Origin: a virus
Lineage: Duplodnaviria > Caudoviricetes
Length of the DNA: 64,000 bases
Reading direction: 5' to 3' (one strand)
IMG/VR virus record: IMGVR_UViG_3300033076_000897
Span: 1-64,000 of that record
Shown here one piece after another: positions 1 to 64,000 of this stretch. The notes under the pieces were generated by a model. The model was not told the origin of the DNA and did no database searches. It saw only the letters and a list, made by a program, of their open reading frames with translations. Each line of letters opens with the position of its first letter. Within the stretch, counting starts at the first letter, position 1. The translations under genes and the position numbers were made by a program.

Positions 1-1184
1 TTGATACCAGCGATTGAACCTACAGGGTAGATAGCACCAGCATTTTGAGAGATTGTGTTAGCGAATGGGTTAGGAACGTAACCAGCAACTGATTGAAGTA
101 CAGTAGCAACTTGTGGTCCTACAACCGCGAAGTTACCAGCACCTCTTCTACCTCTTTGTGCGATGAAGTTAGCAGCAGCCAAGATCTGAGTGTAGATTCT
201 TCTGTACTCAGTGTGCTCAGTTCTACCACCACCCATTGTTGTTGCAAAAGGTGCAAGAGTCAAGTCTAAAGAAACACCAGCGTTAGTTACGTTAGCAGAA
301 GCCAATTCTCTCAAGTTGTTGATGATAACGTTGTTGATCGCTTGAGTCAATTCGTTAGTTAAAACTGCTTCTACTTGAGCAACAGCATCAACACCGAATT
401 GCTTAAGATCTTGTACTTGCTCTCTTGTTACGGCAGCAGCAACTTGGAAAGTCTTAGCTTCAACCGCTTTTGAGAACAATGAAAGACCCATTACGTTGTC
501 AGGAGTTTGCTCACCAGCAGCTCTTGAGAAAGGATCACCTACTTCGTTAGAAGAAGAGAAACCAGGGATGTGGTCTTCTAAAGCTTTAACCAATTCTACA
601 GTTTCACCGTCGAACAAATCAGAGATAGTTCTAGTAGTGTCTGCGTTTAACCATGCTTGACCAGCAGCTTCAATTTTCCAGATAGTGAAACCATCTAATC
701 TTGAAGGAGTTGACAATGCAGTAGCGTAAGTAGGATCTACAGGAGTACCGTTCTCAGACTTGATGTAAGTAGGAGCAACAGTTCTACCACCGTTAACACC
801 TTCTAATCTACCGCCTTCGTATACGAAGTCAAGGTAAGAAAGAAGACCCATAGGACCAGCCATAGGGATAACTGGAACTAGATCCAAACCGATAGTTTGA
901 GCAGCAACTTGCATCGCCAAAGGCAATAAAGTTGGAGCTTTGTCACCAGAACCTTTAGTTGTGAAATCACCAGGGTTTGGAAGTGCAGTTGCACCCATAC
1001 CACCGATGTTCATGTTAGTACCTACTTGCATGTAGTTTACTGCGCCTGAAGCATCTTCGTAAAGTTTGTGGTTGTGGCAGTATTCCGACATCCACGCTAG
1101 CTTTTCAGCGTCGTTAATACCAGTAGCTGACTCGATGATAGGAGACCAAGTAGCTCTGATTTCAGAAGCGTTAATTGCGTTCAT
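1..1184 (-). CDS. gp23: Major capsid protein, T4 gp23-like (3' end runs off the window; absent from the ORF track)
   Basis: Manual translation from ATG at 1184: MNAINASEIRATWSPIIES...LDLVPVIPMAGPMG...TREQVQDLKQFGVDAVAQVEAVLTNELTQAINN...RGRRGAGNFAVVGP, matching gp23 signature blocks; lies directly downstream of the prohead protease. Confidence 0.93.
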   Translation of the reverse strand, partial: MNAINASEIRATWSPIIESATGINDAEKLAWMSEYCHNHKLYEDASGAVNYMQVGTNMNIGGMGATALPNPGDFTTKGSGDKAPTLLPLAMQVAAQTIGLDLVPVIPMAGPMGLLSYLDFVYEGGRLEGVNGGRTVAPTYIKSENGTPVDPTYATALSTPSRLDGFTIWKIEAAGQAWLNADTTRTISDLFDGETVELVKALEDHIPGFSSSNEVGDPFSRAAGEQTPDNVMGLSLFSKAVEAKTFQVAAAVTREQVQDLKQFGVDAVAQVEAVLTNELTQAINNVIINNLRELASANVTNAGVSLDLTLAPFATTMGGGRTEHTEYRRIYTQILAAANFIAQRGRRGAGNFAVVGPQVATVLQSVAGYVPNPFANTISQNAGAIYPVGSIAGI

Positions 1185-1269
1185 AATTTTGAAATTTTGT
1201 TTTTGTTTTTGTTTTTATAAGGGATGTACCCTGGACATTAGCCTTTTGCTTCTTAGCTAATTTATGTTC

Positions 1270-1277
1270 TATATATC
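1270..1277 (-). promoter_or_regulatory. Putative late promoter GATATATA (capsid gene)
   Basis: One of 13 same-orientation copies, most near gene starts; analogous to the T4 late promoter TATAAATA. Confidence 0.75.
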
Positions 1278-1301
1278 CTTCGATATTTTCTTTTTTTCTA
1301 G

Positions 1302-1338
1302 AAAAGAAAAAAGCCCATTGTGGGAAATGGGCTTTTCT
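1302..1338 (-). terminator. Intrinsic terminator after the prohead protease gene
   Basis: Stem AGCCCATT/AATGGGCT flanked by A and T runs. Confidence 0.75.
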
Positions 1339-1352
1339 ATGTTTGAAGTTTA

Positions 1353-3212
1353 TTATTTCTTGAATTTTGCCATGATAGCTTCAGTAACTGAAGACATATC
1401 GTAAGGTAAAGTTGACTTAGACTCTTCTGCAGATTCTTTGATGATTTCAACTTTTTCCATTACAGGAGCAACTTCTCTAAGGTCTCTGGTTTGCCAGAAG
1501 TTTCTAACTTGGTATTCAGTTTCCAATTTAGCGTACTTAGATTGAGCGATGATTTGGTTCTTTTTGCTTTCAGACAATTTGTTCCAAGTCTCTACGTACT
1601 CAACAGGCATCGCAGTGATGAAGTAAGGTTCGTTGATTGATTTGTTAACCTCGGTTACCATACCTTCCATTAAAGAAACGATTTGGCTTTCTGCTACGAA
1701 ACCAGAAGTTTCAACAGCAGCTCTAACTTTGGTCTTGATTGATTCTTCAAGAGCGTTGTATTTAGCTTTAGTTTCGCTAGATACTAATCTGAAGAAGTGA
1801 GGATCGTTGTTTGCTTTTGCAGTAGCTTTCTCGATTAGAGCATCCAATTTAGAAGAGATCTCTGATTTGTAAGCTTCAACAGCACCAACTACGTCGTTTG
1901 TTGCGTTAGCACCTTCAGGTTTACCAGGATTCTTGTCACCTTCTTCCGTACCGATTTTTGGAGACTTGTCCTTTAATTCGCCTTTGATGTCTTCACCTTC
2001 AACACCAGCGTCTTCGCCTTCAACTTTTCCTTCAGCTGAATTGTCACCAACTTTGTCAAGTTCGTTTTTCTTGTCAGCTTCGTCGTGAGCTTTACCGGCT
2101 TCTTCACCAGCTTCTTCAACGATCAAGTTTTTGTTGATAGATTCTGCGATGTACTCTGCGTACTCAGAAATGTTCTGAAGATTTTCTTTTAAGTAGTTTA
2201 CGTAAGTCTTAAGGTTGGCGCTAGTCTCAACATTGTTGTCAAGATTTTCTGCCAAGTAGTTTGCGTACTCTTTAACCTTTGAAGTAGATTCAGCAACATG
2301 TTCTGTGAAAGAAATGTTCTGATCTAATTTTTCTGCTAAGTACTTGCTGTACTCGATGTTTTTGTCAGCTGATTCAGCAACGTGTTCTGCGTACTGAATG
2401 GTCTGATCTAATTTCTCAGCAACGTACTCTACGTATTCTCCAAGTTTCTTAACGTTTTCTACAATGTGATCATTGTGTGAAACAAGACCTGAAAGTTTCT
2501 CAGAAAGTTCAGCTGAAGAATTGTCAGAAGTAACTTTAGACAATGCTTCTTTGATAGCCTTGATTTCTTCGGCAAGATACTTTGAGTAGCTGTTGAAATC
2601 GTCTACGTTAACGTATGATGTCATAGTGCTCTCGTTTGTTTTATTTTGATTTTCGTTTGTTTTAGTTTCAGGAACTTCAAAGAGCAAGAAAGTGCCGTCG
2701 TTGTCGAAACCATAAGCTTCGTTAACTCTTTTTAACTCGGCGTTTTCGAAACCTGGATCAGCAACTAAGTCGTATGTAAACAACTGTTTGATCTGAACTG
2801 TACCGTCTTCTTTAACAGAACCCGCAGCTCTTGAAGAAATTTGTAAGGGAACTCCAGCGTCAACTAAAGCTTTGGCTTGACGACCAGCTTCAGTATCCAA
2901 TAATCTGATTCTTCCTTTAACTTGTTTAGTGTCTTTATCGTACGTTAACTCTTCAATGACGTGAGAAACGTTCTTCAAAGAAATGTCAAAAGTTTGAGGG
3001 TGATCCAACTCACCTAAAAGCTTTGAAGATTTAATTTTAGTCTGTAAAGCTTCGATCTGTGGTAGATATTCGCTCTCAGTATAGATTCTGTGGTTTCGAT
3101 TCTTCTTGTCGATTTCACCGAAAACGCCTTCCAATACGTATTTGTCACCGCTTTCGCCAGTTGTCAATACTGATGCAGAACGCTCTAGAATCAATAAATT
3201 TTTATTTGACAT
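1353..3212 (-). CDS. gp21: Prohead core protease (gp21-like) fused to a long coiled-coil scaffold-like region
   Basis: LGELDHP, ISSRAAGSV and YDLVADPGF catalytic motifs in the first ~160 aa; ~14-aa repeats (YAEHVAE/YSKYLAE/YANYLAE/YAEYIAE) in the middle; lies between portal and capsid genes. Confidence 0.9.
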   Translation of the reverse strand: MSNKNLLILERSASVLTTGESGDKYVLEGVFGEIDKKNRNHRIYTESEYLPQIEALQTKIKSSKLLGELDHPQTFDISLKNVSHVIEELTYDKDTKQVKGRIRLLDTEAGRQAKALVDAGVPLQISSRAAGSVKEDGTVQIKQLFTYDLVADPGFENAELKRVNEAYGFDNDGTFLLFEVPETKTNENQNKTNESTMTSYVNVDDFNSYSKYLAEEIKAIKEALSKVTSDNSSAELSEKLSGLVSHNDHIVENVKKLGEYVEYVAEKLDQTIQYAEHVAESADKNIEYSKYLAEKLDQNISFTEHVAESTSKVKEYANYLAENLDNNVETSANLKTYVNYLKENLQNISEYAEYIAESINKNLIVEEAGEEAGKAHDEADKKNELDKVGDNSAEGKVEGEDAGVEGEDIKGELKDKSPKIGTEEGDKNPGKPEGANATNDVVGAVEAYKSEISSKLDALIEKATAKANNDPHFFRLVSSETKAKYNALEESIKTKVRAAVETSGFVAESQIVSLMEGMVTEVNKSINEPYFITAMPVEYVETWNKLSESKKNQIIAQSKYAKLETEYQVRNFWQTRDLREVAPVMEKVEIIKESAEESKSTLPYDMSSVTEAIMAKFKK

Positions 3213-3237
3213 GATCTTTTTAGATTTTTTGTTTTTC

Positions 3238-3245
3238 TATATATC
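3238..3245 (-). promoter_or_regulatory. Putative late promoter GATATATA (gp21)
   Basis: Exact motif 25 nt upstream of the ATG. Confidence 0.75.
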
Positions 3246-3268
3246 CTCTTTTCTAAGATTTTGTGCAA

Positions 3269-3613
3269 TTAGACGCCTAAACCAGCTAATGGATCTTCTT
3301 CGTCACCGCCTTTTTCTTCTTTCTCTTTCTCCTTTTTCTTTTCTGCCTGTTCAGCTTCTAGCTTTTGGTACCAAGATACAATCTTAGACATTTCTTCCTT
3401 GGTGAAAGCATTATTGCCGTAAGTTGCAAAGAAATAGTCCTTAACTTCTTCTTCCGAAGTAGCCGAAACAAGTACTCCCATAATTTCTTGAGCTTTGATC
3501 TCTTTATCGCTATCAAGTTTCATGTCAGTAACAGTTACTTGAGAATCTGGATCGTTCTTAAGATAGTCTTTTTCTTCGTTTACGAATTCGTAAAGGCTTT
3601 TAACGTATTTCAT
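3269..3613 (-). CDS. Small acidic prohead core/internal protein (position of T4 gp67/gp68)
   Basis: Between portal and protease; N-terminus MKYVKSLYEFVNE resembles a capsid-targeting sequence. Confidence 0.55.
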   Translation of the reverse strand: MKYVKSLYEFVNEEKDYLKNDPDSQVTVTDMKLDSDKEIKAQEIMGVLVSATSEEEVKDYFFATYGNNAFTKEEMSKIVSWYQKLEAEQAEKKKEKEKEEKGGDEEDPLAGLGV

Positions 3614-3628
3614 TTCTAATATTTATGT

Positions 3629-5254
3629 TTAGAATCCGCCCATTCCACCCATCATGCCCATTGCGTTTGGATCTTCAGGTTTCTTAGCGTCCTCAGTTCT
3701 TTTTCTAGCTTTAGCAGCTTCGTTGGCAGCTTTATCATCAGGAGAAAGCTTAAGGTATTTATCCACCAAGAAATCCAAATCAAAATAGTGTTCTTCTTGC
3801 ATAGTCATTGGATCAGTAGTCATTAGGTTAGCGAACATGTTGTTGATGAACTCAAGACGCTTGTCCATGATCTCCATGTGCTTCATTTCAGCAAACATGT
3901 TTTCTTCGTTGAATCTTAATGCGATCTGTGATTTGAAAATTGGATCGTGTTTGAATTCAGGATATTTTAAACACATTTGGATATAAAGAGGTTTCACTAG
4001 AATCTCTTGGAAACCTGATCTCAAACGGTTAATAAACTTACCAAATTTGATCTCGTCTCTGATCATACCATCAGCAGCTAAATTGTAGTCACCTCCACCA
4101 TCTTCGTACATGAATCGGTTGAAAGGAATTTTAGAAACCTGCTTTAATTTGTCAGAGAAGTATTTAAGAGCCTCAGTATCTGAAAGGTCTGGACCGTCGC
4201 CTCCAAGAGTTTCGATCTCTGGCGATTCGTTGTCTTTTGATGGTAACCAATATTCTTTGTTGAATTGCATCATCGGCTTACCGTCAACTTTCAGTGTAGC
4301 TGAGTCCCAATCGAAGTCAACAACTTCTTTGTAGGAATTCATCAACTGAGCCAAAGATTGCTTCGCTCTGGTCTTAGATTTACCACCAACTGGGATAACG
4401 AATTTCATTCTGAAAGATGCGTTAGTTACGGCCCAAATCACTCTGGTGTGTTCCATAATACGCAATAAGTTAAATGCTCTAACCAATCTTTCTACATAAG
4501 AAACTCTGGATGCTGTTGTGATCGAAGAGTAAGAGATGTAGATGATTTGAGAATCGTACAGTTTACGCTCCTTCATTGGATCGTCTTTGTATTGGATCCA
4601 AACTTTCTTGCCATCGTCCTTATTGAAGGCTGGCAACAAACTAATAGGATCAAGTTCTTTGAAACCGATAACCTCAGTTTGTTTATCGTCGTAAATGATT
4701 TCGAAGGCTAAGTAGCCATCGATCAAGAATTTTCTAAAGTAGTACCATGCAGTTTGATCAGTGTTGAAACCAAAATAGGTCACAATCTGATTAAAGTACT
4801 TGTGCATGTTCTTTTCAACCTCGTCAGAAACTTCCATGCCAATCAATTCTGGGTAACAGAAGAAGTTTCTGTTGTCGTAAACGATTGATTCGTCACAAAG
4901 AATGTCAAGAATGTCTTCAATTTCGTCGTGCATTGAGAACTGACGAAGTTCTTCTCTTCTGGCTTTGTAATTAACGTCGAAGAAAGGAATGTTCTTCTTT
5001 AAGTTGGTGTCCGACATGGACAAAGCAGCAAAAGCTGCATAAATGTCTTCGTTGTCGATACCCAATGGGTTAACCATTCCGTAACCGACTTCGTTTTCGA
5101 TGGCACCGATAGCTTGCGAGTTACGGATGACCATGTCATCATAACGCATCCCGAAATTACTTAAGTCCTTCAACAAAGAAGAGACTCTGAAGCCTCTACC
5201 TCTTGAAAGAGGGCCTCTCATCGGGTCGCCCGGTCTATTTACAAATCCTGCCAT
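3629..5254 (-). CDS. gp20: Portal vertex protein
   Basis: FRKFLIDG, ELDP, SYVERLVRAFNLLRIME, EYWLPSK, EIETLGG, KYFSDKL, IRDEIKFGKFINRLR motifs of T4-type portals. Confidence 0.95.
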   Translation of the reverse strand: MAGFVNRPGDPMRGPLSRGRGFRVSSLLKDLSNFGMRYDDMVIRNSQAIGAIENEVGYGMVNPLGIDNEDIYAAFAALSMSDTNLKKNIPFFDVNYKARREELRQFSMHDEIEDILDILCDESIVYDNRNFFCYPELIGMEVSDEVEKNMHKYFNQIVTYFGFNTDQTAWYYFRKFLIDGYLAFEIIYDDKQTEVIGFKELDPISLLPAFNKDDGKKVWIQYKDDPMKERKLYDSQIIYISYSSITTASRVSYVERLVRAFNLLRIMEHTRVIWAVTNASFRMKFVIPVGGKSKTRAKQSLAQLMNSYKEVVDFDWDSATLKVDGKPMMQFNKEYWLPSKDNESPEIETLGGDGPDLSDTEALKYFSDKLKQVSKIPFNRFMYEDGGGDYNLAADGMIRDEIKFGKFINRLRSGFQEILVKPLYIQMCLKYPEFKHDPIFKSQIALRFNEENMFAEMKHMEIMDKRLEFINNMFANLMTTDPMTMQEEHYFDLDFLVDKYLKLSPDDKAANEAAKARKRTEDAKKPEDPNAMGMMGGMGGF

Positions 5255-5277
5255 GAGTTATTTTCTTTTTCTATTTG

Positions 5278-5901
5278 TTATATATCACGATTTTTAAAGT
5301 GCTCTGAGAACTCTTTTCTAACCTGAGCCACTGTAGCTCCATTTAGCTTGATCAAGTCCAAAGTTGCAACTTTGTGCCAGCTCTCGTAACTGACTACGCT
5401 TTGTTTGGTTTTTAATTTCGGGGAGTACTGTCTAATAGCAAACTCGAACCCGTATTTGTAAAGAAACTTGTGAGCCTCTTTGTATGTAATTTTAAGATCT
5501 TTTTGCCTCAATGCGTCGTTGGGTTTTTGCTTTTTAGCCAACTCTATTTGAGCCTTGTATACATCGTAAACTTTATCCAGCAATTCTATGCGCATTTTTA
5601 TAGGTAACAAGTTCAGATTGATGCCAAGATCATTGTGTTTGGCATCCTTTGGTGGATCAAGTGCCAAAACCATCGGGTTTTTGTCCCACCATGGTAAAGT
5701 TGCTTCGTTGATCGGTGTGTTGTAACCAAAGATGTAAATGTGTCCTGGACGAAATCTCATGTTTGTCTTGACACTATCGGATGGACTCTTGCTGAATACC
5801 TTTAAACCTTCTTTAAACCATCCTTCGGAAACTTTCTTAGCATTTGCAGCTCCTCCGTTGTCTTTTCTGTAAGTATCGATCTCTTTTTTCAGTATTCCCA
5901 T
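5278..5901 (-). CDS. gp2: DNA end protector protein, T4 gp2-like
   Basis: GHIYIFGY..P....LPWWDKNP and LGINLNLLP..R blocks typical of gp2; adjacent to gp4. Confidence 0.8.
   Translation of the reverse strand: MGILKKEIDTYRKDNGGAANAKKVSEGWFKEGLKVFSKSPSDSVKTNMRFRPGHIYIFGYNTPINEATLPWWDKNPMVLALDPPKDAKHNDLGINLNLLPIKMRIELLDKVYDVYKAQIELAKKQKPNDALRQKDLKITYKEAHKFLYKYGFEFAIRQYSPKLKTKQSVVSYESWHKVATLDLIKLNGATVAQVRKEFSEHFKNRDI
5279..5286 (-). promoter_or_regulatory. Putative late promoter GATATATA (portal)
   Basis: Exact motif overlapping the upstream stop codon, 24 nt before the ATG. Confidence 0.7.
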
Positions 5902-5902
5902 C

Positions 5903-6376
5903 TTACTTTAGACTTTTTTCGGTCAAGACTATGAATTGCCAACCTCTATTCTGTGCCCATGCCTTGGCAGCAACGTATTTGTCGCGATTCTTGACGTATT
6001 GTTCGGCGATGTACTTGTAGTTTTCTAAAGCCTTTTTGCTGTGTTTGGTTGGAGGTAGAGGCTTAGTTAAGTGAGATTCGGGTTTGATCTCAACTAAATA
6101 TTCGGTAGTTTTACCATTGGCCAAAACTTTCATGTAAAAGTCTGGGTGGTAAGTGTGTTCCTTGTTATCCATGCTGAACCAGTATTTGATCTCAACAGGT
6201 TCAGATGACCACGATACAACTTCTGGTCTAGTGTCGCAATAGATCATAAACTTTCTTTCCCATGATGATCTATAGATGATCGGGGCAGGTCCTACATATT
6301 TCTCAGGGTTACTAGGTTTAAAGTATCCCTGGATATATCCAGAATCTTTAGAAGGTTTTATTTTCTTTATTGACAT
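5903..6376 (-). CDS. gp4: Head completion nuclease, T4 gp4-like (TnsA-like fold)
   Basis: G.FKPSNPEKYVG, IYRSSWERKFM, WSSE, YHPDF and VEIKP motifs. Confidence 0.9.
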   Translation of the reverse strand: MSIKKIKPSKDSGYIQGYFKPSNPEKYVGPAPIIYRSSWERKFMIYCDTRPEVVSWSSEPVEIKYWFSMDNKEHTYHPDFYMKVLANGKTTEYLVEIKPESHLTKPLPPTKHSKKALENYKYIAEQYVKNRDKYVAAKAWAQNRGWQFIVLTEKSLK

Positions 6377-6750
6377 TAGATGTTGTACATACCTGCACCG
6401 CTTTCTTCATCAAATCCCGATGTTCTGTCCAAACTTAGAGTGTTTTTATACTTAACTGGGTAGATTTTATTCCATCCTTTAGCGTATCCTCGTTTGGCAA
6501 TCTCAGTAAAATATGCGAAAGCGTTGGGGTATTTTGGGTTAAAATTTTTCCAATACTTTAAAAGATCAAGCAGTGCGAATTGTAAACAATCCTCTCTATC
6601 TTCTTCTCTCAAATACTGCATCCGATTAATGGCTCTTTCGGCCAACATGATCAGCATTTTTTCAGCAGTCGGAGTTAACCGATCTTGTTCTTTGGATTTG
6701 ACGATCTCATCGTACAGATCCTTGTTGTTCAAATAGTTTTTCTTAGCCAC
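6376..6750 (-). CDS. gp55: Late transcription sigma factor, T4 gp55-like
   Basis: NYLNNKDL start and NFNPKYPNAFAYFTEI region-2 motif; GTG start. Confidence 0.85.
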   Translation of the reverse strand: MAKKNYLNNKDLYDEIVKSKEQDRLTPTAEKMLIMLAERAINRMQYLREEDREDCLQFALLDLLKYWKNFNPKYPNAFAYFTEIAKRGYAKGWNKIYPVKYKNTLSLDRTSGFDEESGAGMYNI

Positions 6751-6771
6751 CTGATATTTATTTGTTTTTCT

Positions 6772-6800
6772 TTTATACGAAAAAAAGGCCGATTGTTTCC
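6772..6800 (-). promoter_or_regulatory. Putative early/middle promoter GGAAAC-N17-TATAAA (gp55)
   Basis: Member of an 8-copy bipartite motif with a fixed 17-nt spacer. Confidence 0.7.
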
Positions 6801-6813
6801 AATCAGCCTTTTT
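6780..6813 (-). terminator. Intrinsic terminator overlapping the gp55 promoter
   Basis: Stem AGGCTGATTG/CAATCGGCCT followed by a T run on the minus strand. Confidence 0.7.
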
Positions 6814-6830
6814 GGGAATATCTGTAGGGC

Positions 6831-7046
6831 TTAAATCGACATAGACGGGTCGATGAAGATCAAGTTCTTTGGAACGTTATAGACCATTTCACCAACTTTA
6901 ACCTTAATCAAAGTATCGTCAGAACCTCTTGTGTAATCTAGCGCGTTTACTAAAACTGAATCCTCAGGTTTTACACCTTGGAACTCAGCTTTAAGGCTTC
7001 CGATAACATAGTTATTGACGAATTCTTCGTATAGTTTGATGTCCAT
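6831..7046 (-). CDS. Small hypothetical protein, possible internal head protein
   Basis: Coupled to the upstream ORF (TAATG overlap); N-terminus MDIKLYEEFVN resembles a capsid-targeting sequence. Confidence 0.55.
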   Translation of the reverse strand: MDIKLYEEFVNNYVIGSLKAEFQGVKPEDSVLVNALDYTRGSDDTLIKVKVGEMVYNVPKNLIFIDPSMSI

Positions 7047-7813
7047 TACAATTTAGCCTCTAGTTCTTTAATTTCTGATTCGAATTTAGTGATCTCAGAG
7101 TTGATCAAATTGTTTGCTTCTTTGATTTCTTCCAAAGATCTGTCAGCGTTAGCCAATTTTTCTTTGCTTTCTTTTAAGAATGCGATCAATGATTTCTTCT
7201 CTTCGATTGTTTCTCTGATCTCAGCAGCTTCTTTAGCAGCACCTTCTAAAAGGTCGTTCAATAAGTCTAAGTGATCAACACCCGTTTGTTCAACGATGTA
7301 TTCCAATGCTGAATTTGCAGAGTTAGCTTGGAAGAACTTATAGATTTTGTTGGCTTCGTTCATTCTTGAAACGAATACGTTGTTTCCGCTTCTCATTACG
7401 TCGATTGCGATGTCTCCTTCTTTAACAGATTCAACGAAATCGATATTTACGATCTTTTCAATGTTCTCTACCAAGTAAGTGAACATTTCTGCAATGTGAC
7501 TCTCTTGGATTCTGATGATACCTGCAGCGAACAAGAAGTTTCTCAAAGAATCTGTTGTTGCAACCTCAGTGCTATTAACGAAATATTTGCTTTCGCTAAG
7601 GTTGTAAGAGATTTTAGTTTTGCCGTAGTGCCATACGATTTCAGATTCATTAACTGAGAACGTATTTAACGCTCTAACTAATGTCATGAATTCAGCTGGT
7701 ACTGTTTCTGCCTCAGCGATAACGTCTTCAACGATTGAAAAGTTTTTACCGTTCACGTGAAAAATGTGACCGTTTTCAATTGCAAAAAGAGGCGAAAGTT
7801 TTGTATTTGCCAT
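7046..7813 (-). CDS. Hypothetical late protein with C-terminal coiled coil
   Basis: 255-aa ORF; GATATATA at 7839-7846 upstream. Confidence 0.65.
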   Translation of the reverse strand: MANTKLSPLFAIENGHIFHVNGKNFSIVEDVIAEAETVPAEFMTLVRALNTFSVNESEIVWHYGKTKISYNLSESKYFVNSTEVATTDSLRNFLFAAGIIRIQESHIAEMFTYLVENIEKIVNIDFVESVKEGDIAIDVMRSGNNVFVSRMNEANKIYKFFQANSANSALEYIVEQTGVDHLDLLNDLLEGAAKEAAEIRETIEEKKSLIAFLKESKEKLANADRSLEEIKEANNLINSEITKFESEIKELEAKL

Positions 7814-7838
7814 GATAGTTATTGTTTTTTATTTTCTC

Positions 7839-7846
7839 TATATATC
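7839..7846 (-). promoter_or_regulatory. Putative late promoter GATATATA
   Basis: Exact motif 25 nt upstream of ATG 7813. Confidence 0.7.
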
Positions 7847-8651
7847 AGTTTTCTTCTACCTTTTTGGTAGTTACTCTCTTGTGAGAGTCTGTTGATGTTC
7901 TATCAATGTCAGGATAGTTCTTCATTTCAGTTGCATAGTTGTGAATCTCAAACATCCTGTTACCGTTGTGTCTTTCGGTATCCCATTCAAATGCTGGAAT
8001 AAATGATTTGACTTCGATTGGGAAACTCACAGCATATCTTTCTTTGTCTTCGAAAGAAAATTCAACTGGACGCTTCATTTCGTAATCTTCTGGCATGGAA
8101 TAGTAAGATGATATTCTGTACGTGCCGTCTTCTAAGTGACCAACTTCAGCATTAAAGTAGTTACTCTTGTACATGGTCTTGATGATCATCTCAGCAACCT
8201 TTAGTGTGTCCAATTGGCTAGAAACTCTGATCTCAACGTCGAAATTAATAACTACTGGGATCATCTGAAACTCGGAAGAGTAGGATCTCATAGTTCCATC
8301 AGCTGCCAATTTAGAGTAAGTTCCAACGTTTCTTTTATTAATTAGAGCGGCCGAATCGATGTTCATTCCTGTCATGTTAATAACGCCTCTGGGTACCACA
8401 TCATAGTTACCATCGGCAAGACCCAGTGGGTTACAGTTTTCGTCCGTTCCCGTTGTGAAAAGAAAGTTATCACGCATGAAGTTCTCATCTCCGCTGATTG
8501 CGTAATAAAAAGGAATGTCTATTGCTGTTCTTTCAGTTGCAGACAACTGACGCATGATGTAGAGCTTATTGTTTAAATCTGCCAATAAACCGATGATCAC
8601 GTGACGAACAATACTATCGTCCTTATTAAATTTCTGGTTGTAAGTTGCCAT
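7845..8651 (-). CDS. gp15: Tail sheath stabilizer/tail completion protein, T4 gp15-like
   Basis: IPFYY, VPRGVINMTG..ID and IPVVINFDVEI..SSQLD..KVAEMI blocks. Confidence 0.75.
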   Translation of the reverse strand: MATYNQKFNKDDSIVRHVIIGLLADLNNKLYIMRQLSATERTAIDIPFYYAISGDENFMRDNFLFTTGTDENCNPLGLADGNYDVVPRGVINMTGMNIDSAALINKRNVGTYSKLAADGTMRSYSSEFQMIPVVINFDVEIRVSSQLDTLKVAEMIIKTMYKSNYFNAEVGHLEDGTYRISSYYSMPEDYEMKRPVEFSFEDKERYAVSFPIEVKSFIPAFEWDTERHNGNRMFEIHNYATEMKNYPDIDRTSTDSHKRVTTKKVEEN

Positions 8652-8655
8652 GGGT

Positions 8656-8663
8656 TATATATC
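8656..8663 (-). promoter_or_regulatory. Putative late promoter GATATATA, 4 nt before the gp15 ATG
   Basis: GATATATA-ACCC-ATG. Confidence 0.7.
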
Positions 8664-8669
8664 GTCCTC

Positions 8670-10340
8670 TTATTCTATAGATTCGATGCTAAATTTAGAG
8701 AACCCGTTCTCTCTGTAGATCTGAATCTTTTTATCGAATATTTCGTGAGGCAATACAGTGTGATTGATAACAAACGTGTTGATCTTATTCTCTTTGATCA
8801 CTTGGCTTAGGATCTTTAAGATGTTGTAGATACCGTCTTGGTCCACTGAACTTAATAACTCGTCTAAGAACAACAAGTTCAATTGAGGGAATCTAAGCTT
8901 TAAGATCTTGATGATGGCTACAATGATGATAAAATCTGCCTTCTTTCTCTCTCCTGTTGACAGAGTCAATGCATTTACCTCTTCACCCAAGTGAGTGATG
9001 ATACAATTGAACTTCTCATCGAATCTGATGTGAAAGTGTAGATCCATCGACCGAACCATCGCTGCGATGTTGTTGTTTAGGGCTGGCAGAATTGTTTTGA
9101 TGGCAAGGTTCTTAACTCCATCCTCACCCAAAACGTTTTCTAAGTACTCTAAGAAGTTGTAATCACCTTGAATAGTGTCTTTAGAACCTGACTTCTTTTT
9201 CTCGCTACCCTCAAAATCTTTAATGATTTGACGCAAATGATCAAACTCTTCAGCGTTGTTGGATTCCTTGATCTTGATCAATTCTTCCTTCAATTTTCTG
9301 ATGTTGTATGCAAAGTTGCTTGACTTCTCATCGATCTCAGCACTCTTTTCGTTTAAGCCTTTAATCTCTTCAACCAGTGAAGAGATTTCGGTAGAAAGAG
9401 TATCGAACTCTTCTGAGCCTTTTTCAAGTTGAACGTTTAGTTTTGTCAATTGGCTAGCATGCCAATCGGTATCAAGTTTGGTTTCACACGTTGGACAGTG
9501 ACCGCTTTCGTAAAGCGAAATCTTCTTTTTCAATGTAGAAACTTGGTGCTCCAACGAAGATTTTCTGGACTTCTTGGTCTCGTAATTTTCTTTTAGAGTA
9601 CCAATTTTGTTGGTCACTTTCTCTTTAGCGTCCTTAAGCTTTTTAGCCTTTTCACCCAAATCAAGCAAACTGGCTTTTAGTTCTTCGATTTTACCTTTGT
9701 TCTTTTCGTCTGCTTCGGCCACCAATGTGTTTAGTTTGCCTCTAACAGAAGTAATCGATTCTAAGATTTGTCTTAGCTCGGCATCCAACGAATCTAGGTC
9801 CATTTTTAGTTGCTTGCGCTCCTCTTTGATCGAGTTGAACATCTCGTTTAAAATAGAGAAACCGAACATACGATCGATGATCTTCTTTTTGTCGGTTCCT
9901 GTCATTGTCAAGAAACTCTTGAAATCATTGATCGACAAGATGATGATGTTCTTAAATACATGGTATGGTATACCGTAAACCTCGTCCTCTAAATATTCTT
10001 GGACTGATTTCTTACCAGCTTTATCAAACTCAACACCATTGATTAGGACTGTGAACCTGTTTGGTGCCAATCCTCTTTCGATTTCAATGGTCATGCCTTT
10101 ACACTTGAGTTTGATTCTGACCCAAAGAGCTTTGTTGATTCTGTTGGGTAAGTCAGACATTCTGGCACCCTCAACTTTACCGTACAAAGCAAATAAAATG
10201 GCATTGGCGATAGTAGTTTTACCATCGCCATTCTTACCAAGAGTCAAAAACAATTCGGCACCGTCCTCTTTAAACTCAATTTTCTGGGGTTGGTTACCGT
10301 AACTTGCTATATTCTTAAATTCAATTGATTGTATCTTCAT
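8670..10340 (-). CDS. gp46: Recombination endonuclease ATPase subunit (Rad50/SbcC-like)
   Basis: Walker A GKNGDGKTT, CPTC zinc hook, LSTGE signature, LFLDE Walker B, long coiled coils. Confidence 0.95.
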   Translation of the reverse strand: MKIQSIEFKNIASYGNQPQKIEFKEDGAELFLTLGKNGDGKTTIANAILFALYGKVEGARMSDLPNRINKALWVRIKLKCKGMTIEIERGLAPNRFTVLINGVEFDKAGKKSVQEYLEDEVYGIPYHVFKNIIILSINDFKSFLTMTGTDKKKIIDRMFGFSILNEMFNSIKEERKQLKMDLDSLDAELRQILESITSVRGKLNTLVAEADEKNKGKIEELKASLLDLGEKAKKLKDAKEKVTNKIGTLKENYETKKSRKSSLEHQVSTLKKKISLYESGHCPTCETKLDTDWHASQLTKLNVQLEKGSEEFDTLSTEISSLVEEIKGLNEKSAEIDEKSSNFAYNIRKLKEELIKIKESNNAEEFDHLRQIIKDFEGSEKKKSGSKDTIQGDYNFLEYLENVLGEDGVKNLAIKTILPALNNNIAAMVRSMDLHFHIRFDEKFNCIITHLGEEVNALTLSTGERKKADFIIIVAIIKILKLRFPQLNLLFLDELLSSVDQDGIYNILKILSQVIKENKINTFVINHTVLPHEIFDKKIQIYRENGFSKFSIESIE

Positions 10341-10342
10341 AA

Positions 10343-11458
10343 TTATGCATCGAAATCGTAGTCACTAGCGCACTTGTCGTACGTTAATCTTACTTTGTTT
10401 TTGATCCTTTGTTTCACTTCTTCGTCCAAGTGCATGCCATCCACGTACATGTCGCACAGTTTTAGGATGTCGTATTGCTTGTACATTTCTTCGATGTCGC
10501 CTAGATCATAAAGATCCTTGTCAACAATATCGTGTTCATCGTAGATGTTTGGTTCGATTCTTCGGCTGATGTGCTGAATCTCATTGATCAATCTTCCCAA
10601 AGCAGAAGTTGTTGCTATCTTGCTAGGTACAAAAAGATCCACATAGTTGTTTCTGATGGCATTCTTAAAATCACCGATAGGTGTATTGTACAATTTGGCC
10701 AAGTCGAACTTAACAAATTTAGGAGACACATGATTCTCGAAGAACTTTTCTTCCATGTTGGCTAGATCCAATAACCAGAATCCCTTTTGGTTGCCAGAAT
10801 CACTTCTGGTCAGCTCGTATGGAACACCAACCATGTTAAGTTTACCAAGTTTTTGGCGATAGTGGATGTGTCCTGAGAACACTCCATCGTACTTGTTGTA
10901 TTGATTAGCGTCTGATCCGTGTTCGTTTTTAACCTTGGCGTTTAAGGCAACACCTTTTACTTCAGAGTGACAAAAGACAACATTAGCATTTGGGAATTCA
11001 GCCAAAGTTTCAACTTCATGTTCAGGATCCTTTCTCCATGGCATCAATAAGATGTTTCTCTTGGCCCATTTGTATTGAATAGGCTCTTTATAAACCTGAA
11101 CGTTTGGGATCCATTTAATAGAATCAATAGCTGAAACCTCGTTGCTTCTTTTGGCCCAAATGTCGTGGTTACCTACGATCACGTGGGTTGGCATAATCTC
11201 TCCACATTTTTCAAAGAATTCTATTGCGTAATGCAGAACCTTTAAGTTAATGGATTGACGATTGTCGAAAGCATCACCAACCTGCACTAACACATCACCA
11301 TCTTGAAAGTTTTCTCTAAGGGTCGGTAGAAACACTGTTTCATAGAAGTTCTTTTGAATTTCCAACCACTCAACAGAGTTTGACCTAACACCTAAGTGCA
11401 TATCTCCAAGAATCCAAACACGTTTCACTGGTTTGGCTAGTACAGCTTTTTCTATCAT
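10343..11458 (-). CDS. gp47: Recombination endonuclease nuclease subunit (Mre11/SbcD-like)
   Basis: GDMHLG, GDAFDNR, GNHD and SGHIH metallophosphoesterase motifs. Confidence 0.95.
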   Translation of the reverse strand: MIEKAVLAKPVKRVWILGDMHLGVRSNSVEWLEIQKNFYETVFLPTLRENFQDGDVLVQVGDAFDNRQSINLKVLHYAIEFFEKCGEIMPTHVIVGNHDIWAKRSNEVSAIDSIKWIPNVQVYKEPIQYKWAKRNILLMPWRKDPEHEVETLAEFPNANVVFCHSEVKGVALNAKVKNEHGSDANQYNKYDGVFSGHIHYRQKLGKLNMVGVPYELTRSDSGNQKGFWLLDLANMEEKFFENHVSPKFVKFDLAKLYNTPIGDFKNAIRNNYVDLFVPSKIATTSALGRLINEIQHISRRIEPNIYDEHDIVDKDLYDLGDIEEMYKQYDILKLCDMYVDGMHLDEEVKQRIKNKVRLTYDKCASDYDFDA

Positions 11459-11901
11459 TAGAACAATTTTTTGATGTTTTTACGACCCAAGATGTTAGTC
11501 TTTTGGTCTAATTCTTCGATTAGTCTCTCTTTAAAGATGTTGCTCAATGCGTTGTAAAACTTCGTAGAGTGAACATTGAAATAGTCAGCCGTTTCTGCAA
11601 AGATCTCGATGCGTGAGTAGTTCGCAGAGAGCTCATCCTCTAGATATTCATAGATCTGATTAATATCGATCTTTCTAAGTTTTTTAGCTTCCCCAAACTC
11701 ATCTATTTCGTTGAAGTGTTTAAATCTTGATTCTTCTACTAAAGTATGAATCTCTTTTCGAAGGTTTTCTGTGTGAATCTTTTCATCTTCTGGTCGATCA
11801 TCGACCCACTGAGGGCTAATCTCGAATGAGATAGAGCTGTCCAACTCAAAGTCCGGAGACTCAAAATTGTTATCAAAGATTTTATCTGTTTTTTGTCTCA
11901 T
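11458..11901 (-). CDS. Hypothetical protein, possible gp33-like late transcription co-activator
   Basis: C-terminal half (IEIFAETADYFNV..FYNALSNIFKERLIEE...NILGRKNIKKLF) follows the helical pattern of gp33-family proteins. Confidence 0.45.
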   Translation of the reverse strand: MRQKTDKIFDNNFESPDFELDSSISFEISPQWVDDRPEDEKIHTENLRKEIHTLVEESRFKHFNEIDEFGEAKKLRKIDINQIYEYLEDELSANYSRIEIFAETADYFNVHSTKFYNALSNIFKERLIEELDQKTNILGRKNIKKLF

Positions 11902-13214
11902 AAACTGTGTATATTACTGTTTGTAACATCGTCTGTCTCTGTCAATCTCATGTAGTTGTAATTGATCTCGAGACGACATTTGGTTCCCTTTCCTTCACCG
12001 TCACGAATCTTTAATACTTTCAACCAGTATTCTAAGTTTGATCTCATTAAGTCGTCTTGAATGATACCCAACATTACGTCTGCTGTGTGTGAAAGACCTG
12101 CTGATTCAGCAATATCGGTCATGGAAATATCGCTTGAATTGTAACCACTTCTAGTAATCTGAGTGGCTGTAATCACTAAGAACTTGTTGCGAACCGACAT
12201 GGCTCTTAAATCTTCTGCGATCTGCTTGATCTTCATGTAAGTGTTCTCAGTGTTTGGGTTTCTGTAGTTGGCTAGGATATTTATGTAATCCAGTACCACA
12301 GCTCCGATCTTGATCTTCTTTTCTTCTTCAACTTGCTTGATGTAAGCTTCGATGTCTGGAACTGTAGCTTGTGAAGTTGGAAACTGTTTAACAAATAGTT
12401 GTCCTGGAGGAGTGAATCCAGATCCAACAGATTCTAATCTGCGTTGGATGTACTCTTTGTTTTCAGCTTTGTTGGAATACTCGTTGATTGGAATACTCAA
12501 TAAGTTTGATCCAATCCTTTTTACAAACTTGTGAGCTGCCATTTCTAGTGTGATCACAACGGTGTTGATTCCAGCTTTAACGCAGTTTGCTGCGTCGTTG
12601 GCCAAGAAGATTGACTTACCGATGTTTTGTTCACCGGCGTAAACGATCAAGTTTCCATCTCTATCGTAACCACCGTTAAGGATTCTATCGATAAAGTTGT
12701 AGCCTGAAGTTACCTTTTCGTTGTCCTTTTGGTTGTGTGAATCTACCTCAAAGAAGTTTAAACCTAAATCAGAATTGAAAGTGATGTTGTTTCTTTCATT
12801 GATCAAGACCTTAACTTTATTGATGACACCATCTGCGTTTTCTGGTGTGATCTCTGAGGTCTTAATGTACTCGATCGTATCAACTAATGTTTGATCAAAG
12901 TTTCTCCATTTGATCCATGCTTCTGCAGTTGAAGTCAACCACTCTTCGTCGTAGTTTGCTAAGTCAACCTCGTAAACCAAATTGATGATCTCATGACTTA
13001 GTTTGTCTTTGCTCTTTTTGCTGTTTTGCGCCAAGAGCTTCATCTGATCGCGGCTCGGAGTTTCGTGAAACTTGTTGTAAAATGCTTTGGCTAAAAAGCT
13101 CATTAGGTCGATTTCTTCGCTCTTGTAGAAACCAGCCTTTACAGCTTCCAAGTATTTTGGTTTAGCTAAAGTTAGTTTGAAAAATATCTTTTCGTAATCT
13201 TGTCCGAATTGCAT
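11898..13214 (-). CDS. gp41: Replicative DnaB-like helicase
   Basis: AGEQNIGKS Walker A, ITLEM, LDYINI, IAEDLR, TATQITR, AESAGL. Confidence 0.93.
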   Translation of the reverse strand: MQFGQDYEKIFFKLTLAKPKYLEAVKAGFYKSEEIDLMSFLAKAFYNKFHETPSRDQMKLLAQNSKKSKDKLSHEIINLVYEVDLANYDEEWLTSTAEAWIKWRNFDQTLVDTIEYIKTSEITPENADGVINKVKVLINERNNITFNSDLGLNFFEVDSHNQKDNEKVTSGYNFIDRILNGGYDRDGNLIVYAGEQNIGKSIFLANDAANCVKAGINTVVITLEMAAHKFVKRIGSNLLSIPINEYSNKAENKEYIQRRLESVGSGFTPPGQLFVKQFPTSQATVPDIEAYIKQVEEEKKIKIGAVVLDYINILANYRNPNTENTYMKIKQIAEDLRAMSVRNKFLVITATQITRSGYNSSDISMTDIAESAGLSHTADVMLGIIQDDLMRSNLEYWLKVLKIRDGEGKGTKCRLEINYNYMRLTETDDVTNSNIHSL

Positions 13215-13229
13215 CTTGAATTGTTTATA

Positions 13230-13258
13230 CTTTTACTTGCTTAATCTACTTAGTTTCA
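13230..13258 (-). promoter_or_regulatory. Putative early/middle promoter TGAAAC-N17-TAAAAG (helicase operon)
   Basis: Bipartite motif, 17-nt spacer, weaker -10 box. Confidence 0.55.
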
Positions 13259-13555
13259 CTCGAACGGATTGGTTAAAACCTGATAGGTTTCTTTGCCAGG
13301 TTCGTCTTTGGTTTGGGCAATAAAACCTTTAGCGATCAAAGTTTCAATGCTTTGACCTAAAATCTCTTCACGTCCTGGGCAATAGTATTTAGCTACAGAA
13401 TGTAGTGTGAATGTGTCTTTGAATCTGTCAGGATACCTGTTGGCCCTATCGACCACGTAGTGTAGTACGTCGATCGGTTCGGGCCAACTTGGCAATTCCT
13501 TTTCGATGCCAAGTACGTATTTGATTGGCAATCGATCTGGGTTTAATTTAAGCAT
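13256..13555 (-). CDS. Hypothetical protein (possible winged helix)
   Basis: 99-aa ORF overlapping the uvsX stop; IETLIAKGFI...ETYQV pattern. Confidence 0.55.
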   Translation of the reverse strand: MLKLNPDRLPIKYVLGIEKELPSWPEPIDVLHYVVDRANRYPDRFKDTFTLHSVAKYYCPGREEILGQSIETLIAKGFIAQTKDEPGKETYQVLTNPFE

Positions 13556-14660
13556 CTTCTAAAATTTCGTCCAGGTTTGCATTGATCTCTTCTGAGTTGT
13601 AGTTGAAGATTGGTTTGATTTGCTCATCAATCTTTTTCAACACTGCGTCTGTGAAGACCTTTTCAGTAAAGAATTCTTTGTTGCTAACTTGGTGATCCAA
13701 ATGCTCACAGATCCAATATTTAGACTTCTTGTCAACTGTTTTTTCTCCAGTCTTTTTGTCAACAGTTCCACGATCGATACCGCAAGTTTCCCAAGAAACG
13801 TAGTTCTCTAAACCAACGAAACGATTCATACCTTGACCGAAGTGAAGGTGAAACTTAATAGGCATTGGTTTTGCAAAACGATTCTTGTCTGGTTTTGCAG
13901 TTACTACGATACCTACTTTATTTTCTCCGTCTTTTAATTGAGCTTTGTTTAGCATCAATACAACAGAAGCTGCGTATTCAGGTCCTGTACCACCACCAGC
14001 TACTTGACGACTAATAAAGTCTTGTGTCATGTAAGTATGGTTGGTGAAAAGGAAAGGAATCTTAAGATCAGCCAACGGAGTCATGATGATTCTAAAGATA
14101 GACTTAAGAACTTTAGAGCGAGTCATGTCTGATTTCTCTGATCCTGACATAGCATCATCAATTTCTTTTTGGGTTGCAAGGTTACCAGCTGAGTCTAGAA
14201 TAACCATAATTTTTGGTAATTCTGCACCGTCTCTTTTAGCGTCTTGCATCTTCTTAGTCACATTTGTCACCGAGGTTCTAAATTCCTGTACAGTGTTTAG
14301 TGGTTGATAGTTGACTCTGGAGGTATCAATACCGAATTTCTTCATTAGATCCTTGTCAACTGCTGCTTCTGAATCATAGAAGATCACATAGTAACCCATA
14401 TCGATAGCTCTTTTGACAGAGTTCAAGATTAGATAGGTTTTACCTGTACCCGATGGTCCAGCGATAGAACATGAACGGTTATTTGGCCATCCTCCGAAAA
14501 GGCTACCACTAATACATGCGTTCAGGTGATAGTTTCCAGTGTCGATCCATTCGGTGACTTCTGAAAAGTTTGACGTTTCCATAACTGATCCTAACGGGTT
14601 TACCGCAGCCAGTTCTTTGTTAATGTCGTCAAACGTGAATGAGTTAATTTTCTTTGCCAT
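13548..14660 (-). CDS. uvsX: RecA-like recombinase UvsX
   Basis: AGPSGTGKT Walker A, YDSEAA, ILDSAGNL, FTNHTY, GGGTGPEYAAS, KNRF. Confidence 0.93.
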   Translation of the reverse strand: MAKKINSFTFDDINKELAAVNPLGSVMETSNFSEVTEWIDTGNYHLNACISGSLFGGWPNNRSCSIAGPSGTGKTYLILNSVKRAIDMGYYVIFYDSEAAVDKDLMKKFGIDTSRVNYQPLNTVQEFRTSVTNVTKKMQDAKRDGAELPKIMVILDSAGNLATQKEIDDAMSGSEKSDMTRSKVLKSIFRIIMTPLADLKIPFLFTNHTYMTQDFISRQVAGGGTGPEYAASVVLMLNKAQLKDGENKVGIVVTAKPDKNRFAKPMPIKFHLHFGQGMNRFVGLENYVSWETCGIDRGTVDKKTGEKTVDKKSKYWICEHLDHQVSNKEFFTEKVFTDAVLKKIDEQIKPIFNYNSEEINANLDEILEDA

Positions 14661-14832
14661 ATTCGAATTCTGTTTTTTCTTGGTTTCTTAGTTCTTCGAG
14701 ACGCCCTTCCAAATTCTTCATCTTAGTAACCATACCCAAAATCTGATTTTCTAGTGATTGAATCTCACTATAAATTTTTTGGTATTCGGCGATGTAGTGT
14801 TCTTGACGCTCTGTTAGTTTGTTATTGTCCAT
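14644..14832 (-). CDS. Small coiled-coil hypothetical protein
   Basis: 62-aa ORF tightly packed in the operon. Confidence 0.55.
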   Translation of the reverse strand: MDNNKLTERQEHYIAEYQKIYSEIQSLENQILGMVTKMKNLEGRLEELRNQEKTEFEYGKEN

Positions 14833-14959
14833 CTTTTTTGTTCTTTTTTTGGCTCTTGTGATAGAGTTCCCTAATCTTGTTACCCAATTCCATATCGTTT
14901 GGGTATCGATCGATCAGAAATTTTAGTCTGCTAAATAAAAATCTTTTGATTATTCCCAT
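14822..14959 (-). CDS. Small hypothetical protein (45 aa; absent from the ORF track)
   Basis: Manual translation MGIIKRFLFSRLKFLIDRYPNDMELGNKIRELYHKSQKKNKKDGQ; fills the gap 3 nt after the polymerase stop. Confidence 0.6.
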   Translation of the reverse strand: MGIIKRFLFSRLKFLIDRYPNDMELGNKIRELYHKSQKKNKKDGQ

Positions 14960-14962
14960 AGC

Positions 14963-16156
14963 TTAAAAATCAAACAGTGATGATGAAAAAATTAGATTGC
15001 GGTCCAATGGCTTCATGTTAAGCGATGCTAATACACGATTCATTGGATCGATGATAGCCTTTTCAAATTGTAAATCGTGATCAATCTTCGGAGCAAACTC
15101 GTAAGGAAATTCTCCAGGCAAGTATGCGAACACGTCGCTCAAACCATTTTGCTCTGATACGTGATAGATCTTTAACTTCTCGCCGTTAGCAATAGCTTTG
15201 TACTTCTTCTTATATTTTGAATTGTTCAATAAGTAGTTGTAGTAACCACCTGCTTTTACGTTTGGAGGAGTTTTACTTGCAAATTGAAAGGTTTCGTAGT
15301 CATCCAAGATGTATTTTTGGATGTTGTTGGTTCTTTTATTGAAGGCAATATCGTCGATATCTGCCAACTTGAACTCTTTTTTGGCTTGACGCAAAAAGTT
15401 TACGATGCTTTCTTGCGAAGGTGAATCACTCTTAAAGATGAGTTGCAATGCCTCGTTAAGCTTTTTTCTAGCGAAGGTCGGTGTAGAACTTTGAATAACT
15501 TCAAAACCGATGGTTTTAATGTAGCTCGCTCGATCGTATCGTTGATCTATCTTGAGTTTATCAGTCCATGCGATGTCTTGAATGTACTTCTTTTTCGCCA
15601 TCCAGATACCTGAGTGAGCGATAGTTTCAAGTTCAAAGACCAAGAAGTTATCAGTATTGGTGACTTCGGCATATTTCTCCATGCATTTTACGATGTAATC
15701 TTTTAATCGATTATTGTATACGTGCATGATGAAATGATCAATGCTTAATTTATCACCTACAAACTCTGTAGCTTCGTACATTTCTTCGAACCTCACGTAA
15801 CACGAGTCAGTATCGATGTAGATAACTGCTGGCTTTTCAAGCCTACGATTGACTTTGATGTTTAGCTTTTCATGAAGCTCTTTGTCCTTGTGATAAAACT
15901 CGTTGAAGTAACGATTTAAAATCTTCTCTGAATAAAGAATCGCATTCTTACCTTGAATGGTGATAGATTCTGCGATGTCTATATTGAAAAAATGGAACCA
16001 CTTGTTTCCAAAGGCTCCGTAGATTGAGTTAAGTGTCAACTTAACAGCTTGCTCGTAGGCAGTAAACTTGGCCGATTCAGTTTCGAGCTGATCGGCCAAG
16101 TTCTGCAATTCATCGAGACTCAAAGAGTCCAAGTCTATGTTTAGTAGATCGGACAT
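14963..16156 (-). CDS. gp43: Family B DNA polymerase, C-terminal subunit (fingers, palm motifs B and C, thumb)
   Basis: KLTLNSIYGAFG (motif B), YIDTDS (motif C), KKKY, C-terminal SLFDF clamp-binding-like tail; lacks exonuclease and motif A. Confidence 0.93.
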   Translation of the reverse strand: MSDLLNIDLDSLSLDELQNLADQLETESAKFTAYEQAVKLTLNSIYGAFGNKWFHFFNIDIAESITIQGKNAILYSEKILNRYFNEFYHKDKELHEKLNIKVNRRLEKPAVIYIDTDSCYVRFEEMYEATEFVGDKLSIDHFIMHVYNNRLKDYIVKCMEKYAEVTNTDNFLVFELETIAHSGIWMAKKKYIQDIAWTDKLKIDQRYDRASYIKTIGFEVIQSSTPTFARKKLNEALQLIFKSDSPSQESIVNFLRQAKKEFKLADIDDIAFNKRTNNIQKYILDDYETFQFASKTPPNVKAGGYYNYLLNNSKYKKKYKAIANGEKLKIYHVSEQNGLSDVFAYLPGEFPYEFAPKIDHDLQFEKAIIDPMNRVLASLNMKPLDRNLIFSSSLFDF

Positions 16157-16159
16157 TTA

Positions 16160-16903
16160 TTAATCGTTGGTTTGGCAAGTTGCAATTGTTAAGATAGTTT
16201 GTGAATCTTTAGAAGCAAACATCACTTTGTTGGTAGAAGCCAACACTGTTTGCTCTTCACGGTCAATCAAATTGATGTACTTTTTGTACAATGCAACGTT
16301 ACCTTCACCTTCTGCCTCTGGGTTAACTGTCCAGTTGAAAGTTTTACCAGAAACTTTAACACCTTTCTTAGCAGTGATGTTGAAGATTTCTTCTTTGTCA
16401 AGGTTGAACAAAGACTTGATCTTGTTGATCGAAGTCACATCAACGTCAAAGTTGAAGTCAGTACCTTCTTTAGAGAAGATGCCATTGATTTGTGCTTGTG
16501 TCAAATCTTTAAAGCCTAAAGATGGTTCTGAACAAGCCAAAGTGATTTCAAGTTCATCGTTGTGAAGAACCAAAGAAGAAGCTACGTAATCAACGTCAGT
16601 TTCCATGAAGTTGATGGTACCTTGAATAGCATCAGCGTCAAACATACGGAAAGCTTCGATAACTTTGTTAGCATCGAAGAATGCAATGCGTAATGGTTTG
16701 TCAGTTGGTACGTTGTCTACTGCGAAGATGTCGCTCACGTTACATGTGTGCATCTTTACAGCATCACGCTGAGGCAAATAAGCTACAGATACCACTTGGT
16801 TTCCTTCTTCGATCTTGAAATAGATGAAGTTGTCGATCAGTTTCATGCGGTTGATGAAGCTGATAAAGCTGTTTTGATCAATTTTTTGAATCTCAAGTTT
16901 CAT
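16160..16903 (-). CDS. gp45: Sliding clamp, gp45-like (start revised from 16957 to 16903)
   Basis: 247-aa two-domain alpha/beta pattern next to the polymerase; the promoter at 16928-16956 lies inside the longer ORF, which favours the MKLEIQK start. Confidence 0.6.
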   Translation of the reverse strand: MKLEIQKIDQNSFISFINRMKLIDNFIYFKIEEGNQVVSVAYLPQRDAVKMHTCNVSDIFAVDNVPTDKPLRIAFFDANKVIEAFRMFDADAIQGTINFMETDVDYVASSLVLHNDELEITLACSEPSLGFKDLTQAQINGIFSKEGTDFNFDVDVTSINKIKSLFNLDKEEIFNITAKKGVKVSGKTFNWTVNPEAEGEGNVALYKKYINLIDREEQTVLASTNKVMFASKDSQTILTIATCQTND

Positions 16904-16927
16904 TTTTAAAAATTTATTTTGTTTATT

Positions 16928-16956
16928 ATTGTACGGGTTTATCGAGCTTTGTTTCA
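16928..16956 (-). promoter_or_regulatory. Putative early/middle promoter TGAAAC-N17-TACAAT (clamp, polymerase C-subunit, uvsX)
   Basis: Bipartite motif with 17-nt spacer. Confidence 0.75.
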
Positions 16957-17847
16957 AGCTGTTTGTGAGGAGAGTTCTAATACTTTAGAAGCCAACTCTA
17001 TACCAATTCGCTCTTGGGCTTCTACTGTAGAACCACCAATGTGAGGTGTTGCAAGAATGAAGTGATGGTTTAAGAGGTGATTCCATGGCGTAGGTTCGTC
17101 CATGAAAGTATCCAAACATGCTCCACCAAGTTTTTTGTCCTCTATAAAACGAATAAGGTCCTCTTCGTTGACACAACCGCCTCGAGATGCATTGATAACT
17201 ACTGCAGTGGGTTTCATTAGAGCAAAGTCATTCTCGTTCAAGATTTCGCTGGATCCTGAAACGTGGATGGTTACGAAATCAGAATTCTTTAAGATGTCCT
17301 CTTTTGTGTAATTTGTATCGACGTACGGATCGTAAGCCATAACTTTCATACCGTTTGCTGTAGCTAATTTAGCGACCTCTCTTCCAATACGACCATAACC
17401 AATAACTCCTAAAGTTTGGCCTAGGACTTCTCTTCCAGACTCAAGTTCTTTCTTTAATTCTTTGAAGCTGTAAGTTGCAATAGAGTAGTGTGAGTGATGG
17501 ATACCTCGGTTCCATGTGTAGATCAACCCCATAACCAATTCCGCAACTGAGCGAGAACTAGCGGCTGGGGTATTGAAAACCTTTCTACCATGTTGTTCAG
17601 CAAATTCAACATCGATGTTGTCTACACCGACACCAGCACGGCCAATAAACATAAGATTGGGACACGCTTCGATTAGATCCTTTCTAACTTTTGTTGCAGA
17701 TCTAACCAAAATGGCTTCGATGTGGTTTTCGTTAATGTAATCGATTAGTTGTTCTTGTGGAACATGAGACGTGATAACTTCATGACCAGCCTCATTGAGT
17801 ATTTCGACTGCTTTTGAATTCAGTCCATCGTTAGCTAATATTTTCAT
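16954..17847 (-). CDS. serA: D-3-phosphoglycerate dehydrogenase / D-2-hydroxyacid dehydrogenase
   Basis: VRSATKV, GRAGVGVDNID, NTPAAS, GYGRIG Rossmann motif, INASRGG, TPHIGGST.EAQ. Confidence 0.88.
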   Translation of the reverse strand: MKILANDGLNSKAVEILNEAGHEVITSHVPQEQLIDYINENHIEAILVRSATKVRKDLIEACPNLMFIGRAGVGVDNIDVEFAEQHGRKVFNTPAASSRSVAELVMGLIYTWNRGIHHSHYSIATYSFKELKKELESGREVLGQTLGVIGYGRIGREVAKLATANGMKVMAYDPYVDTNYTKEDILKNSDFVTIHVSGSSEILNENDFALMKPTAVVINASRGGCVNEEDLIRFIEDKKLGGACLDTFMDEPTPWNHLLNHHFILATPHIGGSTVEAQERIGIELASKVLELSSQTA

Positions 17848-17865
17848 AGAAATTTAATGTTTTCT

Positions 17866-17894
17866 GTTATAAAAGCCAACGGGGGTTTGTTTCA
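17866..17894 (-). promoter_or_regulatory. Putative early/middle promoter TGAAAC-N17-TATAAC (serA)
   Basis: Bipartite motif with 17-nt spacer. Confidence 0.75.
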
Positions 17895-17895
17895 T

Positions 17896-17928
17896 AAAAA
17901 AGGGCAAGGAGTAGCGAATTCCTTGCCC
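17896..17928 (-). terminator. Intrinsic terminator after nrdA
   Basis: Perfect 9-bp stem GGGCAAGGA/TCCTTGCCC plus T6. Confidence 0.85.
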
Positions 17929-17978
17929 ACATCCGAAACTAGTTTCGGTCCTAAGCGAGAGTTTTACCTCCCATGATC

Positions 17979-19781
17979 TTAACCGTCGCAGCTCAAACAG
18001 TCTGGATTCATTGCTCTAGTGGCGATGTCTCCTCTGAGAACTGATTCAGTACGCATATAGTAAAGAGTTTTGATGCCTTGTTTGTAGGCTTCCAAGTGAA
18101 CTTGGTTGATGAATTTAGGATCAACTTCGTTAGGGAAAGCCAAATTCAAAGACACCGATTGGTCAACGTATTGTTGTCTGATTCCCGCTTGCTTGATCAA
18201 GTCTAATTGATTGATTTCCTTGAAAGTCAAATAGACTTCTTTTGGACTTACGTATTGATCGATTTCGATAGGATCGATGGTGTCCTTTTTGACTACAGCT
18301 TTCTTTAAGTCAGTTTCACCGATCTTAAGCATGTAATCGTCCAAGAAATCCAAACCTTGAACCGAACCACCATCTTCGAGGATCTTGTCCCAGGTTTCTT
18401 TGTTGTTTTTACCAACCTTCTTAAGAAGAGCTTCCAAGGCTGGATTCTTACGAATGAAAGTTCCTTTAGCAGTTTGTTCAGTAAAGACGTTGGCTGCCCA
18501 TGGTTCGATACCAGCTGATACGTTACCAGAAAGTTTAGAGTTACTTACAGTTGGTGCAATGGCTCTAAGGTGAGTGTTTCTCATTCCAGTACCAACGCAC
18601 CATAGTGGTTCTCCGTATTCTCTTGCCATATCACGACTGGCTCTTTCGCTCTCAATTTGAAGTTGGCTGAAGATCTTGCGAGTTTCAAACTGTGCCAATA
18701 AACCTTCAAACGGAATGTTACGCTCCTGTAAATATGTGTGCCATCCAAGAACTCCAAGCCCAAGTGCTCTACCTTTTTCTGCTGAACGAACTGAGTTTTC
18801 AAAACCTCTCATGTACTTCGCTCTATGAATGAACTCTTCTAAAACACCGTCCAAGAACCATGTTGCAGTGTACACTAGGTCTGTGTTTTTCCACTCGTCG
18901 TATTTTGCCAAGTTTAAAGAGCTTAAGCAACAAACGAAAGAGTGATTTTCGTCAGTGTGTAAAGTGATCTCAGAACAAATGTTGGTCATGTAAACCTTAA
19001 GGTTGTTCTTTTTGTAAGCTTCAGGGCCCTGACGATTAACGTTGCCTTTGTACATGATGTATGGCTCTCCTGTAGCTTTACGCTTTCTAAGAACTGCAGC
19101 CCAACGTTTACGTGCATCTTTGTCTCCCATTTCCAATTTGTCCATGAAATCATCAGAGACGATAACGCATTGATGCATGTTGAGCGCTTGGCGATTCACG
19201 TCGCCCTTAGGCTCACGAATCTCTAACCATTCCCAGAAATCTCCGTGCTCGATGTCGATGTTTACAGAAGCTGCACCTCTGCGAACCGAACCTTGATTGG
19301 TTGCCAAAATAGAAGAATCGTAGATCTTAATGAAAGGAACAACACCATCGGATGTACCGTTCTGTGAGATCACTGTTCCTGCAGGTCTAATCATATTGAC
19401 ACCGATACCGACACCTCCACCGTGTTTCGCTAACAGCATCAATTCTCTGTTCTTGGTTCCAATCTCGTCGATAGAATCACCAACATCGATACCAAAGCAA
19501 GAAATGGGCAAGCCTCTTTCTGTTCCAGTGTTTGATAAAACTGGAGTTGCTAAGTTTAACCAACCCTTCCAAATGTAATCAAAGAACTTGCTTGCTAATT
19601 CTGGCTTTTTAAGCCTTTTGGCTACCGCTGTAGCCACGCGCCAATATGCGTCTTTTGGTGTTTCACCTTGTAAAAGATAACCTTTGCTGATTGTCTTTAC
19701 GTAAATCTCTGTATTCCCCCAGACCGGAAAATCGACTCCGATTTCCCAACCAAAAGGTTCTCCATAGTTTGTATTGTCCAT
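17979..19781 (-). CDS. nrdA: Ribonucleotide reductase class I alpha subunit (no ATP cone)
   Basis: ATPVLSN, ISCF, GGGVG, RRGA, TNICSEI, GLGVLG, IAPTVS, KTLYY and C-terminal CLSC. Confidence 0.96.
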   Translation of the reverse strand: MDNTNYGEPFGWEIGVDFPVWGNTEIYVKTISKGYLLQGETPKDAYWRVATAVAKRLKKPELASKFFDYIWKGWLNLATPVLSNTGTERGLPISCFGIDVGDSIDEIGTKNRELMLLAKHGGGVGIGVNMIRPAGTVISQNGTSDGVVPFIKIYDSSILATNQGSVRRGAASVNIDIEHGDFWEWLEIREPKGDVNRQALNMHQCVIVSDDFMDKLEMGDKDARKRWAAVLRKRKATGEPYIMYKGNVNRQGPEAYKKNNLKVYMTNICSEITLHTDENHSFVCCLSSLNLAKYDEWKNTDLVYTATWFLDGVLEEFIHRAKYMRGFENSVRSAEKGRALGLGVLGWHTYLQERNIPFEGLLAQFETRKIFSQLQIESERASRDMAREYGEPLWCVGTGMRNTHLRAIAPTVSNSKLSGNVSAGIEPWAANVFTEQTAKGTFIRKNPALEALLKKVGKNNKETWDKILEDGGSVQGLDFLDDYMLKIGETDLKKAVVKKDTIDPIEIDQYVSPKEVYLTFKEINQLDLIKQAGIRQQYVDQSVSLNLAFPNEVDPKFINQVHLEAYKQGIKTLYYMRTESVLRGDIATRAMNPDCLSCDG

Positions 19782-19795
19782 ATTTTGTTTAATTT

Positions 19796-20803
19796 TTAAT
19801 CGAATAAGTCATCTGCATCCCAGTTTTCGTCTTCTCCAGCCTTTGAATAGTCTGTAGGTCGAATAGCAAAGAAATCAGTGTGAGTGTGTCCTCCTGTGAG
19901 GTGATAGAACCAATCTAGTTCTGCTGCTTTAACATCGTCGTAAGAGAATTTAGGCTCGTAACCCAATTCAACTAGTTTTTCATTGGCTCTTTTAGTGATG
20001 AAGTGCTTAAGATCATCTGCTTTCATGTTTTCTAGGTCACCCATTTCAAACATTTTATCGATGAACTTATGTTCCATTTGAATCATTAATTCAGCTGCGT
20101 GTTCAACTTCGCTTCTAACTTCGTCTTTTAAAGATGGATACTCTTCACACATGTGTCTAAATAATTGGCAACCCATTTTCGAGTGAAGTGATTCATCGCG
20201 AACCGACCATTTCATTTGTTGCCCGATACCTTTTAAGAGGTTACGCATCTGGAAAGAATAAAGTACAGCGAAAGAAGAATACAATGAAACCCCTTCAGCA
20301 AATGCTGAGAAAATAGCTAATGATCTAGCAACTTCTCTTCTAGCTCTAGCATTAGTAGCTAAATCTTCTGGTGTGTAATCTGCTTCAACAGATGTTAAGT
20401 GTTCAAACTTTTCTGCAATTGCAGGTTCATGTAAGAATGCTTTAAAATCTTCTAGTCCCAGAGTTTCGTTTAGATAGGAATATGCAGTTGCATGAATGGT
20501 CTCTTGTGAACCAAAAATCATAGCCATCTGTTTGATCTCGTGTTTAGGGAACCACTTTGTAACCATTCCTGTCCAGTAATCTGATACTGCACACTCGGTT
20601 TGTGCGAACCCTAGTAAAATATTTCCTACTAAATTCTTTTCATGTGGTAGCAAGTTTTCGTTCCAATCTTTAACGTCACCTTGCATGGAGATTTCTGTGT
20701 GAAGCCAGAAGGCTTGCGCTTGTTTTAACCAACCCTCGGTGTAGTAAACCGGGTATTCGAACGGTTTGAATTCTACTCTTTCTCTAAATAGTCCTTTTAT
20801 CAT
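19796..20803 (-). CDS. nrdB: Ribonucleotide reductase class I beta subunit
   Basis: FKPFEYP, FW...EI.M..D, ETIH..AY, AEGVSLYSSF, RDESLH, DFFA.RPTDY. Confidence 0.96.
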   Translation of the reverse strand: MIKGLFRERVEFKPFEYPVYYTEGWLKQAQAFWLHTEISMQGDVKDWNENLLPHEKNLVGNILLGFAQTECAVSDYWTGMVTKWFPKHEIKQMAMIFGSQETIHATAYSYLNETLGLEDFKAFLHEPAIAEKFEHLTSVEADYTPEDLATNARARREVARSLAIFSAFAEGVSLYSSFAVLYSFQMRNLLKGIGQQMKWSVRDESLHSKMGCQLFRHMCEEYPSLKDEVRSEVEHAAELMIQMEHKFIDKMFEMGDLENMKADDLKHFITKRANEKLVELGYEPKFSYDDVKAAELDWFYHLTGGHTHTDFFAIRPTDYSKAGEDENWDADDLFD

Positions 20804-20842
20804 TTTTCAAAATCTCAATTTTTTTAAAAACCTCCTAAGCCC

Positions 20843-20878
20843 AAAAAAGGTCTACTTGTTGCGACAAATAGACCCTTT
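20843..20878 (-). terminator. Terminator-like hairpin between the polymerase N-subunit gene and nrdB
   Basis: GGTCTA-TTTGT-CGCA-ACAAG-TAGACC followed by T6. Confidence 0.65.
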
Positions 20879-20892
20879 GACCAGTGGTTTTT

Positions 20893-20900
20893 TATATATC
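20893..20900 (-). promoter_or_regulatory. GATATATA motif upstream of nrdB
   Basis: Exact late-type motif, but followed by a terminator-like hairpin. Confidence 0.5.
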
Positions 20901-20925
20901 ACTGATCTTGGTCTTTTGTGAATTT

Positions 20926-22335
20926 TTATTGCTTCATTTTAGCAATTTTTTCTCGAACTTCATCGGCTCTTGTCGATAGCTTATACGATAAACCTTTGTA
21001 ATGTTTTCGCTTTGCGTACAAATCGTTTAAGATTTCTTTCAAAATAGATGTTTCTGTCTTGTAGACTACGCCATTTTCACATACAATGACGCTTTTATCA
21101 GCTCTTCTTTCTTTAATGTCAGCAACATTAATTTTTTCTACGAATACATCAGGTGAAATATTGAACTGACGCATAATTGATGGATAAAGAGAAGCAAAGT
21201 CAAATGCAGAAACACCTTTGTGGTAACCTGCGATCGGATCCTTTACGAAAGCACCTTCATATTGTTCTTCCTTTTTAGAATCTTCGCGAGGTTCTGTACC
21301 GATTCGTTGATCCCTTAAAGCCAACGTTCTGGCTAAAAGCGCTTCAGTAACTGCTACTGGAGAAGCTGCTTTATATAACGGCATTTGGGTGATGTTGGCC
21401 AAGGTCAATAGAACCTCCATTGATTTCAACTTTTGATCAATGTAATAAACCAGCAATGAGTCGACTACGTTGTAGTAAACAAACTTAGTGAAGTCAGATT
21501 GGTAGAGCTCATTGAATGATCCAGAGAATTTGATCTTCTGTACTTTCAAGACTTGACTCGCAACATAGTCCAATCGATTTGACTCTTTTACTTTTACTGA
21601 ACGATCGTATTTGTCGTAAAGTTGCATGTAGTCAAGAATGCCCATGTGCAGCGGACGAGAGTCTGTGTTGTCAACTTCTTTGGTCTTAGCCGAATCCTTA
21701 ATATCGATCTGGAGGCGCTTGCAACGATTGACAATGTATTGCCAGTCGTAGTTAATAAAGTTCCAACCTGTCATCATAGGGAATTTAGGCATGAACTTAT
21801 AGATGAAGGTGTACAACATATCGTACTCGCTCTTGAATTTGATGTACTTGAATGTCCACTCATCACCGAATTCTTTAACGTATTCGTTGGTGTCCTTTTC
21901 GATCTTAGCAATGCGATCTTCAGCCAAATCCTCAAGACCCAAAACAATTGCTTGTTTGTTTGGTGTAATGATAGAAAAAGTCAAGATGCGACTCTTGGCT
22001 TCTTCTGGTTTTGGGAAACCATCGACGATCTCGGTCTCAATATCGACGAAATACGTCTTTGGCATGTTGTAAGCATGGATCTCTTCGCGATCTCTTTCAG
22101 GAAGAGAATCCATAAAATAGACTAAAGAAAACTTGTTAAAGTTTCTAGATGCACCGAGTTTGATAGACTTACCGTCCCAATTCTTGTAAGTAGGATGTTT
22201 CCCACGATCTTTATCGTCGCAAACGTACCAATTTTGGAACTCATCGATCGGGTATCTTTTAAATGCAACTTCACCCTCTTTGTTGTAGTAGCTAACAATG
22301 ACTTCGTTTTTTCTTTGTTCAATATCCAGTAGCAT
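20926..22335 (-). CDS. gp43: Family B DNA polymerase, N-terminal subunit (3'-5' exonuclease and palm motif A)
   Basis: DIETE (ExoI), GWNFINYDWQY (ExoII), YNVVD (ExoIII), YEGAFV, FDFASLYPSIM (motif A); ends shortly after the KRKHYK fingers helix. Confidence 0.93.
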   Translation of the reverse strand: MLLDIEQRKNEVIVSYYNKEGEVAFKRYPIDEFQNWYVCDDKDRGKHPTYKNWDGKSIKLGASRNFNKFSLVYFMDSLPERDREEIHAYNMPKTYFVDIETEIVDGFPKPEEAKSRILTFSIITPNKQAIVLGLEDLAEDRIAKIEKDTNEYVKEFGDEWTFKYIKFKSEYDMLYTFIYKFMPKFPMMTGWNFINYDWQYIVNRCKRLQIDIKDSAKTKEVDNTDSRPLHMGILDYMQLYDKYDRSVKVKESNRLDYVASQVLKVQKIKFSGSFNELYQSDFTKFVYYNVVDSLLVYYIDQKLKSMEVLLTLANITQMPLYKAASPVAVTEALLARTLALRDQRIGTEPREDSKKEEQYEGAFVKDPIAGYHKGVSAFDFASLYPSIMRQFNISPDVFVEKINVADIKERRADKSVIVCENGVVYKTETSILKEILNDLYAKRKHYKGLSYKLSTRADEVREKIAKMKQ

Positions 22336-22802
22336 TAGTATCCACGCTTTTGACGGTTCTTATTCTCTTCAGCTTTTGCAAAATAGTAGTTGTAAACTGT
22401 GCGAGCGTCCAATCCAATTGAAGCTGCATAGTTAATAAAGAAGTGAAGCACATCGATCCACTCCATGAACAATTCCTTTTTGTCGTTTTCTGACAAATCA
22501 GAGATCTTCATCGTGTCGTACATCTTGTGATCCTTCTTCCAATACTTCCAAACTGCGTTGCCGGAACCGTCTTTGATACCACCAAGGGCATCTGTCATCT
22601 CGTGAAGTTCATCGATGACTGCGTGAGTGTTTACGTGCCAAAAGTTCATGATCTCACGAATAGTCATGTCTTCGAACTTAATGCCGTAAGTTGTTTCTTG
22701 CATCTCTTTCTGATGCTTCATAATGTCTTCCAAATGGGTTTTTGATTGATCATAGAAGTCGTTAACTTCTAGATCCTTACATTCATTGTCTATGTTTGCC
22801 AT
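22335..22802 (-). CDS. Dimeric all-alpha dUTPase/dCTPase-like nucleotide pyrophosphatase
   Basis: DELHE, WKYWKK, EWIDVLHF, K..EN..RQ..GY motifs. Confidence 0.85.
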   Translation of the reverse strand: MANIDNECKDLEVNDFYDQSKTHLEDIMKHQKEMQETTYGIKFEDMTIREIMNFWHVNTHAVIDELHEMTDALGGIKDGSGNAVWKYWKKDHKMYDTMKISDLSENDKKELFMEWIDVLHFFINYAASIGLDARTVYNYYFAKAEENKNRQKRGY

Positions 22803-22815
22803 AAATATTTTTCTT

Positions 22816-22844
22816 TTTATATCTTAAACCAGAGTTTTGTTTCG
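22816..22844 (-). promoter_or_regulatory. Putative early/middle promoter CGAAAC-N17-TATAAA (dUTPase, polymerase N-subunit)
   Basis: Bipartite motif with 17-nt spacer. Confidence 0.7.
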
Positions 22845-24089
22845 TACTCTTTCTGCACAATCTTTGGCTTGAATGATATTGTCTTCGATAGAACAGTAGG
22901 TCCATGACCCGTATCTCCCGATAGAATAAATGCCTCTTTCGTTGTTTTCCTTCGACCAAGAGTTGTATTGAGCTTCGCTTTCTTTAGTGATATGAACATA
23001 AGCTGGATTCATCACAATAAACTGATGATCAACTAATTCGTGCACTCCGTCCTCAACTACGCCCACATCCTCTAAGTCTGCAAGAACCTGCATCAGCAAT
23101 TCGGTTTCGTTCAACGCCTGATCAGTCTTAGCTCCTATTTCAACATACAGGCTCATCCTGTCAGATCCAAGTATATTGTTATAAAAACCTACTCTGTAGA
23201 ATACTTCGTTGCCTGGGTAGTATCGCCAATGCGTTTTGATGTCGGTTGGCTTATTAAAGCCTAAATTGAAAACTGCAACCTTGTTTGAAGTCAAATTGTT
23301 TGTCTCTCCACCTGTCAATTTCATTAAAACGTTGAAAGGCAACGTACTTACTAGGTTTTCAAACTGGATGACTTCGGTTTCTGTATAAGCTAGTTTCTTT
23401 TCAAGGTCCAACTTAACAATCGATGTGTTTGTCATGATTCGATCTGCATCGACTCTCTTTAGAAGAGAATTGACAAACTCGATGCTACCACCCACTGGGT
23501 ATATGAAGTGATCGTTGTAAGAGACATAGTCTTGTTTGTTGGCTAGCCTTTCCATCATTTGATCAAAGCTCATTGGTTTTGGGAAGAATCTACCCATGGC
23601 GTCAGCGTCCAATTGGTTCAGGTCTGTTGCATACAACTTTTCGTTGTAAGGTATCAAGAACCTATCAGCGATTGCTGAACCCATCGAAGATTTCACATAC
23701 TCTTTAAAGTTGGTCGAATCTATCTCTTTGGCGTTGTAAAGGTCCAACATGCACTCAATGAAATCGGATTTTGGCAGCTGATCCACGTTGTATTGAAAAG
23801 GAAAGTCCACGATACTGCCTTTGTAATCGATGTCAGTGATCTTCTTGACTTCTAAAACCTCACAGGACATATTTTCCATCACATAGTCTTTGATCTCTTG
23901 GTTTCTAAAGTGAAAAAAGTGACCACTGTAGTCCCATACAAATCCGTTTCTGATGGTAGTTTTACAGTAACCACCACACGTATCTTCTCTTTCAATGATC
24001 AGATAGTCTTTATTATGCAAAAAGGAGGCAACAGAAAGTCCTGTGATGCCTCCTCCAATGATTAAAGTTTCAGTCTTACGCATGCTCAA
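22824..24089 (-). CDS. FAD-dependent oxidoreductase, UDP-galactopyranose mutase/HemY-like
   Basis: IIGGGITG dinucleotide motif, GG.C.T...GFVWDYSGHFFH, PYNEKLY, GRYGSWTY. Confidence 0.8.
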   Translation of the reverse strand: MSMRKTETLIIGGGITGLSVASFLHNKDYLIIEREDTCGGYCKTTIRNGFVWDYSGHFFHFRNQEIKDYVMENMSCEVLEVKKITDIDYKGSIVDFPFQYNVDQLPKSDFIECMLDLYNAKEIDSTNFKEYVKSSMGSAIADRFLIPYNEKLYATDLNQLDADAMGRFFPKPMSFDQMMERLANKQDYVSYNDHFIYPVGGSIEFVNSLLKRVDADRIMTNTSIVKLDLEKKLAYTETEVIQFENLVSTLPFNVLMKLTGGETNNLTSNKVAVFNLGFNKPTDIKTHWRYYPGNEVFYRVGFYNNILGSDRMSLYVEIGAKTDQALNETELLMQVLADLEDVGVVEDGVHELVDHQFIVMNPAYVHITKESEAQYNSWSKENNERGIYSIGRYGSWTYCSIEDNIIQAKDCAERVRNKTLV

Positions 24090-25239
24090 CTTCTAATGCT
24101 TTAAAGTAATTTAGGTTTTCTTGAAGTCTAGGTCTAGTGAAAGCAAATCTTTCGTCGTCGATGATTTGTTCGATCAAATTCATACCCTCTTCTTTTCTAC
24201 CAGTCCAATAACATGCTACTGAAAGTTCGTCATTGATATAATCGTTGTAACATGTTTCTGACACGAATAAGATATATTTTCGTTGTGCTTCTTCTAAAGA
24301 AATCTCTGAAGCTTTTTTCAAGTACTTATAAGCTAATTCATGTCTACTATTTCTATTAAGGTAAGTGCCCAGGTGGAAATATGGTTCTGCTCTGTCAGGG
24401 AAAATAGCAATGGCTTTTTCCATCTCGGCGATAATTTCATTGATGTCCCCGTTCAAATACATTAAACATCTTGAGATTCTCATTTGAGCTTCAAACCTCT
24501 CTTCTATCCATGCACCTTCCAATCTTGTATAAAGCTTATTCCATTGTAGTGCCTTTCTAATGGCATCAAATTCACCGTTACTTGTACCGTAGTCCATATA
24601 ACTCTGAGCGCAATAGAAAACAGAACGATAGTTCAACCCGTCTGGATCCTCAACCAAAGTGTCCCAAAATTGTTTTTCTAATCGTTCCGCATCGTATAGG
24701 TATTTTTTAGGATCAAATGCTCTTGATCCTACTCCGTCAGCAATTACATAACCTCTATCTGAAAGATCACCAACGTTATAATTAGGTCTCTCAAGGCACT
24801 TAATGATGGTGTGTGCGGTTCCACAAAACTTCCAATGAACTCTATTGTCGTAGATCACAGTTGCTTTCCAAGTAGAAGTACCTCGACGCATTGTCATGTA
24901 ATACGTATCAAAGCCTGCATCTTCAGCGTTGAAGCTAAAATCACCAGCCAAAATATCGTCAGCATCCAAGTGCAACACGTAGTCGGTTTTACCGAAAACG
25001 TATTCCATCATCATGTTCTTGTTTTTATCGAAGCCAAACCATTCGTCTCTGTGAATTTCTCCAGGAATTCCGGTTCTATCCATAAATTCCTGAACGATTT
25101 CTAATGTTCTATCAGTTGATCCATTGTCAGCGACTACTAAGTAATCGATGTATGGTGCCACAGCTTCTAAAACTGTACCGATGATGTGTTCTTCGTTTTT
25201 ACACATCGTAGCAAACGCGAGTGTTGGTTTCTTATTCAT
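24076..25239 (-). CDS. GT2 glycosyltransferase with TPR-like C-terminus
   Basis: KNEE, DNGSTDRT, LDADD (DxD); helical repeats with KAIAIFPDRAEPYFHLG. Confidence 0.88.
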   Translation of the reverse strand: MNKKPTLAFATMCKNEEHIIGTVLEAVAPYIDYLVVADNGSTDRTLEIVQEFMDRTGIPGEIHRDEWFGFDKNKNMMMEYVFGKTDYVLHLDADDILAGDFSFNAEDAGFDTYYMTMRRGTSTWKATVIYDNRVHWKFCGTAHTIIKCLERPNYNVGDLSDRGYVIADGVGSRAFDPKKYLYDAERLEKQFWDTLVEDPDGLNYRSVFYCAQSYMDYGTSNGEFDAIRKALQWNKLYTRLEGAWIEERFEAQMRISRCLMYLNGDINEIIAEMEKAIAIFPDRAEPYFHLGTYLNRNSRHELAYKYLKKASEISLEEAQRKYILFVSETCYNDYINDELSVACYWTGRKEEGMNLIEQIIDDERFAFTRPRLQENLNYFKALEVEHA

Positions 25240-26533
25240 AAACGTAGTTTAAAATTTGTTCTTTGTCACCGAACATCAAAGCTGATCGGTCGTTTTGTAA
25301 TTTTCTAGAGTGGCCGTTTTCTGGCAACCACTCATGGTCGATGCAACCCATTTCTAAGATTCTATCGTGAATGGCTCGATCGTAATAGTCTCTGATCAAT
25401 CTCGCTCTTCTATTGATGTCCTTTGAGTTGTTGTCAACCGTTGAATTTCTGTTGTTAAATTGCAAATAAAGCATCTTTCTTACATGTAAAAACTTACACT
25501 CCAAGAAAGTTTTGACAATTAGTTCGTAGTCATCAGCCACTGAAATGAATCTGTTGTGACCACCGACCTTAGCGTAAACGTCCTTTCTCCAGATTCTAGC
25601 ATGATTAGGCATACCGATGTTGAATCTAATGGTTTTTGGATTGATCTCAGGATACATGTGAGAAATGTAGTTTTGACCATCAGCTATAACCGTTTCGTGT
25701 CCTCCATAACCCCAAACAAACCAATTGTTGGGTGAGTTATACCATTTTCTGTCTGCAGCCACTTCTCCGTAGACTCTCATTTCTCCGTCTTCGTAAAGCT
25801 CGCAAACGTCGGTGTAAATAAAGCCAGCATCTGGATACTGTTGAGAAGCCTTAAGGCACTCTTCAAATAGAGTGGAAATGGCTTGATCGTCATGATCAAG
25901 CTCGAACAACCATCTTCCGTTGCACAAACTTGCTGCTCTGTGTTTTACTTCACCGACGTTACCACCAGAGTTTGGCGTAATCTTCATTGGTTTTACTCGG
26001 TGATCCTTAGCTGCAATTTCTTGTAAAAGGTCCCAAGTTTCAGTGTGATCCAATGGACTATCATCGATGACCACCCATTCCCAATTTGGATAGGTTTGCT
26101 TTCTCAAACCTTCATAAGTTCTTTTGATTCTTTGACCAGTTTTGTAAGTACCAGTAAAGGCTGAAAACAAAGGAGTCTCAGGATCAATGAATCTTTCAGC
26201 TGTTGAGCAAGAATAGAATGTAGATTGACAAACAGTGTCGTTGGCCAAAACATTGGTTGCTGGTTGACCAGAATAGCTCAATAGTTTTGCACGAACCAAA
26301 TGATCGTCCGTTCTAATATGCTTGTGAAGCTCAAAAATCAAATCGCCGACAGCAAAAATTACGTCAGGTTTATATTCAGCAATGTGTTGGTAAATGTTTT
26401 CAGGATTGTCTAAAGAATAGACTATGACCCTTTCGTATAGATTTTCTTCGAAATAAACGTCCGAAGTTGGCTCTAAAATTCCTTTTTGAAAATAACCGTA
26501 GATGATTGCTTTTGGTAAGCTGGTTTTTATCAT
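25232..26533 (-). CDS. GT2 glycosyltransferase
   Basis: QTYPNWEWVVIDDS, ELDHDD, KVGGHN, ADDYEL. Confidence 0.88.
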   Translation of the reverse strand: MIKTSLPKAIIYGYFQKGILEPTSDVYFEENLYERVIVYSLDNPENIYQHIAEYKPDVIFAVGDLIFELHKHIRTDDHLVRAKLLSYSGQPATNVLANDTVCQSTFYSCSTAERFIDPETPLFSAFTGTYKTGQRIKRTYEGLRKQTYPNWEWVVIDDSPLDHTETWDLLQEIAAKDHRVKPMKITPNSGGNVGEVKHRAASLCNGRWLFELDHDDQAISTLFEECLKASQQYPDAGFIYTDVCELYEDGEMRVYGEVAADRKWYNSPNNWFVWGYGGHETVIADGQNYISHMYPEINPKTIRFNIGMPNHARIWRKDVYAKVGGHNRFISVADDYELIVKTFLECKFLHVRKMLYLQFNNRNSTVDNNSKDINRRARLIRDYYDRAIHDRILEMGCIDHEWLPENGHSRKLQNDRSALMFGDKEQILNYVYE

Positions 26534-26541
26534 AGATTTTA

Positions 26542-26570
26542 TTTTTAACTAGTTATGTATTCTAGTTTCT
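26542..26570 (-). promoter_or_regulatory. Putative early/middle promoter AGAAAC-N17-TAAAAA (GT operon)
   Basis: Weaker match to the bipartite motif. Confidence 0.45.
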
Positions 26571-27458
26571 TTGGTACACCTTTATTGATCTAACTATCAT
26601 GGCGCTTTCTCTTGGGTTTTCAGGGTGACTCTCATGTAGTCCGTGACCAAGTACAATGTATTGATGTGCGTCTGATGCGTTGAACCATTTCAAGACTTCT
26701 GGATCAGTGCACTGAAAAACTTGTTTGCCATCGTAGTAGATCTTAATGAAATCCTTTTCCCAGTGACAAGCGTATTGCACCAATCTATCAGTTGCACCTG
26801 CTACTGTATTGTTGAAAGGTCCGTACATTTTCTTAGTACCGTCTTCGATTCGACCGTAGTGTAAATTTGGCTGAATCTTTCTATACATTGTGATTCCTTT
26901 ATCGTAATTTGGACCTTCGTCACTGTAAGCTTCAAAGATATCGATCTCTGGTGGCCAAGTCTTAAGTCCAGTTGTCCAAAATGCGTTCCAATAACTTTGA
27001 CCCTTTGGTAACTGAATCCATGCTTCGATCCAACCGTATTGCCACGCTTCTCTTGTAGTAACCAAACCTACGCCAACTGGAATTACAAATTCTTCTGGCA
27101 TATTTGGTGTTTGTCTCCAATCTGGTAAATCTTTTTTGATGAAACGCTTTGGACTCTTACGAAGTTCAAGAATCAAACCTTCTGGAGCTACATAACTAAG
27201 AGTACCATTATTGTCATAATACTGAGTCAAATTAGTAGGATGAAAATCACCCCATGGATGAGCATAACGCCACTTAGAAGTATCTAATGACGTATCGAAC
27301 TCATCAATAAAAACTGGTTTGTAGTCCTTTGGAGGTGCTACAAATCGATGTTGATGACCTCTAAAATCAGAGGCCCAAAATTTGTTTACAATGTTGGTCT
27401 TTAAATTAACCAACGAATCTTTAAACTTATGTTTGGAGAAGTTATTTAATAGTCCCAT
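26562..27458 (-). CDS. Glycoside hydrolase family 16 (beta-glucanase/laminarinase-like)
   Basis: YGWIEA.IQLP, WNAFW, WPPEIDIFE catalytic ExDxxE motif, IKIYYDG; ATG at 27458 preferred to TTG at 27467. Confidence 0.88.
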   Translation of the reverse strand: MGLLNNFSKHKFKDSLVNLKTNIVNKFWASDFRGHQHRFVAPPKDYKPVFIDEFDTSLDTSKWRYAHPWGDFHPTNLTQYYDNNGTLSYVAPEGLILELRKSPKRFIKKDLPDWRQTPNMPEEFVIPVGVGLVTTREAWQYGWIEAWIQLPKGQSYWNAFWTTGLKTWPPEIDIFEAYSDEGPNYDKGITMYRKIQPNLHYGRIEDGTKKMYGPFNNTVAGATDRLVQYACHWEKDFIKIYYDGKQVFQCTDPEVLKWFNASDAHQYIVLGHGLHESHPENPRESAMIVRSIKVYQRN

Positions 27459-27666
27459 TACTTTCAATATAAATTTTAATGCCGTTTAAGATTTCAACAC
27501 TATCAGCCCATTTATAATTAAAATGATCCCATAATGTTTTGTTTTTTAGTGTCGGGTGTGGTTGACCCATCGCCCAAAATTTGGCTTTGTTAAAGTCCTC
27601 TACTGAGTAAGAAAAACTGGTTGGTTTACCAGCAATAAGTCCGATAATTCTTCTCCTTAGGTTCAT
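27442..27666 (-). CDS. Hypothetical protein
   Basis: 74-aa ORF packed between thyA and GH16. Confidence 0.55.
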   Translation of the reverse strand: MNLRRRIIGLIAGKPTSFSYSVEDFNKAKFWAMGQPHPTLKNKTLWDHFNYKWADSVEILNGIKIYIESNGTIK

Positions 27667-27668
27667 GA

Positions 27669-28898
27669 TTAATTACTTAGAGGTGCTTTGATTGATGGAT
27701 GCGATTTGTAGTTTTCTAACGTGAAATCAGTGTTCGCGTAAGTAAATATTCCACCACCGATTCTCATTTCGTTGTTTTGATTAATAACCAACTTAGGTAA
27801 AGCAAATGGTTGTCTTGATTTTCTTGGAACTCCATATAAATCACATACAGCATGTATAGATTCATCGCTTACTTCAGGTCCGACACCAAAGTCAGATGGA
27901 TCAAAATGAATGTCAACGGATGCTAATTCAATTCTCTCATCACATGTTAGATCTCTACCGATTTGTTCTTTGGCTTGATCAACATGGTTTGAATACAAGT
28001 GAACGTCTCCGAGATTTCCGATTAATTCATCAGGAACCATGTTCACTTCTTTAGCGATGATCTCAAGTAACAAACCGTAAGAAGCAATGTTGAATGGTAA
28101 ACCTAGAAATGTATCTACTGAACGTTGATTCCACATTAGAGAGATTGCTCGTTTAGGAACATTATTTTCATCACATAACTTATTACAATAATCAAATTCT
28201 GTCATGTTAGGAGTCAAGTTTGCTAATTTCCATCTCTCTTCTTGACTCAACTCTCTTGTATAAACTTGAAATCCATAATGACAAGGTGGAAGAACCATTT
28301 GGTCTAATTCACCTACATTCCAAGCATTAACCATTAATCGTCTTGAGTCTGGGTTTGTTTTAAGATCGTTGATTAGGTTTTGGATTTGGTCATTTACGTT
28401 ATCGATTCTATTCTTAATGGGTAAAGCTTTATTGAAACCAACTGGTGTTTCGGTAGTTCCACTCCACTTTCTCCACTGCTTACCATAAATTGGTCCCAAG
28501 TCACCCCACTTTTGAGCAAATGTAAATGGTGAATGTTCAATTTGTTTATCTTCTTTTATTTTGTTGATAAACTCTTCTTTACTTAAAATCTTTTCTGGTG
28601 GGTTACCAATCATTAGGATTTCATACCTTCTATAAGCATCACCGTCCCAAATGTGACAATTATTTTCAACCAAATACTTGATATTGGTATCACCACGAAG
28701 GAACCACAACAATTCGGTTACCATCGTTTTCCAAGCCATTTTCTTGGTAGTCAATAAGGGAAATCCTTCGCTCATTTTGTGTCTGATCTGACGACCAAAA
28801 ACAGAAATCGTACCTGTTCCTGTGCGATCTTTCTTAGTAACACCGTTGTCTAGAATGTCTTGTAATAGTTGCTGATACTGTTTATCGATATTATTCAT
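27669..28898 (-). CDS. thyA: Thymidylate synthase with insertions
   Basis: DRTGTGT, FPLLTTK, ELLWFL.G, YGKQWR, SRR, LPPCH, QRSVD.FLGLPFN, GDVHLY.NH; ATG at 28898 preferred. Confidence 0.95.
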   Translation of the reverse strand: MNNIDKQYQQLLQDILDNGVTKKDRTGTGTISVFGRQIRHKMSEGFPLLTTKKMAWKTMVTELLWFLRGDTNIKYLVENNCHIWDGDAYRRYEILMIGNPPEKILSKEEFINKIKEDKQIEHSPFTFAQKWGDLGPIYGKQWRKWSGTTETPVGFNKALPIKNRIDNVNDQIQNLINDLKTNPDSRRLMVNAWNVGELDQMVLPPCHYGFQVYTRELSQEERWKLANLTPNMTEFDYCNKLCDENNVPKRAISLMWNQRSVDTFLGLPFNIASYGLLLEIIAKEVNMVPDELIGNLGDVHLYSNHVDQAKEQIGRDLTCDERIELASVDIHFDPSDFGVGPEVSDESIHAVCDLYGVPRKSRQPFALPKLVINQNNEMRIGGGIFTYANTDFTLENYKSHPSIKAPLSN

Positions 28899-28984
28899 AA
28901 GTCCCAAATTGATTTTCTTTTCTTCTTAAATTTGTCTAAAAACAAAGATATTGCGAATGCTGTCTTTTGCAAAAATCGTTTCAT
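28895..28984 (-). CDS. Translationally coupled small ORF (29 aa; absent from the ORF track)
   Basis: MKRFLQKTAFAISLFLDKFKKKRKSIWDL; starts immediately after the upstream TAA and ends in an ATGA overlap with the thyA ATG. Confidence 0.55.
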   Translation of the reverse strand: MKRFLQKTAFAISLFLDKFKKKRKSIWDL

Positions 28985-29305
28985 TTAGATGGTTTGTATC
29001 AAATTAATTAATAGGTACGATAGTTTGTAACCTGTAAATGCTCCAAGAGCTGATGGGATTGGGAAAACTATAAGCTTACCAAGGTCTGTAACGTATTTAG
29101 GTCTGTTAACAATTCGACCCATAAACATATAGTAAGTTATATAACCGAATAAGACTGCGATGTCGGTGCGAGTAGCTATGAACACTACCAAAATGGCACC
29201 AAGAAAACCAAAGATGAAGTTGTCTCTAACTCCTTCCCATATTTCAAAGGGTGTAGCTTCTTTCCACTCCTTTACAATTTTATTGTATTTAGAGTGCTTT
29301 CTCAC
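28985..29305 (-). CDS. Small membrane protein
   Basis: About three hydrophobic segments. Confidence 0.65.
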   Translation of the reverse strand: MRKHSKYNKIVKEWKEATPFEIWEGVRDNFIFGFLGAILVVFIATRTDIAVLFGYITYYMFMGRIVNRPKYVTDLGKLIVFPIPSALGAFTGYKLSYLLINLIQTI

Positions 29306-29490
29306 TTAACCCACTCGTTGAATGCGTAAATGTATGAATCCATTCGGCCTAATGTAGGATCTTCTTCACGAAGTTGTTTGGCCGTATCGATGATTTCGAG
29401 ACGTAGACCGTAAGCTGATGCTTCCATCAAGATTTCTTCGATCATTTCTTCCTCGGTCATGGTCCTCTTTTGTTCTATATTAGCGTTCAT
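29302..29490 (-). CDS. Small acidic hypothetical protein
   Basis: First gene after the promoter at 29502-29530. Confidence 0.6.
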   Translation of the reverse strand: MNANIEQKRTMTEEEMIEEILMEASAYGLRLEIIDTAKQLREEDPTLGRMDSYIYAFNEWVK

Positions 29491-29501
29491 AGTCTTTTCT
29501 T

Positions 29502-29530
29502 TTTATAAGAGAAAACTACAAAATGTTTCA
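29502..29530 (-). promoter_or_regulatory. Putative early/middle promoter TGAAAC-N17-TATAAA (thyA/GH16 operon)
   Basis: Bipartite motif with 17-nt spacer. Confidence 0.75.
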
Positions 29531-29917
29531 TTATAGACCCTTTCTATCCATAAAGTCCTGCATGGAAAGTACGTACTTTCTAAGCTTCTTTCTTTTAGGA
29601 TCTTCTTCGTCCTTTTGACCAGCAGGAACATCCCCAGAACCGAATCTTCCAGTCACCATATCAGGTAACATTACGGCCCCAGAACCACCGATGTGAGACG
29701 GTGTGATACCAATACCAGCGTCCTCAGCTACTCTGTCAGGTAGACCATCATGCTTGGTTGATGCGAAATCTTTTAGTTGTTTAAGAGTCATGTTCGCAAC
29801 AAGTTCTTGAACTTTGTCCCGATATTCTGCGTCGACCTCGTCAAGTGTCATATCACCCTTCTTGACAGCGTATGCGACACCCATGAGTCTTTGTTGAGAT
29901 TTGCTTGTACTTGGCAT
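29531..29917 (-). CDS. DUF3008-like protein
   Basis: MPSTSKSQQRLMG.A.A.KKG...M..KQLKDFASTKH.GLP pattern recalled for DUF3008. Confidence 0.65.
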   Translation of the reverse strand: MPSTSKSQQRLMGVAYAVKKGDMTLDEVDAEYRDKVQELVANMTLKQLKDFASTKHDGLPDRVAEDAGIGITPSHIGGSGAVMLPDMVTGRFGSGDVPAGQKDEEDPKRKKLRKYVLSMQDFMDRKGL

Positions 29918-29933
29918 AGTTTCTTATTAAAAT

Positions 29934-29961
29934 AAAAAAGAGCAGCGTTAGGGCTGCTCTT
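29934..29961 (-). terminator. Intrinsic terminator
   Basis: AAGAGCAGC/GCTGCTCTT stem plus T run. Confidence 0.8.
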
Positions 29962-29969
29962 TATATATC
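29962..29969 (-). promoter_or_regulatory. Putative late promoter GATATATA abutting the terminator
   Basis: Exact motif. Confidence 0.65.
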
Positions 29970-29982
29970 TGTTGGTGTTTTA

Positions 29983-31284
29983 TTACCAAGCGATGTCTAA
30001 TTTATCCAATTTTTGGATACGTTGTTTAGTGCTTAAAGCGTAGTTTTTAGCTTCTCTTTCATAGTAAGATCCGCCTCCACCTCTTCTGCCATCTTCTTTG
30101 GCTTGTTCGGTGTATTGAACGAATCTACCGTAATCATCGAGAACTCTCTTCATGAAATCGGTTACGTCGCTCAATTTAACTTCTCTACCTTTAGGATCTT
30201 GACCTGCAATAATATCACCGTATCTTCCAATTTCTTTCTTATTCAATGCTGTAGTAAGTAAAGATGTGGCGTCGTTGATTGCTTTTTCAACCATTTTGTC
30301 TAGTGCATCCGTATCAGAAGAAACTCTGTTAGCCAAGATAGTTTTGTATCTAGCCAGGTTTTCTTCTTTGAATCTTTTAGGATCAATCAATGCGGTAGCA
30401 CCACTTCTTGCTTCTGTTCTTGCACTTCTAGTTGAACTTGTGCTAAATCTTGCAACAAGAGCATCAACGTTAAGTACGTATGCTACGTCTGCTACTTCAG
30501 CGATTCTCTTTACGTTGTAAAGACCTGAAGCACCGTAACCTTTGTATTTTTTGTTAACACCAATACCGTCTTGGCTAGTTCCCAAAGTTTCGTATCTGTC
30601 TTTAGAAGACCATCTTCCAGACCATTCTGCTGCCATAAATTCATTTTGACCGTTAGCAACAGCAATCAATGAATTTCGTGGAATGGTTTTATCAGAAGAC
30701 CATGCTCCTGAGTCAGCGTATGGATTTGGTTTTTCGTTAGTAGATACGTAGAATACCAATTCCTTACCGTTGTTCTTTCTCTTATAAGCTTCCATCGGGC
30801 TCATTTGAAGTAAATCAGCATCGGTAATTTGATCCAATTGGATTCTTGTGTAACCGTAAATATACTTCAATAAGTTTTTAGGTGCTAACTTCATATTAGT
30901 CAAGTTAGCAAGGATTGAAGATTTCAAACCCTCTAAGATAGACTCGTAGCTTTCTTCGATGATTTCTTCTTCAGTCAAGTGGCTTAAAACTTTTTGACCG
31001 TATGTTGATAGACTAACACCATCTTCGCTTACGCTGAAGTATCTAGCGTTTCTGTTCAACCATTTTTTAGAATCAGCAGAAAATTCGTTAACGATAGCTT
31101 TAAACTCTTCGTTTGAAATTTTGCCGTCTTTAACAGCCTTAAGAACGCTGTTTCTAACTTTAGTTTCTTTTACTGTAGTTACAGCTGAACTGTCTCTGTA
31201 TTGTCTTTTAAGAACAATTTTGCCTTCGTCAAGGTTATTGTAGCTTTCATTTACGAAGTCTTCAAATGATTCAAAAATTTTCAT
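29983..31284 (-). CDS. Putative internal virion protein
   Basis: N-terminus MKIFESFEDFVNE; acidic linker LTEEEIIEESYESILEG; late promoter upstream. Confidence 0.65.
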   Translation of the reverse strand: MKIFESFEDFVNESYNNLDEGKIVLKRQYRDSSAVTTVKETKVRNSVLKAVKDGKISNEEFKAIVNEFSADSKKWLNRNARYFSVSEDGVSLSTYGQKVLSHLTEEEIIEESYESILEGLKSSILANLTNMKLAPKNLLKYIYGYTRIQLDQITDADLLQMSPMEAYKRKNNGKELVFYVSTNEKPNPYADSGAWSSDKTIPRNSLIAVANGQNEFMAAEWSGRWSSKDRYETLGTSQDGIGVNKKYKGYGASGLYNVKRIAEVADVAYVLNVDALVARFSTSSTRSARTEARSGATALIDPKRFKEENLARYKTILANRVSSDTDALDKMVEKAINDATSLLTTALNKKEIGRYGDIIAGQDPKGREVKLSDVTDFMKRVLDDYGRFVQYTEQAKEDGRRGGGGSYYEREAKNYALSTKQRIQKLDKLDIAW

Positions 31285-31306
31285 TCTGTGTTAATTATTT
31301 TTGTTT

Positions 31307-31314
31307 TATATATC
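31307..31314 (-). promoter_or_regulatory. Putative late promoter GATATATA
   Basis: Exact motif 22 nt before ATG 31284. Confidence 0.72.
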
Positions 31315-33226
31315 AGTGTTTTTTAGCCACATACATCTCTTTCTCATCGTCCCATTCAGCGTGATCCAAGTTAGCTGCATAAACGTTTACTGGAGTAGGC
31401 CATACGTTACCATCTTTGTCTTCTCTAAAAGAATAACCCGAATTCAATAGAGGCTTCATCAAACTGGCTGTTTCAATACCGTCTGTCATGTCGATCTTGT
31501 TGCCTTTGGTATCGACGTTAGCGTTACCAAATAGCTGACCTCTACAGTCTTGGTTGTGAACGTGAGCCAATAAAAGTGCTTGTTTAGCGTGTAGCTCTAA
31601 TGATTTTCTAACTGTTTCAATGTGTTCTTTAGTGCCTTTGAGTTTGCCACCCTTTGTCCAAATATCAATTTGATCTTGGGCCCAATCTGCTGGAGTTTTA
31701 CCTTTAGATCCTGCATCAAGTGGTTTTCCGTCCCATAGGCCAGCTTTTTTAGCCCAATCTTCTATTTCAGCCAAATTCTTTTCGGCTTCTTCGTGGTTTG
31801 GCTTTCTAGTCACAGAACCCATAACGTTACTATAATTGTCAACCAATGCTGTCAATTTTTGAGAAGTTTCTGGATTCTTAAACAGTGTTTGTTCAAGTTT
31901 TGCTCTTGCAGCTGATGCAGCTCCACCGTCTTTTTTAACAGATAGACCACCTTGATTCTGTAAGCTTACTGTGTATTTCATGTTAGTTGCAAGCTTAGTA
32001 GAATATTCTGGATCTTCTGGATCTAAATCTGATAGGTCTGGGAAACTTACTAAGTCTGAAACTGTCATGTTTGCGCTCGCTGGCAAATATACTGGGTATC
32101 CTTTTTTGATCATGTTTAAGTAAACCATAGACTCTGCAAGATCCGAAGATCCCTTTCTAACAGTTTCAATACTCGCCATGTCTTCGATAACCTGCGTTAC
32201 CGCCTTTTCGTATTCTTCTTGATCTTCAATTGAACTTAATTTCTTAACGTTTTCAATCAATTTTGATTCTGCTTTCGATGGCTTGTCGCCTATTTTCTCG
32301 GCTAAAGCGTTAGCAATTTTGTCAGGGTACCCTGATAAAACTTTTGATCTTCCTTCTGGAGTACTAACATCTGCACCTTCGATAGTTTCTAATACCTCAA
32401 CATCACCCTTTAAATTAGCGTATTGCTCTAGGATCATATTGTTTCTTTCTATAGAAACTGAGATTCTTTCGGCCATTGCAGAAAGTTCTTTTTCAGATTT
32501 GTCTGGGTGTGCAGATTTTAATTTAGATCTCAAATCAGAAGGTAGCTCCAATCTTTTGATGGTGTGACTACCGAATTTGATAGATTCAACTTCACCGTCT
32601 TTGTTTTTTTCAACGGTTCTTTCCAACTTAGCAGATTTTGGATTGATCTTGTTGGGTGCTACGTCTTTGCTTGCGATTGTAAGTTTATCTGCACCAGTTG
32701 TAGAAGGATCTGTTAATTCTACACCGTTGTCTAATAACTGTTGCTTCAATTCTTTAGCTTGAGCTGAATCACCTAAATCAATTTTCAAACGGGCGTTTTG
32801 TTTAAAATTACCCGGCTCTTTAGCAGCAACATAGATAGCAAATTCTCTGTCTTTTTTTGCAATCTTAAAGTACTTATTGAAAGTTGCTAAATCTTCTTCG
32901 CTTGGTTTTTGACCAGTCAATATAGATTTTAGTGTGTTTTCAAATGATTTTTGATCATCTTCACTCTCAAAAGCTACTTGATCTTTAAAAGAGTCGTAAG
33001 TTTTTTGAATCTTATCGGCTTTAACTTGTACAGATTTATTTGCTTTATCCTCGTCTGATGCAGCTTTTACTGTTGTTTTTTTACCACCTATTAAAATTTC
33101 AGTGTCGGGTCGCATTTTATGTTTAGATTTATAAACTAAAAACGCTTCTTTATCTGTAAATTCAACTTCGTTAAGTTGTTGCATTGCAACCGCAAATCTT
33201 GTTCTAATATCTCCGTAGGTACTCAT
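31313..33226 (-). CDS. Hypothetical late protein with a possible PD-(D/E)xK-like nuclease core
   Basis: DLAES...VYLPASAN..VSDLV...GLSVKK arrangement; LNE site near the N-terminus. Confidence 0.55.
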   Translation of the reverse strand: MSTYGDIRTRFAVAMQQLNEVEFTDKEAFLVYKSKHKMRPDTEILIGGKKTTVKAASDEDKANKSVQVKADKIQKTYDSFKDQVAFESEDDQKSFENTLKSILTGQKPSEEDLATFNKYFKIAKKDREFAIYVAAKEPGNFKQNARLKIDLGDSAQAKELKQQLLDNGVELTDPSTTGADKLTIASKDVAPNKINPKSAKLERTVEKNKDGEVESIKFGSHTIKRLELPSDLRSKLKSAHPDKSEKELSAMAERISVSIERNNMILEQYANLKGDVEVLETIEGADVSTPEGRSKVLSGYPDKIANALAEKIGDKPSKAESKLIENVKKLSSIEDQEEYEKAVTQVIEDMASIETVRKGSSDLAESMVYLNMIKKGYPVYLPASANMTVSDLVSFPDLSDLDPEDPEYSTKLATNMKYTVSLQNQGGLSVKKDGGAASAARAKLEQTLFKNPETSQKLTALVDNYSNVMGSVTRKPNHEEAEKNLAEIEDWAKKAGLWDGKPLDAGSKGKTPADWAQDQIDIWTKGGKLKGTKEHIETVRKSLELHAKQALLLAHVHNQDCRGQLFGNANVDTKGNKIDMTDGIETASLMKPLLNSGYSFREDKDGNVWPTPVNVYAANLDHAEWDDEKEMYVAKKH

Positions 33227-35061
33227 TATTTGCTAGTGATAAATTGTTCGAATGTTAAAATGCTTTCGGCGGTTGCCATAGAAAGTTCGAGCTTAGATTT
33301 TAGCTCATCGTACATGCTGTGTAGTGATCTTGGTGTCAACTTCTTAAAGCTGTTATACTCATCGTTGATCATAGTGTTTCTCACTTGCGTTGCAGAAATA
33401 TCGTCGTCGCCTCTTTTGATCTCGTGTAAACCGAAATCTGGACGAACGTTTAATTCTTCTCTGTACTTTTGATTGTCAACCATGTAACCGTAAGCTTTCA
33501 ATCTATCTGATCCAGTACCCCAAAGAACTGGCTCGTATTTAGGTCTTAGTTGATTGAACATAAGATCGATAGCTGCTGATGGTACAACGATCACCTCTTT
33601 TAAGAAAGGATATTCTTTCTGTACTCTCTTGAACATTTCAATCTGTGTGTCAACGTCGTAAGGTCTTTTTACAGCGTCTTCGGCTTTAGCAGTCTTTGAC
33701 TTCACTAAGAAGACAACAACCGGGTAACCGTTCTCTTTGTAAAGAGTCTCTAATACTTTAACGTGACCAAGCGTAAATGGTTGGAATCTACCAACGAAAA
33801 TATTTACTGGCTGGGCACCTTGATCTTTGTAATCAATTTTTAAGGCTTCGGTAACGTGAGTCACTTCTGTGTCCTTAATCTTTTTTTGTCTGCTGAAAGA
33901 ACCGAAGTCCAATACGTCTGTTTCTGTAATCTCTTCCAAAACTTTAGCTTCGATCTTTTTTACAATATCGTTCATCATCGACATCATGTCGCTTGAAATA
34001 ATATCAGTCTCTTTGTTTCTGATCTTTCTGTAAGAACCCAACATGATTTTAAACAATTCAGCTAAGACTGGATTGTCAACATATCTTAAAGTTTTCTCGT
34101 TGGTGATGAACTTAGTGTTCAATTTGAAGTCTTCCCCGTTAGCAAAATCAGCTGGATCAAAACTTGCCCCAATAAACTTGTGAGAATTGGCTTTTACATA
34201 ATCGTTAAAAACGCTAGACATTAGTTCCAAATATCTGGCATCTTGACCTTCAGAATTCAAAACAACTTCGTTAAAATTGTAGCTGCTTAAATAGGTAGTC
34301 AGGTCCAAAATGGTAATTTGGTACATATCACTTGGCTTTCTATCGGATCCACTGGTGATTCTGCGAAAATCTTCAAGCTTATATGATTCGTAATCGTGAC
34401 CATTGACAAACGTAAGAACCAGACCATCAATTTCCGAGTCCAAAGATTCGTTTAGCGTGGTATTGAATGCATCTGGTTTGAACATGTTGTACATGTATCT
34501 GGTAAAGGAATCACCCATGAACTTCTGGCTGAATTCTTTATCGTTCATCGAAAGAACTTTAATCAGATCCTCTCTTGAGTGCTCCATCATCATCCCATCA
34601 AATAAGATAGGTGGATTTTCAACTTCTAAGATACCTGCCCATTTCTTTAAGACTACAGGGTCGATGATCACTTTTTTGATCTTCTTGCCGTTCATAACAT
34701 GAATGTGAGTCAAAACCAAAAAGTTTTTCGGTAATCTGTCGTATTCTATGTCAACTGGCTTTGTGTTAGGTAGGTAATCGAAACCAAACTTCCAATCTTC
34801 TGGCATTTCATAGAGAGCTTTCTCTGAAATAGACTGCATGTGTTTGATAGCTTTTTCATAGTATTTGATGATTGTTCTGTCAACCAAATCCATGGGATCC
34901 GCTTGGTTTGACTTGAAATACATCAATTTGTCACCGATTTTCTGACAATGAAAAGCGCTCGCCGAGAGTTTCTCGGTCACCAACACTCTGGACTTAAGTA
35001 ACTTCTGAAAATCTTCAGAGTTGCTTTCAGCGAAGTGGTCTCTTAATTTTTTTAATGCCAT
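33226..35061 (-). CDS. Degenerate ligase-like domain fused to an HxGH (cytidylyltransferase-like) nucleotidyltransferase
   Basis: C-terminal GRFQPFTLGH, GSDR, ISATQVR; N-terminal VTEKLSAS, DGLVL, YKL. Confidence 0.75.
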   Translation of the reverse strand: MALKKLRDHFAESNSEDFQKLLKSRVLVTEKLSASAFHCQKIGDKLMYFKSNQADPMDLVDRTIIKYYEKAIKHMQSISEKALYEMPEDWKFGFDYLPNTKPVDIEYDRLPKNFLVLTHIHVMNGKKIKKVIIDPVVLKKWAGILEVENPPILFDGMMMEHSREDLIKVLSMNDKEFSQKFMGDSFTRYMYNMFKPDAFNTTLNESLDSEIDGLVLTFVNGHDYESYKLEDFRRITSGSDRKPSDMYQITILDLTTYLSSYNFNEVVLNSEGQDARYLELMSSVFNDYVKANSHKFIGASFDPADFANGEDFKLNTKFITNEKTLRYVDNPVLAELFKIMLGSYRKIRNKETDIISSDMMSMMNDIVKKIEAKVLEEITETDVLDFGSFSRQKKIKDTEVTHVTEALKIDYKDQGAQPVNIFVGRFQPFTLGHVKVLETLYKENGYPVVVFLVKSKTAKAEDAVKRPYDVDTQIEMFKRVQKEYPFLKEVIVVPSAAIDLMFNQLRPKYEPVLWGTGSDRLKAYGYMVDNQKYREELNVRPDFGLHEIKRGDDDISATQVRNTMINDEYNSFKKLTPRSLHSMYDELKSKLELSMATAESILTFEQFITSK

Positions 35062-35071
35062 TTTAGTAGTT

Positions 35072-36346
35072 TTATCTTCCGTATTTAATGATGCCCATCA
35101 ATTGATTGATGGCAGCAAATGTACCTGTAAGCTTATATATTTTGCCCTTGTACTTAAAGACCAGACCTTCAGTTGGCATGATTGAATCGATGCCACCGAT
35201 TCTGTTTAATCTGTCAAGTTCCCTTTCAACTTTAGCAATTTGACTAAGGTCACCGTTTGTTTTGATCTTGTCGGCTTCTGTCTTGATCTGTGTGTGTAAT
35301 CTTTGGGCTTCTTGTTGTGGGTTTAGAGCCAATAGGTTTGAAACGTTCTTAAGAATGGTTGATCCCAATTCCAAGAAGATGTCTTCAAATGGTCTAATGT
35401 TTTCTTTTTGTTTACCCTTTAAATCCTCTTTGTCGAATTTATCAAAAGCAGCTTTTTCTTCAGGAGATAGAATCTTAGCCAAGTCTCTAACGTTTAGAGT
35501 CTTCTTGTCTTCGTAGGCCCATCTCAATAGCATGCCTCTTTTAATGTCAGCCGGGACATTGGGGAACATTTTTTCAATCTCCTCTTTCCACCAGTTTTCG
35601 TGATACAAAGAAACTGGATCAGCGTCTTTAAGACCGTATTTTGACTGAAGGGCCACAATTTTACTAATGAAGTAACCTTTCTTTTCGTCGAAATCTGGAA
35701 TCTTGCTGATGTTTAGTTCCTGTGGTGGAATGATGGTAAAAGTCTTTTGTACGTGGTTGCTAGTGTCCTGTAAGATCTTTGCAAGATCTTTGGCAGCTTT
35801 TGCGTTGGTAGTTCCGTCTTCGATGGTAACGATACCGTGAAACTGAATCACGTCTTTGTTGTATGCAATTACGTTTGCGTTGCCTGTGTAAATAAGCTCC
35901 ATGTTCATGAAAGCTTTACCGTTTTGGAAGAAATCTTCTTGAGTCTTAGCTGGCAACTTTTGTAAAGAAGCTGCTAAATCTTCAGCGGCAAATGTAAACG
36001 TTTTTCTAACACCATCCGATGGGTGATTAGAGAACATAGAGATGATAGCAGCCAAATCGATAGGGCTTGCAAGCTGTCCTTTGTTTCTAGCAAACATCAC
36101 TCTACCGTCGATCATGGTCACAAATAGGTTTTGACCATCTGTTTTTTCGGTAGGGGCCTCTTCAAAGTTAAGATCACCTTGTAGACCTCTATCGACAAAC
36201 ATTTTAAAGTCACCAAAAGTGAGTGAGTTATCATCGAAAGGGTGCATCATGTGACCTGCAGCACCACCTTCCATAATTAGATCAAAAGCAGAACCGATGA
36301 GATTCTGCTTTTCGATCAAGTATTCTTTAATACTAAATAGTTTCAT
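35072..36346 (-). CDS. ATP-dependent ligase-fold nucleotidyltransferase-like protein
   Basis: GGAAGHMMHPFD, TEKTDGQN (KxDG), NMELIY, EGLVF..KGK.YKLTG. Confidence 0.7.
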   Translation of the reverse strand: MKLFSIKEYLIEKQNLIGSAFDLIMEGGAAGHMMHPFDDNSLTFGDFKMFVDRGLQGDLNFEEAPTEKTDGQNLFVTMIDGRVMFARNKGQLASPIDLAAIISMFSNHPSDGVRKTFTFAAEDLAASLQKLPAKTQEDFFQNGKAFMNMELIYTGNANVIAYNKDVIQFHGIVTIEDGTTNAKAAKDLAKILQDTSNHVQKTFTIIPPQELNISKIPDFDEKKGYFISKIVALQSKYGLKDADPVSLYHENWWKEEIEKMFPNVPADIKRGMLLRWAYEDKKTLNVRDLAKILSPEEKAAFDKFDKEDLKGKQKENIRPFEDIFLELGSTILKNVSNLLALNPQQEAQRLHTQIKTEADKIKTNGDLSQIAKVERELDRLNRIGGIDSIMPTEGLVFKYKGKIYKLTGTFAAINQLMGIIKYGR

Positions 36347-36360
36347 TGTTAGGGTTTATT

Positions 36361-37959
36361 TTATCCTAGACCTGAAGTCAACATTCCGATTGCAGCTCCA
36401 AAGTCTCCGTCAACTTTAGCTACGATACCGTCGATGGTTTCTTTAGCTTTAGCCTCGTCGTAATCTTCTCCGTGTGCTTTCTTTAAAACTTCGATTGCAT
36501 ATTCTCTGAATTGCTCTTCAGTTTTAATGTCTTCTTCGTTGATCTCAGTCGCTTCATTCATCTTCTTAGCAGCTAACTTTGAATCCTTCTTAGCAACGTT
36601 GTCTGTATAAGAACCGTCACCCCAGAATGCTACGATAGCGTCTGTATCAGCTGTTGAGTGGAAACCAGGACCAGCGTTGAAAATGTCTACGAACTGTAAA
36701 CTCTTATTTGTTTTGATCAAGTCTTTTGCGAAAGACATTGCTTTGTTCTTGTCGTTGAACTTCTTCATGGCTCTAACACCGTCAGAATAGTGAACTTCGT
36801 ATGCTTCGTTTACAGATTCTTTGATACCTAATTCTCTTAGGCTTTTTACTTGCTTTCCTTTTCCTTCACCTGTTTCATCAGCGAACCATAAAAGACCAGC
36901 TTTGATCAATCTTTCGTAAACTTCAGAAGCAACTAATTCCCACTGGAAAGAACTTGAAGTGTTGTACCAAGTTTCGGCAGCGTACTCTGGATCGATCCAA
37001 CCAATACCTCTTTTGATATTAGTTTCCATATCTTTGTAGTCCATTTCGAATTGCTTAACAGCACCTTCGGCAACTACTACTGATTCTACTGCCAATTCTA
37101 AATCTTTGTCTTTTCCAGCAACAGCTGCATCCAATTCAGCTTCTAAAGCTTTCTTCTTAGCAGTCATTTCTTTTAGATCTGCAAGCAATTTTGCTTTAGC
37201 ATCACCTTCTGCAGCCTTCCATTCGGTTGCTGTTGCAGCCATTTTAGAAGTAATATCAGACCAGTCTTTTTGAATTTTGTTGATTGATCTACCTTCGTTA
37301 AGGTCTTCGTTGCTTTCGTTAACGCTTTCAAAAACCTTTAACTCTTGATCTTCGTAAGCATCCATGTAGAACCACTTGTTGGTAGCTTCGTCCCAAATAT
37401 AAATGTACTCTGCTCCAGCGCTGTTTCTAACCTTTCTAGCAAAATCTTGGATTGCGTCCATTTTACCAGAGTTAACTGAATTGCCTTTTTCGCCACGGTC
37501 TCTTCCGTAGAACATTGTCATTTCGTAATCTGGGTTAGCGAAATCGTTTTTAGGACCCAATTTTTTACCAAGGAAAGAAATACCAGCCTTACCTAATTTG
37601 ACTAGCTCTTTTGCTTCTTTACCACCAAAGTGTCTGATCACATCTGCGTTATCACCCATGCTACCATAGTGCAAATAAACTGTAGTGATGTTACCTTTTT
37701 TATCAGCTACACCGATTTGAGCTCTGGTAGATTCATTGATAGTTAGACTTACGTCAACTGACTCTGCTAATCTAGCAAAGAAAGCGTTTCTAACTTCTTC
37801 ATCTAATTCGCTTGGGCTAGCTACACCATACTCTTTTAAAAGTTTGCTGTAAGATTCGATTGATTTGGCTTGACGATCAGCAACCTCTTTCATTTGCTTA
37901 ACCTTGGTAGCCTCTTCTCTTAATTGAGAAAACGATTTGAATGTATGGAGTTTTTCCAT
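36361..37959 (-). CDS. Modular putative internal virion (poly)protein
   Basis: Distinct compact modules separated by INE/VNE/LNE/VAE/MNE linkers; late promoter upstream. Confidence 0.65.
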   Translation of the reverse strand: MEKLHTFKSFSQLREEATKVKQMKEVADRQAKSIESYSKLLKEYGVASPSELDEEVRNAFFARLAESVDVSLTINESTRAQIGVADKKGNITTVYLHYGSMGDNADVIRHFGGKEAKELVKLGKAGISFLGKKLGPKNDFANPDYEMTMFYGRDRGEKGNSVNSGKMDAIQDFARKVRNSAGAEYIYIWDEATNKWFYMDAYEDQELKVFESVNESNEDLNEGRSINKIQKDWSDITSKMAATATEWKAAEGDAKAKLLADLKEMTAKKKALEAELDAAVAGKDKDLELAVESVVVAEGAVKQFEMDYKDMETNIKRGIGWIDPEYAAETWYNTSSSFQWELVASEVYERLIKAGLLWFADETGEGKGKQVKSLRELGIKESVNEAYEVHYSDGVRAMKKFNDKNKAMSFAKDLIKTNKSLQFVDIFNAGPGFHSTADTDAIVAFWGDGSYTDNVAKKDSKLAAKKMNEATEINEEDIKTEEQFREYAIEVLKKAHGEDYDEAKAKETIDGIVAKVDGDFGAAIGMLTSGLG

Positions 37960-37987
37960 TGTTTAAAAATTTTATTTTTGTGTTTTT

Positions 37988-39496
37988 CTATATATCTCCG
38001 TCGAACTTCACATGCTTCACGGAGTACTCAAACTTTTGCTCTTTATAGATTGTTATCCTAGCCTTTGAGTGTTTCATAAGGTAATTGTCCCATTCGCCGT
38101 ATCTTAGATCGTCAACAAAGTCGATGATGTTTACACTCTCTTTGGACTCGTGCTGTCTTAGACCACGACCAATAGACTGTCTAATGATGACTTCGCTTTT
38201 GAACGATTCAGTAAAGAAAATGTTGTGAATCTTTTTGATGGAAATACCTGTAGAAAATGTACCGTAAGACGCAACAATAACTACGTCTTCACCTTGTTCC
38301 ATTTTTCTTTTATATTCTTCCCTAACTTCGGCATCTGTACTGCCATCGACGTAGTAAACCTTCTTTTCGCTATCTCTGCGTAGCTTCTCGTATAGCTTTT
38401 TACCATGTTCAATGCGGTGAAAAAGGACCAAACTATTGCGTGGTATTCTGGAAATGACGCTACTAATAAAGTTGAGACGAGCTTGGTTGTTAATGATGTA
38501 ATTTTGTTCCAGAGAGAAAACATCTTTGCTATCGTATTTATTTGAGGCTAACTCGTAGAAAGCCTTTTTTGCTGATTCAGGAGCATAGTCCATCTGAATG
38601 ACCCTAACTTTACAACCAGCAATGTGACCTTCTTGCTGTAAAAAGTTTGCCGTTACTTCACTGATCACAGGACCTGTGAAACTCATTAGAGTTAATCTGT
38701 CCAATGTGCCAGGTTTTGGAATAGTACCAGAAAGACCAAATCTATATTTGGCATTGGTACATTTTTGTAAGATGGTCTTGATTGATGCTGATTTGGCCTT
38801 GTGAGTTTCATCGACCATTACGCAATCGAACTGCTCAAAATATTCTTTGGGCTTTTTAACCAGCGATTGGTAAGTTCCAACTACCACGTTTCTATTGGCT
38901 TTGATGGCCTGCCCAGAATAGATTTGTTGTACTTTGATGGGTGTTCTGTTTCTGTAATTGTACTCGTCAAAATCCTCAGTGGCTTGAACAACCAACGAAA
39001 CGTTAGGTACAATGAAAAGAATCTTCTTGGCTTTTTCTTTCTCTAACATGTAAGAGATCACCAAGAAACTGATTAGTGTTTTACCAGCAGAGGTAGCTAA
39101 TTCAGCCAAACACTTTCTGAATTTTAAGATGTTGAAAGCTGTGTCTATTTGATAGTCACGAGGCTTAATCTTTGAATCTTTATAGTAATCGTTAACCCAC
39201 GCTTCAAACTCTTCCGCTTGTATGGATCTATCAAAGATGCTAGTGATACCGTTCAACCGTAGTTCGAACTTGTACTCCTTGCACATTTGCATGACTTCTT
39301 TCCACAACCCAGCAGGAATCCACTTGTTGTCTTTTACGTAGCAAACGTAACCGTCCCAAAGCTTCTTTTTCACCAATGGGTGAAACCTCCAGCTCTCGAT
39401 TCTTCTCGTAAAAGTGATGTTCAATTGTTCTAATTCAAGCTCACTAGCTTCATCGATAGAAAGAAATTGACCATCACCGGTTAATGATAGTTCCAC
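37988..39496 (-). CDS. uvsW: SF2 DNA helicase UvsW
   Basis: PRDYQ, ATSAGKT, DETH, GLSGT, STGISIK, QSIGRGLR. Confidence 0.93.
   Translation of the reverse strand: MELSLTGDGQFLSIDEASELELEQLNITFTRRIESWRFHPLVKKKLWDGYVCYVKDNKWIPAGLWKEVMQMCKEYKFELRLNGITSIFDRSIQAEEFEAWVNDYYKDSKIKPRDYQIDTAFNILKFRKCLAELATSAGKTLISFLVISYMLEKEKAKKILFIVPNVSLVVQATEDFDEYNYRNRTPIKVQQIYSGQAIKANRNVVVGTYQSLVKKPKEYFEQFDCVMVDETHKAKSASIKTILQKCTNAKYRFGLSGTIPKPGTLDRLTLMSFTGPVISEVTANFLQQEGHIAGCKVRVIQMDYAPESAKKAFYELASNKYDSKDVFSLEQNYIINNQARLNFISSVISRIPRNSLVLFHRIEHGKKLYEKLRRDSEKKVYYVDGSTDAEVREEYKRKMEQGEDVVIVASYGTFSTGISIKKIHNIFFTESFKSEVIIRQSIGRGLRQHESKESVNIIDFVDDLRYGEWDNYLMKHSKARITIYKEQKFEYSVKHVKFDGDI
37989..37996 (-). promoter_or_regulatory. 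Putative late promoter GATATATA heading the 37959-31313 operon
   Basis: Exact motif overlapping the uvsW stop. Confidence 0.72.
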
Positions 39497-39521
39497 GCCA
39501 TAAACGTGTGTTTTTTTATCG

Positions 39522-39944
39522 TTACAGGTCTTTTAACGCCAACCTATTTCGAAGGGCAAATCCCATGTTATCTAGGGTTTTTACCGATTCTTTATAAAAG
39601 TCTAATTGAGTTTCCAATAAACTGATCTTTTGGTGATCCTCTGTCATGTCGGCAATCAAAAATTGCTCCTTTTGTTTATCGGTTAATTTGTAGTCGAAGT
39701 TGTAGTACTTGATAAAAGCTTCCTTCCACATTACGTCCATTCTGGACTTTTGCTTCTTGATCATAACACTCATTTGTGCTGAGCGATCAACTAAGATTTG
39801 GCGGTGACTCAGCATTTCTGCCATTAAGTCTTCCAAGCCATTGATGTACTTGATTCTGTCTGCTAACGCCGTGATCTTTTCAGTCCACGTACTGCGCTCT
39901 CCAGCTAGTTTTTCATCAAGTTCTATTATTTTGCTATTTGACAT
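39522..39944 (-). CDS. uvsY: Recombination mediator UvsY-like
   Basis: 140-aa helical protein next to uvsW ending ..LDNMGFALRNRL. Confidence 0.7.
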   Translation of the reverse strand: MSNSKIIELDEKLAGERSTWTEKITALADRIKYINGLEDLMAEMLSHRQILVDRSAQMSVMIKKQKSRMDVMWKEAFIKYYNFDYKLTDKQKEQFLIADMTEDHQKISLLETQLDFYKESVKTLDNMGFALRNRLALKDL

Positions 39945-39955
39945 TCAATATTGTA

Positions 39956-40171
39956 TTAAAAGAGAGAATTCTTACTTGGCTTAATGTATTTATCAGCCAT
40001 CCGTTTCTTCGGGTTTTTGGCTTTTTGCGGCACATTAAAGCTTGATCCGCTATAGTTGTACTGTGGTACGTCAAAATTGATCAGCATCTTTAGATTCTTG
40101 CTATACCTATTTCTGTCGTTATTAAATTCTTCTAATGCGTCGAGCATCGTCTCTTCAAATGTTTTTTTCAT
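39956..40171 (-). CDS. Hypothetical protein
   Basis: 71-aa ORF coupled to primase; ends KNSLF. Confidence 0.55.
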   Translation of the reverse strand: MKKTFEETMLDALEEFNNDRNRYSKNLKMLINFDVPQYNYSGSSFNVPQKAKNPKKRMADKYIKPSKNSLF

Positions 40172-41232
40172 AGGTGATACATGTCAAAACTAGAATTCGT
40201 AAAGTATTCATTGATCCTATTAATGTGACCATTTTTAGTTTCAACACAGTGTTTCACCAGATCGTTAAGATCCTTTATGTATGTATCTATTTTAGCATCA
40301 GCTAAAAACTTGCTCCACATAAAGACATATTTGCCTTTCTTCAGCTTTTCGATCATTTTGGACCTTCCAGCCTCGTCGTTATCCATAAAGTATCTAACGC
40401 TTGGTATCTCGTCGAACTCGTCTGTGTTTCTACCGACGGTTGCGAGTCCTATTGAGTTTCTCATGAACTTGGCATCGATGGGACCCTCAAACAAAGTAAA
40501 GCTACGACCAAAGTCTATGGTCATAATACCGAAAAGGGTTGAGACTCTATTAAGCGATTCTTTTTCTTCAGAAGACATTTCTGGTAACTCAAGCCCAAAC
40601 TCTTCGTACATTTTAGTTAGTTCGTAAGTTAGGTATCGACCTTTGTACTGACCGATGGATCTAGCTTGGTAACCGAGAATTGCGTTAGTGTTTGGTACTC
40701 TATTGATGATCAATAGTTTTTTACCTTTGGGCTGATATAGGAAATCATCGCACATGTTATGCAACATTCTGCCCTTTAAATAGAACCATGCAAAATCACC
40801 AGGTTCTATCTTCACCGAACCCGTCAAACGCTTGAAATCCTGAATTGGAATAGCCAATTCGGCAGCTTTGATCAATACGTTGTGTTGAAGAGTTTCGGTT
40901 CTAGCGACCTGCATTCTGTTTTCTTTAACGATATCGATCAGTGTTAGTGAGTCCTCACTGGAAGACATTTTAACGCCGAAGTGTTTTAAGAAAGCATAAA
41001 TGTCAGTGTGTTCACCGCAGTTGTAACAGTGATATTGAAGGGTGTCCCAAAACAAGTTACCCCTCTTTTTTAAAGCATCGCTGGAAGAATCGCCGCAAAA
41101 AGGACATGCCAGAGACAAACGCCCTGGCATTTCCTTAATCATTTGCTTTTGCGATATTGTGTGTTCTTGAACAACAACCGCCTTGACCAACTGACGAATT
41201 TTGTCTTTTAAATCGTCATTGATTTTGGTCAT
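40168..41232 (-). CDS. gp61: DNA primase
   Basis: CPFCGDS...HCYNC zinc finger; FEGPIDA and DNDEAG TOPRIM motifs; KDLND. Confidence 0.92.
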   Translation of the reverse strand: MTKINDDLKDKIRQLVKAVVVQEHTISQKQMIKEMPGRLSLACPFCGDSSSDALKKRGNLFWDTLQYHCYNCGEHTDIYAFLKHFGVKMSSSEDSLTLIDIVKENRMQVARTETLQHNVLIKAAELAIPIQDFKRLTGSVKIEPGDFAWFYLKGRMLHNMCDDFLYQPKGKKLLIINRVPNTNAILGYQARSIGQYKGRYLTYELTKMYEEFGLELPEMSSEEKESLNRVSTLFGIMTIDFGRSFTLFEGPIDAKFMRNSIGLATVGRNTDEFDEIPSVRYFMDNDEAGRSKMIEKLKKGKYVFMWSKFLADAKIDTYIKDLNDLVKHCVETKNGHINRINEYFTNSSFDMYHL

Positions 41233-41233
41233 A

Positions 41234-42169
41234 TTAGATGTCTAAGTCGTTCAAAAATGAATCTAAATCGTCTGAGTCGTCAGCGTTCACAGAAGTAGCT
41301 GAGCTTGCTGATGGAGTTGAGTCCATACCCAAGTCAAAGTCTTCGCTAACTTCGGCTGCAGCTTTTGCTGGGGCAGCTTTCTTACGAGGAGCTGATGAAG
41401 TCAATTCGTCCATTGCTGCTCCGCCTGGTGTCAAATACTGACGAAGAGTTGCGTTAACGAAGTCGCGAGTTTGGTCGTCCCACACTTGGTATTCGTAAGC
41501 TGAAAGGTCTGGAGCTGAAGAGATTTCTTCTTTGATTTTGCCCATGAAATCTGCGTTGCGTTCTGCAGGTTTACCATCAACTGTGATAGGTGAACGAGAA
41601 GAAGAGAATTTAGATTTATCGTAGTTGTTGTATTCACCTTGACGAGTGATGATCAATTCAAAGTTTTTACCTTCAAAAAGGTCAAAGATTTGAGTAGGCT
41701 CACCGAAATCAGGTTTCAATTCAGCGTCAATCTTTTCTTTGATTTTGTAACCAAATTTGAAGATCTTGTAGGTACCTTCTAATTCAGGGTTTTGAGGATC
41801 TTTGATGATCTTAATAAGAGCGTAGTACTGCTCACGACGCTTAAGCTTTTCAGAGATCTTACGATCAACAGCTGAATCACTCTTACGAAGTTTCCAGAAA
41901 GCATCAGCAATTGGACACTTCTCGCCGATAGAGGCTGGAGAGTCTACCAATTTACCTTCGCCAGTTGCATCTGTCAACCAGTGAACGTACTTTTTAACTA
42001 ATGAGTTGCGTGGATTCTTTGGGTTAGGAACGAAGCGAATAAGTGCTTTGTAGGTTCCGTCTTTACCGTCATCTGCGGTAGGTTTGTAAACTTCAGTGTT
42101 TGAAGTTGTTTGGACTGTGTGGGTATCGACTGCGTCTACGCCCAAGTTAAAAATGTCAAAATCTGCCAT
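41234..42169 (-). CDS. gp32: Single-stranded DNA-binding protein
   Basis: YKPTADDGKDG...IRFVP, CPI, IIKDP.NPELEG..KIFKFG.KI, YDKSKF, acidic tail DDLDSFLNDL. Confidence 0.92.
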   Translation of the reverse strand: MADFDIFNLGVDAVDTHTVQTTSNTEVYKPTADDGKDGTYKALIRFVPNPKNPRNSLVKKYVHWLTDATGEGKLVDSPASIGEKCPIADAFWKLRKSDSAVDRKISEKLKRREQYYALIKIIKDPQNPELEGTYKIFKFGYKIKEKIDAELKPDFGEPTQIFDLFEGKNFELIITRQGEYNNYDKSKFSSSRSPITVDGKPAERNADFMGKIKEEISSAPDLSAYEYQVWDDQTRDFVNATLRQYLTPGGAAMDELTSSAPRKKAAPAKAAAEVSEDFDLGMDSTPSASSATSVNADDSDDLDSFLNDLDI

Positions 42170-42170
42170 G

Positions 42171-42225
42171 TCTTTAATTCTTTAAATTTGTTAAACTTTT
42201 AAAACGTTAATGCCTTAAAATTACT
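42171..42225 (-). promoter_or_regulatory. AU-rich TTAA-repeat leader of gp32, putative autogenous translational operator
   Basis: Six TTAA units in ~55 nt immediately before the ATG. Confidence 0.5.
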
Positions 42226-42243
42226 TTTAGTGCGATAACAATA

Positions 42244-42272
42244 CTTATACCGTGTACCCTTACAATGTTTCA
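42244..42272 (-). promoter_or_regulatory. Putative early/middle promoter TGAAAC-N17-TATAAG (gp32, primase, uvsY, uvsW)
   Basis: Bipartite motif with 17-nt spacer. Confidence 0.75.
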
Positions 42273-42327
42273 AACTTTTTTAGAAGACACTCCGGGATTG
42301 GATCCTTTCCTATAAGTTATCACTATC

Positions 42328-42335
42328 TATATATC
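42328..42335 (-). promoter_or_regulatory. Putative late promoter GATATATA upstream of gp32
   Basis: Exact motif in the intergenic region. Confidence 0.6.
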
Positions 42336-42359
42336 TATGAAAAAAATTTACATGAAAGT

Positions 42360-42389
42360 TGAAACAGTATTTCGCAACTAGCATATAAG
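42360..42389 (+). promoter_or_regulatory. Plus-strand copy of the early/middle promoter (TGAAAC-N18-TATAAG)
   Basis: Same boxes, spacer one nt longer; no plus-strand gene follows. Confidence 0.4.
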
Positions 42390-42415
42390 TAATGTCTTTA
42401 CGCCCAGAGGTAAGA

Positions 42416-43054
42416 TTAGGGCTGGATCAAATGATTCAAGAAGTAGGCGTCAATTAAGTCATCGAGGGGCTTCGCCACTTTTTTGGACTCTTCAAGGTTG
42501 GCGACGAACTCAAAAATTGGGTGAGACTCGAGATTTGGATCTTCGAGGCAATTTTCCTTAAACTTCACAAAAAGTTCATCTTTCTTCATATTGCCCTTGC
42601 CAGCATGTTTCTTTATAGTTGAAGGGGCCACAGTCATAATATCCTTTGGTTTCAAAGTCTCAATGATCTGTAGTTTCAAAATGGCTGCGGCAGCTGCCAA
42701 GTCCATTACGTTATTGGTGTTTGAGGATCCATAAGAGGTTCCTTCGAATGCAAATAGGTATCCGTCTTCCCAGTGAGTGTGAGTCAGGATTAGGTTGATG
42801 ATGTCAGTGGCCATTGTTCTGTAACGTAGAATCTTGGCCAACTCTCCACCTGAATATTCTTTGTTTAGTTCAAACGAAGGTTGATTGATCAATACACAAC
42901 CATTCAATACAGAGAATTCTTCTTGGATCTTGGTTTCCTTTTTGGTTCCCAATCCAGCTTTGATGTAAGAAATGAAGGTGTAATTCTTAGAGATGTCATC
43001 GAAGATGCAAATCCCAGGGGAATTAAGAGAAAAGTCTATTGCTACTATGTTCAT
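42416..43054 (-). CDS. RuvC-like Holliday junction resolvase
   Basis: IVAIDFS...PG, AFEG, PSTIKK.AGKGN..K, DDLIDAY acidic tetrad. Confidence 0.85.
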   Translation of the reverse strand: MNIVAIDFSLNSPGICIFDDISKNYTFISYIKAGLGTKKETKIQEEFSVLNGCVLINQPSFELNKEYSGGELAKILRYRTMATDIINLILTHTHWEDGYLFAFEGTSYGSSNTNNVMDLAAAAAILKLQIIETLKPKDIMTVAPSTIKKHAGKGNMKKDELFVKFKENCLEDPNLESHPIFEFVANLEESKKVAKPLDDLIDAYFLNHLIQP

Positions 43055-43419
43055 TAAATGAGACGGTTACCAAGAGCTGAACCTAATGCGGCTCCAACTA
43101 GTCTTGAGGTTAACAAATCGTATAAAACACCTGAATTTACACCCAATACATTGGCAACAACCTTACCGACAGATTTACCTAAAGCAAATCCTGTTAGACC
43201 TCCAAGGATGGTTCCAAGTAGACCTTCGTTGGTGATCTCTTCATTGAATCTTTCGATGTCAATTTTTCCATCTTCGTTAGTGTATTCTTTTAACCACTCT
43301 TTGATGGCCTCATCAACTTTTGCCTCAAGTTCTGGGGTCCACTCTTCTTGTAGAGCTTCGTTCAGTAACTTAACGTCGATGTCAGTTTTTTCGTTTAAAT
43401 GGTCAATGAATGTTTTCAT
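43054..43419 (-). CDS. Glycine-zipper membrane-active virion protein candidate
   Basis: Acidic N-half starting MKTFIDHLNE; C-half GLLGTILGGLTGFALG...LVGAALGSALG. Confidence 0.7.
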   Translation of the reverse strand: MKTFIDHLNEKTDIDVKLLNEALQEEWTPELEAKVDEAIKEWLKEYTNEDGKIDIERFNEEITNEGLLGTILGGLTGFALGKSVGKVVANVLGVNSGVLYDLLTSRLVGAALGSALGNRLI

Positions 43420-43423
43420 GCTT

Positions 43424-43431
43424 TATATATC
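43424..43431 (-). promoter_or_regulatory. Putative late promoter GATATATA, 4 nt before the ATG
   Basis: GATATATA-AAGC-ATG. Confidence 0.7.
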
Positions 43432-43983
43432 TTAGTCCAATTCTATCTTTAGATTGAATTTGTTATAGTTGAAGGTGCAATCGAAAGTATTGAATTCGGC
43501 CACGTTAGTACTCATGTTGAGTTCCAGTTCACCAATTTCCTTGAAGATGATCTTTTCAAACTTAGCACTAGCTACTACGTTACCTTCTGCGTCCAGAATG
43601 TTCAAGCCAACATCTTCGATGTAAGGTTGTTTTACGTCTTTGGAATAGTAATAAAGTAAAGTGTCTAACATGATCCAATAGTTTACAAAACCGTCCAGTA
43701 GTTGTAAAGTCACCGTAAATTCTCTTTGGATAGTATTTTGAATAGGAATAGAACCTCTGTGGTAAGTAATTGTACCGTCATTAGCTGCTGTTTCCACTGG
43801 ATCAAAAGCCAAACCTGGCATATTCAATCCTTGGATGCTATAGTTAATGTAGTCTACAGGTTCGCTAAGTACTGAACCTGGAATTCTGTTTAAGTATTCC
43901 CTGTATTTTTCAGCTACTGGTTCCGGGATGAATTTTCTCGGAAACCTGAACTCAAATAGGTTATTTCTAGAATTTAAGATCAT
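43432..43983 (-). CDS. Tail-tube-fold protein (T4 gp3-like tail tube terminator)
   Basis: IQGLNMPGL, FTVTL..D.F.NY, LNILD, IGELEL, FDCTFNY..F. Confidence 0.65.
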   Translation of the reverse strand: MILNSRNNLFEFRFPRKFIPEPVAEKYREYLNRIPGSVLSEPVDYINYSIQGLNMPGLAFDPVETAANDGTITYHRGSIPIQNTIQREFTVTLQLLDGFVNYWIMLDTLLYYYSKDVKQPYIEDVGLNILDAEGNVVASAKFEKIIFKEIGELELNMSTNVAEFNTFDCTFNYNKFNLKIELD

Positions 43984-46076
43984 TACGCGTTAGTGAAGTT
44001 TCCGCTATACAACATGGTTTCTGAAGTCCCGTTATAAGACGTGATGTAGAATTTTTTGTTCATGAATCCTCTTATCAAGTTAGCATTTCCTGCATCTATC
44101 TTAAATAAGACTTCTCCCATAGAAGAATCGATACCTTGATAACCCTTTAGATTTGCAAATTTGATGGTCTTGTTATCACCATCGTTAAACATCAAATAGA
44201 GAGTTTCAGTATTGGTTAAATTAACAGCATTAATATCTCCATTGTTGTCTTTTGCTATTTTAAATTTTACGAAAGTATCAACTGGTGAAATCGCTAATTC
44301 AGCCAAACCTTCTGCCAAGAAAAGCGAAGCACTAGTGTCTATTGCCGTACTGCCTTCGAAACTAACTCCACCGATACTCAATAGAATGTCTAATCTCTCA
44401 GTGAAAGTTTGTACAAATTTAGTTTGAGATTCTACTGGGTTTAAGTTAACCAGTTTTTCAGAAGCTGTAGCTAAACTGATGTTAGGAAGTCTATTGTAAA
44501 TTTTAGTCTCTAACATTGGGTTTTTCAAAACGATGCTCTGTAACTTTTTACCAAATTTTGATGGCGACCAACCGGAGTTTAAGCTATTCCAACTAGCTGA
44601 CTTAACGATTTGTGTGTTATCAGTCTCGTTAAAGATTCTAAGATCATAGTCAATAGTAAAAGAAACTGCAGTTGCTGCGTTCTTAACAATAGGTCTAAAC
44701 AAAATAGGCTCATCAAAGTTCTGAGTTTGTGGAATACTGATTCTATAAGTCTCAGTAAAAGAAGTACCTATTTGTTCAAAAACGTAAATATCGTGGAAGA
44801 TAGTTAAATCATCTGATGAAGAGTTGATTCTATTAGTAATATAGTTATCAAATGTAGCTGCACTTCCGTTGTAAAGTCCAACCAATTCAAAATAATCTCC
44901 GTCATTAGACTGAACTATACTCGCTGTAATATCGGTAAACTCGTCTTCAACTGCTAATGAAAAGGTAGTCTCTTCAGCAGTTTCAATAAAATCAAAGCCT
45001 GCTGTGTTATAGAAAAGATCTATGAGTTTAAAACTAACTTCGTATTGAGCAGTTGGATCAATTTGGTTTCCACCTGAAGTACCGTAAAAAATGTCAAAGA
45101 AATCTTGGTTTGTACCCGAAGTTACCAAGTCTTTAATGGATGGAACTTTTACCTCAATGAATTTTGAGTAAAGAGTTTCTGCCAAGATAAAAGGCTCTGG
45201 GTTTTGAATCTCGTAGTCAGAAGAATTCAAATAAACCAACTGAGTGAAACTGTTCATGGTTCCATTAACTCTTGGAGCTCTAACTTCAAACATGAAACCT
45301 TGATAGTTTCTAGCGGCGAAGTTGTAACCGGATCTTAAGTGAAGTCTAATGGTTTCGTAAACAACTGAGTTGGTATTGGCCGTAACGTTAGCCAAAGACG
45401 CCAAAATAGTTGAATAACTGTCTCCCAACCATGAAGTATTGTTTTGAATGTAGTTCCATTGACTATCTAAAAGGGCAAATTTGCTTCTCTCAGTGTTAAC
45501 TGCAACTGCATGGTATCTATTAGGTTGACCTGGCCCAGTGTTTAGAGTGTTTCCAGTGTCTTCGTTTGGTACTGCATAAATTGGGTTGGCTTTCAACATC
45601 ACTGATGCTTTACCAGAGTTGAAAGTTATCGTATTACTACCTACGATTTTAAAGTACGTATATTGGTAATCTCCAGTGTTTAGAGGTTGATAACTGAAAA
45701 TATTCGTTACTGGGTTAAAAGTTTTAATACCAGTGTTGTCAGAAATGTCAAAGTTGACCGCATTTGCACCGAGTGCAGTTAAGTCAAATTGATAGGTGTT
45801 ACCTGGTGCTAAAACCAGGCTTCTGTTAGCTACGTTTTCAATTTTTAAGAAGTTGTAAACACCGTCTTCTTCAACTTCAAAATTAACAACAGCTGATCCT
45901 AATTGGTGAATCAATAATCTCTCTCCTCCGACTACTCCATCTGTTCCGACAATAAACATTTCGCTACCGTTGTCGTCGGTTTCGATTGCGTATGTTGTAG
46001 GGTTAGATTGGTCATGATAGATGATCTCCATCAAAACATCATCGTCAACCTTAAAAAATCTAGAAGATTTTGCCAT
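43983..46076 (-). CDS. Putative tail/baseplate structural protein
   Basis: 697 aa, beta-rich, inside the tail gene cluster. Confidence 0.55.
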   Translation of the reverse strand: MAKSSRFFKVDDDVLMEIIYHDQSNPTTYAIETDDNGSEMFIVGTDGVVGGERLLIHQLGSAVVNFEVEEDGVYNFLKIENVANRSLVLAPGNTYQFDLTALGANAVNFDISDNTGIKTFNPVTNIFSYQPLNTGDYQYTYFKIVGSNTITFNSGKASVMLKANPIYAVPNEDTGNTLNTGPGQPNRYHAVAVNTERSKFALLDSQWNYIQNNTSWLGDSYSTILASLANVTANTNSVVYETIRLHLRSGYNFAARNYQGFMFEVRAPRVNGTMNSFTQLVYLNSSDYEIQNPEPFILAETLYSKFIEVKVPSIKDLVTSGTNQDFFDIFYGTSGGNQIDPTAQYEVSFKLIDLFYNTAGFDFIETAEETTFSLAVEDEFTDITASIVQSNDGDYFELVGLYNGSAATFDNYITNRINSSSDDLTIFHDIYVFEQIGTSFTETYRISIPQTQNFDEPILFRPIVKNAATAVSFTIDYDLRIFNETDNTQIVKSASWNSLNSGWSPSKFGKKLQSIVLKNPMLETKIYNRLPNISLATASEKLVNLNPVESQTKFVQTFTERLDILLSIGGVSFEGSTAIDTSASLFLAEGLAELAISPVDTFVKFKIAKDNNGDINAVNLTNTETLYLMFNDGDNKTIKFANLKGYQGIDSSMGEVLFKIDAGNANLIRGFMNKKFYITSYNGTSETMLYSGNFTNA

Positions 46077-46094
46077 TTTTTGTTACTTAATATT

Positions 46095-46889
46095 TTAAAA
46101 ACTTAACCACTTAGGTGTTATTGTTAGTCCTATGCCGACCATTGGTGCAAAATAAACTTGGTTACCAACTACCGTAACACCGTACATGACGCCACCACTG
46201 ATTCCCATTCTCCAAGTCTTTTCAGCAGGTACTCTATTTAACTCATCTTCGATGATACTGATATTTTCAATAGAATTGAAGTTGATACCAGGATACTTTG
46301 TTGCTATCTTGATTCTTTTTCTACCATCGACGGTTTCCAAAGCACTGTAAAGAGTAATATTTTGAGTGTAATCGAATCTTGATCCCAATAATAGGACTTT
46401 GTCTCCTTCTGGTTTCACTTGAATTTCGCCTGTGAATTTTCTCCAATTGTTGTCTCCAAAATCTTTATTGTCAAACAAAGAAATTTTAGCGATATCGCCT
46501 TCGTAAGTTACAGAACCCATTGCATTGATGATAGAATCTCTGTTTTGAATCTCAATCATCAATAGATTATTTACATTCTTAAGCTTTTTGTTTAGATCAA
46601 GTACACCAACGTATTTCTTGTATGTCTCTTTGTTTTCTTTTCTCAGTTCTTCGACAGTTCTTTCGAAGCTAGAAATTTGGGAAACATAGTAGTTGTTCTT
46701 GGTTTTGTACTTAACCACAGAGTCGTTGGCTGCTTTCAAATTGTTTTCAATTCTGGTAACCTTTGACGCATTAGCATCTCTTTGCTCTTTTAATGTTGAC
46801 ATTCTAGAGCACTGTCCCATCATCAAAATGATCAAGATCAAAATGACTGATACAAAGTGAATGGGTTTTATTTCAAAGCTTTTAAACAT
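46095..46889 (-). CDS. Membrane-anchored coiled-coil protein, spanin-like candidate
   Basis: N-terminal TM segment ending GQC, coiled coil, C-terminal Gly/aromatic beta-hairpin ending in F. Confidence 0.55.
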   Translation of the reverse strand: MFKSFEIKPIHFVSVILILIILMMGQCSRMSTLKEQRDANASKVTRIENNLKAANDSVVKYKTKNNYYVSQISSFERTVEELRKENKETYKKYVGVLDLNKKLKNVNNLLMIEIQNRDSIINAMGSVTYEGDIAKISLFDNKDFGDNNWRKFTGEIQVKPEGDKVLLLGSRFDYTQNITLYSALETVDGRKRIKIATKYPGINFNSIENISIIEDELNRVPAEKTWRMGISGGVMYGVTVVGNQVYFAPMVGIGLTITPKWLSF

Positions 46890-46900
46890 GTTGTAAATTT

Positions 46901-48412
46901 TTATTGTCCTTGACCTACTCCACCACCTTGCTGAGCACTTAGATCTTTCACATCGTATACGTATGATGGTGATCCTAAATATATCGCCATTGGTAAAGCC
47001 ATCAATGATAGTTTTTCTGGATATATGGTAGTGTTACTTCCTGAAGAACTATACGAAGATTCTTCGATAGCATCCATAGATAACACATCATAATTGGATC
47101 CTGGAGAAATAGCGTCTATGGCTTTTAAAAGATCACCTGGATCTGATACAGCTTGCGCTCCTTGTGCTCCTGGAGTACCAGTATAATCACCTCTAAGTGA
47201 TGGATCAAAATCAGAACCGTATCCGGTAGGAGGTCTAAAATAATCTATACCCATTGAACTATCAAAGTCACCATTAACTAGATTAGATGTTCCACTTGCT
47301 CCAACTAATAAACTTCCAGGTACGTTAGTAGGTACATATATTGGCGTAGAACTACTTTGAGTTCTCCATGAATTAGTTTGTCCGAATAAAAGATACCAGC
47401 CGGACCATCTTGTGCCAGTTTTACCCCTACCATAATATTTGTAACTAATCACACCCGGAATAGAATAAGCATATTCACCAGTATTAATTGCAAAGAAATC
47501 AGTAGTAATATCTGTGGGATTTACAAAAACTATAGATCCTATTGGATAAATTCCTCCGATTTCATAAGGATATGACCATATAGCGTTACCATTGCTATTA
47601 TTGCATTGTAAAATTTTACCAGGTGCACTAGTAGTAGATTGTGGATTCAATCTTATTGTTCCGTTCAATGTTGTAGTTTTACCGCTTGCCCCAATAGTAT
47701 TATTGCCCAATAAAGATGAATTACCATTGTTTGTTAAAGTGGAAGCTGTGTTTAAAACTACATCAGATCCGATAAAATTTACGTCACTAACAATTTCAGT
47801 ATTAGCATCAGTAATCTTGATTCTAGTTACACCATTTTTATCAGTCAATCTAATCTCTTCAGACTGAATTTCTGCGATGTTTTCGGTACCAATAGCGATC
47901 AACTTAAAGTGAACTCCACCTGCATTTGGTGAAAGTCTAAAAGCAAAGCTAGAATCACTGTAATCAACACCATCGAATAGTCTTAATCTGATCATGTCAG
48001 AAAAATCAGCTCCACCGTTACCGTTTACAATAGAAATTAAAGCATCTTTATCGATTGCGTCGGGACTATAAGTCGTGTCGTCCATACCAACAATAATATT
48101 AGTTGGTTTTAAACCTGCACCTGAACCTATAGGATTGATTTTTGGTAGAACAGAATTGGCAAAACCACCAGAAGCTGCATCAAGTTCCCAATAACCACTA
48201 GAACCTTGATCTCCTTTTGCACCTGTGTCACCTTTGTCTCCTTTCGGCCCAGTTGCTCCAACAGAACCGATCGATCCCGTAGAACCCTTTTCACCTTTTA
48301 AACCTTGAGGTCCACCACCGTTAGCAAGAACCTGATCAAAGTTGTAATTGATCTTATCCTGCGTAACTTGCAGGTTGTCAGATTGGAATATTTCTTTGAT
48401 GTTAATCGACAT
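46901..48412 (-). CDS. Tail fibre-like protein with collagen-like repeat
   Basis: ~13 G-X-Y triplets (GPQGLKGEKG...GDQG); N-terminal DKINYNFDQ; YPIGSIV collar-like motif. Confidence 0.75.
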   Translation of the reverse strand: MSINIKEIFQSDNLQVTQDKINYNFDQVLANGGGPQGLKGEKGSTGSIGSVGATGPKGDKGDTGAKGDQGSSGYWELDAASGGFANSVLPKINPIGSGAGLKPTNIIVGMDDTTYSPDAIDKDALISIVNGNGGADFSDMIRLRLFDGVDYSDSSFAFRLSPNAGGVHFKLIAIGTENIAEIQSEEIRLTDKNGVTRIKITDANTEIVSDVNFIGSDVVLNTASTLTNNGNSSLLGNNTIGASGKTTTLNGTIRLNPQSTTSAPGKILQCNNSNGNAIWSYPYEIGGIYPIGSIVFVNPTDITTDFFAINTGEYAYSIPGVISYKYYGRGKTGTRWSGWYLLFGQTNSWRTQSSSTPIYVPTNVPGSLLVGASGTSNLVNGDFDSSMGIDYFRPPTGYGSDFDPSLRGDYTGTPGAQGAQAVSDPGDLLKAIDAISPGSNYDVLSMDAIEESSYSSSGSNTTIYPEKLSLMALPMAIYLGSPSYVYDVKDLSAQQGGGVGQGQ

Positions 48413-48413
48413 C

Positions 48414-51400
48414 TCAAATACTTATTTTTATAGCTGGTAATACGCTGTAAGTGTACCCAGGTCTTTTGTTATATATTAACCTCATATTGAATGGCTTGTT
48501 AGCGTGCAACTGGAAGGTAAAATTGTTGTCTTGTAAATAATCAGAAGCTAAGACTTCTTCGATACTATTTGCTGAAGCTACATCACTAGGATTTTTAGTT
48601 TGCTTCACATATACTGATACGCTTTCAATAGCATATAGAGGTAGTAGATTAGACAGAGCATATTCTCTTGCATCGTCTTCTACTGTAGAAAGATCACCAA
48701 AACCCTGAGCGGCAATTACAAATCTTTTGATAGATTGCAATAAACCGTTTTCTAAAAGTTCATCTACGAGAACTTTCTCATTATAGAAGTCTATAAAAAT
48801 CTGATCTGTAGTTTCAAACACAACGCTTTGTGTTGTGTAGGTCTGAGTGTCTCTCAATTTATTCAATTGATCCAGTGAAGTTACAACAGAACTCGTAAAT
48901 TTAGTCAAGTACAATGTAGAACTTGGTTGCATCAATGAAGAAGCCAAGAATGATTTTTTGACAACTGGAGATTTTGTACCATAAACTTCAGATACCAAAG
49001 AATTGGACAAAGATCTTACGTAATAGCCATTTTCAAACTGACTTGTAAAAACATTGATGTCTCTCTTGTCTATGGCAACCTCACCGATTAAAGGATACAC
49101 TGGTTGGAAAGCACCAGTTTGGGCCAATTTAGTCACTGAGTTTACGTTGATTTCATTGACCTTGTGATAAAAGAAGTTTTTAATTGTACCGAAATTCTTA
49201 GTAGTAGTCATAAATTCTATGCCCTTTCTAAAATATTTCTGGTTGAACACCAAACTTCTAGCAATATCCCTATTGAAAATCATGTAGTGATATTCAGCAG
49301 TGTCTAAATCCGTTGAAGTGAAGTACGAGAAGCTACCTATTTGTGAAACGTTGTATCCTGACAAATCGGCTAATTGATCTGTAAAAATGCCATTTACTGT
49401 GTCGTAAACTTTTGGAGCAGATTTGATGATCAATTCAGTTGTGCTGATAACCTTTTTAACTTCGAACCAAACGTCCTGTAAGATAGAACCCACTGGCATA
49501 GTTACAACGATCTTTTCAAAAGTCTCTATGTTATATGCAATCTCATCAACGTAAAGTGTAGAAGTACCGTTAACGTACCATGTATTATTAGAAGAATCAT
49601 AAACAAACTCCCCAATGGTTCCAGTTAAAACCTCTGAGCCAAAATCTATGTCTTCATTCAAGAATGACTTATATTTGTTAGAAGGATTGTAAAAAGTTAC
49701 AACTGTAGAAAAAACCGGATTGTATCTACCGTTAAGTCTTTTCATTGCAGTGATATAAGGCTTCACTCTATTGGCTAGATTGTATCCAACTGCCGAAGTG
49801 TTACCTTTATAAGAATTAGGAATCACTTTGTCCTCTGTTGCATCAATCATTGTAGGTTTATAAACATCAGTTCCGTCATCAACGTTTAGAATGTAATCAT
49901 TGTAAGAAAGCGTTCCATCTTCTTTTACAGTGATGTACTCTATACTTGATGTAGAGTTAGAATTTAATATGTTAGCTACGTTTTTAGCTGACAAAAAGTT
50001 TAAAACTTCTTCATGTGCGTTTTCCCCACCATTAATGTAAACATAAGTAGCATTTTGAATCAATGACTGTGTAAGAGAAGCAAAGTTATAAATTGTAGGT
50101 GTACATGGTGTAGTTAAAGTAGAATCGTATACAGTTGGAATAGAATTCAAGACCAGTGTAGTATCATTAATCACATTTTTAATGGATACACACATGTCTG
50201 GTAAACCAGATCCAGTTGGCATGATCACTCTTATTCTATTGTAAGATCCAGCTGAATTAAGTGTAATTTGAGAAGTAAACTGTGTACCTGTACCCGTCAA
50301 AGTCAACGTGGTTGAGTTGAAGCTCAATAGGTTTAAGTATCCAGTGATGTTCGTATTAGCTATATCACCAACAGCAGTACTATTGTATCTACCTCTAAGT
50401 TCGTATAACACCTTTCTATTTACGTAATCTACCAAGGATTCTTGTAAAGACATTTGAAGAACCAACGTAACAGTCTTAAATTTCTCATTGATCACTGATT
50501 TTACACTGATCAAATTTTGTGTATTGGGGTCGATGTCTGTTAATAGAATCGAACTAAACTTGTATGAATTGTATTTGTTAGAAAACTTAAATTCTGATGG
50601 TATTGTAGAAGTGGTTTCCTTTCTCTCTTTGATTGTAAATTCCAAACCTCTAAATTTGGTTTTTGAGAAAGAGTTTGCGTTACCTTCTTCGAAAATACTG
50701 TACTTTCTAGCCAAAGGAGCATCAAAGTATTTAAGATCCTGCGGAGCTGAAAGATCAATGTCGTATCCGAATCCATCGTAAACAAAATATTTGTCGTAGA
50801 TATTCTCGTTAATGCTGTAAAAGTCACTTAGTGAAATTATAGAATTAGCATCCAAATCAAAATTCAAATAGCTAAAAAATTCTTCAGGCTTAACTAGATT
50901 AAACCCGTTGTTCTTTTCGTATTTTGGAAAGTTATCTAAATAGAACCACTCGTGAGTCATGTTAAGAGCAGATCTACCTTCCACTTCAATATCCGATGCA
51001 AAGTTAGTTTTACCAAAAGCTTCGCTAACGTTTAAAGAGTACTCTGTGTCTCTAACATTAGTAGCGTCCTTTAAACCAAACTTATTGATATGTGGTACGG
51101 TTCTAGATCTATTGAAATATTGCTTATTGTAGTTCTCCTTTAGTCTATCGTATTCTGTTTGAGGATCTACTGTTGTTGTAACATCCGAGTCTTCAGATTG
51201 TAACGAAGGCAATAGGAAAGAGAAATAGTCATAAGGTCCAACGTTGTATCCACTGTTAAAAGCTCCAGTATTTAATGGATTCGAAAGAGGATTCATATAT
51301 GTGTTTTGTTCCAGAATCAGCTCATAAGGTTCTGAATACTTTGTGCTGTAAAAGTCAAAGTCAAAATCTTTGATGTCATAGATGTCAAACTTACCAACTG

Positions 51401-53516
51401 ATGGATAGAAAGTTCTGTATACGTTAGCTGATTTTCTAATAGCTAATGGTTTCTTAGCGTCTACAATCACTTTGTGCCAAGTTGAATCGTATTTAACGAT
51501 GTCCAACACTTTAGCGTAATCTCTCACAGACTGTAGGCCTATAAAATCACCGATCTCAATTTTTCCAGCTTCGAAATCTTCTGACTTAATCAAAAAGGCT
51601 TTTCCTGGAGCATGACCTCCCGTTAAACCATAGACGTTTACACCCGAAACATAGATCTGTAAATAGTTTGATACGTCAATGTATCCATCGATGATCTCCA
51701 AATCCATTGAATTGGTTGTAAATTCCAATAAGGCTAAATTAGGGTATCTGAACCTAGACACATTGCTAGTAACTGTAATCGTATCACCGTCCCTAGAAAC
51801 CTTAAAATCACGAGAATATTTTTTCAAACATGATTCTATGGCATAAGCAACATCTTCGTTCGAACCGTTGGGTGAAAATTTGTTATCATTAAATGTTCCT
51901 TTTACCAAAGAAGAATCCGCTGAAATTATGTAACCGTTTAGATCAACATGATCAGCACCGGCAGAAATCTTAAATTTAGAAACTGTTGCTACATAAGAAA
52001 CTTCATTGATATTTAATGTATTGAATCTTTCTATAGCAATTAGTGTATCACCCTCTACTGTAACTTCGTAATTGTTGAAAATCGTAGACACCTGAGAGTT
52101 CCACTCTGTTTTAAAGGCATCTAAAGTTGTTGAAAAATCGTTAGCTGTAGTAAAAGTTAAAGTATCTGTACTGACTCCGTCAGAAATAGTAATTGTTACC
52201 GATTCAGATGGTAAAAGACTGGTCAATCTAAATTTCCAAACTTGTTGTTCAAGTCTAGTGATTGCTAACTTATCTCCATTTACTACGTTTCCAGCTATTT
52301 TAAATCTAACTCTATCGAAATCAGAACCCTTAAATTCCTCAGCCGATAAAGTAAAGTTTTGTAGTTCAAATCCATCAAAATCTTCGAATATAGCCTGACT
52401 TAAATTTCCAAGAGGTATTTTACCAACTTCCCATGCAATACTATTTTTGATGTTGTGGTAGTTGTTCTTTGATTTTACATATCCCAGAGCAGTCCCAGCG
52501 AAATCGCTAGGTCTAGGTAATGAGAAATTAGTTGGATCCAAGAATGCGAAACCAGTGAGATCGTATGAGCTCTCGTGTTGTTGTACGTGTAGAATGTTAT
52601 TCACCAGTTTCTTGGCGATTAGTTTACCGTCTTCAATCTCATCAACAAAAAGACCAAAGTATCTGTTGATGTCGTAAGATTCTACTGAAGGATCATCAAA
52701 CTGAAACTCTAGATTGATTAAATTGGCCGAAACGATTGCGTTTCTTTTAAATCCATCTGTGATATATTCGTTAACTGCAATTAAAGCATTGTCAAAACCA
52801 ACTATGTCATCGAATACGTAATCTGGTTTAGAAACAAATCCACCAGCTTTTAAGTCAATACCGTGATAAATGAAATTGTCGTTCTTGCCAAAGTTAGCTG
52901 TGATAGCATTTGTTGGAAAGTTTTGATTCTCGACATGATTTCTTAGGTACGCTCCAAGTTCCGAAGATTTAGTTAGATCAAAGACTTTAACAATCTCTGC
53001 GTTTTTGATCATGTCTTTGACTTTGTCAGAAATTGTCGTAGATTCTGTTGTGGTTCCAGAAACCCTGTAAATCACAAACTTAGAAGGAACTCTCTTTTCC
53101 AACCAAATGGGTGCAAAGATCTTAAACTTCTCATCATACAACTTAGAATAACTAATGGCCGCACCAGCTCTATATGAGTCTTCAAACTGAAATTGGTAAT
53201 CGTTGAAAACTGTTAGATCGTTTGGAACGTCTCTTTTAACTTCGTAAATAAGATCGTAAGGAGTTGCGTTATCGTTGTAGAAAGTTGCTAAGTCAAAAGA
53301 ATAGTTACCATCCTTTGACAGACGGTACTTCTTGTATTTTGAGTTGGAAAGCTCAGTATTAGCATCGATCGTTTCCAAGAAAATAGCCCCATCACTGGTA
53401 ACCACAATCTTGTTGTTACCCGCAAGTCTGGGATTCGTTCTCAGAAGGGCGAATGATTTGTCTTCCAAAGAGTTTGAAAGATCAAATGTATAGTTTTTAG
53501 CTACGTTTGTTGGCAT
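48414..53516 (-). CDS. Large putative structural protein (1700 aa)
   Basis: Long ORF in the tail/baseplate cluster with its own late promoter. Confidence 0.6.
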   Translation of the reverse strand: MPTNVAKNYTFDLSNSLEDKSFALLRTNPRLAGNNKIVVTSDGAIFLETIDANTELSNSKYKKYRLSKDGNYSFDLATFYNDNATPYDLIYEVKRDVPNDLTVFNDYQFQFEDSYRAGAAISYSKLYDEKFKIFAPIWLEKRVPSKFVIYRVSGTTTESTTISDKVKDMIKNAEIVKVFDLTKSSELGAYLRNHVENQNFPTNAITANFGKNDNFIYHGIDLKAGGFVSKPDYVFDDIVGFDNALIAVNEYITDGFKRNAIVSANLINLEFQFDDPSVESYDINRYFGLFVDEIEDGKLIAKKLVNNILHVQQHESSYDLTGFAFLDPTNFSLPRPSDFAGTALGYVKSKNNYHNIKNSIAWEVGKIPLGNLSQAIFEDFDGFELQNFTLSAEEFKGSDFDRVRFKIAGNVVNGDKLAITRLEQQVWKFRLTSLLPSESVTITISDGVSTDTLTFTTANDFSTTLDAFKTEWNSQVSTIFNNYEVTVEGDTLIAIERFNTLNINEVSYVATVSKFKISAGADHVDLNGYIISADSSLVKGTFNDNKFSPNGSNEDVAYAIESCLKKYSRDFKVSRDGDTITVTSNVSRFRYPNLALLEFTTNSMDLEIIDGYIDVSNYLQIYVSGVNVYGLTGGHAPGKAFLIKSEDFEAGKIEIGDFIGLQSVRDYAKVLDIVKYDSTWHKVIVDAKKPLAIRKSANVYRTFYPSVGKFDIYDIKDFDFDFYSTKYSEPYELILEQNTYMNPLSNPLNTGAFNSGYNVGPYDYFSFLLPSLQSEDSDVTTTVDPQTEYDRLKENYNKQYFNRSRTVPHINKFGLKDATNVRDTEYSLNVSEAFGKTNFASDIEVEGRSALNMTHEWFYLDNFPKYEKNNGFNLVKPEEFFSYLNFDLDANSIISLSDFYSINENIYDKYFVYDGFGYDIDLSAPQDLKYFDAPLARKYSIFEEGNANSFSKTKFRGLEFTIKERKETTSTIPSEFKFSNKYNSYKFSSILLTDIDPNTQNLISVKSVINEKFKTVTLVLQMSLQESLVDYVNRKVLYELRGRYNSTAVGDIANTNITGYLNLLSFNSTTLTLTGTGTQFTSQITLNSAGSYNRIRVIMPTGSGLPDMCVSIKNVINDTTLVLNSIPTVYDSTLTTPCTPTIYNFASLTQSLIQNATYVYINGGENAHEEVLNFLSAKNVANILNSNSTSSIEYITVKEDGTLSYNDYILNVDDGTDVYKPTMIDATEDKVIPNSYKGNTSAVGYNLANRVKPYITAMKRLNGRYNPVFSTVVTFYNPSNKYKSFLNEDIDFGSEVLTGTIGEFVYDSSNNTWYVNGTSTLYVDEIAYNIETFEKIVVTMPVGSILQDVWFEVKKVISTTELIIKSAPKVYDTVNGIFTDQLADLSGYNVSQIGSFSYFTSTDLDTAEYHYMIFNRDIARSLVFNQKYFRKGIEFMTTTKNFGTIKNFFYHKVNEINVNSVTKLAQTGAFQPVYPLIGEVAIDKRDINVFTSQFENGYYVRSLSNSLVSEVYGTKSPVVKKSFLASSLMQPSSTLYLTKFTSSVVTSLDQLNKLRDTQTYTTQSVVFETTDQIFIDFYNEKVLVDELLENGLLQSIKRFVIAAQGFGDLSTVEDDAREYALSNLLPLYAIESVSVYVKQTKNPSDVASANSIEEVLASDYLQDNNFTFQLHANKPFNMRLIYNKRPGYTYSVLPAIKISI

Positions 53517-53544
53517 TCCAAAATATTATTTTACTATCTTTGGC

Positions 53545-53552
53545 TATATATC
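53545..53552 (-). promoter_or_regulatory. Putative late promoter GATATATA
   Basis: Exact motif 28 nt before ATG 53516. Confidence 0.72.
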
Positions 53553-53573
53553 TACGGCCCAAAGAAGCAAAAC

Positions 53574-56500
53574 TTATTCTGAAGCTACGGCCGTGTTATA
53601 GCTATTATTGTTGAAGATGAAAGTAGCGTTGCTTGTTGCAGTAGACTGAATGCTCTTACCTTCCGCTTTGTACTTGGCAAATACTTCTAGATCAAACGAG
53701 AACTGCTCATCATCTGCATCAAAAATATCTATACCAATTTTCTTAGCGTAAGTCAAGTTTACTAGTGTTGAAGAAACAATACCACCGACTCTGCCGTTTC
53801 CTGTAGAACCAGTACCGTAATAGTCACTCATTCTATATTGGAAAGTGATGTCAATAGCAACTGCATTTGTTTTATCAGTTGATGAACCACTGATTCTCTT
53901 TCTACCAAACTTATTGTCTCCGTCAACCAATAAACTGTCTTTATTGATAGGATTCATAAATAAGTAAGATCCACATGATTTTCCACCCAATAGGAATTGA
54001 TCGTTTGGTCCAAAACTAGTTTTAACAGTTCTTGATTGTGCGCTTAACCATAAGAATGGCGTTTGCTTTTTACCGTTTGCTTCGTCAGCTTTAAGAGTAG
54101 CAGTTTTGGTCATCGTAGATACATTAGCAACAGAAGAAAAAGTTAAAGCTGTGTTTCCAACCCCATCTTTTACAACTGGATGATCAATGTGCGCATAGAT
54201 TCCACCATCATATTGCGCATTAGTTACTGAAGATGAACCCTGAGTAGAAGTTTGTATGGTTCTAGGTGCAGATGCTCCTGACCATGCTCCAGCCCAAATA
54301 AAATCAGTACCGACGTTTTGTGGAGTGGCGTTAGAAAGTTGATATTCGGCTGTAGCTAATGTAGAAATAGCTGCAGTTCCACCAACTTCTGTTTCTAAGT
54401 ATAGTGCATCTTCTGCTGAAATATCAAAATATCTACCGTATACATATTGTCCTCTCAATTGAGCCGATTGATACGGTGCAATTTGGAAATAACTAACTCC
54501 GTTGTTTGTAAGAGCCAACGTAGTAGCATCCAAGTTTTGATACTGCACAGGAACTCTGTCATATTTACCTTCTGTGGTATAATATGTGTCGTTAAGCACC
54601 TTTGAATCTATAGCAGTTGAACCAGGATTAGTACCAAAAGCACCTGCATTCGATGAATGCCAAACTGGTAGAGTTCTAGTTCCAGAGATTCTTGAAACCA
54701 ATTCAAGTGTAGTGGCTCTAGTGTTTTTAAGGATCAACTTAAAGTTCTTAGTTACAACAACACCCTTTTGAACCTGTAAACCTTTAATTTCGTCTACGTA
54801 ATATCCAGCGAAAATCTTGTTCACTGTGTTTCTTTGAATTCTTGTAACGTTACCTGTTTCGTCAACTAACTCAACGCTCAATTCACCCTTGATACCTGCA
54901 ATGGTCTCTTGTAGAGTTTGAATGTAGTTGGACATTTCTGACAATTTGTCAAACAAAGTCACTGGTTTTTGTTCAGGTGTTAAGAAACCTGATGCAATGC
55001 TTGTAGCGCTGTGTGCAAAGAATTTCTCGTTAGCTGTAAAGCTATCTTCAACGTGTTTGTAAACACCTTTAGCTTCTAGTTCACTTGAAATTTCAACACG
55101 CGCAATTTCTTTGTCGTTCATTTCGACAATACTGATCGCATCTAGTGTGTCTACTTGACCCTCTGGGAAAGTAACTGTGATTGTTTCAGACCAATCTGAT
55201 TCTGCTGGGTTAGAAGGCCAACCAGCTTCAGATTGAGATTTAATTCTAATTTGTACAACTTCTCCAGGTTGGATAGCGATGTCAAGTGAGTTGAAGTTTA
55301 CTGAATCAGCATTCTCTTCAGAATCATAAACCCAATAGTATTTTCCATCAACACCTTTGCTTCTTTTTCTAACAGGACCCAATACTTCGTTCCAGTTAGA
55401 AAACGCTGCAGTCTTTTTATTTGCACCGTCTTGAAATTCGATTTGATTCACGTTAGATGCTTTGCCACTTGTAGACAAGTATCTGTACTGAACTATAAAT
55501 CTAACAATTTCTTGAGCTTTAACACCAGGAACAGACATTGCTTCTGGAATAGACCAGAAACCTCTAACTCTGTATTTTGGTGCAATCTGTTTAATCTTAG
55601 CATCTGAAGCTGCAGTTGCAATTTGAGTAACGATAGACGAATACATTTTCGTTTCGCTGGCTCTTTGCGAAGTCAAACTTGAAATCTCATTGATGAACTT
55701 TGATTTTTCAACGTCAGATTTGAACTTGGTAGTAGCCAATGTAGCTTGTTTAGCTGCGATGTTCTCATCTAATTTTTTAAGCTTGTCAACTACGTTATTT
55801 TTGTCGGCTGAAAGTTGCTTAACCGAATTGAATGTATCGTTGTCAGTTAAATGTGTGTTAATCTGAACAACTTTAAAGTTGCTACTGATCAAGTCTGGTG
55901 CAGAAGGGCTAAGCGCTTCAGTTGAAGCTGGAATTCTATCGCTTTGTAAAGCTTTGATAAATTGACCAAAGTCGGCAACCTCAGCCTGATAGAAATCAGC
56001 CAAAGTCATAATAGTACCGTCTTCTGCTGTCATTTTCAATTCGTTAGAATAAAAAGCAACACCAGGTGACCAGTTTTCTGCAACGATGTTTGAATCTGGA
56101 TCGATAGGCTTTAAGAACACTACCAATCTTTGATCAAACCCAACGTTAACGTCAATGTTTAATGGAGTACTAACTGCTTTGTGAATCTTTAGTTCGTTAG
56201 GACCAATTTTGATACCTTCGTAACCTTCTACTAACTGAAGCTCAACTTGTGAGGTTCCAGCATTGATAGAAACGATAGAGTATTTGGTTGAATCCTGACC
56301 ACTGTTGACAATTAGTTCATCACCAATTTTTAGGGTTTCAGTTTCTTTTAAAGTCTTTGCAGAATCTGAATAAGTAAGTTTATCAAGAGAGTAAAGTTTT
56401 ACTGTCTGTGTAGTGGTTGTACCGTTAACCTGAACGTTTTTTTGAACAATATCAGTTTTGATCACTGAGAAAGTTCCGTAATACGAAAGGTCTCTATATG

Positions 56501-57101
56501 GCATTTGAACGATTTCTTCGTCCAACTCGTAAGGTACGTTGCTGTTTGTTAGATCAGCTAAGAAAGTTCCGTGATCAATGTTCTCTACGTCCTTATATTT
56601 GTTAAAGAACTCTAATCCAGGCTCACTGGATGCGATCAAATATTTTCTACTTAAGATTCTTTCAGTTTCTTCTGTAACCTGTCCAGAAACGTTAAATTTA
56701 ATCTTTAATAGCGGAGAAAGAAAGCTTTCGAAAAACAAATTACTTTGAGTTTCGAACTGAGTTGGTAAGTTTAGGTTGGTCAATGGCTGCGCAGCAGTCT
56801 TGATTTTACCCTTCACCAATTTTCTAAAAGTACCATCAGCTAATCTCAGACTAGCTGTACCTTGATCCATAGAACTTAACGCCTTGAAGTTGGCATCAAG
56901 TCTCTCTAATTCTCTTTTGATGTAACCAAACGAAGGTATGGATACAGTCGTGATTGCATTGTTTTCTTTGAGCAGATCAATGTCAACTGTCTGTTTATCG
57001 GTCGTGATAGCCTCGTTAATACGTTCGAATGTTTCGATCGCATTTTGGTTCATTTGTAAAAACTGTTGAACCAGTCCACTAAGAGAATTTTTAACGTTCA
57101 T
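53574..57101 (-). CDS. Large putative structural protein (1175 aa) with coiled coils and an FN3-like segment
   Basis: VRGFWSIP...FIVQYR...QIRIKSQSEAGWP..ESDWSE pattern. Confidence 0.6.
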   Translation of the reverse strand: MNVKNSLSGLVQQFLQMNQNAIETFERINEAITTDKQTVDIDLLKENNAITTVSIPSFGYIKRELERLDANFKALSSMDQGTASLRLADGTFRKLVKGKIKTAAQPLTNLNLPTQFETQSNLFFESFLSPLLKIKFNVSGQVTEETERILSRKYLIASSEPGLEFFNKYKDVENIDHGTFLADLTNSNVPYELDEEIVQMPYRDLSYYGTFSVIKTDIVQKNVQVNGTTTTQTVKLYSLDKLTYSDSAKTLKETETLKIGDELIVNSGQDSTKYSIVSINAGTSQVELQLVEGYEGIKIGPNELKIHKAVSTPLNIDVNVGFDQRLVVFLKPIDPDSNIVAENWSPGVAFYSNELKMTAEDGTIMTLADFYQAEVADFGQFIKALQSDRIPASTEALSPSAPDLISSNFKVVQINTHLTDNDTFNSVKQLSADKNNVVDKLKKLDENIAAKQATLATTKFKSDVEKSKFINEISSLTSQRASETKMYSSIVTQIATAASDAKIKQIAPKYRVRGFWSIPEAMSVPGVKAQEIVRFIVQYRYLSTSGKASNVNQIEFQDGANKKTAAFSNWNEVLGPVRKRSKGVDGKYYWVYDSEENADSVNFNSLDIAIQPGEVVQIRIKSQSEAGWPSNPAESDWSETITVTFPEGQVDTLDAISIVEMNDKEIARVEISSELEAKGVYKHVEDSFTANEKFFAHSATSIASGFLTPEQKPVTLFDKLSEMSNYIQTLQETIAGIKGELSVELVDETGNVTRIQRNTVNKIFAGYYVDEIKGLQVQKGVVVTKNFKLILKNTRATTLELVSRISGTRTLPVWHSSNAGAFGTNPGSTAIDSKVLNDTYYTTEGKYDRVPVQYQNLDATTLALTNNGVSYFQIAPYQSAQLRGQYVYGRYFDISAEDALYLETEVGGTAAISTLATAEYQLSNATPQNVGTDFIWAGAWSGASAPRTIQTSTQGSSSVTNAQYDGGIYAHIDHPVVKDGVGNTALTFSSVANVSTMTKTATLKADEANGKKQTPFLWLSAQSRTVKTSFGPNDQFLLGGKSCGSYLFMNPINKDSLLVDGDNKFGRKRISGSSTDKTNAVAIDITFQYRMSDYYGTGSTGNGRVGGIVSSTLVNLTYAKKIGIDIFDADDEQFSFDLEVFAKYKAEGKSIQSTATSNATFIFNNNSYNTAVASE

Positions 57102-57102
57102 T

Positions 57103-59007
57103 TTATCTTAAGATGTCGTATTTGAATTTCTGATTAATACTGTTTGATGCTGCATCTACACAAACCAATTCGATGTATGGCTTGCTTGAAAGCAATGAAG
57201 CTGCTGGAATAACTAAGTTTGCGTTCATGTTCAAATCCAAAACCAAGGAATTCGCGTTTAGGTTGATGTTGTTGTTGAACACAATCTTCATAGTTTGTCC
57301 TTTCTTCCATCTGACAGCACTATCGTCAATGTATATATAAACCTCATTCACAGCAGGGTTATTGTTAACAGAGACCCTTAACATGTTCTCGAAGTTTTCC
57401 AATTTAGCCCAAATTCCAGTGCTTGTTGCGGTGTTTGGATCGTATGGATTGGTATCCTCAATTTTGGTAGTTCTTGTACCAGTAGCTTTATCGTATCTGT
57501 ATGGTTGCAAGATAGCGTAACCATCCACATTGTTGTTAACGAAAATTTTATCGTTAGCTCTTTCGATTAAAATACCTCTACCGTTCTTAACAACGTCTGT
57601 GTTGTACTGAACTTCTGTAGGAATAGTACCATCGATCATTTGGTTGATTCTCTGGTTGGTTTGAGCGATCAAATCTAATAAAGAAGAAGTGCTACTAAAA
57701 TTGGCTTGAGCAGCCTCGAAACTGGTTCTTAAATCTTGAACCTCAGTTACAAGAGAAGAAGTTTGTTCAGAGCTTAATACGTAAGACTCCAAAGCTTCGA
57801 TTTTTACAAGAGCTTCGTTTAGTTTTTCGTTGGCAGACAATAAAGTCTTGGTAGCGTTGTCTAGTGAAGAAACGCTGTCCAAGAAAATGTCCATTGAGAA
57901 CGTAGTAAAGTCGTTAACTGTAACATCAGAACCAACGTTATCCAACGAAGAGTTGAATCTCATGTTGAGTTTGTAAGAATAAGCGTTACCGTTAAGACCA
58001 GTTACTGTGTTTGGTTTGTACTTCGTTTGAGAAGGTATAGCGTTGTTTGTAAAGCTATCCAAGATGATGATACCGTAAAGGTTGGTGGCACGATTGCTTG
58101 GTGTAGATTGACTGTATAGATCGTAGTAAACTAAAATGGCATTGAAACTAAAATCTGTACCTCTCTTATTGAAGTCCGAAATGCTGTTTAATGTTGCATC
58201 GTTGACGATACTAGCATAAGATTGACTTGTCCAGTCCAGACCATAAATTGGACTAGTATTTGGATCGATGATGTAATCTCCGTTAGAATCACACAATGTA
58301 AACATGTTGATTAATGGATCTGGGTGAGTTGAATTACCTCTACCCAAAATAATGGTTTCCGTAGAAACGTCGTAAACTGTCGCTGTAGTATTGTAGCTTA
58401 AATCACCAGCACCTTTAAAAAGAACCGTTGGTGTAGAACCGTGCGAGGTAGGAACGTTGATGTAAATCTCTTGGTAAGCGTTACCTTTGTACATTACGTC
58501 GTTAGTCGCATCGATAGAACCCATGTACTTAACCACTCTGTCGTAAGAAGATCCTGCGCTGATAGTATCAAACTCTTCGGTGAATCTAGTCAATCCAATG
58601 GCAGCTTCACTGTTGTCAGCTGGCTTAAATCTGATTGCATCGATAGAATCTAACCATTTAAAGAAGATCTTTTCTGCGTCTGTTTCAAACAACATAGGAT
58701 CGAAATCATCGTCCTGTAAAATGTGTTGTTCTAAGTTAAGTGCGTAGTTTTGAAAAGTAGTAGGAAAGTCAATGTTAGGATCAGAAGTAACGTAGTTAGG
58801 TCCACTGATCTGTTCGAGTAAACCAAAATTCAGAGAGTTAAAACCATTAACCGAAACGGTTTCAGGCAGGTTTAAAAGAGCGAACTTACTAAATTCGAAC
58901 TTTAGATCTGGGTTGTTGTAACTTCTAGTTAGATCCTTTGCAGCAGATGCAAAAGCATATACCGTTGAACCTTGGGTTTGCGGTCTTCTGATTAATGGTG
59001 TTGACAT
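57103..59007 (-). CDS. Putative structural protein with central coiled coil
   Basis: 634-aa ORF in the baseplate cluster. Confidence 0.55.
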   Translation of the reverse strand: MSTPLIRRPQTQGSTVYAFASAAKDLTRSYNNPDLKFEFSKFALLNLPETVSVNGFNSLNFGLLEQISGPNYVTSDPNIDFPTTFQNYALNLEQHILQDDDFDPMLFETDAEKIFFKWLDSIDAIRFKPADNSEAAIGLTRFTEEFDTISAGSSYDRVVKYMGSIDATNDVMYKGNAYQEIYINVPTSHGSTPTVLFKGAGDLSYNTTATVYDVSTETIILGRGNSTHPDPLINMFTLCDSNGDYIIDPNTSPIYGLDWTSQSYASIVNDATLNSISDFNKRGTDFSFNAILVYYDLYSQSTPSNRATNLYGIIILDSFTNNAIPSQTKYKPNTVTGLNGNAYSYKLNMRFNSSLDNVGSDVTVNDFTTFSMDIFLDSVSSLDNATKTLLSANEKLNEALVKIEALESYVLSSEQTSSLVTEVQDLRTSFEAAQANFSSTSSLLDLIAQTNQRINQMIDGTIPTEVQYNTDVVKNGRGILIERANDKIFVNNNVDGYAILQPYRYDKATGTRTTKIEDTNPYDPNTATSTGIWAKLENFENMLRVSVNNNPAVNEVYIYIDDSAVRWKKGQTMKIVFNNNINLNANSLVLDLNMNANLVIPAASLLSSKPYIELVCVDAASNSINQKFKYDILR

Positions 59008-59025
59008 TTCTTACTCTATAATTTA

Positions 59026-59589
59026 TTAAGCGATAGTTGTATTGTGCGATGAAATTACGATCCACTTAGATAAACCTGAAGACCATCTAAGAGATGCTGT
59101 TGAACCGTTAGCTGCGAAGTCAACAGTTGCAGGAGCACCTAAAATTGCAGTTGCGCTGTTTGTAACTGCAGCTGCTAATGCACCGCTAGCTACTAAAGTA
59201 ATTTCATGACCGTCTGCTGCACCGTTAGGTAAGTTAAACGGAGAAATAGACGCGTCCAAAATAACTGTCGAGTGTACAGAAGTTAATGCCGCTGGAAAGT
59301 TAGTTACGCTCACGAATGCCGATCTGTAGAATGCTGCTGAAGCTTCTAAGCTTGATGTGAATTCAGTTGCTACTGAAAATGTGTTTCCACCAGCAGAAAG
59401 GTCAGCCACGTTTGGTACAGTCAATTGATCTGTTTCTACCAAAGTCATTGAACTCAAAGTCAAGTTTGTTGTGTCCAAATAGGTAGAAATGTCGATCAAT
59501 TCAGCGTTGATAGCGCTAAAGTTGTCGTTGATAACCGTTCTTGAAGCAGAAATGCTATCTGTACCTAAAATTTGTTGAATGTTTGCCAT
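59026..59589 (-). CDS. Short fibre/baseplate-attached protein
   Basis: N-terminal IQQILGTDSISASRTVINDNF; Ala/Ser/Thr-rich. Confidence 0.55.
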   Translation of the reverse strand: MANIQQILGTDSISASRTVINDNFSAINAELIDISTYLDTTNLTLSSMTLVETDQLTVPNVADLSAGGNTFSVATEFTSSLEASAAFYRSAFVSVTNFPAALTSVHSTVILDASISPFNLPNGAADGHEITLVASGALAAAVTNSATAILGAPATVDFAANGSTASLRWSSGLSKWIVISSHNTTIA

Positions 59590-59599
59590 TTTAGTTTTT

Positions 59600-62380
59600 T
59601 TATTTTACTGTAATTATGTTTTTGGTGATACTATTCTTGTTACCGTTACTGTCTTCTAGCTCTAAACTAAGACTATATGACCCCGCTTCTTTAAACAGGT
59701 AGGTAAACCACATATTATCATAGTATATATCAGGCGAATTTTTCGTCAGATTTTTTAAAGTCCATTTTGGCTTGGTTTTTCCAGGCATCATTGTTTTATC
59801 CAGAGAAAAAGTTACATGTGTAAGCTTACTTACAGTAGCGTGACTTTCAAAGAAGATGGTATCGTTCCATGTTGGGTTTCTAGAAACATAGTGTTGTCCG
59901 TGGTGTACACTACCGTTGGTTAGTATAACTTCCTCGAAATCATAATGAGCACTGTATTCTTTACCAACTGCTAAAATATACAAGAAAGTATCGTTTACGC
60001 CATCGTTATCTGTATCTAAAAATACTGGATTGTAATTAAATTTAGAAACTAATATATCTAAAGATGTATTTAATTCATCACAAACTGCTTGCCAACCTGC
60101 AACATCATTTATTCCAGTTGGTGTAGAAGATCCTATAACATGAGATCCTGGTAGAATCAAATTTGATTCTGGAATCTTATGGTATATTGTTAAAATACTA
60201 CCATTAGCAATATCACTAATTTTAAACGAAGAAGATTGATCAGGACCTATTTCTGTAGATTCCCACCATAAGTTTTTTGTATCATTCCATACGCAATCAC
60301 TCATGTTGTCCCAAAAATAAGGACCCGAAGTTTCTGACCAACTGGTTTCAGACTCATTGTCTAAATATCTGATGATAGTAGACATATCAGGATTTGGATT
60401 GTTGTAAGAATAGTTTGATCTATCAAGAGTCAAATATGCTGTCGCCGGAACATCTTGAATTCTAGTTGTATTATTGACTGGTAAATTCCAAGAAGAACTA
60501 GCCTCTCTCCAATCGTAATCAGTGTCATTCCATGTATAGTTTTCCTCTCTAAACTTATACATACCATAGATACACACATTTTTACTTTCAACGTTTATTC
60601 TATCGTAATCTACAATCTGAGAAACATAATTATGAAGATCATAAATTCTCATTTGAACCTCGTAAGAACCTGTATACGGTAACACTAATGGAATTTGAGA
60701 ATATCTTGGTATCCATAAAGCCTGTAAACTACTAGGCGTGGAAGATGCAATTTCTGACCAATAACCCAAAGATCCTCTGATTAAAAGATCAAAACCGTTA
60801 GGACCCTTAATTTGCCACTCTATTTCGTGAGCATTTTTGATCCAAAAGTCGTTCCATGTGTTAAAAATATCAACATTGAAATCGTTCCATGTTAGATCAC
60901 CCAAAGAGTCCCATGAATCTTCAAAAGCTTCACATTTTAAAATTAGCGGTGCACCTGCAATCGGACCATCATTATCAAATGGCGTCAATTCTTTGTCCTC
61001 TAAGTTTAAATTATAATAGTCAGTATAAAAATCAACAATGTGCGACATCACATCATTTTGGTCGTATAGTTGATTATTTACAATCAATGAATTATCAATA
61101 AAATTAATGAAATCATTGTAAGAATTAACAAAGATAGGGCTAATTTTTTCTAAATTCTCAATATAAAGAGTTTTATCAGGATATACAGAGTATTTGGCAT
61201 CCACCCCGAAGTCACCGAAGATCACCGGGTTCATGTTAGAAGTTACGTTAATGTTCTTAATGCCAAAAATATCGGCTTCACCAGTGATGTCTATGATCTT
61301 GGCATAAAGAGGCAAGTAATCTCTTTGAAGCTTATTCTTGAGGGCGTAAAGTTTAACCAAAACTTCTTCTGGTGTAAAGTCAAAAACTTCTTCCACTTGC
61401 GGAAGATCCCACTCGTCGTATTCTCCAGTAGGTCTATTAATTCTGTATGTTAAGGAAAACCTTGAAGTCTTTTTTGCTGTACCTGTCGGTTTGTTAATGC
61501 TATTGTCACTGTTATAAGAATGAGTAGGAGAATCAACATCGGTCACAGGAACAGCCTTTAATTTACCAAAATTCTGCGAGTTTTTATTGATGTCCAGCCA
61601 GTATTCCTTTAGAGTCAAAGAATTGTAGCCATAGAATTTAATGGCATTCAATAAAGCTTTGTAAGTACCAATATACGGCTTAATGTTGTGACCTTCTAAT
61701 AGCATCTCCTTTCTCTTGGCATTCAATAAGATCCAATCTGTTGCTTGTTCTTTTACGTCATGTTCTTTGAAAACAAACATGTCGCTTTCATCAACAGACA
61801 TGCCTAGATTGTCCAATAAAATACCCAATCTGTCATCCTCTCCAACGGTTTCACCGTATAGTTTGATGTATGCTATTCTACCTGCACTTGAAGAAATTTC
61901 AAGCCATCTCAAGTGAGACTTGTCTTCTTCGCTATGAAGTCCAAGATTAAAAACCAAGGCCTCTTCATTGATATTAATATTGTTTAAAATTGTTTTAAAC
62001 GCTGGATTGGAGTGATCTGCGATAGTTGAGTTATCCAATTCCAACTCCTTTGAAGTGATTTTTGAAACTTCTAGATCGCCGTTAGATAAAACAGTTTCAA
62101 AGAGAAATATCCCGTCGCTAGTGTATTTGTTAGTCACTAGTTTGCCAGTAAGTTTGATCCCTTCTCCAGAGTTGGCAATGGGTTTAACGTATCTGATATT
62201 GCCATCGGTATCTTGAATTTCTTCAAGGATAGCCAAAGCCACGGTTTCAAATAGACCAGTCGAAACTTCGTTGAAGTGGATGCTTCCAGTCCAAACATGA
62301 TTAATTGAATCGTATTCAAAGTTTAGAATACCATTTGTTCCATTAAAGAACCTGTAGCGTGAGTGGTCTTGTAGAATCAT
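59600..62380 (-). CDS. Baseplate wedge-like protein (gp7-like) with PKD/Ig-like domains
   Basis: IGTYKALLNAIKFYG motif; G.Y.V/L.L...D..GN Ig-like ends; Trp-Asp-rich repeats; two genes downstream of gp6. Confidence 0.55.
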   Translation of the reverse strand: MILQDHSRYRFFNGTNGILNFEYDSINHVWTGSIHFNEVSTGLFETVALAILEEIQDTDGNIRYVKPIANSGEGIKLTGKLVTNKYTSDGIFLFETVLSNGDLEVSKITSKELELDNSTIADHSNPAFKTILNNININEEALVFNLGLHSEEDKSHLRWLEISSSAGRIAYIKLYGETVGEDDRLGILLDNLGMSVDESDMFVFKEHDVKEQATDWILLNAKRKEMLLEGHNIKPYIGTYKALLNAIKFYGYNSLTLKEYWLDINKNSQNFGKLKAVPVTDVDSPTHSYNSDNSINKPTGTAKKTSRFSLTYRINRPTGEYDEWDLPQVEEVFDFTPEEVLVKLYALKNKLQRDYLPLYAKIIDITGEADIFGIKNINVTSNMNPVIFGDFGVDAKYSVYPDKTLYIENLEKISPIFVNSYNDFINFIDNSLIVNNQLYDQNDVMSHIVDFYTDYYNLNLEDKELTPFDNDGPIAGAPLILKCEAFEDSWDSLGDLTWNDFNVDIFNTWNDFWIKNAHEIEWQIKGPNGFDLLIRGSLGYWSEIASSTPSSLQALWIPRYSQIPLVLPYTGSYEVQMRIYDLHNYVSQIVDYDRINVESKNVCIYGMYKFREENYTWNDTDYDWREASSSWNLPVNNTTRIQDVPATAYLTLDRSNYSYNNPNPDMSTIIRYLDNESETSWSETSGPYFWDNMSDCVWNDTKNLWWESTEIGPDQSSSFKISDIANGSILTIYHKIPESNLILPGSHVIGSSTPTGINDVAGWQAVCDELNTSLDILVSKFNYNPVFLDTDNDGVNDTFLYILAVGKEYSAHYDFEEVILTNGSVHHGQHYVSRNPTWNDTIFFESHATVSKLTHVTFSLDKTMMPGKTKPKWTLKNLTKNSPDIYYDNMWFTYLFKEAGSYSLSLELEDSNGNKNSITKNIITVK
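59724..59731 (-). promoter_or_regulatory. Putative internal late promoter GATATATA
   Basis: Exact motif ~135 nt upstream of ATG 59589, inside the upstream CDS. Confidence 0.45.
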
Positions 62381-62649
62381 TATTCTATATCGTAATCTTT
62401 ATCAACTGTGAAGTTCTTAAAAAGCTTAAGTTTTCTCACAGATTGAATTTTGTTATAAACGTAATCGTTGATGAAGTCTAAAAAGTCTCTCATCACCGGG
62501 TTTCTATATAAGTGTGGAGAAACTGTTTTTCTCATCACTTGATTGCTATAATCGTATCCCAAATTCTTACGTTTGTCTTTAGATCTTTTAGCAATCGTAT
62601 ACAATTTTTTAAGCTTGTAACCGTATAAACCGTCGTACAAAGATGCCAT
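62380..62649 (-). CDS. Small basic baseplate-region protein
   Basis: 89-aa ORF packed between gp6 and the gp7-like gene. Confidence 0.55.
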   Translation of the reverse strand: MASLYDGLYGYKLKKLYTIAKRSKDKRKNLGYDYSNQVMRKTVSPHLYRNPVMRDFLDFINDYVYNKIQSVRKLKLFKNFTVDKDYDIE

Positions 62650-62651
62650 AA

Positions 62652-64000
62652 TTACATTGATTTTCTATTTGTAGACTGTAACTTAGTGTATACAGTGCGT
62701 TGTACTGGTGGTTCATCAAAGTAAACAGAGAGACTTGCCATTTCATTGATGGCTGGTTGAGCTTTTACTTCAACCGAATCTCTGTCTAACCAACCACCTC
62801 TAAATAGAGGCATGTCTTGTTTGTTCATGATGATGTCACCGTACTTGTCTAAGCCGACGTATTTGTCAAAGCCAATTGGATTAGGTTGACCAGGAACAAG
62901 GTTCACCTTTTGTACAGTTTCGTTTTTCTCAAAGAAGAAGAATCTTTGTTTTCCATCTCCAACATCTTGAAGAGTTGGTGTAGTTGGAGTTACAGTCACT
63001 GTCTTGACATAATAGTAACCCAATCTTCTAGCTTCTTCTTCAAGCGCAGAAACGAATTGAACGTTTACAGCGTCGATGCCTTCGATACCCTCTAACAAAG
63101 CGATGATGTCAGATTTAGGTAGTTTGTCTCTTCTAACTACGTTAAGTAAATATTCGCTGATCTTTGATCTAATGTCTTTAAAGATCTGGTTTTTGTCAAA
63201 TCCTTCGAAGTATCTAACAAAAATGTCCATGCGATAAAATTTCACAGTAGGTTTTACGAATTCAATATCAGTAACAACCATTTGTTGTCCAGAATCTTCG
63301 ATAACCTTTTTAATAGCATTCAGTTCAGTATCTTTAAAGTTAAATTCTTCAACTGGCAGTGAGAAATAATCTTGACCAGCCATTAATTTTCTCTTTGCAT
63401 CGGGTAGTAAGAACAGATAGATGACGTTATCGTCGTCTAAATATCCATCATCGGTTGATGTATAAGCGTCTATATAAGAAAATGAATTGTATCTTGATAG
63501 AAAGTGTTCGTAATTTTGTGGAGTTGCTAATACAAAAGATTTAGATGCCAAAGGTGCAATTAATTTTGTAAACTCAGTACTTTCTGGATCAGCTCCCATT
63601 TTAGGCGCTGCTACAACTTCACAATCTAATATTTCGTTAAGGTTGTATGTAGTTCCAGTAGAATCAGAACCTTCTGTGATCCATTTGAAAGAAATGTCTT
63701 TGGAATCTCCGACGTTTCCTTTAGAACCATCATGTTTGATGTATTCTACGCTGATAGTTGAACCAACTGGCGGTACCATACCGAAATTACCATTACCAAA
63801 ATAAACATCTAAACCTCCAACAATACCTGCTTTTACGAGATAACCTTTAGAATTGGCTCCCATCTCGTATAGAGAATTGTACTTTGTCCAAAGTTCACCG
63901 TTAACTGAAACTCTAACAGTATCGTGCCCAGTTGCACCTGAAACTTTAATATTGAAAGATTGCATTTTTTCACCAGTACCAGTAACCGTTTGCGATTCTA
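62652..64000 (-). CDS. gp6: Baseplate wedge protein, T4 gp6-like (5' end outside the window)
   Basis: Frame is open to the window edge (..ESQTVTGTGEKMQSF); VYFGNG.FG..P..GS.I.VEY...DG..GN, GADPES, LATPQNYE, IEGIDAV. Confidence 0.85.
   Translation of the reverse strand, partial: ESQTVTGTGEKMQSFNIKVSGATGHDTVRVSVNGELWTKYNSLYEMGANSKGYLVKAGIVGGLDVYFGNGNFGMVPPVGSTISVEYIKHDGSKGNVGDSKDISFKWITEGSDSTGTTYNLNEILDCEVVAAPKMGADPESTEFTKLIAPLASKSFVLATPQNYEHFLSRYNSFSYIDAYTSTDDGYLDDDNVIYLFLLPDAKRKLMAGQDYFSLPVEEFNFKDTELNAIKKVIEDSGQQMVVTDIEFVKPTVKFYRMDIFVRYFEGFDKNQIFKDIRSKISEYLLNVVRRDKLPKSDIIALLEGIEGIDAVNVQFVSALEEEARRLGYYYVKTVTVTPTTPTLQDVGDGKQRFFFFEKNETVQKVNLVPGQPNPIGFDKYVGLDKYGDIIMNKQDMPLFRGGWLDRDSVEVKAQPAINEMASLSVYFDEPPVQRTVYTKLQSTNRKSM

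Follow-up and report, generated by a model that had tools for sequence, protein, structure and literature searches.

The gene, its slot and its modular layout

Which role can be given to a phage gene that sits among replication genes, outside the head cluster, and encodes a chain of small modules with protease-like sites in between? The window, i.e., the whole stretch of DNA analysed (64,000 nucleotides), belongs to a large, uncultured, T4-like phage whose source is metagenomes only. The gene and its two borders are as follows:

36361..37959, minus strand: polyprotein gene, open reading frame of 532 aa, stop codon within the coordinates
37988..39496, minus strand: UvsW-type helicase, the conserved upstream border, 69-90% identical in related loci
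35072..36346, minus strand: ligase-like gene of 424 aa, the conserved downstream border, with a KTDG motif visible in the sequence

Homologues of the polyprotein comprise 558 proteins of like length and 159 shorter ones. The space between UvsW and the ligase-like gene is a hypervariable slot, and among 80 loci it is filled in all 69 that have both flanks. The ligase-like gene itself opens with a leader, MKLFSIKEYLIE, that resembles a capsid-targeting sequence (CTS). The ip genes of T4 are likewise dispersed, over two loci. The slot holds differing sets of modules in related phages, and the gene therefore probably brings small proteins into the capsid as an exchangeable cargo. Our preferred reading, to which a probability of about 0.65 is given, is that it encodes an internal-head (ejection) polyprotein of the T4 type, from which the head protease would release modules as injected cargo; packaging, cleavage and injection are all predicted from sequence.

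The product is divided into six modules by five Glu-rich linkers, all on the minus strand (a slash marks a candidate cut):

37912..37959, minus strand: N-terminal leader, residues 1-16, MEKLHTFKSFSQLREE, resembling a CTS
37771..37911, minus strand: remainder of module 1, residues 17-63 (AlphaFold helices 10-44 and 54-67)
37732..37770, minus strand: linker 1, residues 64-76, LAE/SVDVSLTINE/ (pLDDT below 50 at 67-77)
37336..37731, minus strand: module 2, residues 77-208, alpha/beta, phrog_1987 family (profile match and fold of the module alone)
37294..37335, minus strand: linker 2, residues 209-222, VFE/SVNE/SNEDLNE/ (pLDDT below 50 at 212-224)
37093..37293, minus strand: module 3, residues 223-289, antiparallel helical hairpin (AlphaFold)
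37066..37092, minus strand: linker 3, residues 290-298, AVE/SVVVAE/ (from the sequence)
36826..37065, minus strand: module 4, residues 299-378, GIGWIDPEY domain (defined by homologue distribution; AlphaFold model poor)
36805..36825, minus strand: linker 4, residues 379-385, IKE/SVNE/ (pLDDT below 50 at 380-383)
36562..36804, minus strand: module 5, residues 386-466, YEVHYSDG alpha/beta domain, pI 8.9 (homologues and AlphaFold)
36535..36561, minus strand: linker 5, residues 467-475, MNE/ATEINE/ (point of a one-module insertion in the relative P0003)
36364..36534, minus strand: module 6, residues 476-532, three-helix, C-terminal, ending GMLTSGLG (AlphaFold)

The original prediction had described about six modules separated by protease-like sites, and every site that it named is found in the translation at the residue given: TINE76/S, VFE211-SVNE215-SNEDLNE222/G, AVE292-SVVVAE298/G, IKE381-SVNE385/A and MNE469-ATEINE475/E. 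The E-S-V tripeptide occurs exactly four times (residues 66, 211, 292 and 381), always at a module border, against about 0.2 occurrences expected from composition by hand calculation. The pieces had also been described as unlike in character and as independent domains rather than one integrated fold, and the AlphaFold model of the 532-aa protein bears out both descriptions. Residues 79-200 are alpha/beta, 226-280 a helical hairpin, 386-465 again alpha/beta and 481-531 a helical bundle, with pLDDT below 50 at 67-77, 212-224, 282-343 and 380-383; modelled as a whole, the protein reaches a pTM of 0.32, compared with 0.74 when module 2 is folded by itself. The gene is a single open reading frame, behind a late-promoter-like motif, with six unrelated modules that are predicted to fold independently. 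The pI values of the putative mature modules 2-6 are 6.7, 5.5, 4.8, 8.9 and 4.4, so that the modules are mostly acidic or neutral (4.4-6.7) and module 5 alone is basic.

In module 2, residues 77-207 match positions 2-123 of phrog_1987 (128 positions) with E 1.2e-13, i.e., end to end, and gp083 of Caulobacter phage CcrColossus (143 aa) is a free-standing homologue that starts, with MATRS, at the INE/ junction; the expectation that module 2 begins like stand-alone small phage proteins is thus confirmed. In tblastn, the only matches were to module 2, in Caulobacter phages, and a blastn search of the polyprotein gene against 50,697 phage records gave zero matches.

No recognised function was obtained for any module from Pfam, Foldseek, VIA-align or the ESM Atlas. 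Pfam returned no family for the 532-aa protein at E <= 0.01, and Foldseek found nothing for the whole model in PDB and BFVD at E <= 1e-3. When the whole model was submitted to VIA-align, the only matches were generic helical hairpins that aligned with module 3 (Z up to 9.4), which are uninformative because they are helices. For module 2 alone, the best VIA Z was 4.1 and no fold was assigned, and its clusters in the ESM Atlas were all unnamed and mostly viral. A restriction-endonuclease-like protein was the best Foldseek match of module 2 (E 0.04); the superposition was poor and this match was not adopted.

Shuffling of modules among relatives

The modules (M1 to M6) behave as a swappable cassette, as had been predicted. 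In per-module BLAST, homologues are not collinear: modules occur in varied subsets, orders and copy numbers, and also singly. Module order can be permuted among relatives, with architectures such as M5-M4-M4-M3 and M4-M5-M3, and others lack M2 or M4. About 131 architectures were counted among 260 proteins, and a rough greedy catalogue holds at least 75 module families, both counts being approximate because some seeds of the catalogue (N12 and N13) are composite. The relative P0003, which is 97% identical, departs from the target by just one 73-aa module, placed between MNE/A and EINE/E. Breakpoints had been expected at the x-N-E sites, and with the unsplit query the BLAST HSP ends cluster at residues 61-70, 191-220, 291-310, 371-390 and 451-480. 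This pile-up at the linkers indicates that the module borders are genuine homology breakpoints.

Individual modules differ in how they are distributed. M6 is the commonest (185 of 306 proteins), M3 is present in 141 of the 306 pooled proteins, and M1 or its variant N78 is found in nearly all slot genes; the smallest slot gene is leader-M6-M6. M4 stands alone behind short leaders in some proteins, forms a tandem pair in P0056 and is missing from the closest relatives (549 aa). M5, in single-module proteins, is placed straight after short CTS-like leaders. Single modules thus exist behind short leaders or free-standing. As a point counter to the cargo reading, the conserved frame M1...M3...M6 could indicate a structural core role.

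The junction motif

The joints themselves share a motif. In 365 of 370 unique upstream contexts, drawn from five unrelated module families, the module is preceded by (V/I/L)-x-E and then A/G, and the spacing between this Glu and the module core is constant. Of these 365 contexts 96% have V/I/L at P3, 59% have N at P2 and 87% have A/G at P1', and a second E-(S/A/T) site lies 3-11 residues upstream in 314 of them. On the downstream side, the motif appears within 30 aa in 239 of 346 contexts and is then followed by about 68 distinct next-module starts. The linker consensus reads E-S-V-x-(V/I/L)-(N/T)-E, then A/G. In linker 2, E222 is nearly invariant on homologue comparison, as are E469 and E475 of linker 5. 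The rate of the motif across the genome is about 1 per 1000 aa, and none was found inside module cores in 30,009 aa, a figure made up of homologous, non-independent instances and carrying no formal test. The motif matches the cleavage rule of T4 gp21, L/I-x-E, at every junction, from which we infer that the prohead protease may cut after Glu at the linkers.

The four E-S-V motifs are coded differently, including AGC versus TCN for Ser, and no DNA repeats were found at the linkers of the polyprotein gene; on this basis, the constraint on the linkers acts on the peptide. Recombination at DNA repeats was considered as the main cause of linker conservation and rejected on the same two grounds.

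An unlikely alternative is an uncleaved multidomain protein in the manner of the "polyvalent" proteins, packaged or not, whose Glu-rich joints would be flexible acidic linkers. Variable multidomain architectures that travel with the DNA are well known, some polyvalent proteins are transferred as full-length chains, and the linkers are indeed flexible in the AlphaFold model. However, the constant spacing of the Glu, the hydrophobic P3 and the small P1' of the 365 contexts are not required of a flexible linker; nor would the joints have to coincide with the ends of CTS-like leaders, as they do, or free-standing forms to begin exactly at a joint. The hallmark polyvalent domains (zincin-like MPTase hub, ART, GNAT, nucleases, ParB) were also absent from the 532-aa protein in Pfam.

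The leader and the head protease

Every slot gene begins M..K(L/I)x(S/T)FxxF. The CTS of T4 is MKTYQEFIAE, in which residues 4 and 7 are required for targeting and residues 8 and 10 for processing; Asp at residue 10 prevents processing in T4. The same hydrophobic-N-E site that ends the linkers also terminates the leaders MKKHIPTYNEFVNE/ and MKHIKLFEDFLNE/, which match the T4 CTS at residues 4, 7, 8 and 10, and the leaders of single-module relatives (..TYNEFVNE/ and ..LFEDFLNE/) fit it as a sequence pattern. The leader of the target gene is looser, with F7-x-x-F10 followed by L13-R-E15 (S-Q-L-R-E), compared with the tight F-hydrophobic-x-E of the short leaders. At least eight further open reading frames of the same genome bear a leader; under the strict pattern, six are seen genome-wide and 1.2 expected, a modest enrichment. 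One of these separate leader-bearing frames has a GNAT domain, and another, of 114 aa, lies between the portal and protease genes, which is the position of gp67/gp68 in T4.

A candidate enzyme and a late-type motif are found in the window:

1353..3212, minus strand: prohead protease (gp21 family) fused to a scaffold-like region, 619 aa (PF03420, phrog_207)
37989..37996, minus strand: late-promoter-like motif GATATATA, which overlaps the UvsW stop codon and ends 29 nt short of the ATG

The 619-aa protein matches PF03420 with E 6.7e-13, above the cut-off, and phrog_207 with E 1.7e-39, and it is presumed to be the processing enzyme. Its scaffold part holds repeated VAE/S and IKE/S sites. The likely propeptide site of the MCP, placed by position relative to T4, is LYE/D, in which P1' is not A/G.

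The motif GATATATA has 13 copies, all on the coding strand, against 1.6 expected; the genes that it precedes include those for the MCP, protease, portal and tail as well as the polyprotein gene. It also precedes nrdB and gp32 and is therefore not strictly confined to virion genes. In 35 of 35 relatives the slot gene has an ATATATA core upstream, at a distance of 25-53 nt, and the genome encodes a gp55-like sigma factor. The T4 late promoter TATAAATA was considered as well; it is absent upstream of the polyprotein gene, where the phage's own motif stands instead. Together, the CTS-like leader, the junction motif with the gp21 rule, the gp21-family protease and the late-promoter-like motif lend indirect support to a packaging tag and to release by a gp21-type enzyme.

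These data also bear on an intracellular role outside the virion, in which the joints would mainly be in-frame recombination joints or sites for another or a host protease, and the N-terminal motif would serve some other role. The location among replication genes and the copies of GATATATA before nrdB and gp32 agree with it. It is nevertheless highly improbable: the linkers lack DNA repeats, use different codons for E-S-V and vary at P3 between V, I and L, whose codons differ, and both the gp21 rule of the motif and the agreement of the leader with the T4 CTS at its mapped positions speak against it.

Proposed mechanism

In the preferred reading, that of an injected internal-head polyprotein, the leader, probably with the helical rest of module 1, would bind the scaffold core, and therefore the whole chain would enter the prohead through a single targeting signal. 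The helical remainder of module 1 is a putative long propeptide or core-binding part. The activated prohead protease would then cut after Glu, at two or three sites per linker, which would remove module 1 and short linker peptides and set free modules 2-6 as proteins of 6-15 kDa in equal amounts. Once freed, the modules would remain with the DNA and pass into the host when it is infected, like Ip1-3 and Alt of T4; they would most likely work early, against host defence or in takeover. Recombination may add, drop, duplicate or reorder modules in frame, because all modules carry the same kind of joint, and an incoming module would require neither a promoter nor a targeting signal of its own.

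A packaged and cleaved product could also be an accessory of the prohead core or scaffold like gp22, gp67 and gp68 of T4, the pieces of which leave or fill the head; there would then be no effector role, and variation would be neutral or would tune assembly. We regard this as quite unlikely. It would suit the constant filling of the slot, the conserved frame of leader, helical M1, coiled-coil M3 and M6 with its minimal form leader-M6-M6, and the acidity of most modules, which recalls T4 gp67. T4 core proteins have many L/I-x-E sites cut by gp21, and in gp22 these include IFE/SVN and LAE/S, which resemble the linkers. However, T4 core proteins are largely helical or acidic scaffolds degraded to peptides, whereas the modules are compact folded domains and remain 60-80% identical between phages that have about 70% identity in UvsW. 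The lack of the motif in module cores, although based on non-independent instances, likewise argues against a core accessory, and the same modules exist as single CTS-led genes and as free-standing proteins of phages outside the clade.

Comparison with known systems

The nearest parallel to an injected polyprotein is found in the internal proteins of T4. Ip1, Ip2, Ip3 and Alt carry a leader with aromatics three residues apart and then hydrophobic-x-Glu, as is seen here. Further common points are the L/I-x-E cleavage rule, a conserved tag followed by cargo of many kinds, loci of high polymorphism and small products that would be able to pass the portal; late expression may be shared as well. 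In T-even phages, however, each Ip has its own gene, its own tag and one cut, whereas here a single tag stands in front of as many as about ten unrelated modules in one frame, the sites between modules are duplicated, and variation arises by in-frame module shuffling. No sequence homology of the polyprotein to T4 Ip1-3 was found. The T4 Ips are highly basic, a character that the modules (pI 4.4-8.9) do not share, and thus a claim of Ip homology is weakened, while the claim that they are packaged like Ips is unaffected. Non-basic modules, the location among replication genes, the looser leader of the target, the P1' residue of the MCP site and the modest enrichment of leaders are all counterpoints to the T4-Ip reading.

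In the giant phages phiKZ, 201phi2-1 and SPN3US, head and ejection proteins are processed at (S/A/G)-x-E, with propeptides that hold redundant sites. They share with this phage a large genome, a gp21-related protease, long propeptides at the N-terminus that contain several Glu sites, and numerous internal head proteins, and SPN3US gp53 and gp54 even start with ...LARE-SVE. In contrast, processing in these phages mainly frees a single mature protein of its propeptide, small residues (S/A/G) take the place of V/I/L at P3, and combinatorial shuffling of modules is not described for their head and ejection proteins.

The polyvalent proteins combine 2-15 unrelated domains per chain in very variable architectures; the prediction for them is that they accompany the DNA and are active soon after arrival in the new host, and proteolytic release of domains has been proposed (Iyer et al., 2017; PMC5512222). 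The polyprotein family does likewise join several unrelated domains in variable architectures. In polyvalent proteins, however, the domains can be recognised as enzymatic or DNA-binding and a peptidase is often embedded, whereas here the modules are small and free of Pfam domains, the joints are regular, the presumed cutter is a prohead protease acting in trans and the syntenic position is fixed.

The slot also recalls the hyperplastic regions of T4-type phages and their PeSL gene shuffling, in which variable cassettes between conserved core genes are exchanged among relatives (PMC2839356, PMC4122927). PeSL shuffling swaps whole genes with their own regulatory cassettes, while here modules are swapped within one open reading frame; the repeated element there is a promoter-terminator motif in DNA and here a peptide joint.

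Significance

Of all phage products, injected internal proteins face the host defences first. All three of Ip1-3 in T4 are injected, specific inhibitors of type IV restriction enzymes (PMC12373910). Beyond the single gene, we propose tentatively, at somewhat less than even odds, that a widespread, uncultured clade of large T4-like phages carries a combinatorial "payload rack", in which one CTS and one late promoter would serve interchangeable mini-effectors separated by the head protease, with at least 60-75 module families being injected anti-defence or takeover proteins. If so, the polyprotein strategy, which is rare in tailed phages, would solve both the stoichiometry and the targeting of capsid cargo, and the junction motif together with the leader would offer a simple rule to mine packaged mini-proteins from large-phage metagenomes. 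It would also offer a natural template by which several foreign proteins could be brought into a capsid with one tag, where the T4 CTS has been used singly.

Genomic Context and Head Genes

The virus record is 96.9 kb long, with a CheckV completeness estimate of 36%; the window takes in its first 64 kb, and the phage is of the T4 type. It carries genes for replication and recombination (gp32, primase, UvsY, UvsW, gp41, UvsX and gp46/47), for nucleotide and DNA synthesis (ribonucleotide reductase, thymidylate synthase and a split DNA polymerase) and for head and late functions (a gp55-like late sigma factor, the portal and the gp23 major capsid protein, MCP). The family-B DNA polymerase lies in two genes, 20926-22335 (-) and 14963-16156 (-), which correspond to phrog_2062 and phrog_1918 and are separated by ribonucleotide reductase and other genes. 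By portal similarity, the phage stands closest in the databases to uncultured huge phages (LR756500, 462 kb, 58% identical), with phage PAU and the Lak phages farther away. The head genes follow the order portal, small ORF, protease/scaffold and MCP, in parallel with T4 genes 20, 67/68, 21/22 and 23, whereas the protease and scaffold form one fused ORF here and separate genes 21 and 22 in T4.

36361-37959, (-), polyprotein ORF, 532 aa
1353-3212, (-), prohead protease (gp21 family) and scaffold-like region in one ORF, 619 aa, with repeated Y(V/L)AE.. and HVAES.. units in the scaffold-like part

Modular Anatomy of the Polyprotein

The polyprotein consists of six modules (M1-M6) joined by five Glu-rich linkers, and the Glu-rich sites named in the original prediction were all recovered at their residues by translation. 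As a tripeptide, E-S-V is found at four places only (residues 66, 211, 292 and 381), every one of them a module border, against an expectation of about 0.2 calculated by hand from composition. No Pfam family matched the 532-aa protein. In PHROGs a single family of unknown function, phrog_1987, was found, whose 128-position profile spans residues 77-207 from end to end (E 1.2e-13), so that module 2 elsewhere constitutes a complete small phage protein. CcrColossus gp083 (Caulobacter phage, 143 aa) is such a free-standing module 2, beginning MATRS... exactly at the module 2 start after INE| (the bar marks the presumed cut), so the proposed likeness of this module to stand-alone small phage proteins holds.

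The AlphaFold model of the whole protein (54-sequence alignment) has a mean pLDDT of 67, with confident blocks at residues 79-200, 226-280, 386-465 and 481-531 and pLDDT below 50 at residues 67-77, 212-224, 282-343 and 380-383. Module 4 is modelled poorly because few alignment rows cover it. The pTM is 0.32 for the full chain and 0.74 for module 2 by itself, and the predicted fold is thus consistent with the separate domains that had been anticipated. Structure comparisons of any part of the model gave no informative fold match, and an Atlas search gave unnamed viral clusters only.

Module Shuffling in a Fixed Slot

Of the homologues, 558 are comparable in length (314-927 aa) and 159 are shorter. 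When the six modules were mapped onto them one by one, they appeared in varying subsets, orders and copy numbers, as expected of the swappable cassette originally proposed. The nearest 549-aa relatives are without module 4 and contain other inserts, the homologue P0055 is without module 2, and further architectures are M5-x-M4-M4-x-M3 (P0056), M4-x-M5-x-M3 (P0059) and M5-x-M4 (P0079), down to a minimal leader-M6-M6 form of 209 aa. The homologue P0003 shares 97% identity with the target, the sole difference being one 73-aa module inserted between MNE|A and EINE|E. With the unsplit 532-aa query, HSP ends cluster at residues 61-70, 191-220, 291-310, 371-390 and 451-480. In a greedy catalogue the module families number at least 75, and 260 proteins of at least 200 aa show about 131 architectures, both counts being approximate since the catalogue is rough and some seeds are composite. 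A conserved M1...M3...M6 frame, which could indicate a core or scaffold role, runs through this variation and would favor a core accessory protein that is degraded, a reading that we regard as quite unlikely.

In 80 related IMG/VR loci, the strictly kept order is gp32, primase, UvsY, UvsW, [slot], 424-aa ligase-like gene, 611-aa gene, ..., 433-aa gene. The slot flanks are well conserved (UvsW, 69-90%), while the slot itself varies from 663 to 4,229 bp in the 69 loci with both flanking genes. Its content is nearly always one long ORF of 209-1,029 aa with the leader M..K(L/I)x(S/T)FxxF, sometimes followed by one or two single-module genes that start MKHI(K/Q)L(F/Y)E(E/Q)F(I/L)NE. In some relatives (slot regions of L017, L023, L065 and L076), one or two such separate genes with short leaders of their own (MKHIKLYEEFLNE.., MKHIQLFEQFINE..) come after the long ORF, and in L017 the long ORF is apparently split in two. 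These arrangements suggest fusion and fission between polyprotein modules and separate genes with a capsid-targeting sequence (CTS).

35072-36346, (-), 424-aa gene, CTS-like leader (MKLFSIKEYLIE) and KTDG nucleotidyltransferase/ligase-type motif I
33226-35061, (-), 611-aa gene, C-terminal cytidylyltransferase-like domain (PF01467, E 2.9e-7)

Both genes are conserved in those related loci that extend to them, and their products may be packaged enzymes. A second variable slot at 31313-33226 (-), flanked by the 611-aa and 433-aa genes, holds a gene for 637 aa; this gene is poorly conserved (one match, in L004, 29%), and in L052-L054 and L075 module-bearing genes of the polyprotein family replace it.

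A Common Junction Motif

The junctions were surveyed in 370 unique upstream contexts of five unrelated module families, M2-M6. In 365 of the 370, the spacing between a Glu and the module core is constant, with V, I or L at P3 in 96%, N (59%) or T (12%) at P2 and A or G at P1' in 87%, and a second E-(S/A/T) site lies 3-11 residues further upstream in 314/365. The strict motif also occurs within 30 aa downstream of module cores (239/346 unique contexts), where it precedes about 68 distinct next-module starts, against a rate of about 1 per 1000 aa over the whole genome; therefore, the joint is a general property of junctions and not of any single module family. Inside module cores the motif was absent from 30,009 aa, which is only suggestive as the instances are homologous.

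The constraint on the joints is at the peptide level. The four E-S-V motifs of the target differ in codons (GAG TCA GTT, GAA AGC GTT, GAA TCA GTA and GAA TCT GTA), and a search for DNA repeats at its linkers found none. That the protein stays outside the virion, its joints serving recombination only, is highly improbable.

Leaders and Head Maturation

T4 gp21 cleaves after Glu at L/I-x-E, and giant-phage propeptides carry several redundant cleavage sites; T4 gp22 itself contains IFE|SVN and LAE|S. An uncleaved chain of the polyvalent type appears unlikely. In the T4 CTS, MKTYQEFIAE, targeting depends on residues 4 and 7 and processing on residues 8 and 10. Relatives with a single module have short leaders that agree with this sequence position by position (MKKHIPTYNEFVNE|, MKHIKLFEDFLNE|, MNYVKSLDEFKIVNE|AFEVHY...), and the module begins immediately after the leader Glu; thus, one joint type serves leader-module and module-module borders alike.

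At least eight additional ORFs of the genome begin with a CTS-like leader, including the 424-aa and 433-aa genes near the target and the 114-aa and 230-aa ORFs below, and six ORFs fit a strict leader pattern against 1.2 expected.

3269-3613, (-), 114-aa ORF between portal and protease genes, leader MKYVKSLYEFVNE|
G000 (full record) 79827-80519 (L085:931-1620), outside the window, (-), 230-aa protein with leader MKYIKLFEEFVSE|, an N-terminal module without assignment, an LAE|G joint and GNAT
7046-7813, (-), 255-aa ORF behind a GATATATA motif, 10 hydrophobic-x-Glu-(A/G/S) sites

Located where T4 has its prohead core genes 67 and 68, the 114-aa ORF has no Pfam or PHROG match. A GNAT acetyltransferase (PF00583, E 2e-7) forms the C-terminal half of the 230-aa protein; a leader also opens both adjoining ORFs, 79022-79780, which encodes a very acidic repeat protein, and 80519-80788. 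The 255-aa ORF, with no family match, has the highest site density in the genome after the scaffold and could encode another processed head protein.

A Promoter-Like Motif

The window contains 13 copies of the motif GATATATA, where 1.6 would be expected, and all of them are on the coding strand. Genes for the MCP, protease/scaffold, portal, tail and fibres have the motif upstream, and ahead of the target its 3' end is 29 nt from the ATG; in 35/35 relatives, including those with an intergenic position, ATATATA precedes the slot gene by 25-53 nt. Because of this distribution and the gp55-like sigma factor, it is most simply read as a late promoter. Copies also lie about 90 nt upstream of nrdB (20893-20900, -) and about 160 nt upstream of gp32 (42328-42335, -), so the motif is not confined to virion genes and the late-promoter reading is not proven.

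Proposed Mechanism

The component parts are all known already: CTS-tagged internal proteins and polymorphic ip loci in T-even phages, multi-site processing in giant phages, and polyvalent proteins. A literature search for a polyprotein with prohead protease or capsid targeting gave nothing relevant, and no description was found of many unrelated mini-proteins concatenated in frame behind one tag, with regular double-site joints, and shuffled extensively in a fixed slot.

We favor, at a probability of roughly 0.65, a mechanism in which the chain would be produced late and brought into the prohead core by its N-terminal leader and helical module 1. Counting against it, most modules are not basic, the target's leader fits the T4 CTS more loosely than the short leaders do, and the probable MCP site, LYE|D, has a P1' residue that is not small. 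Cleavage by the prohead protease at the duplicated sites would yield five separate proteins of 6-15 kDa in equimolar amounts. The freed modules would remain with the DNA and pass into the host as putative effectors, like T4 Ip1-3, each an injected inhibitor of a different type IV restriction enzyme, and the uniform joints would let modules be gained, lost, duplicated and reordered in frame.
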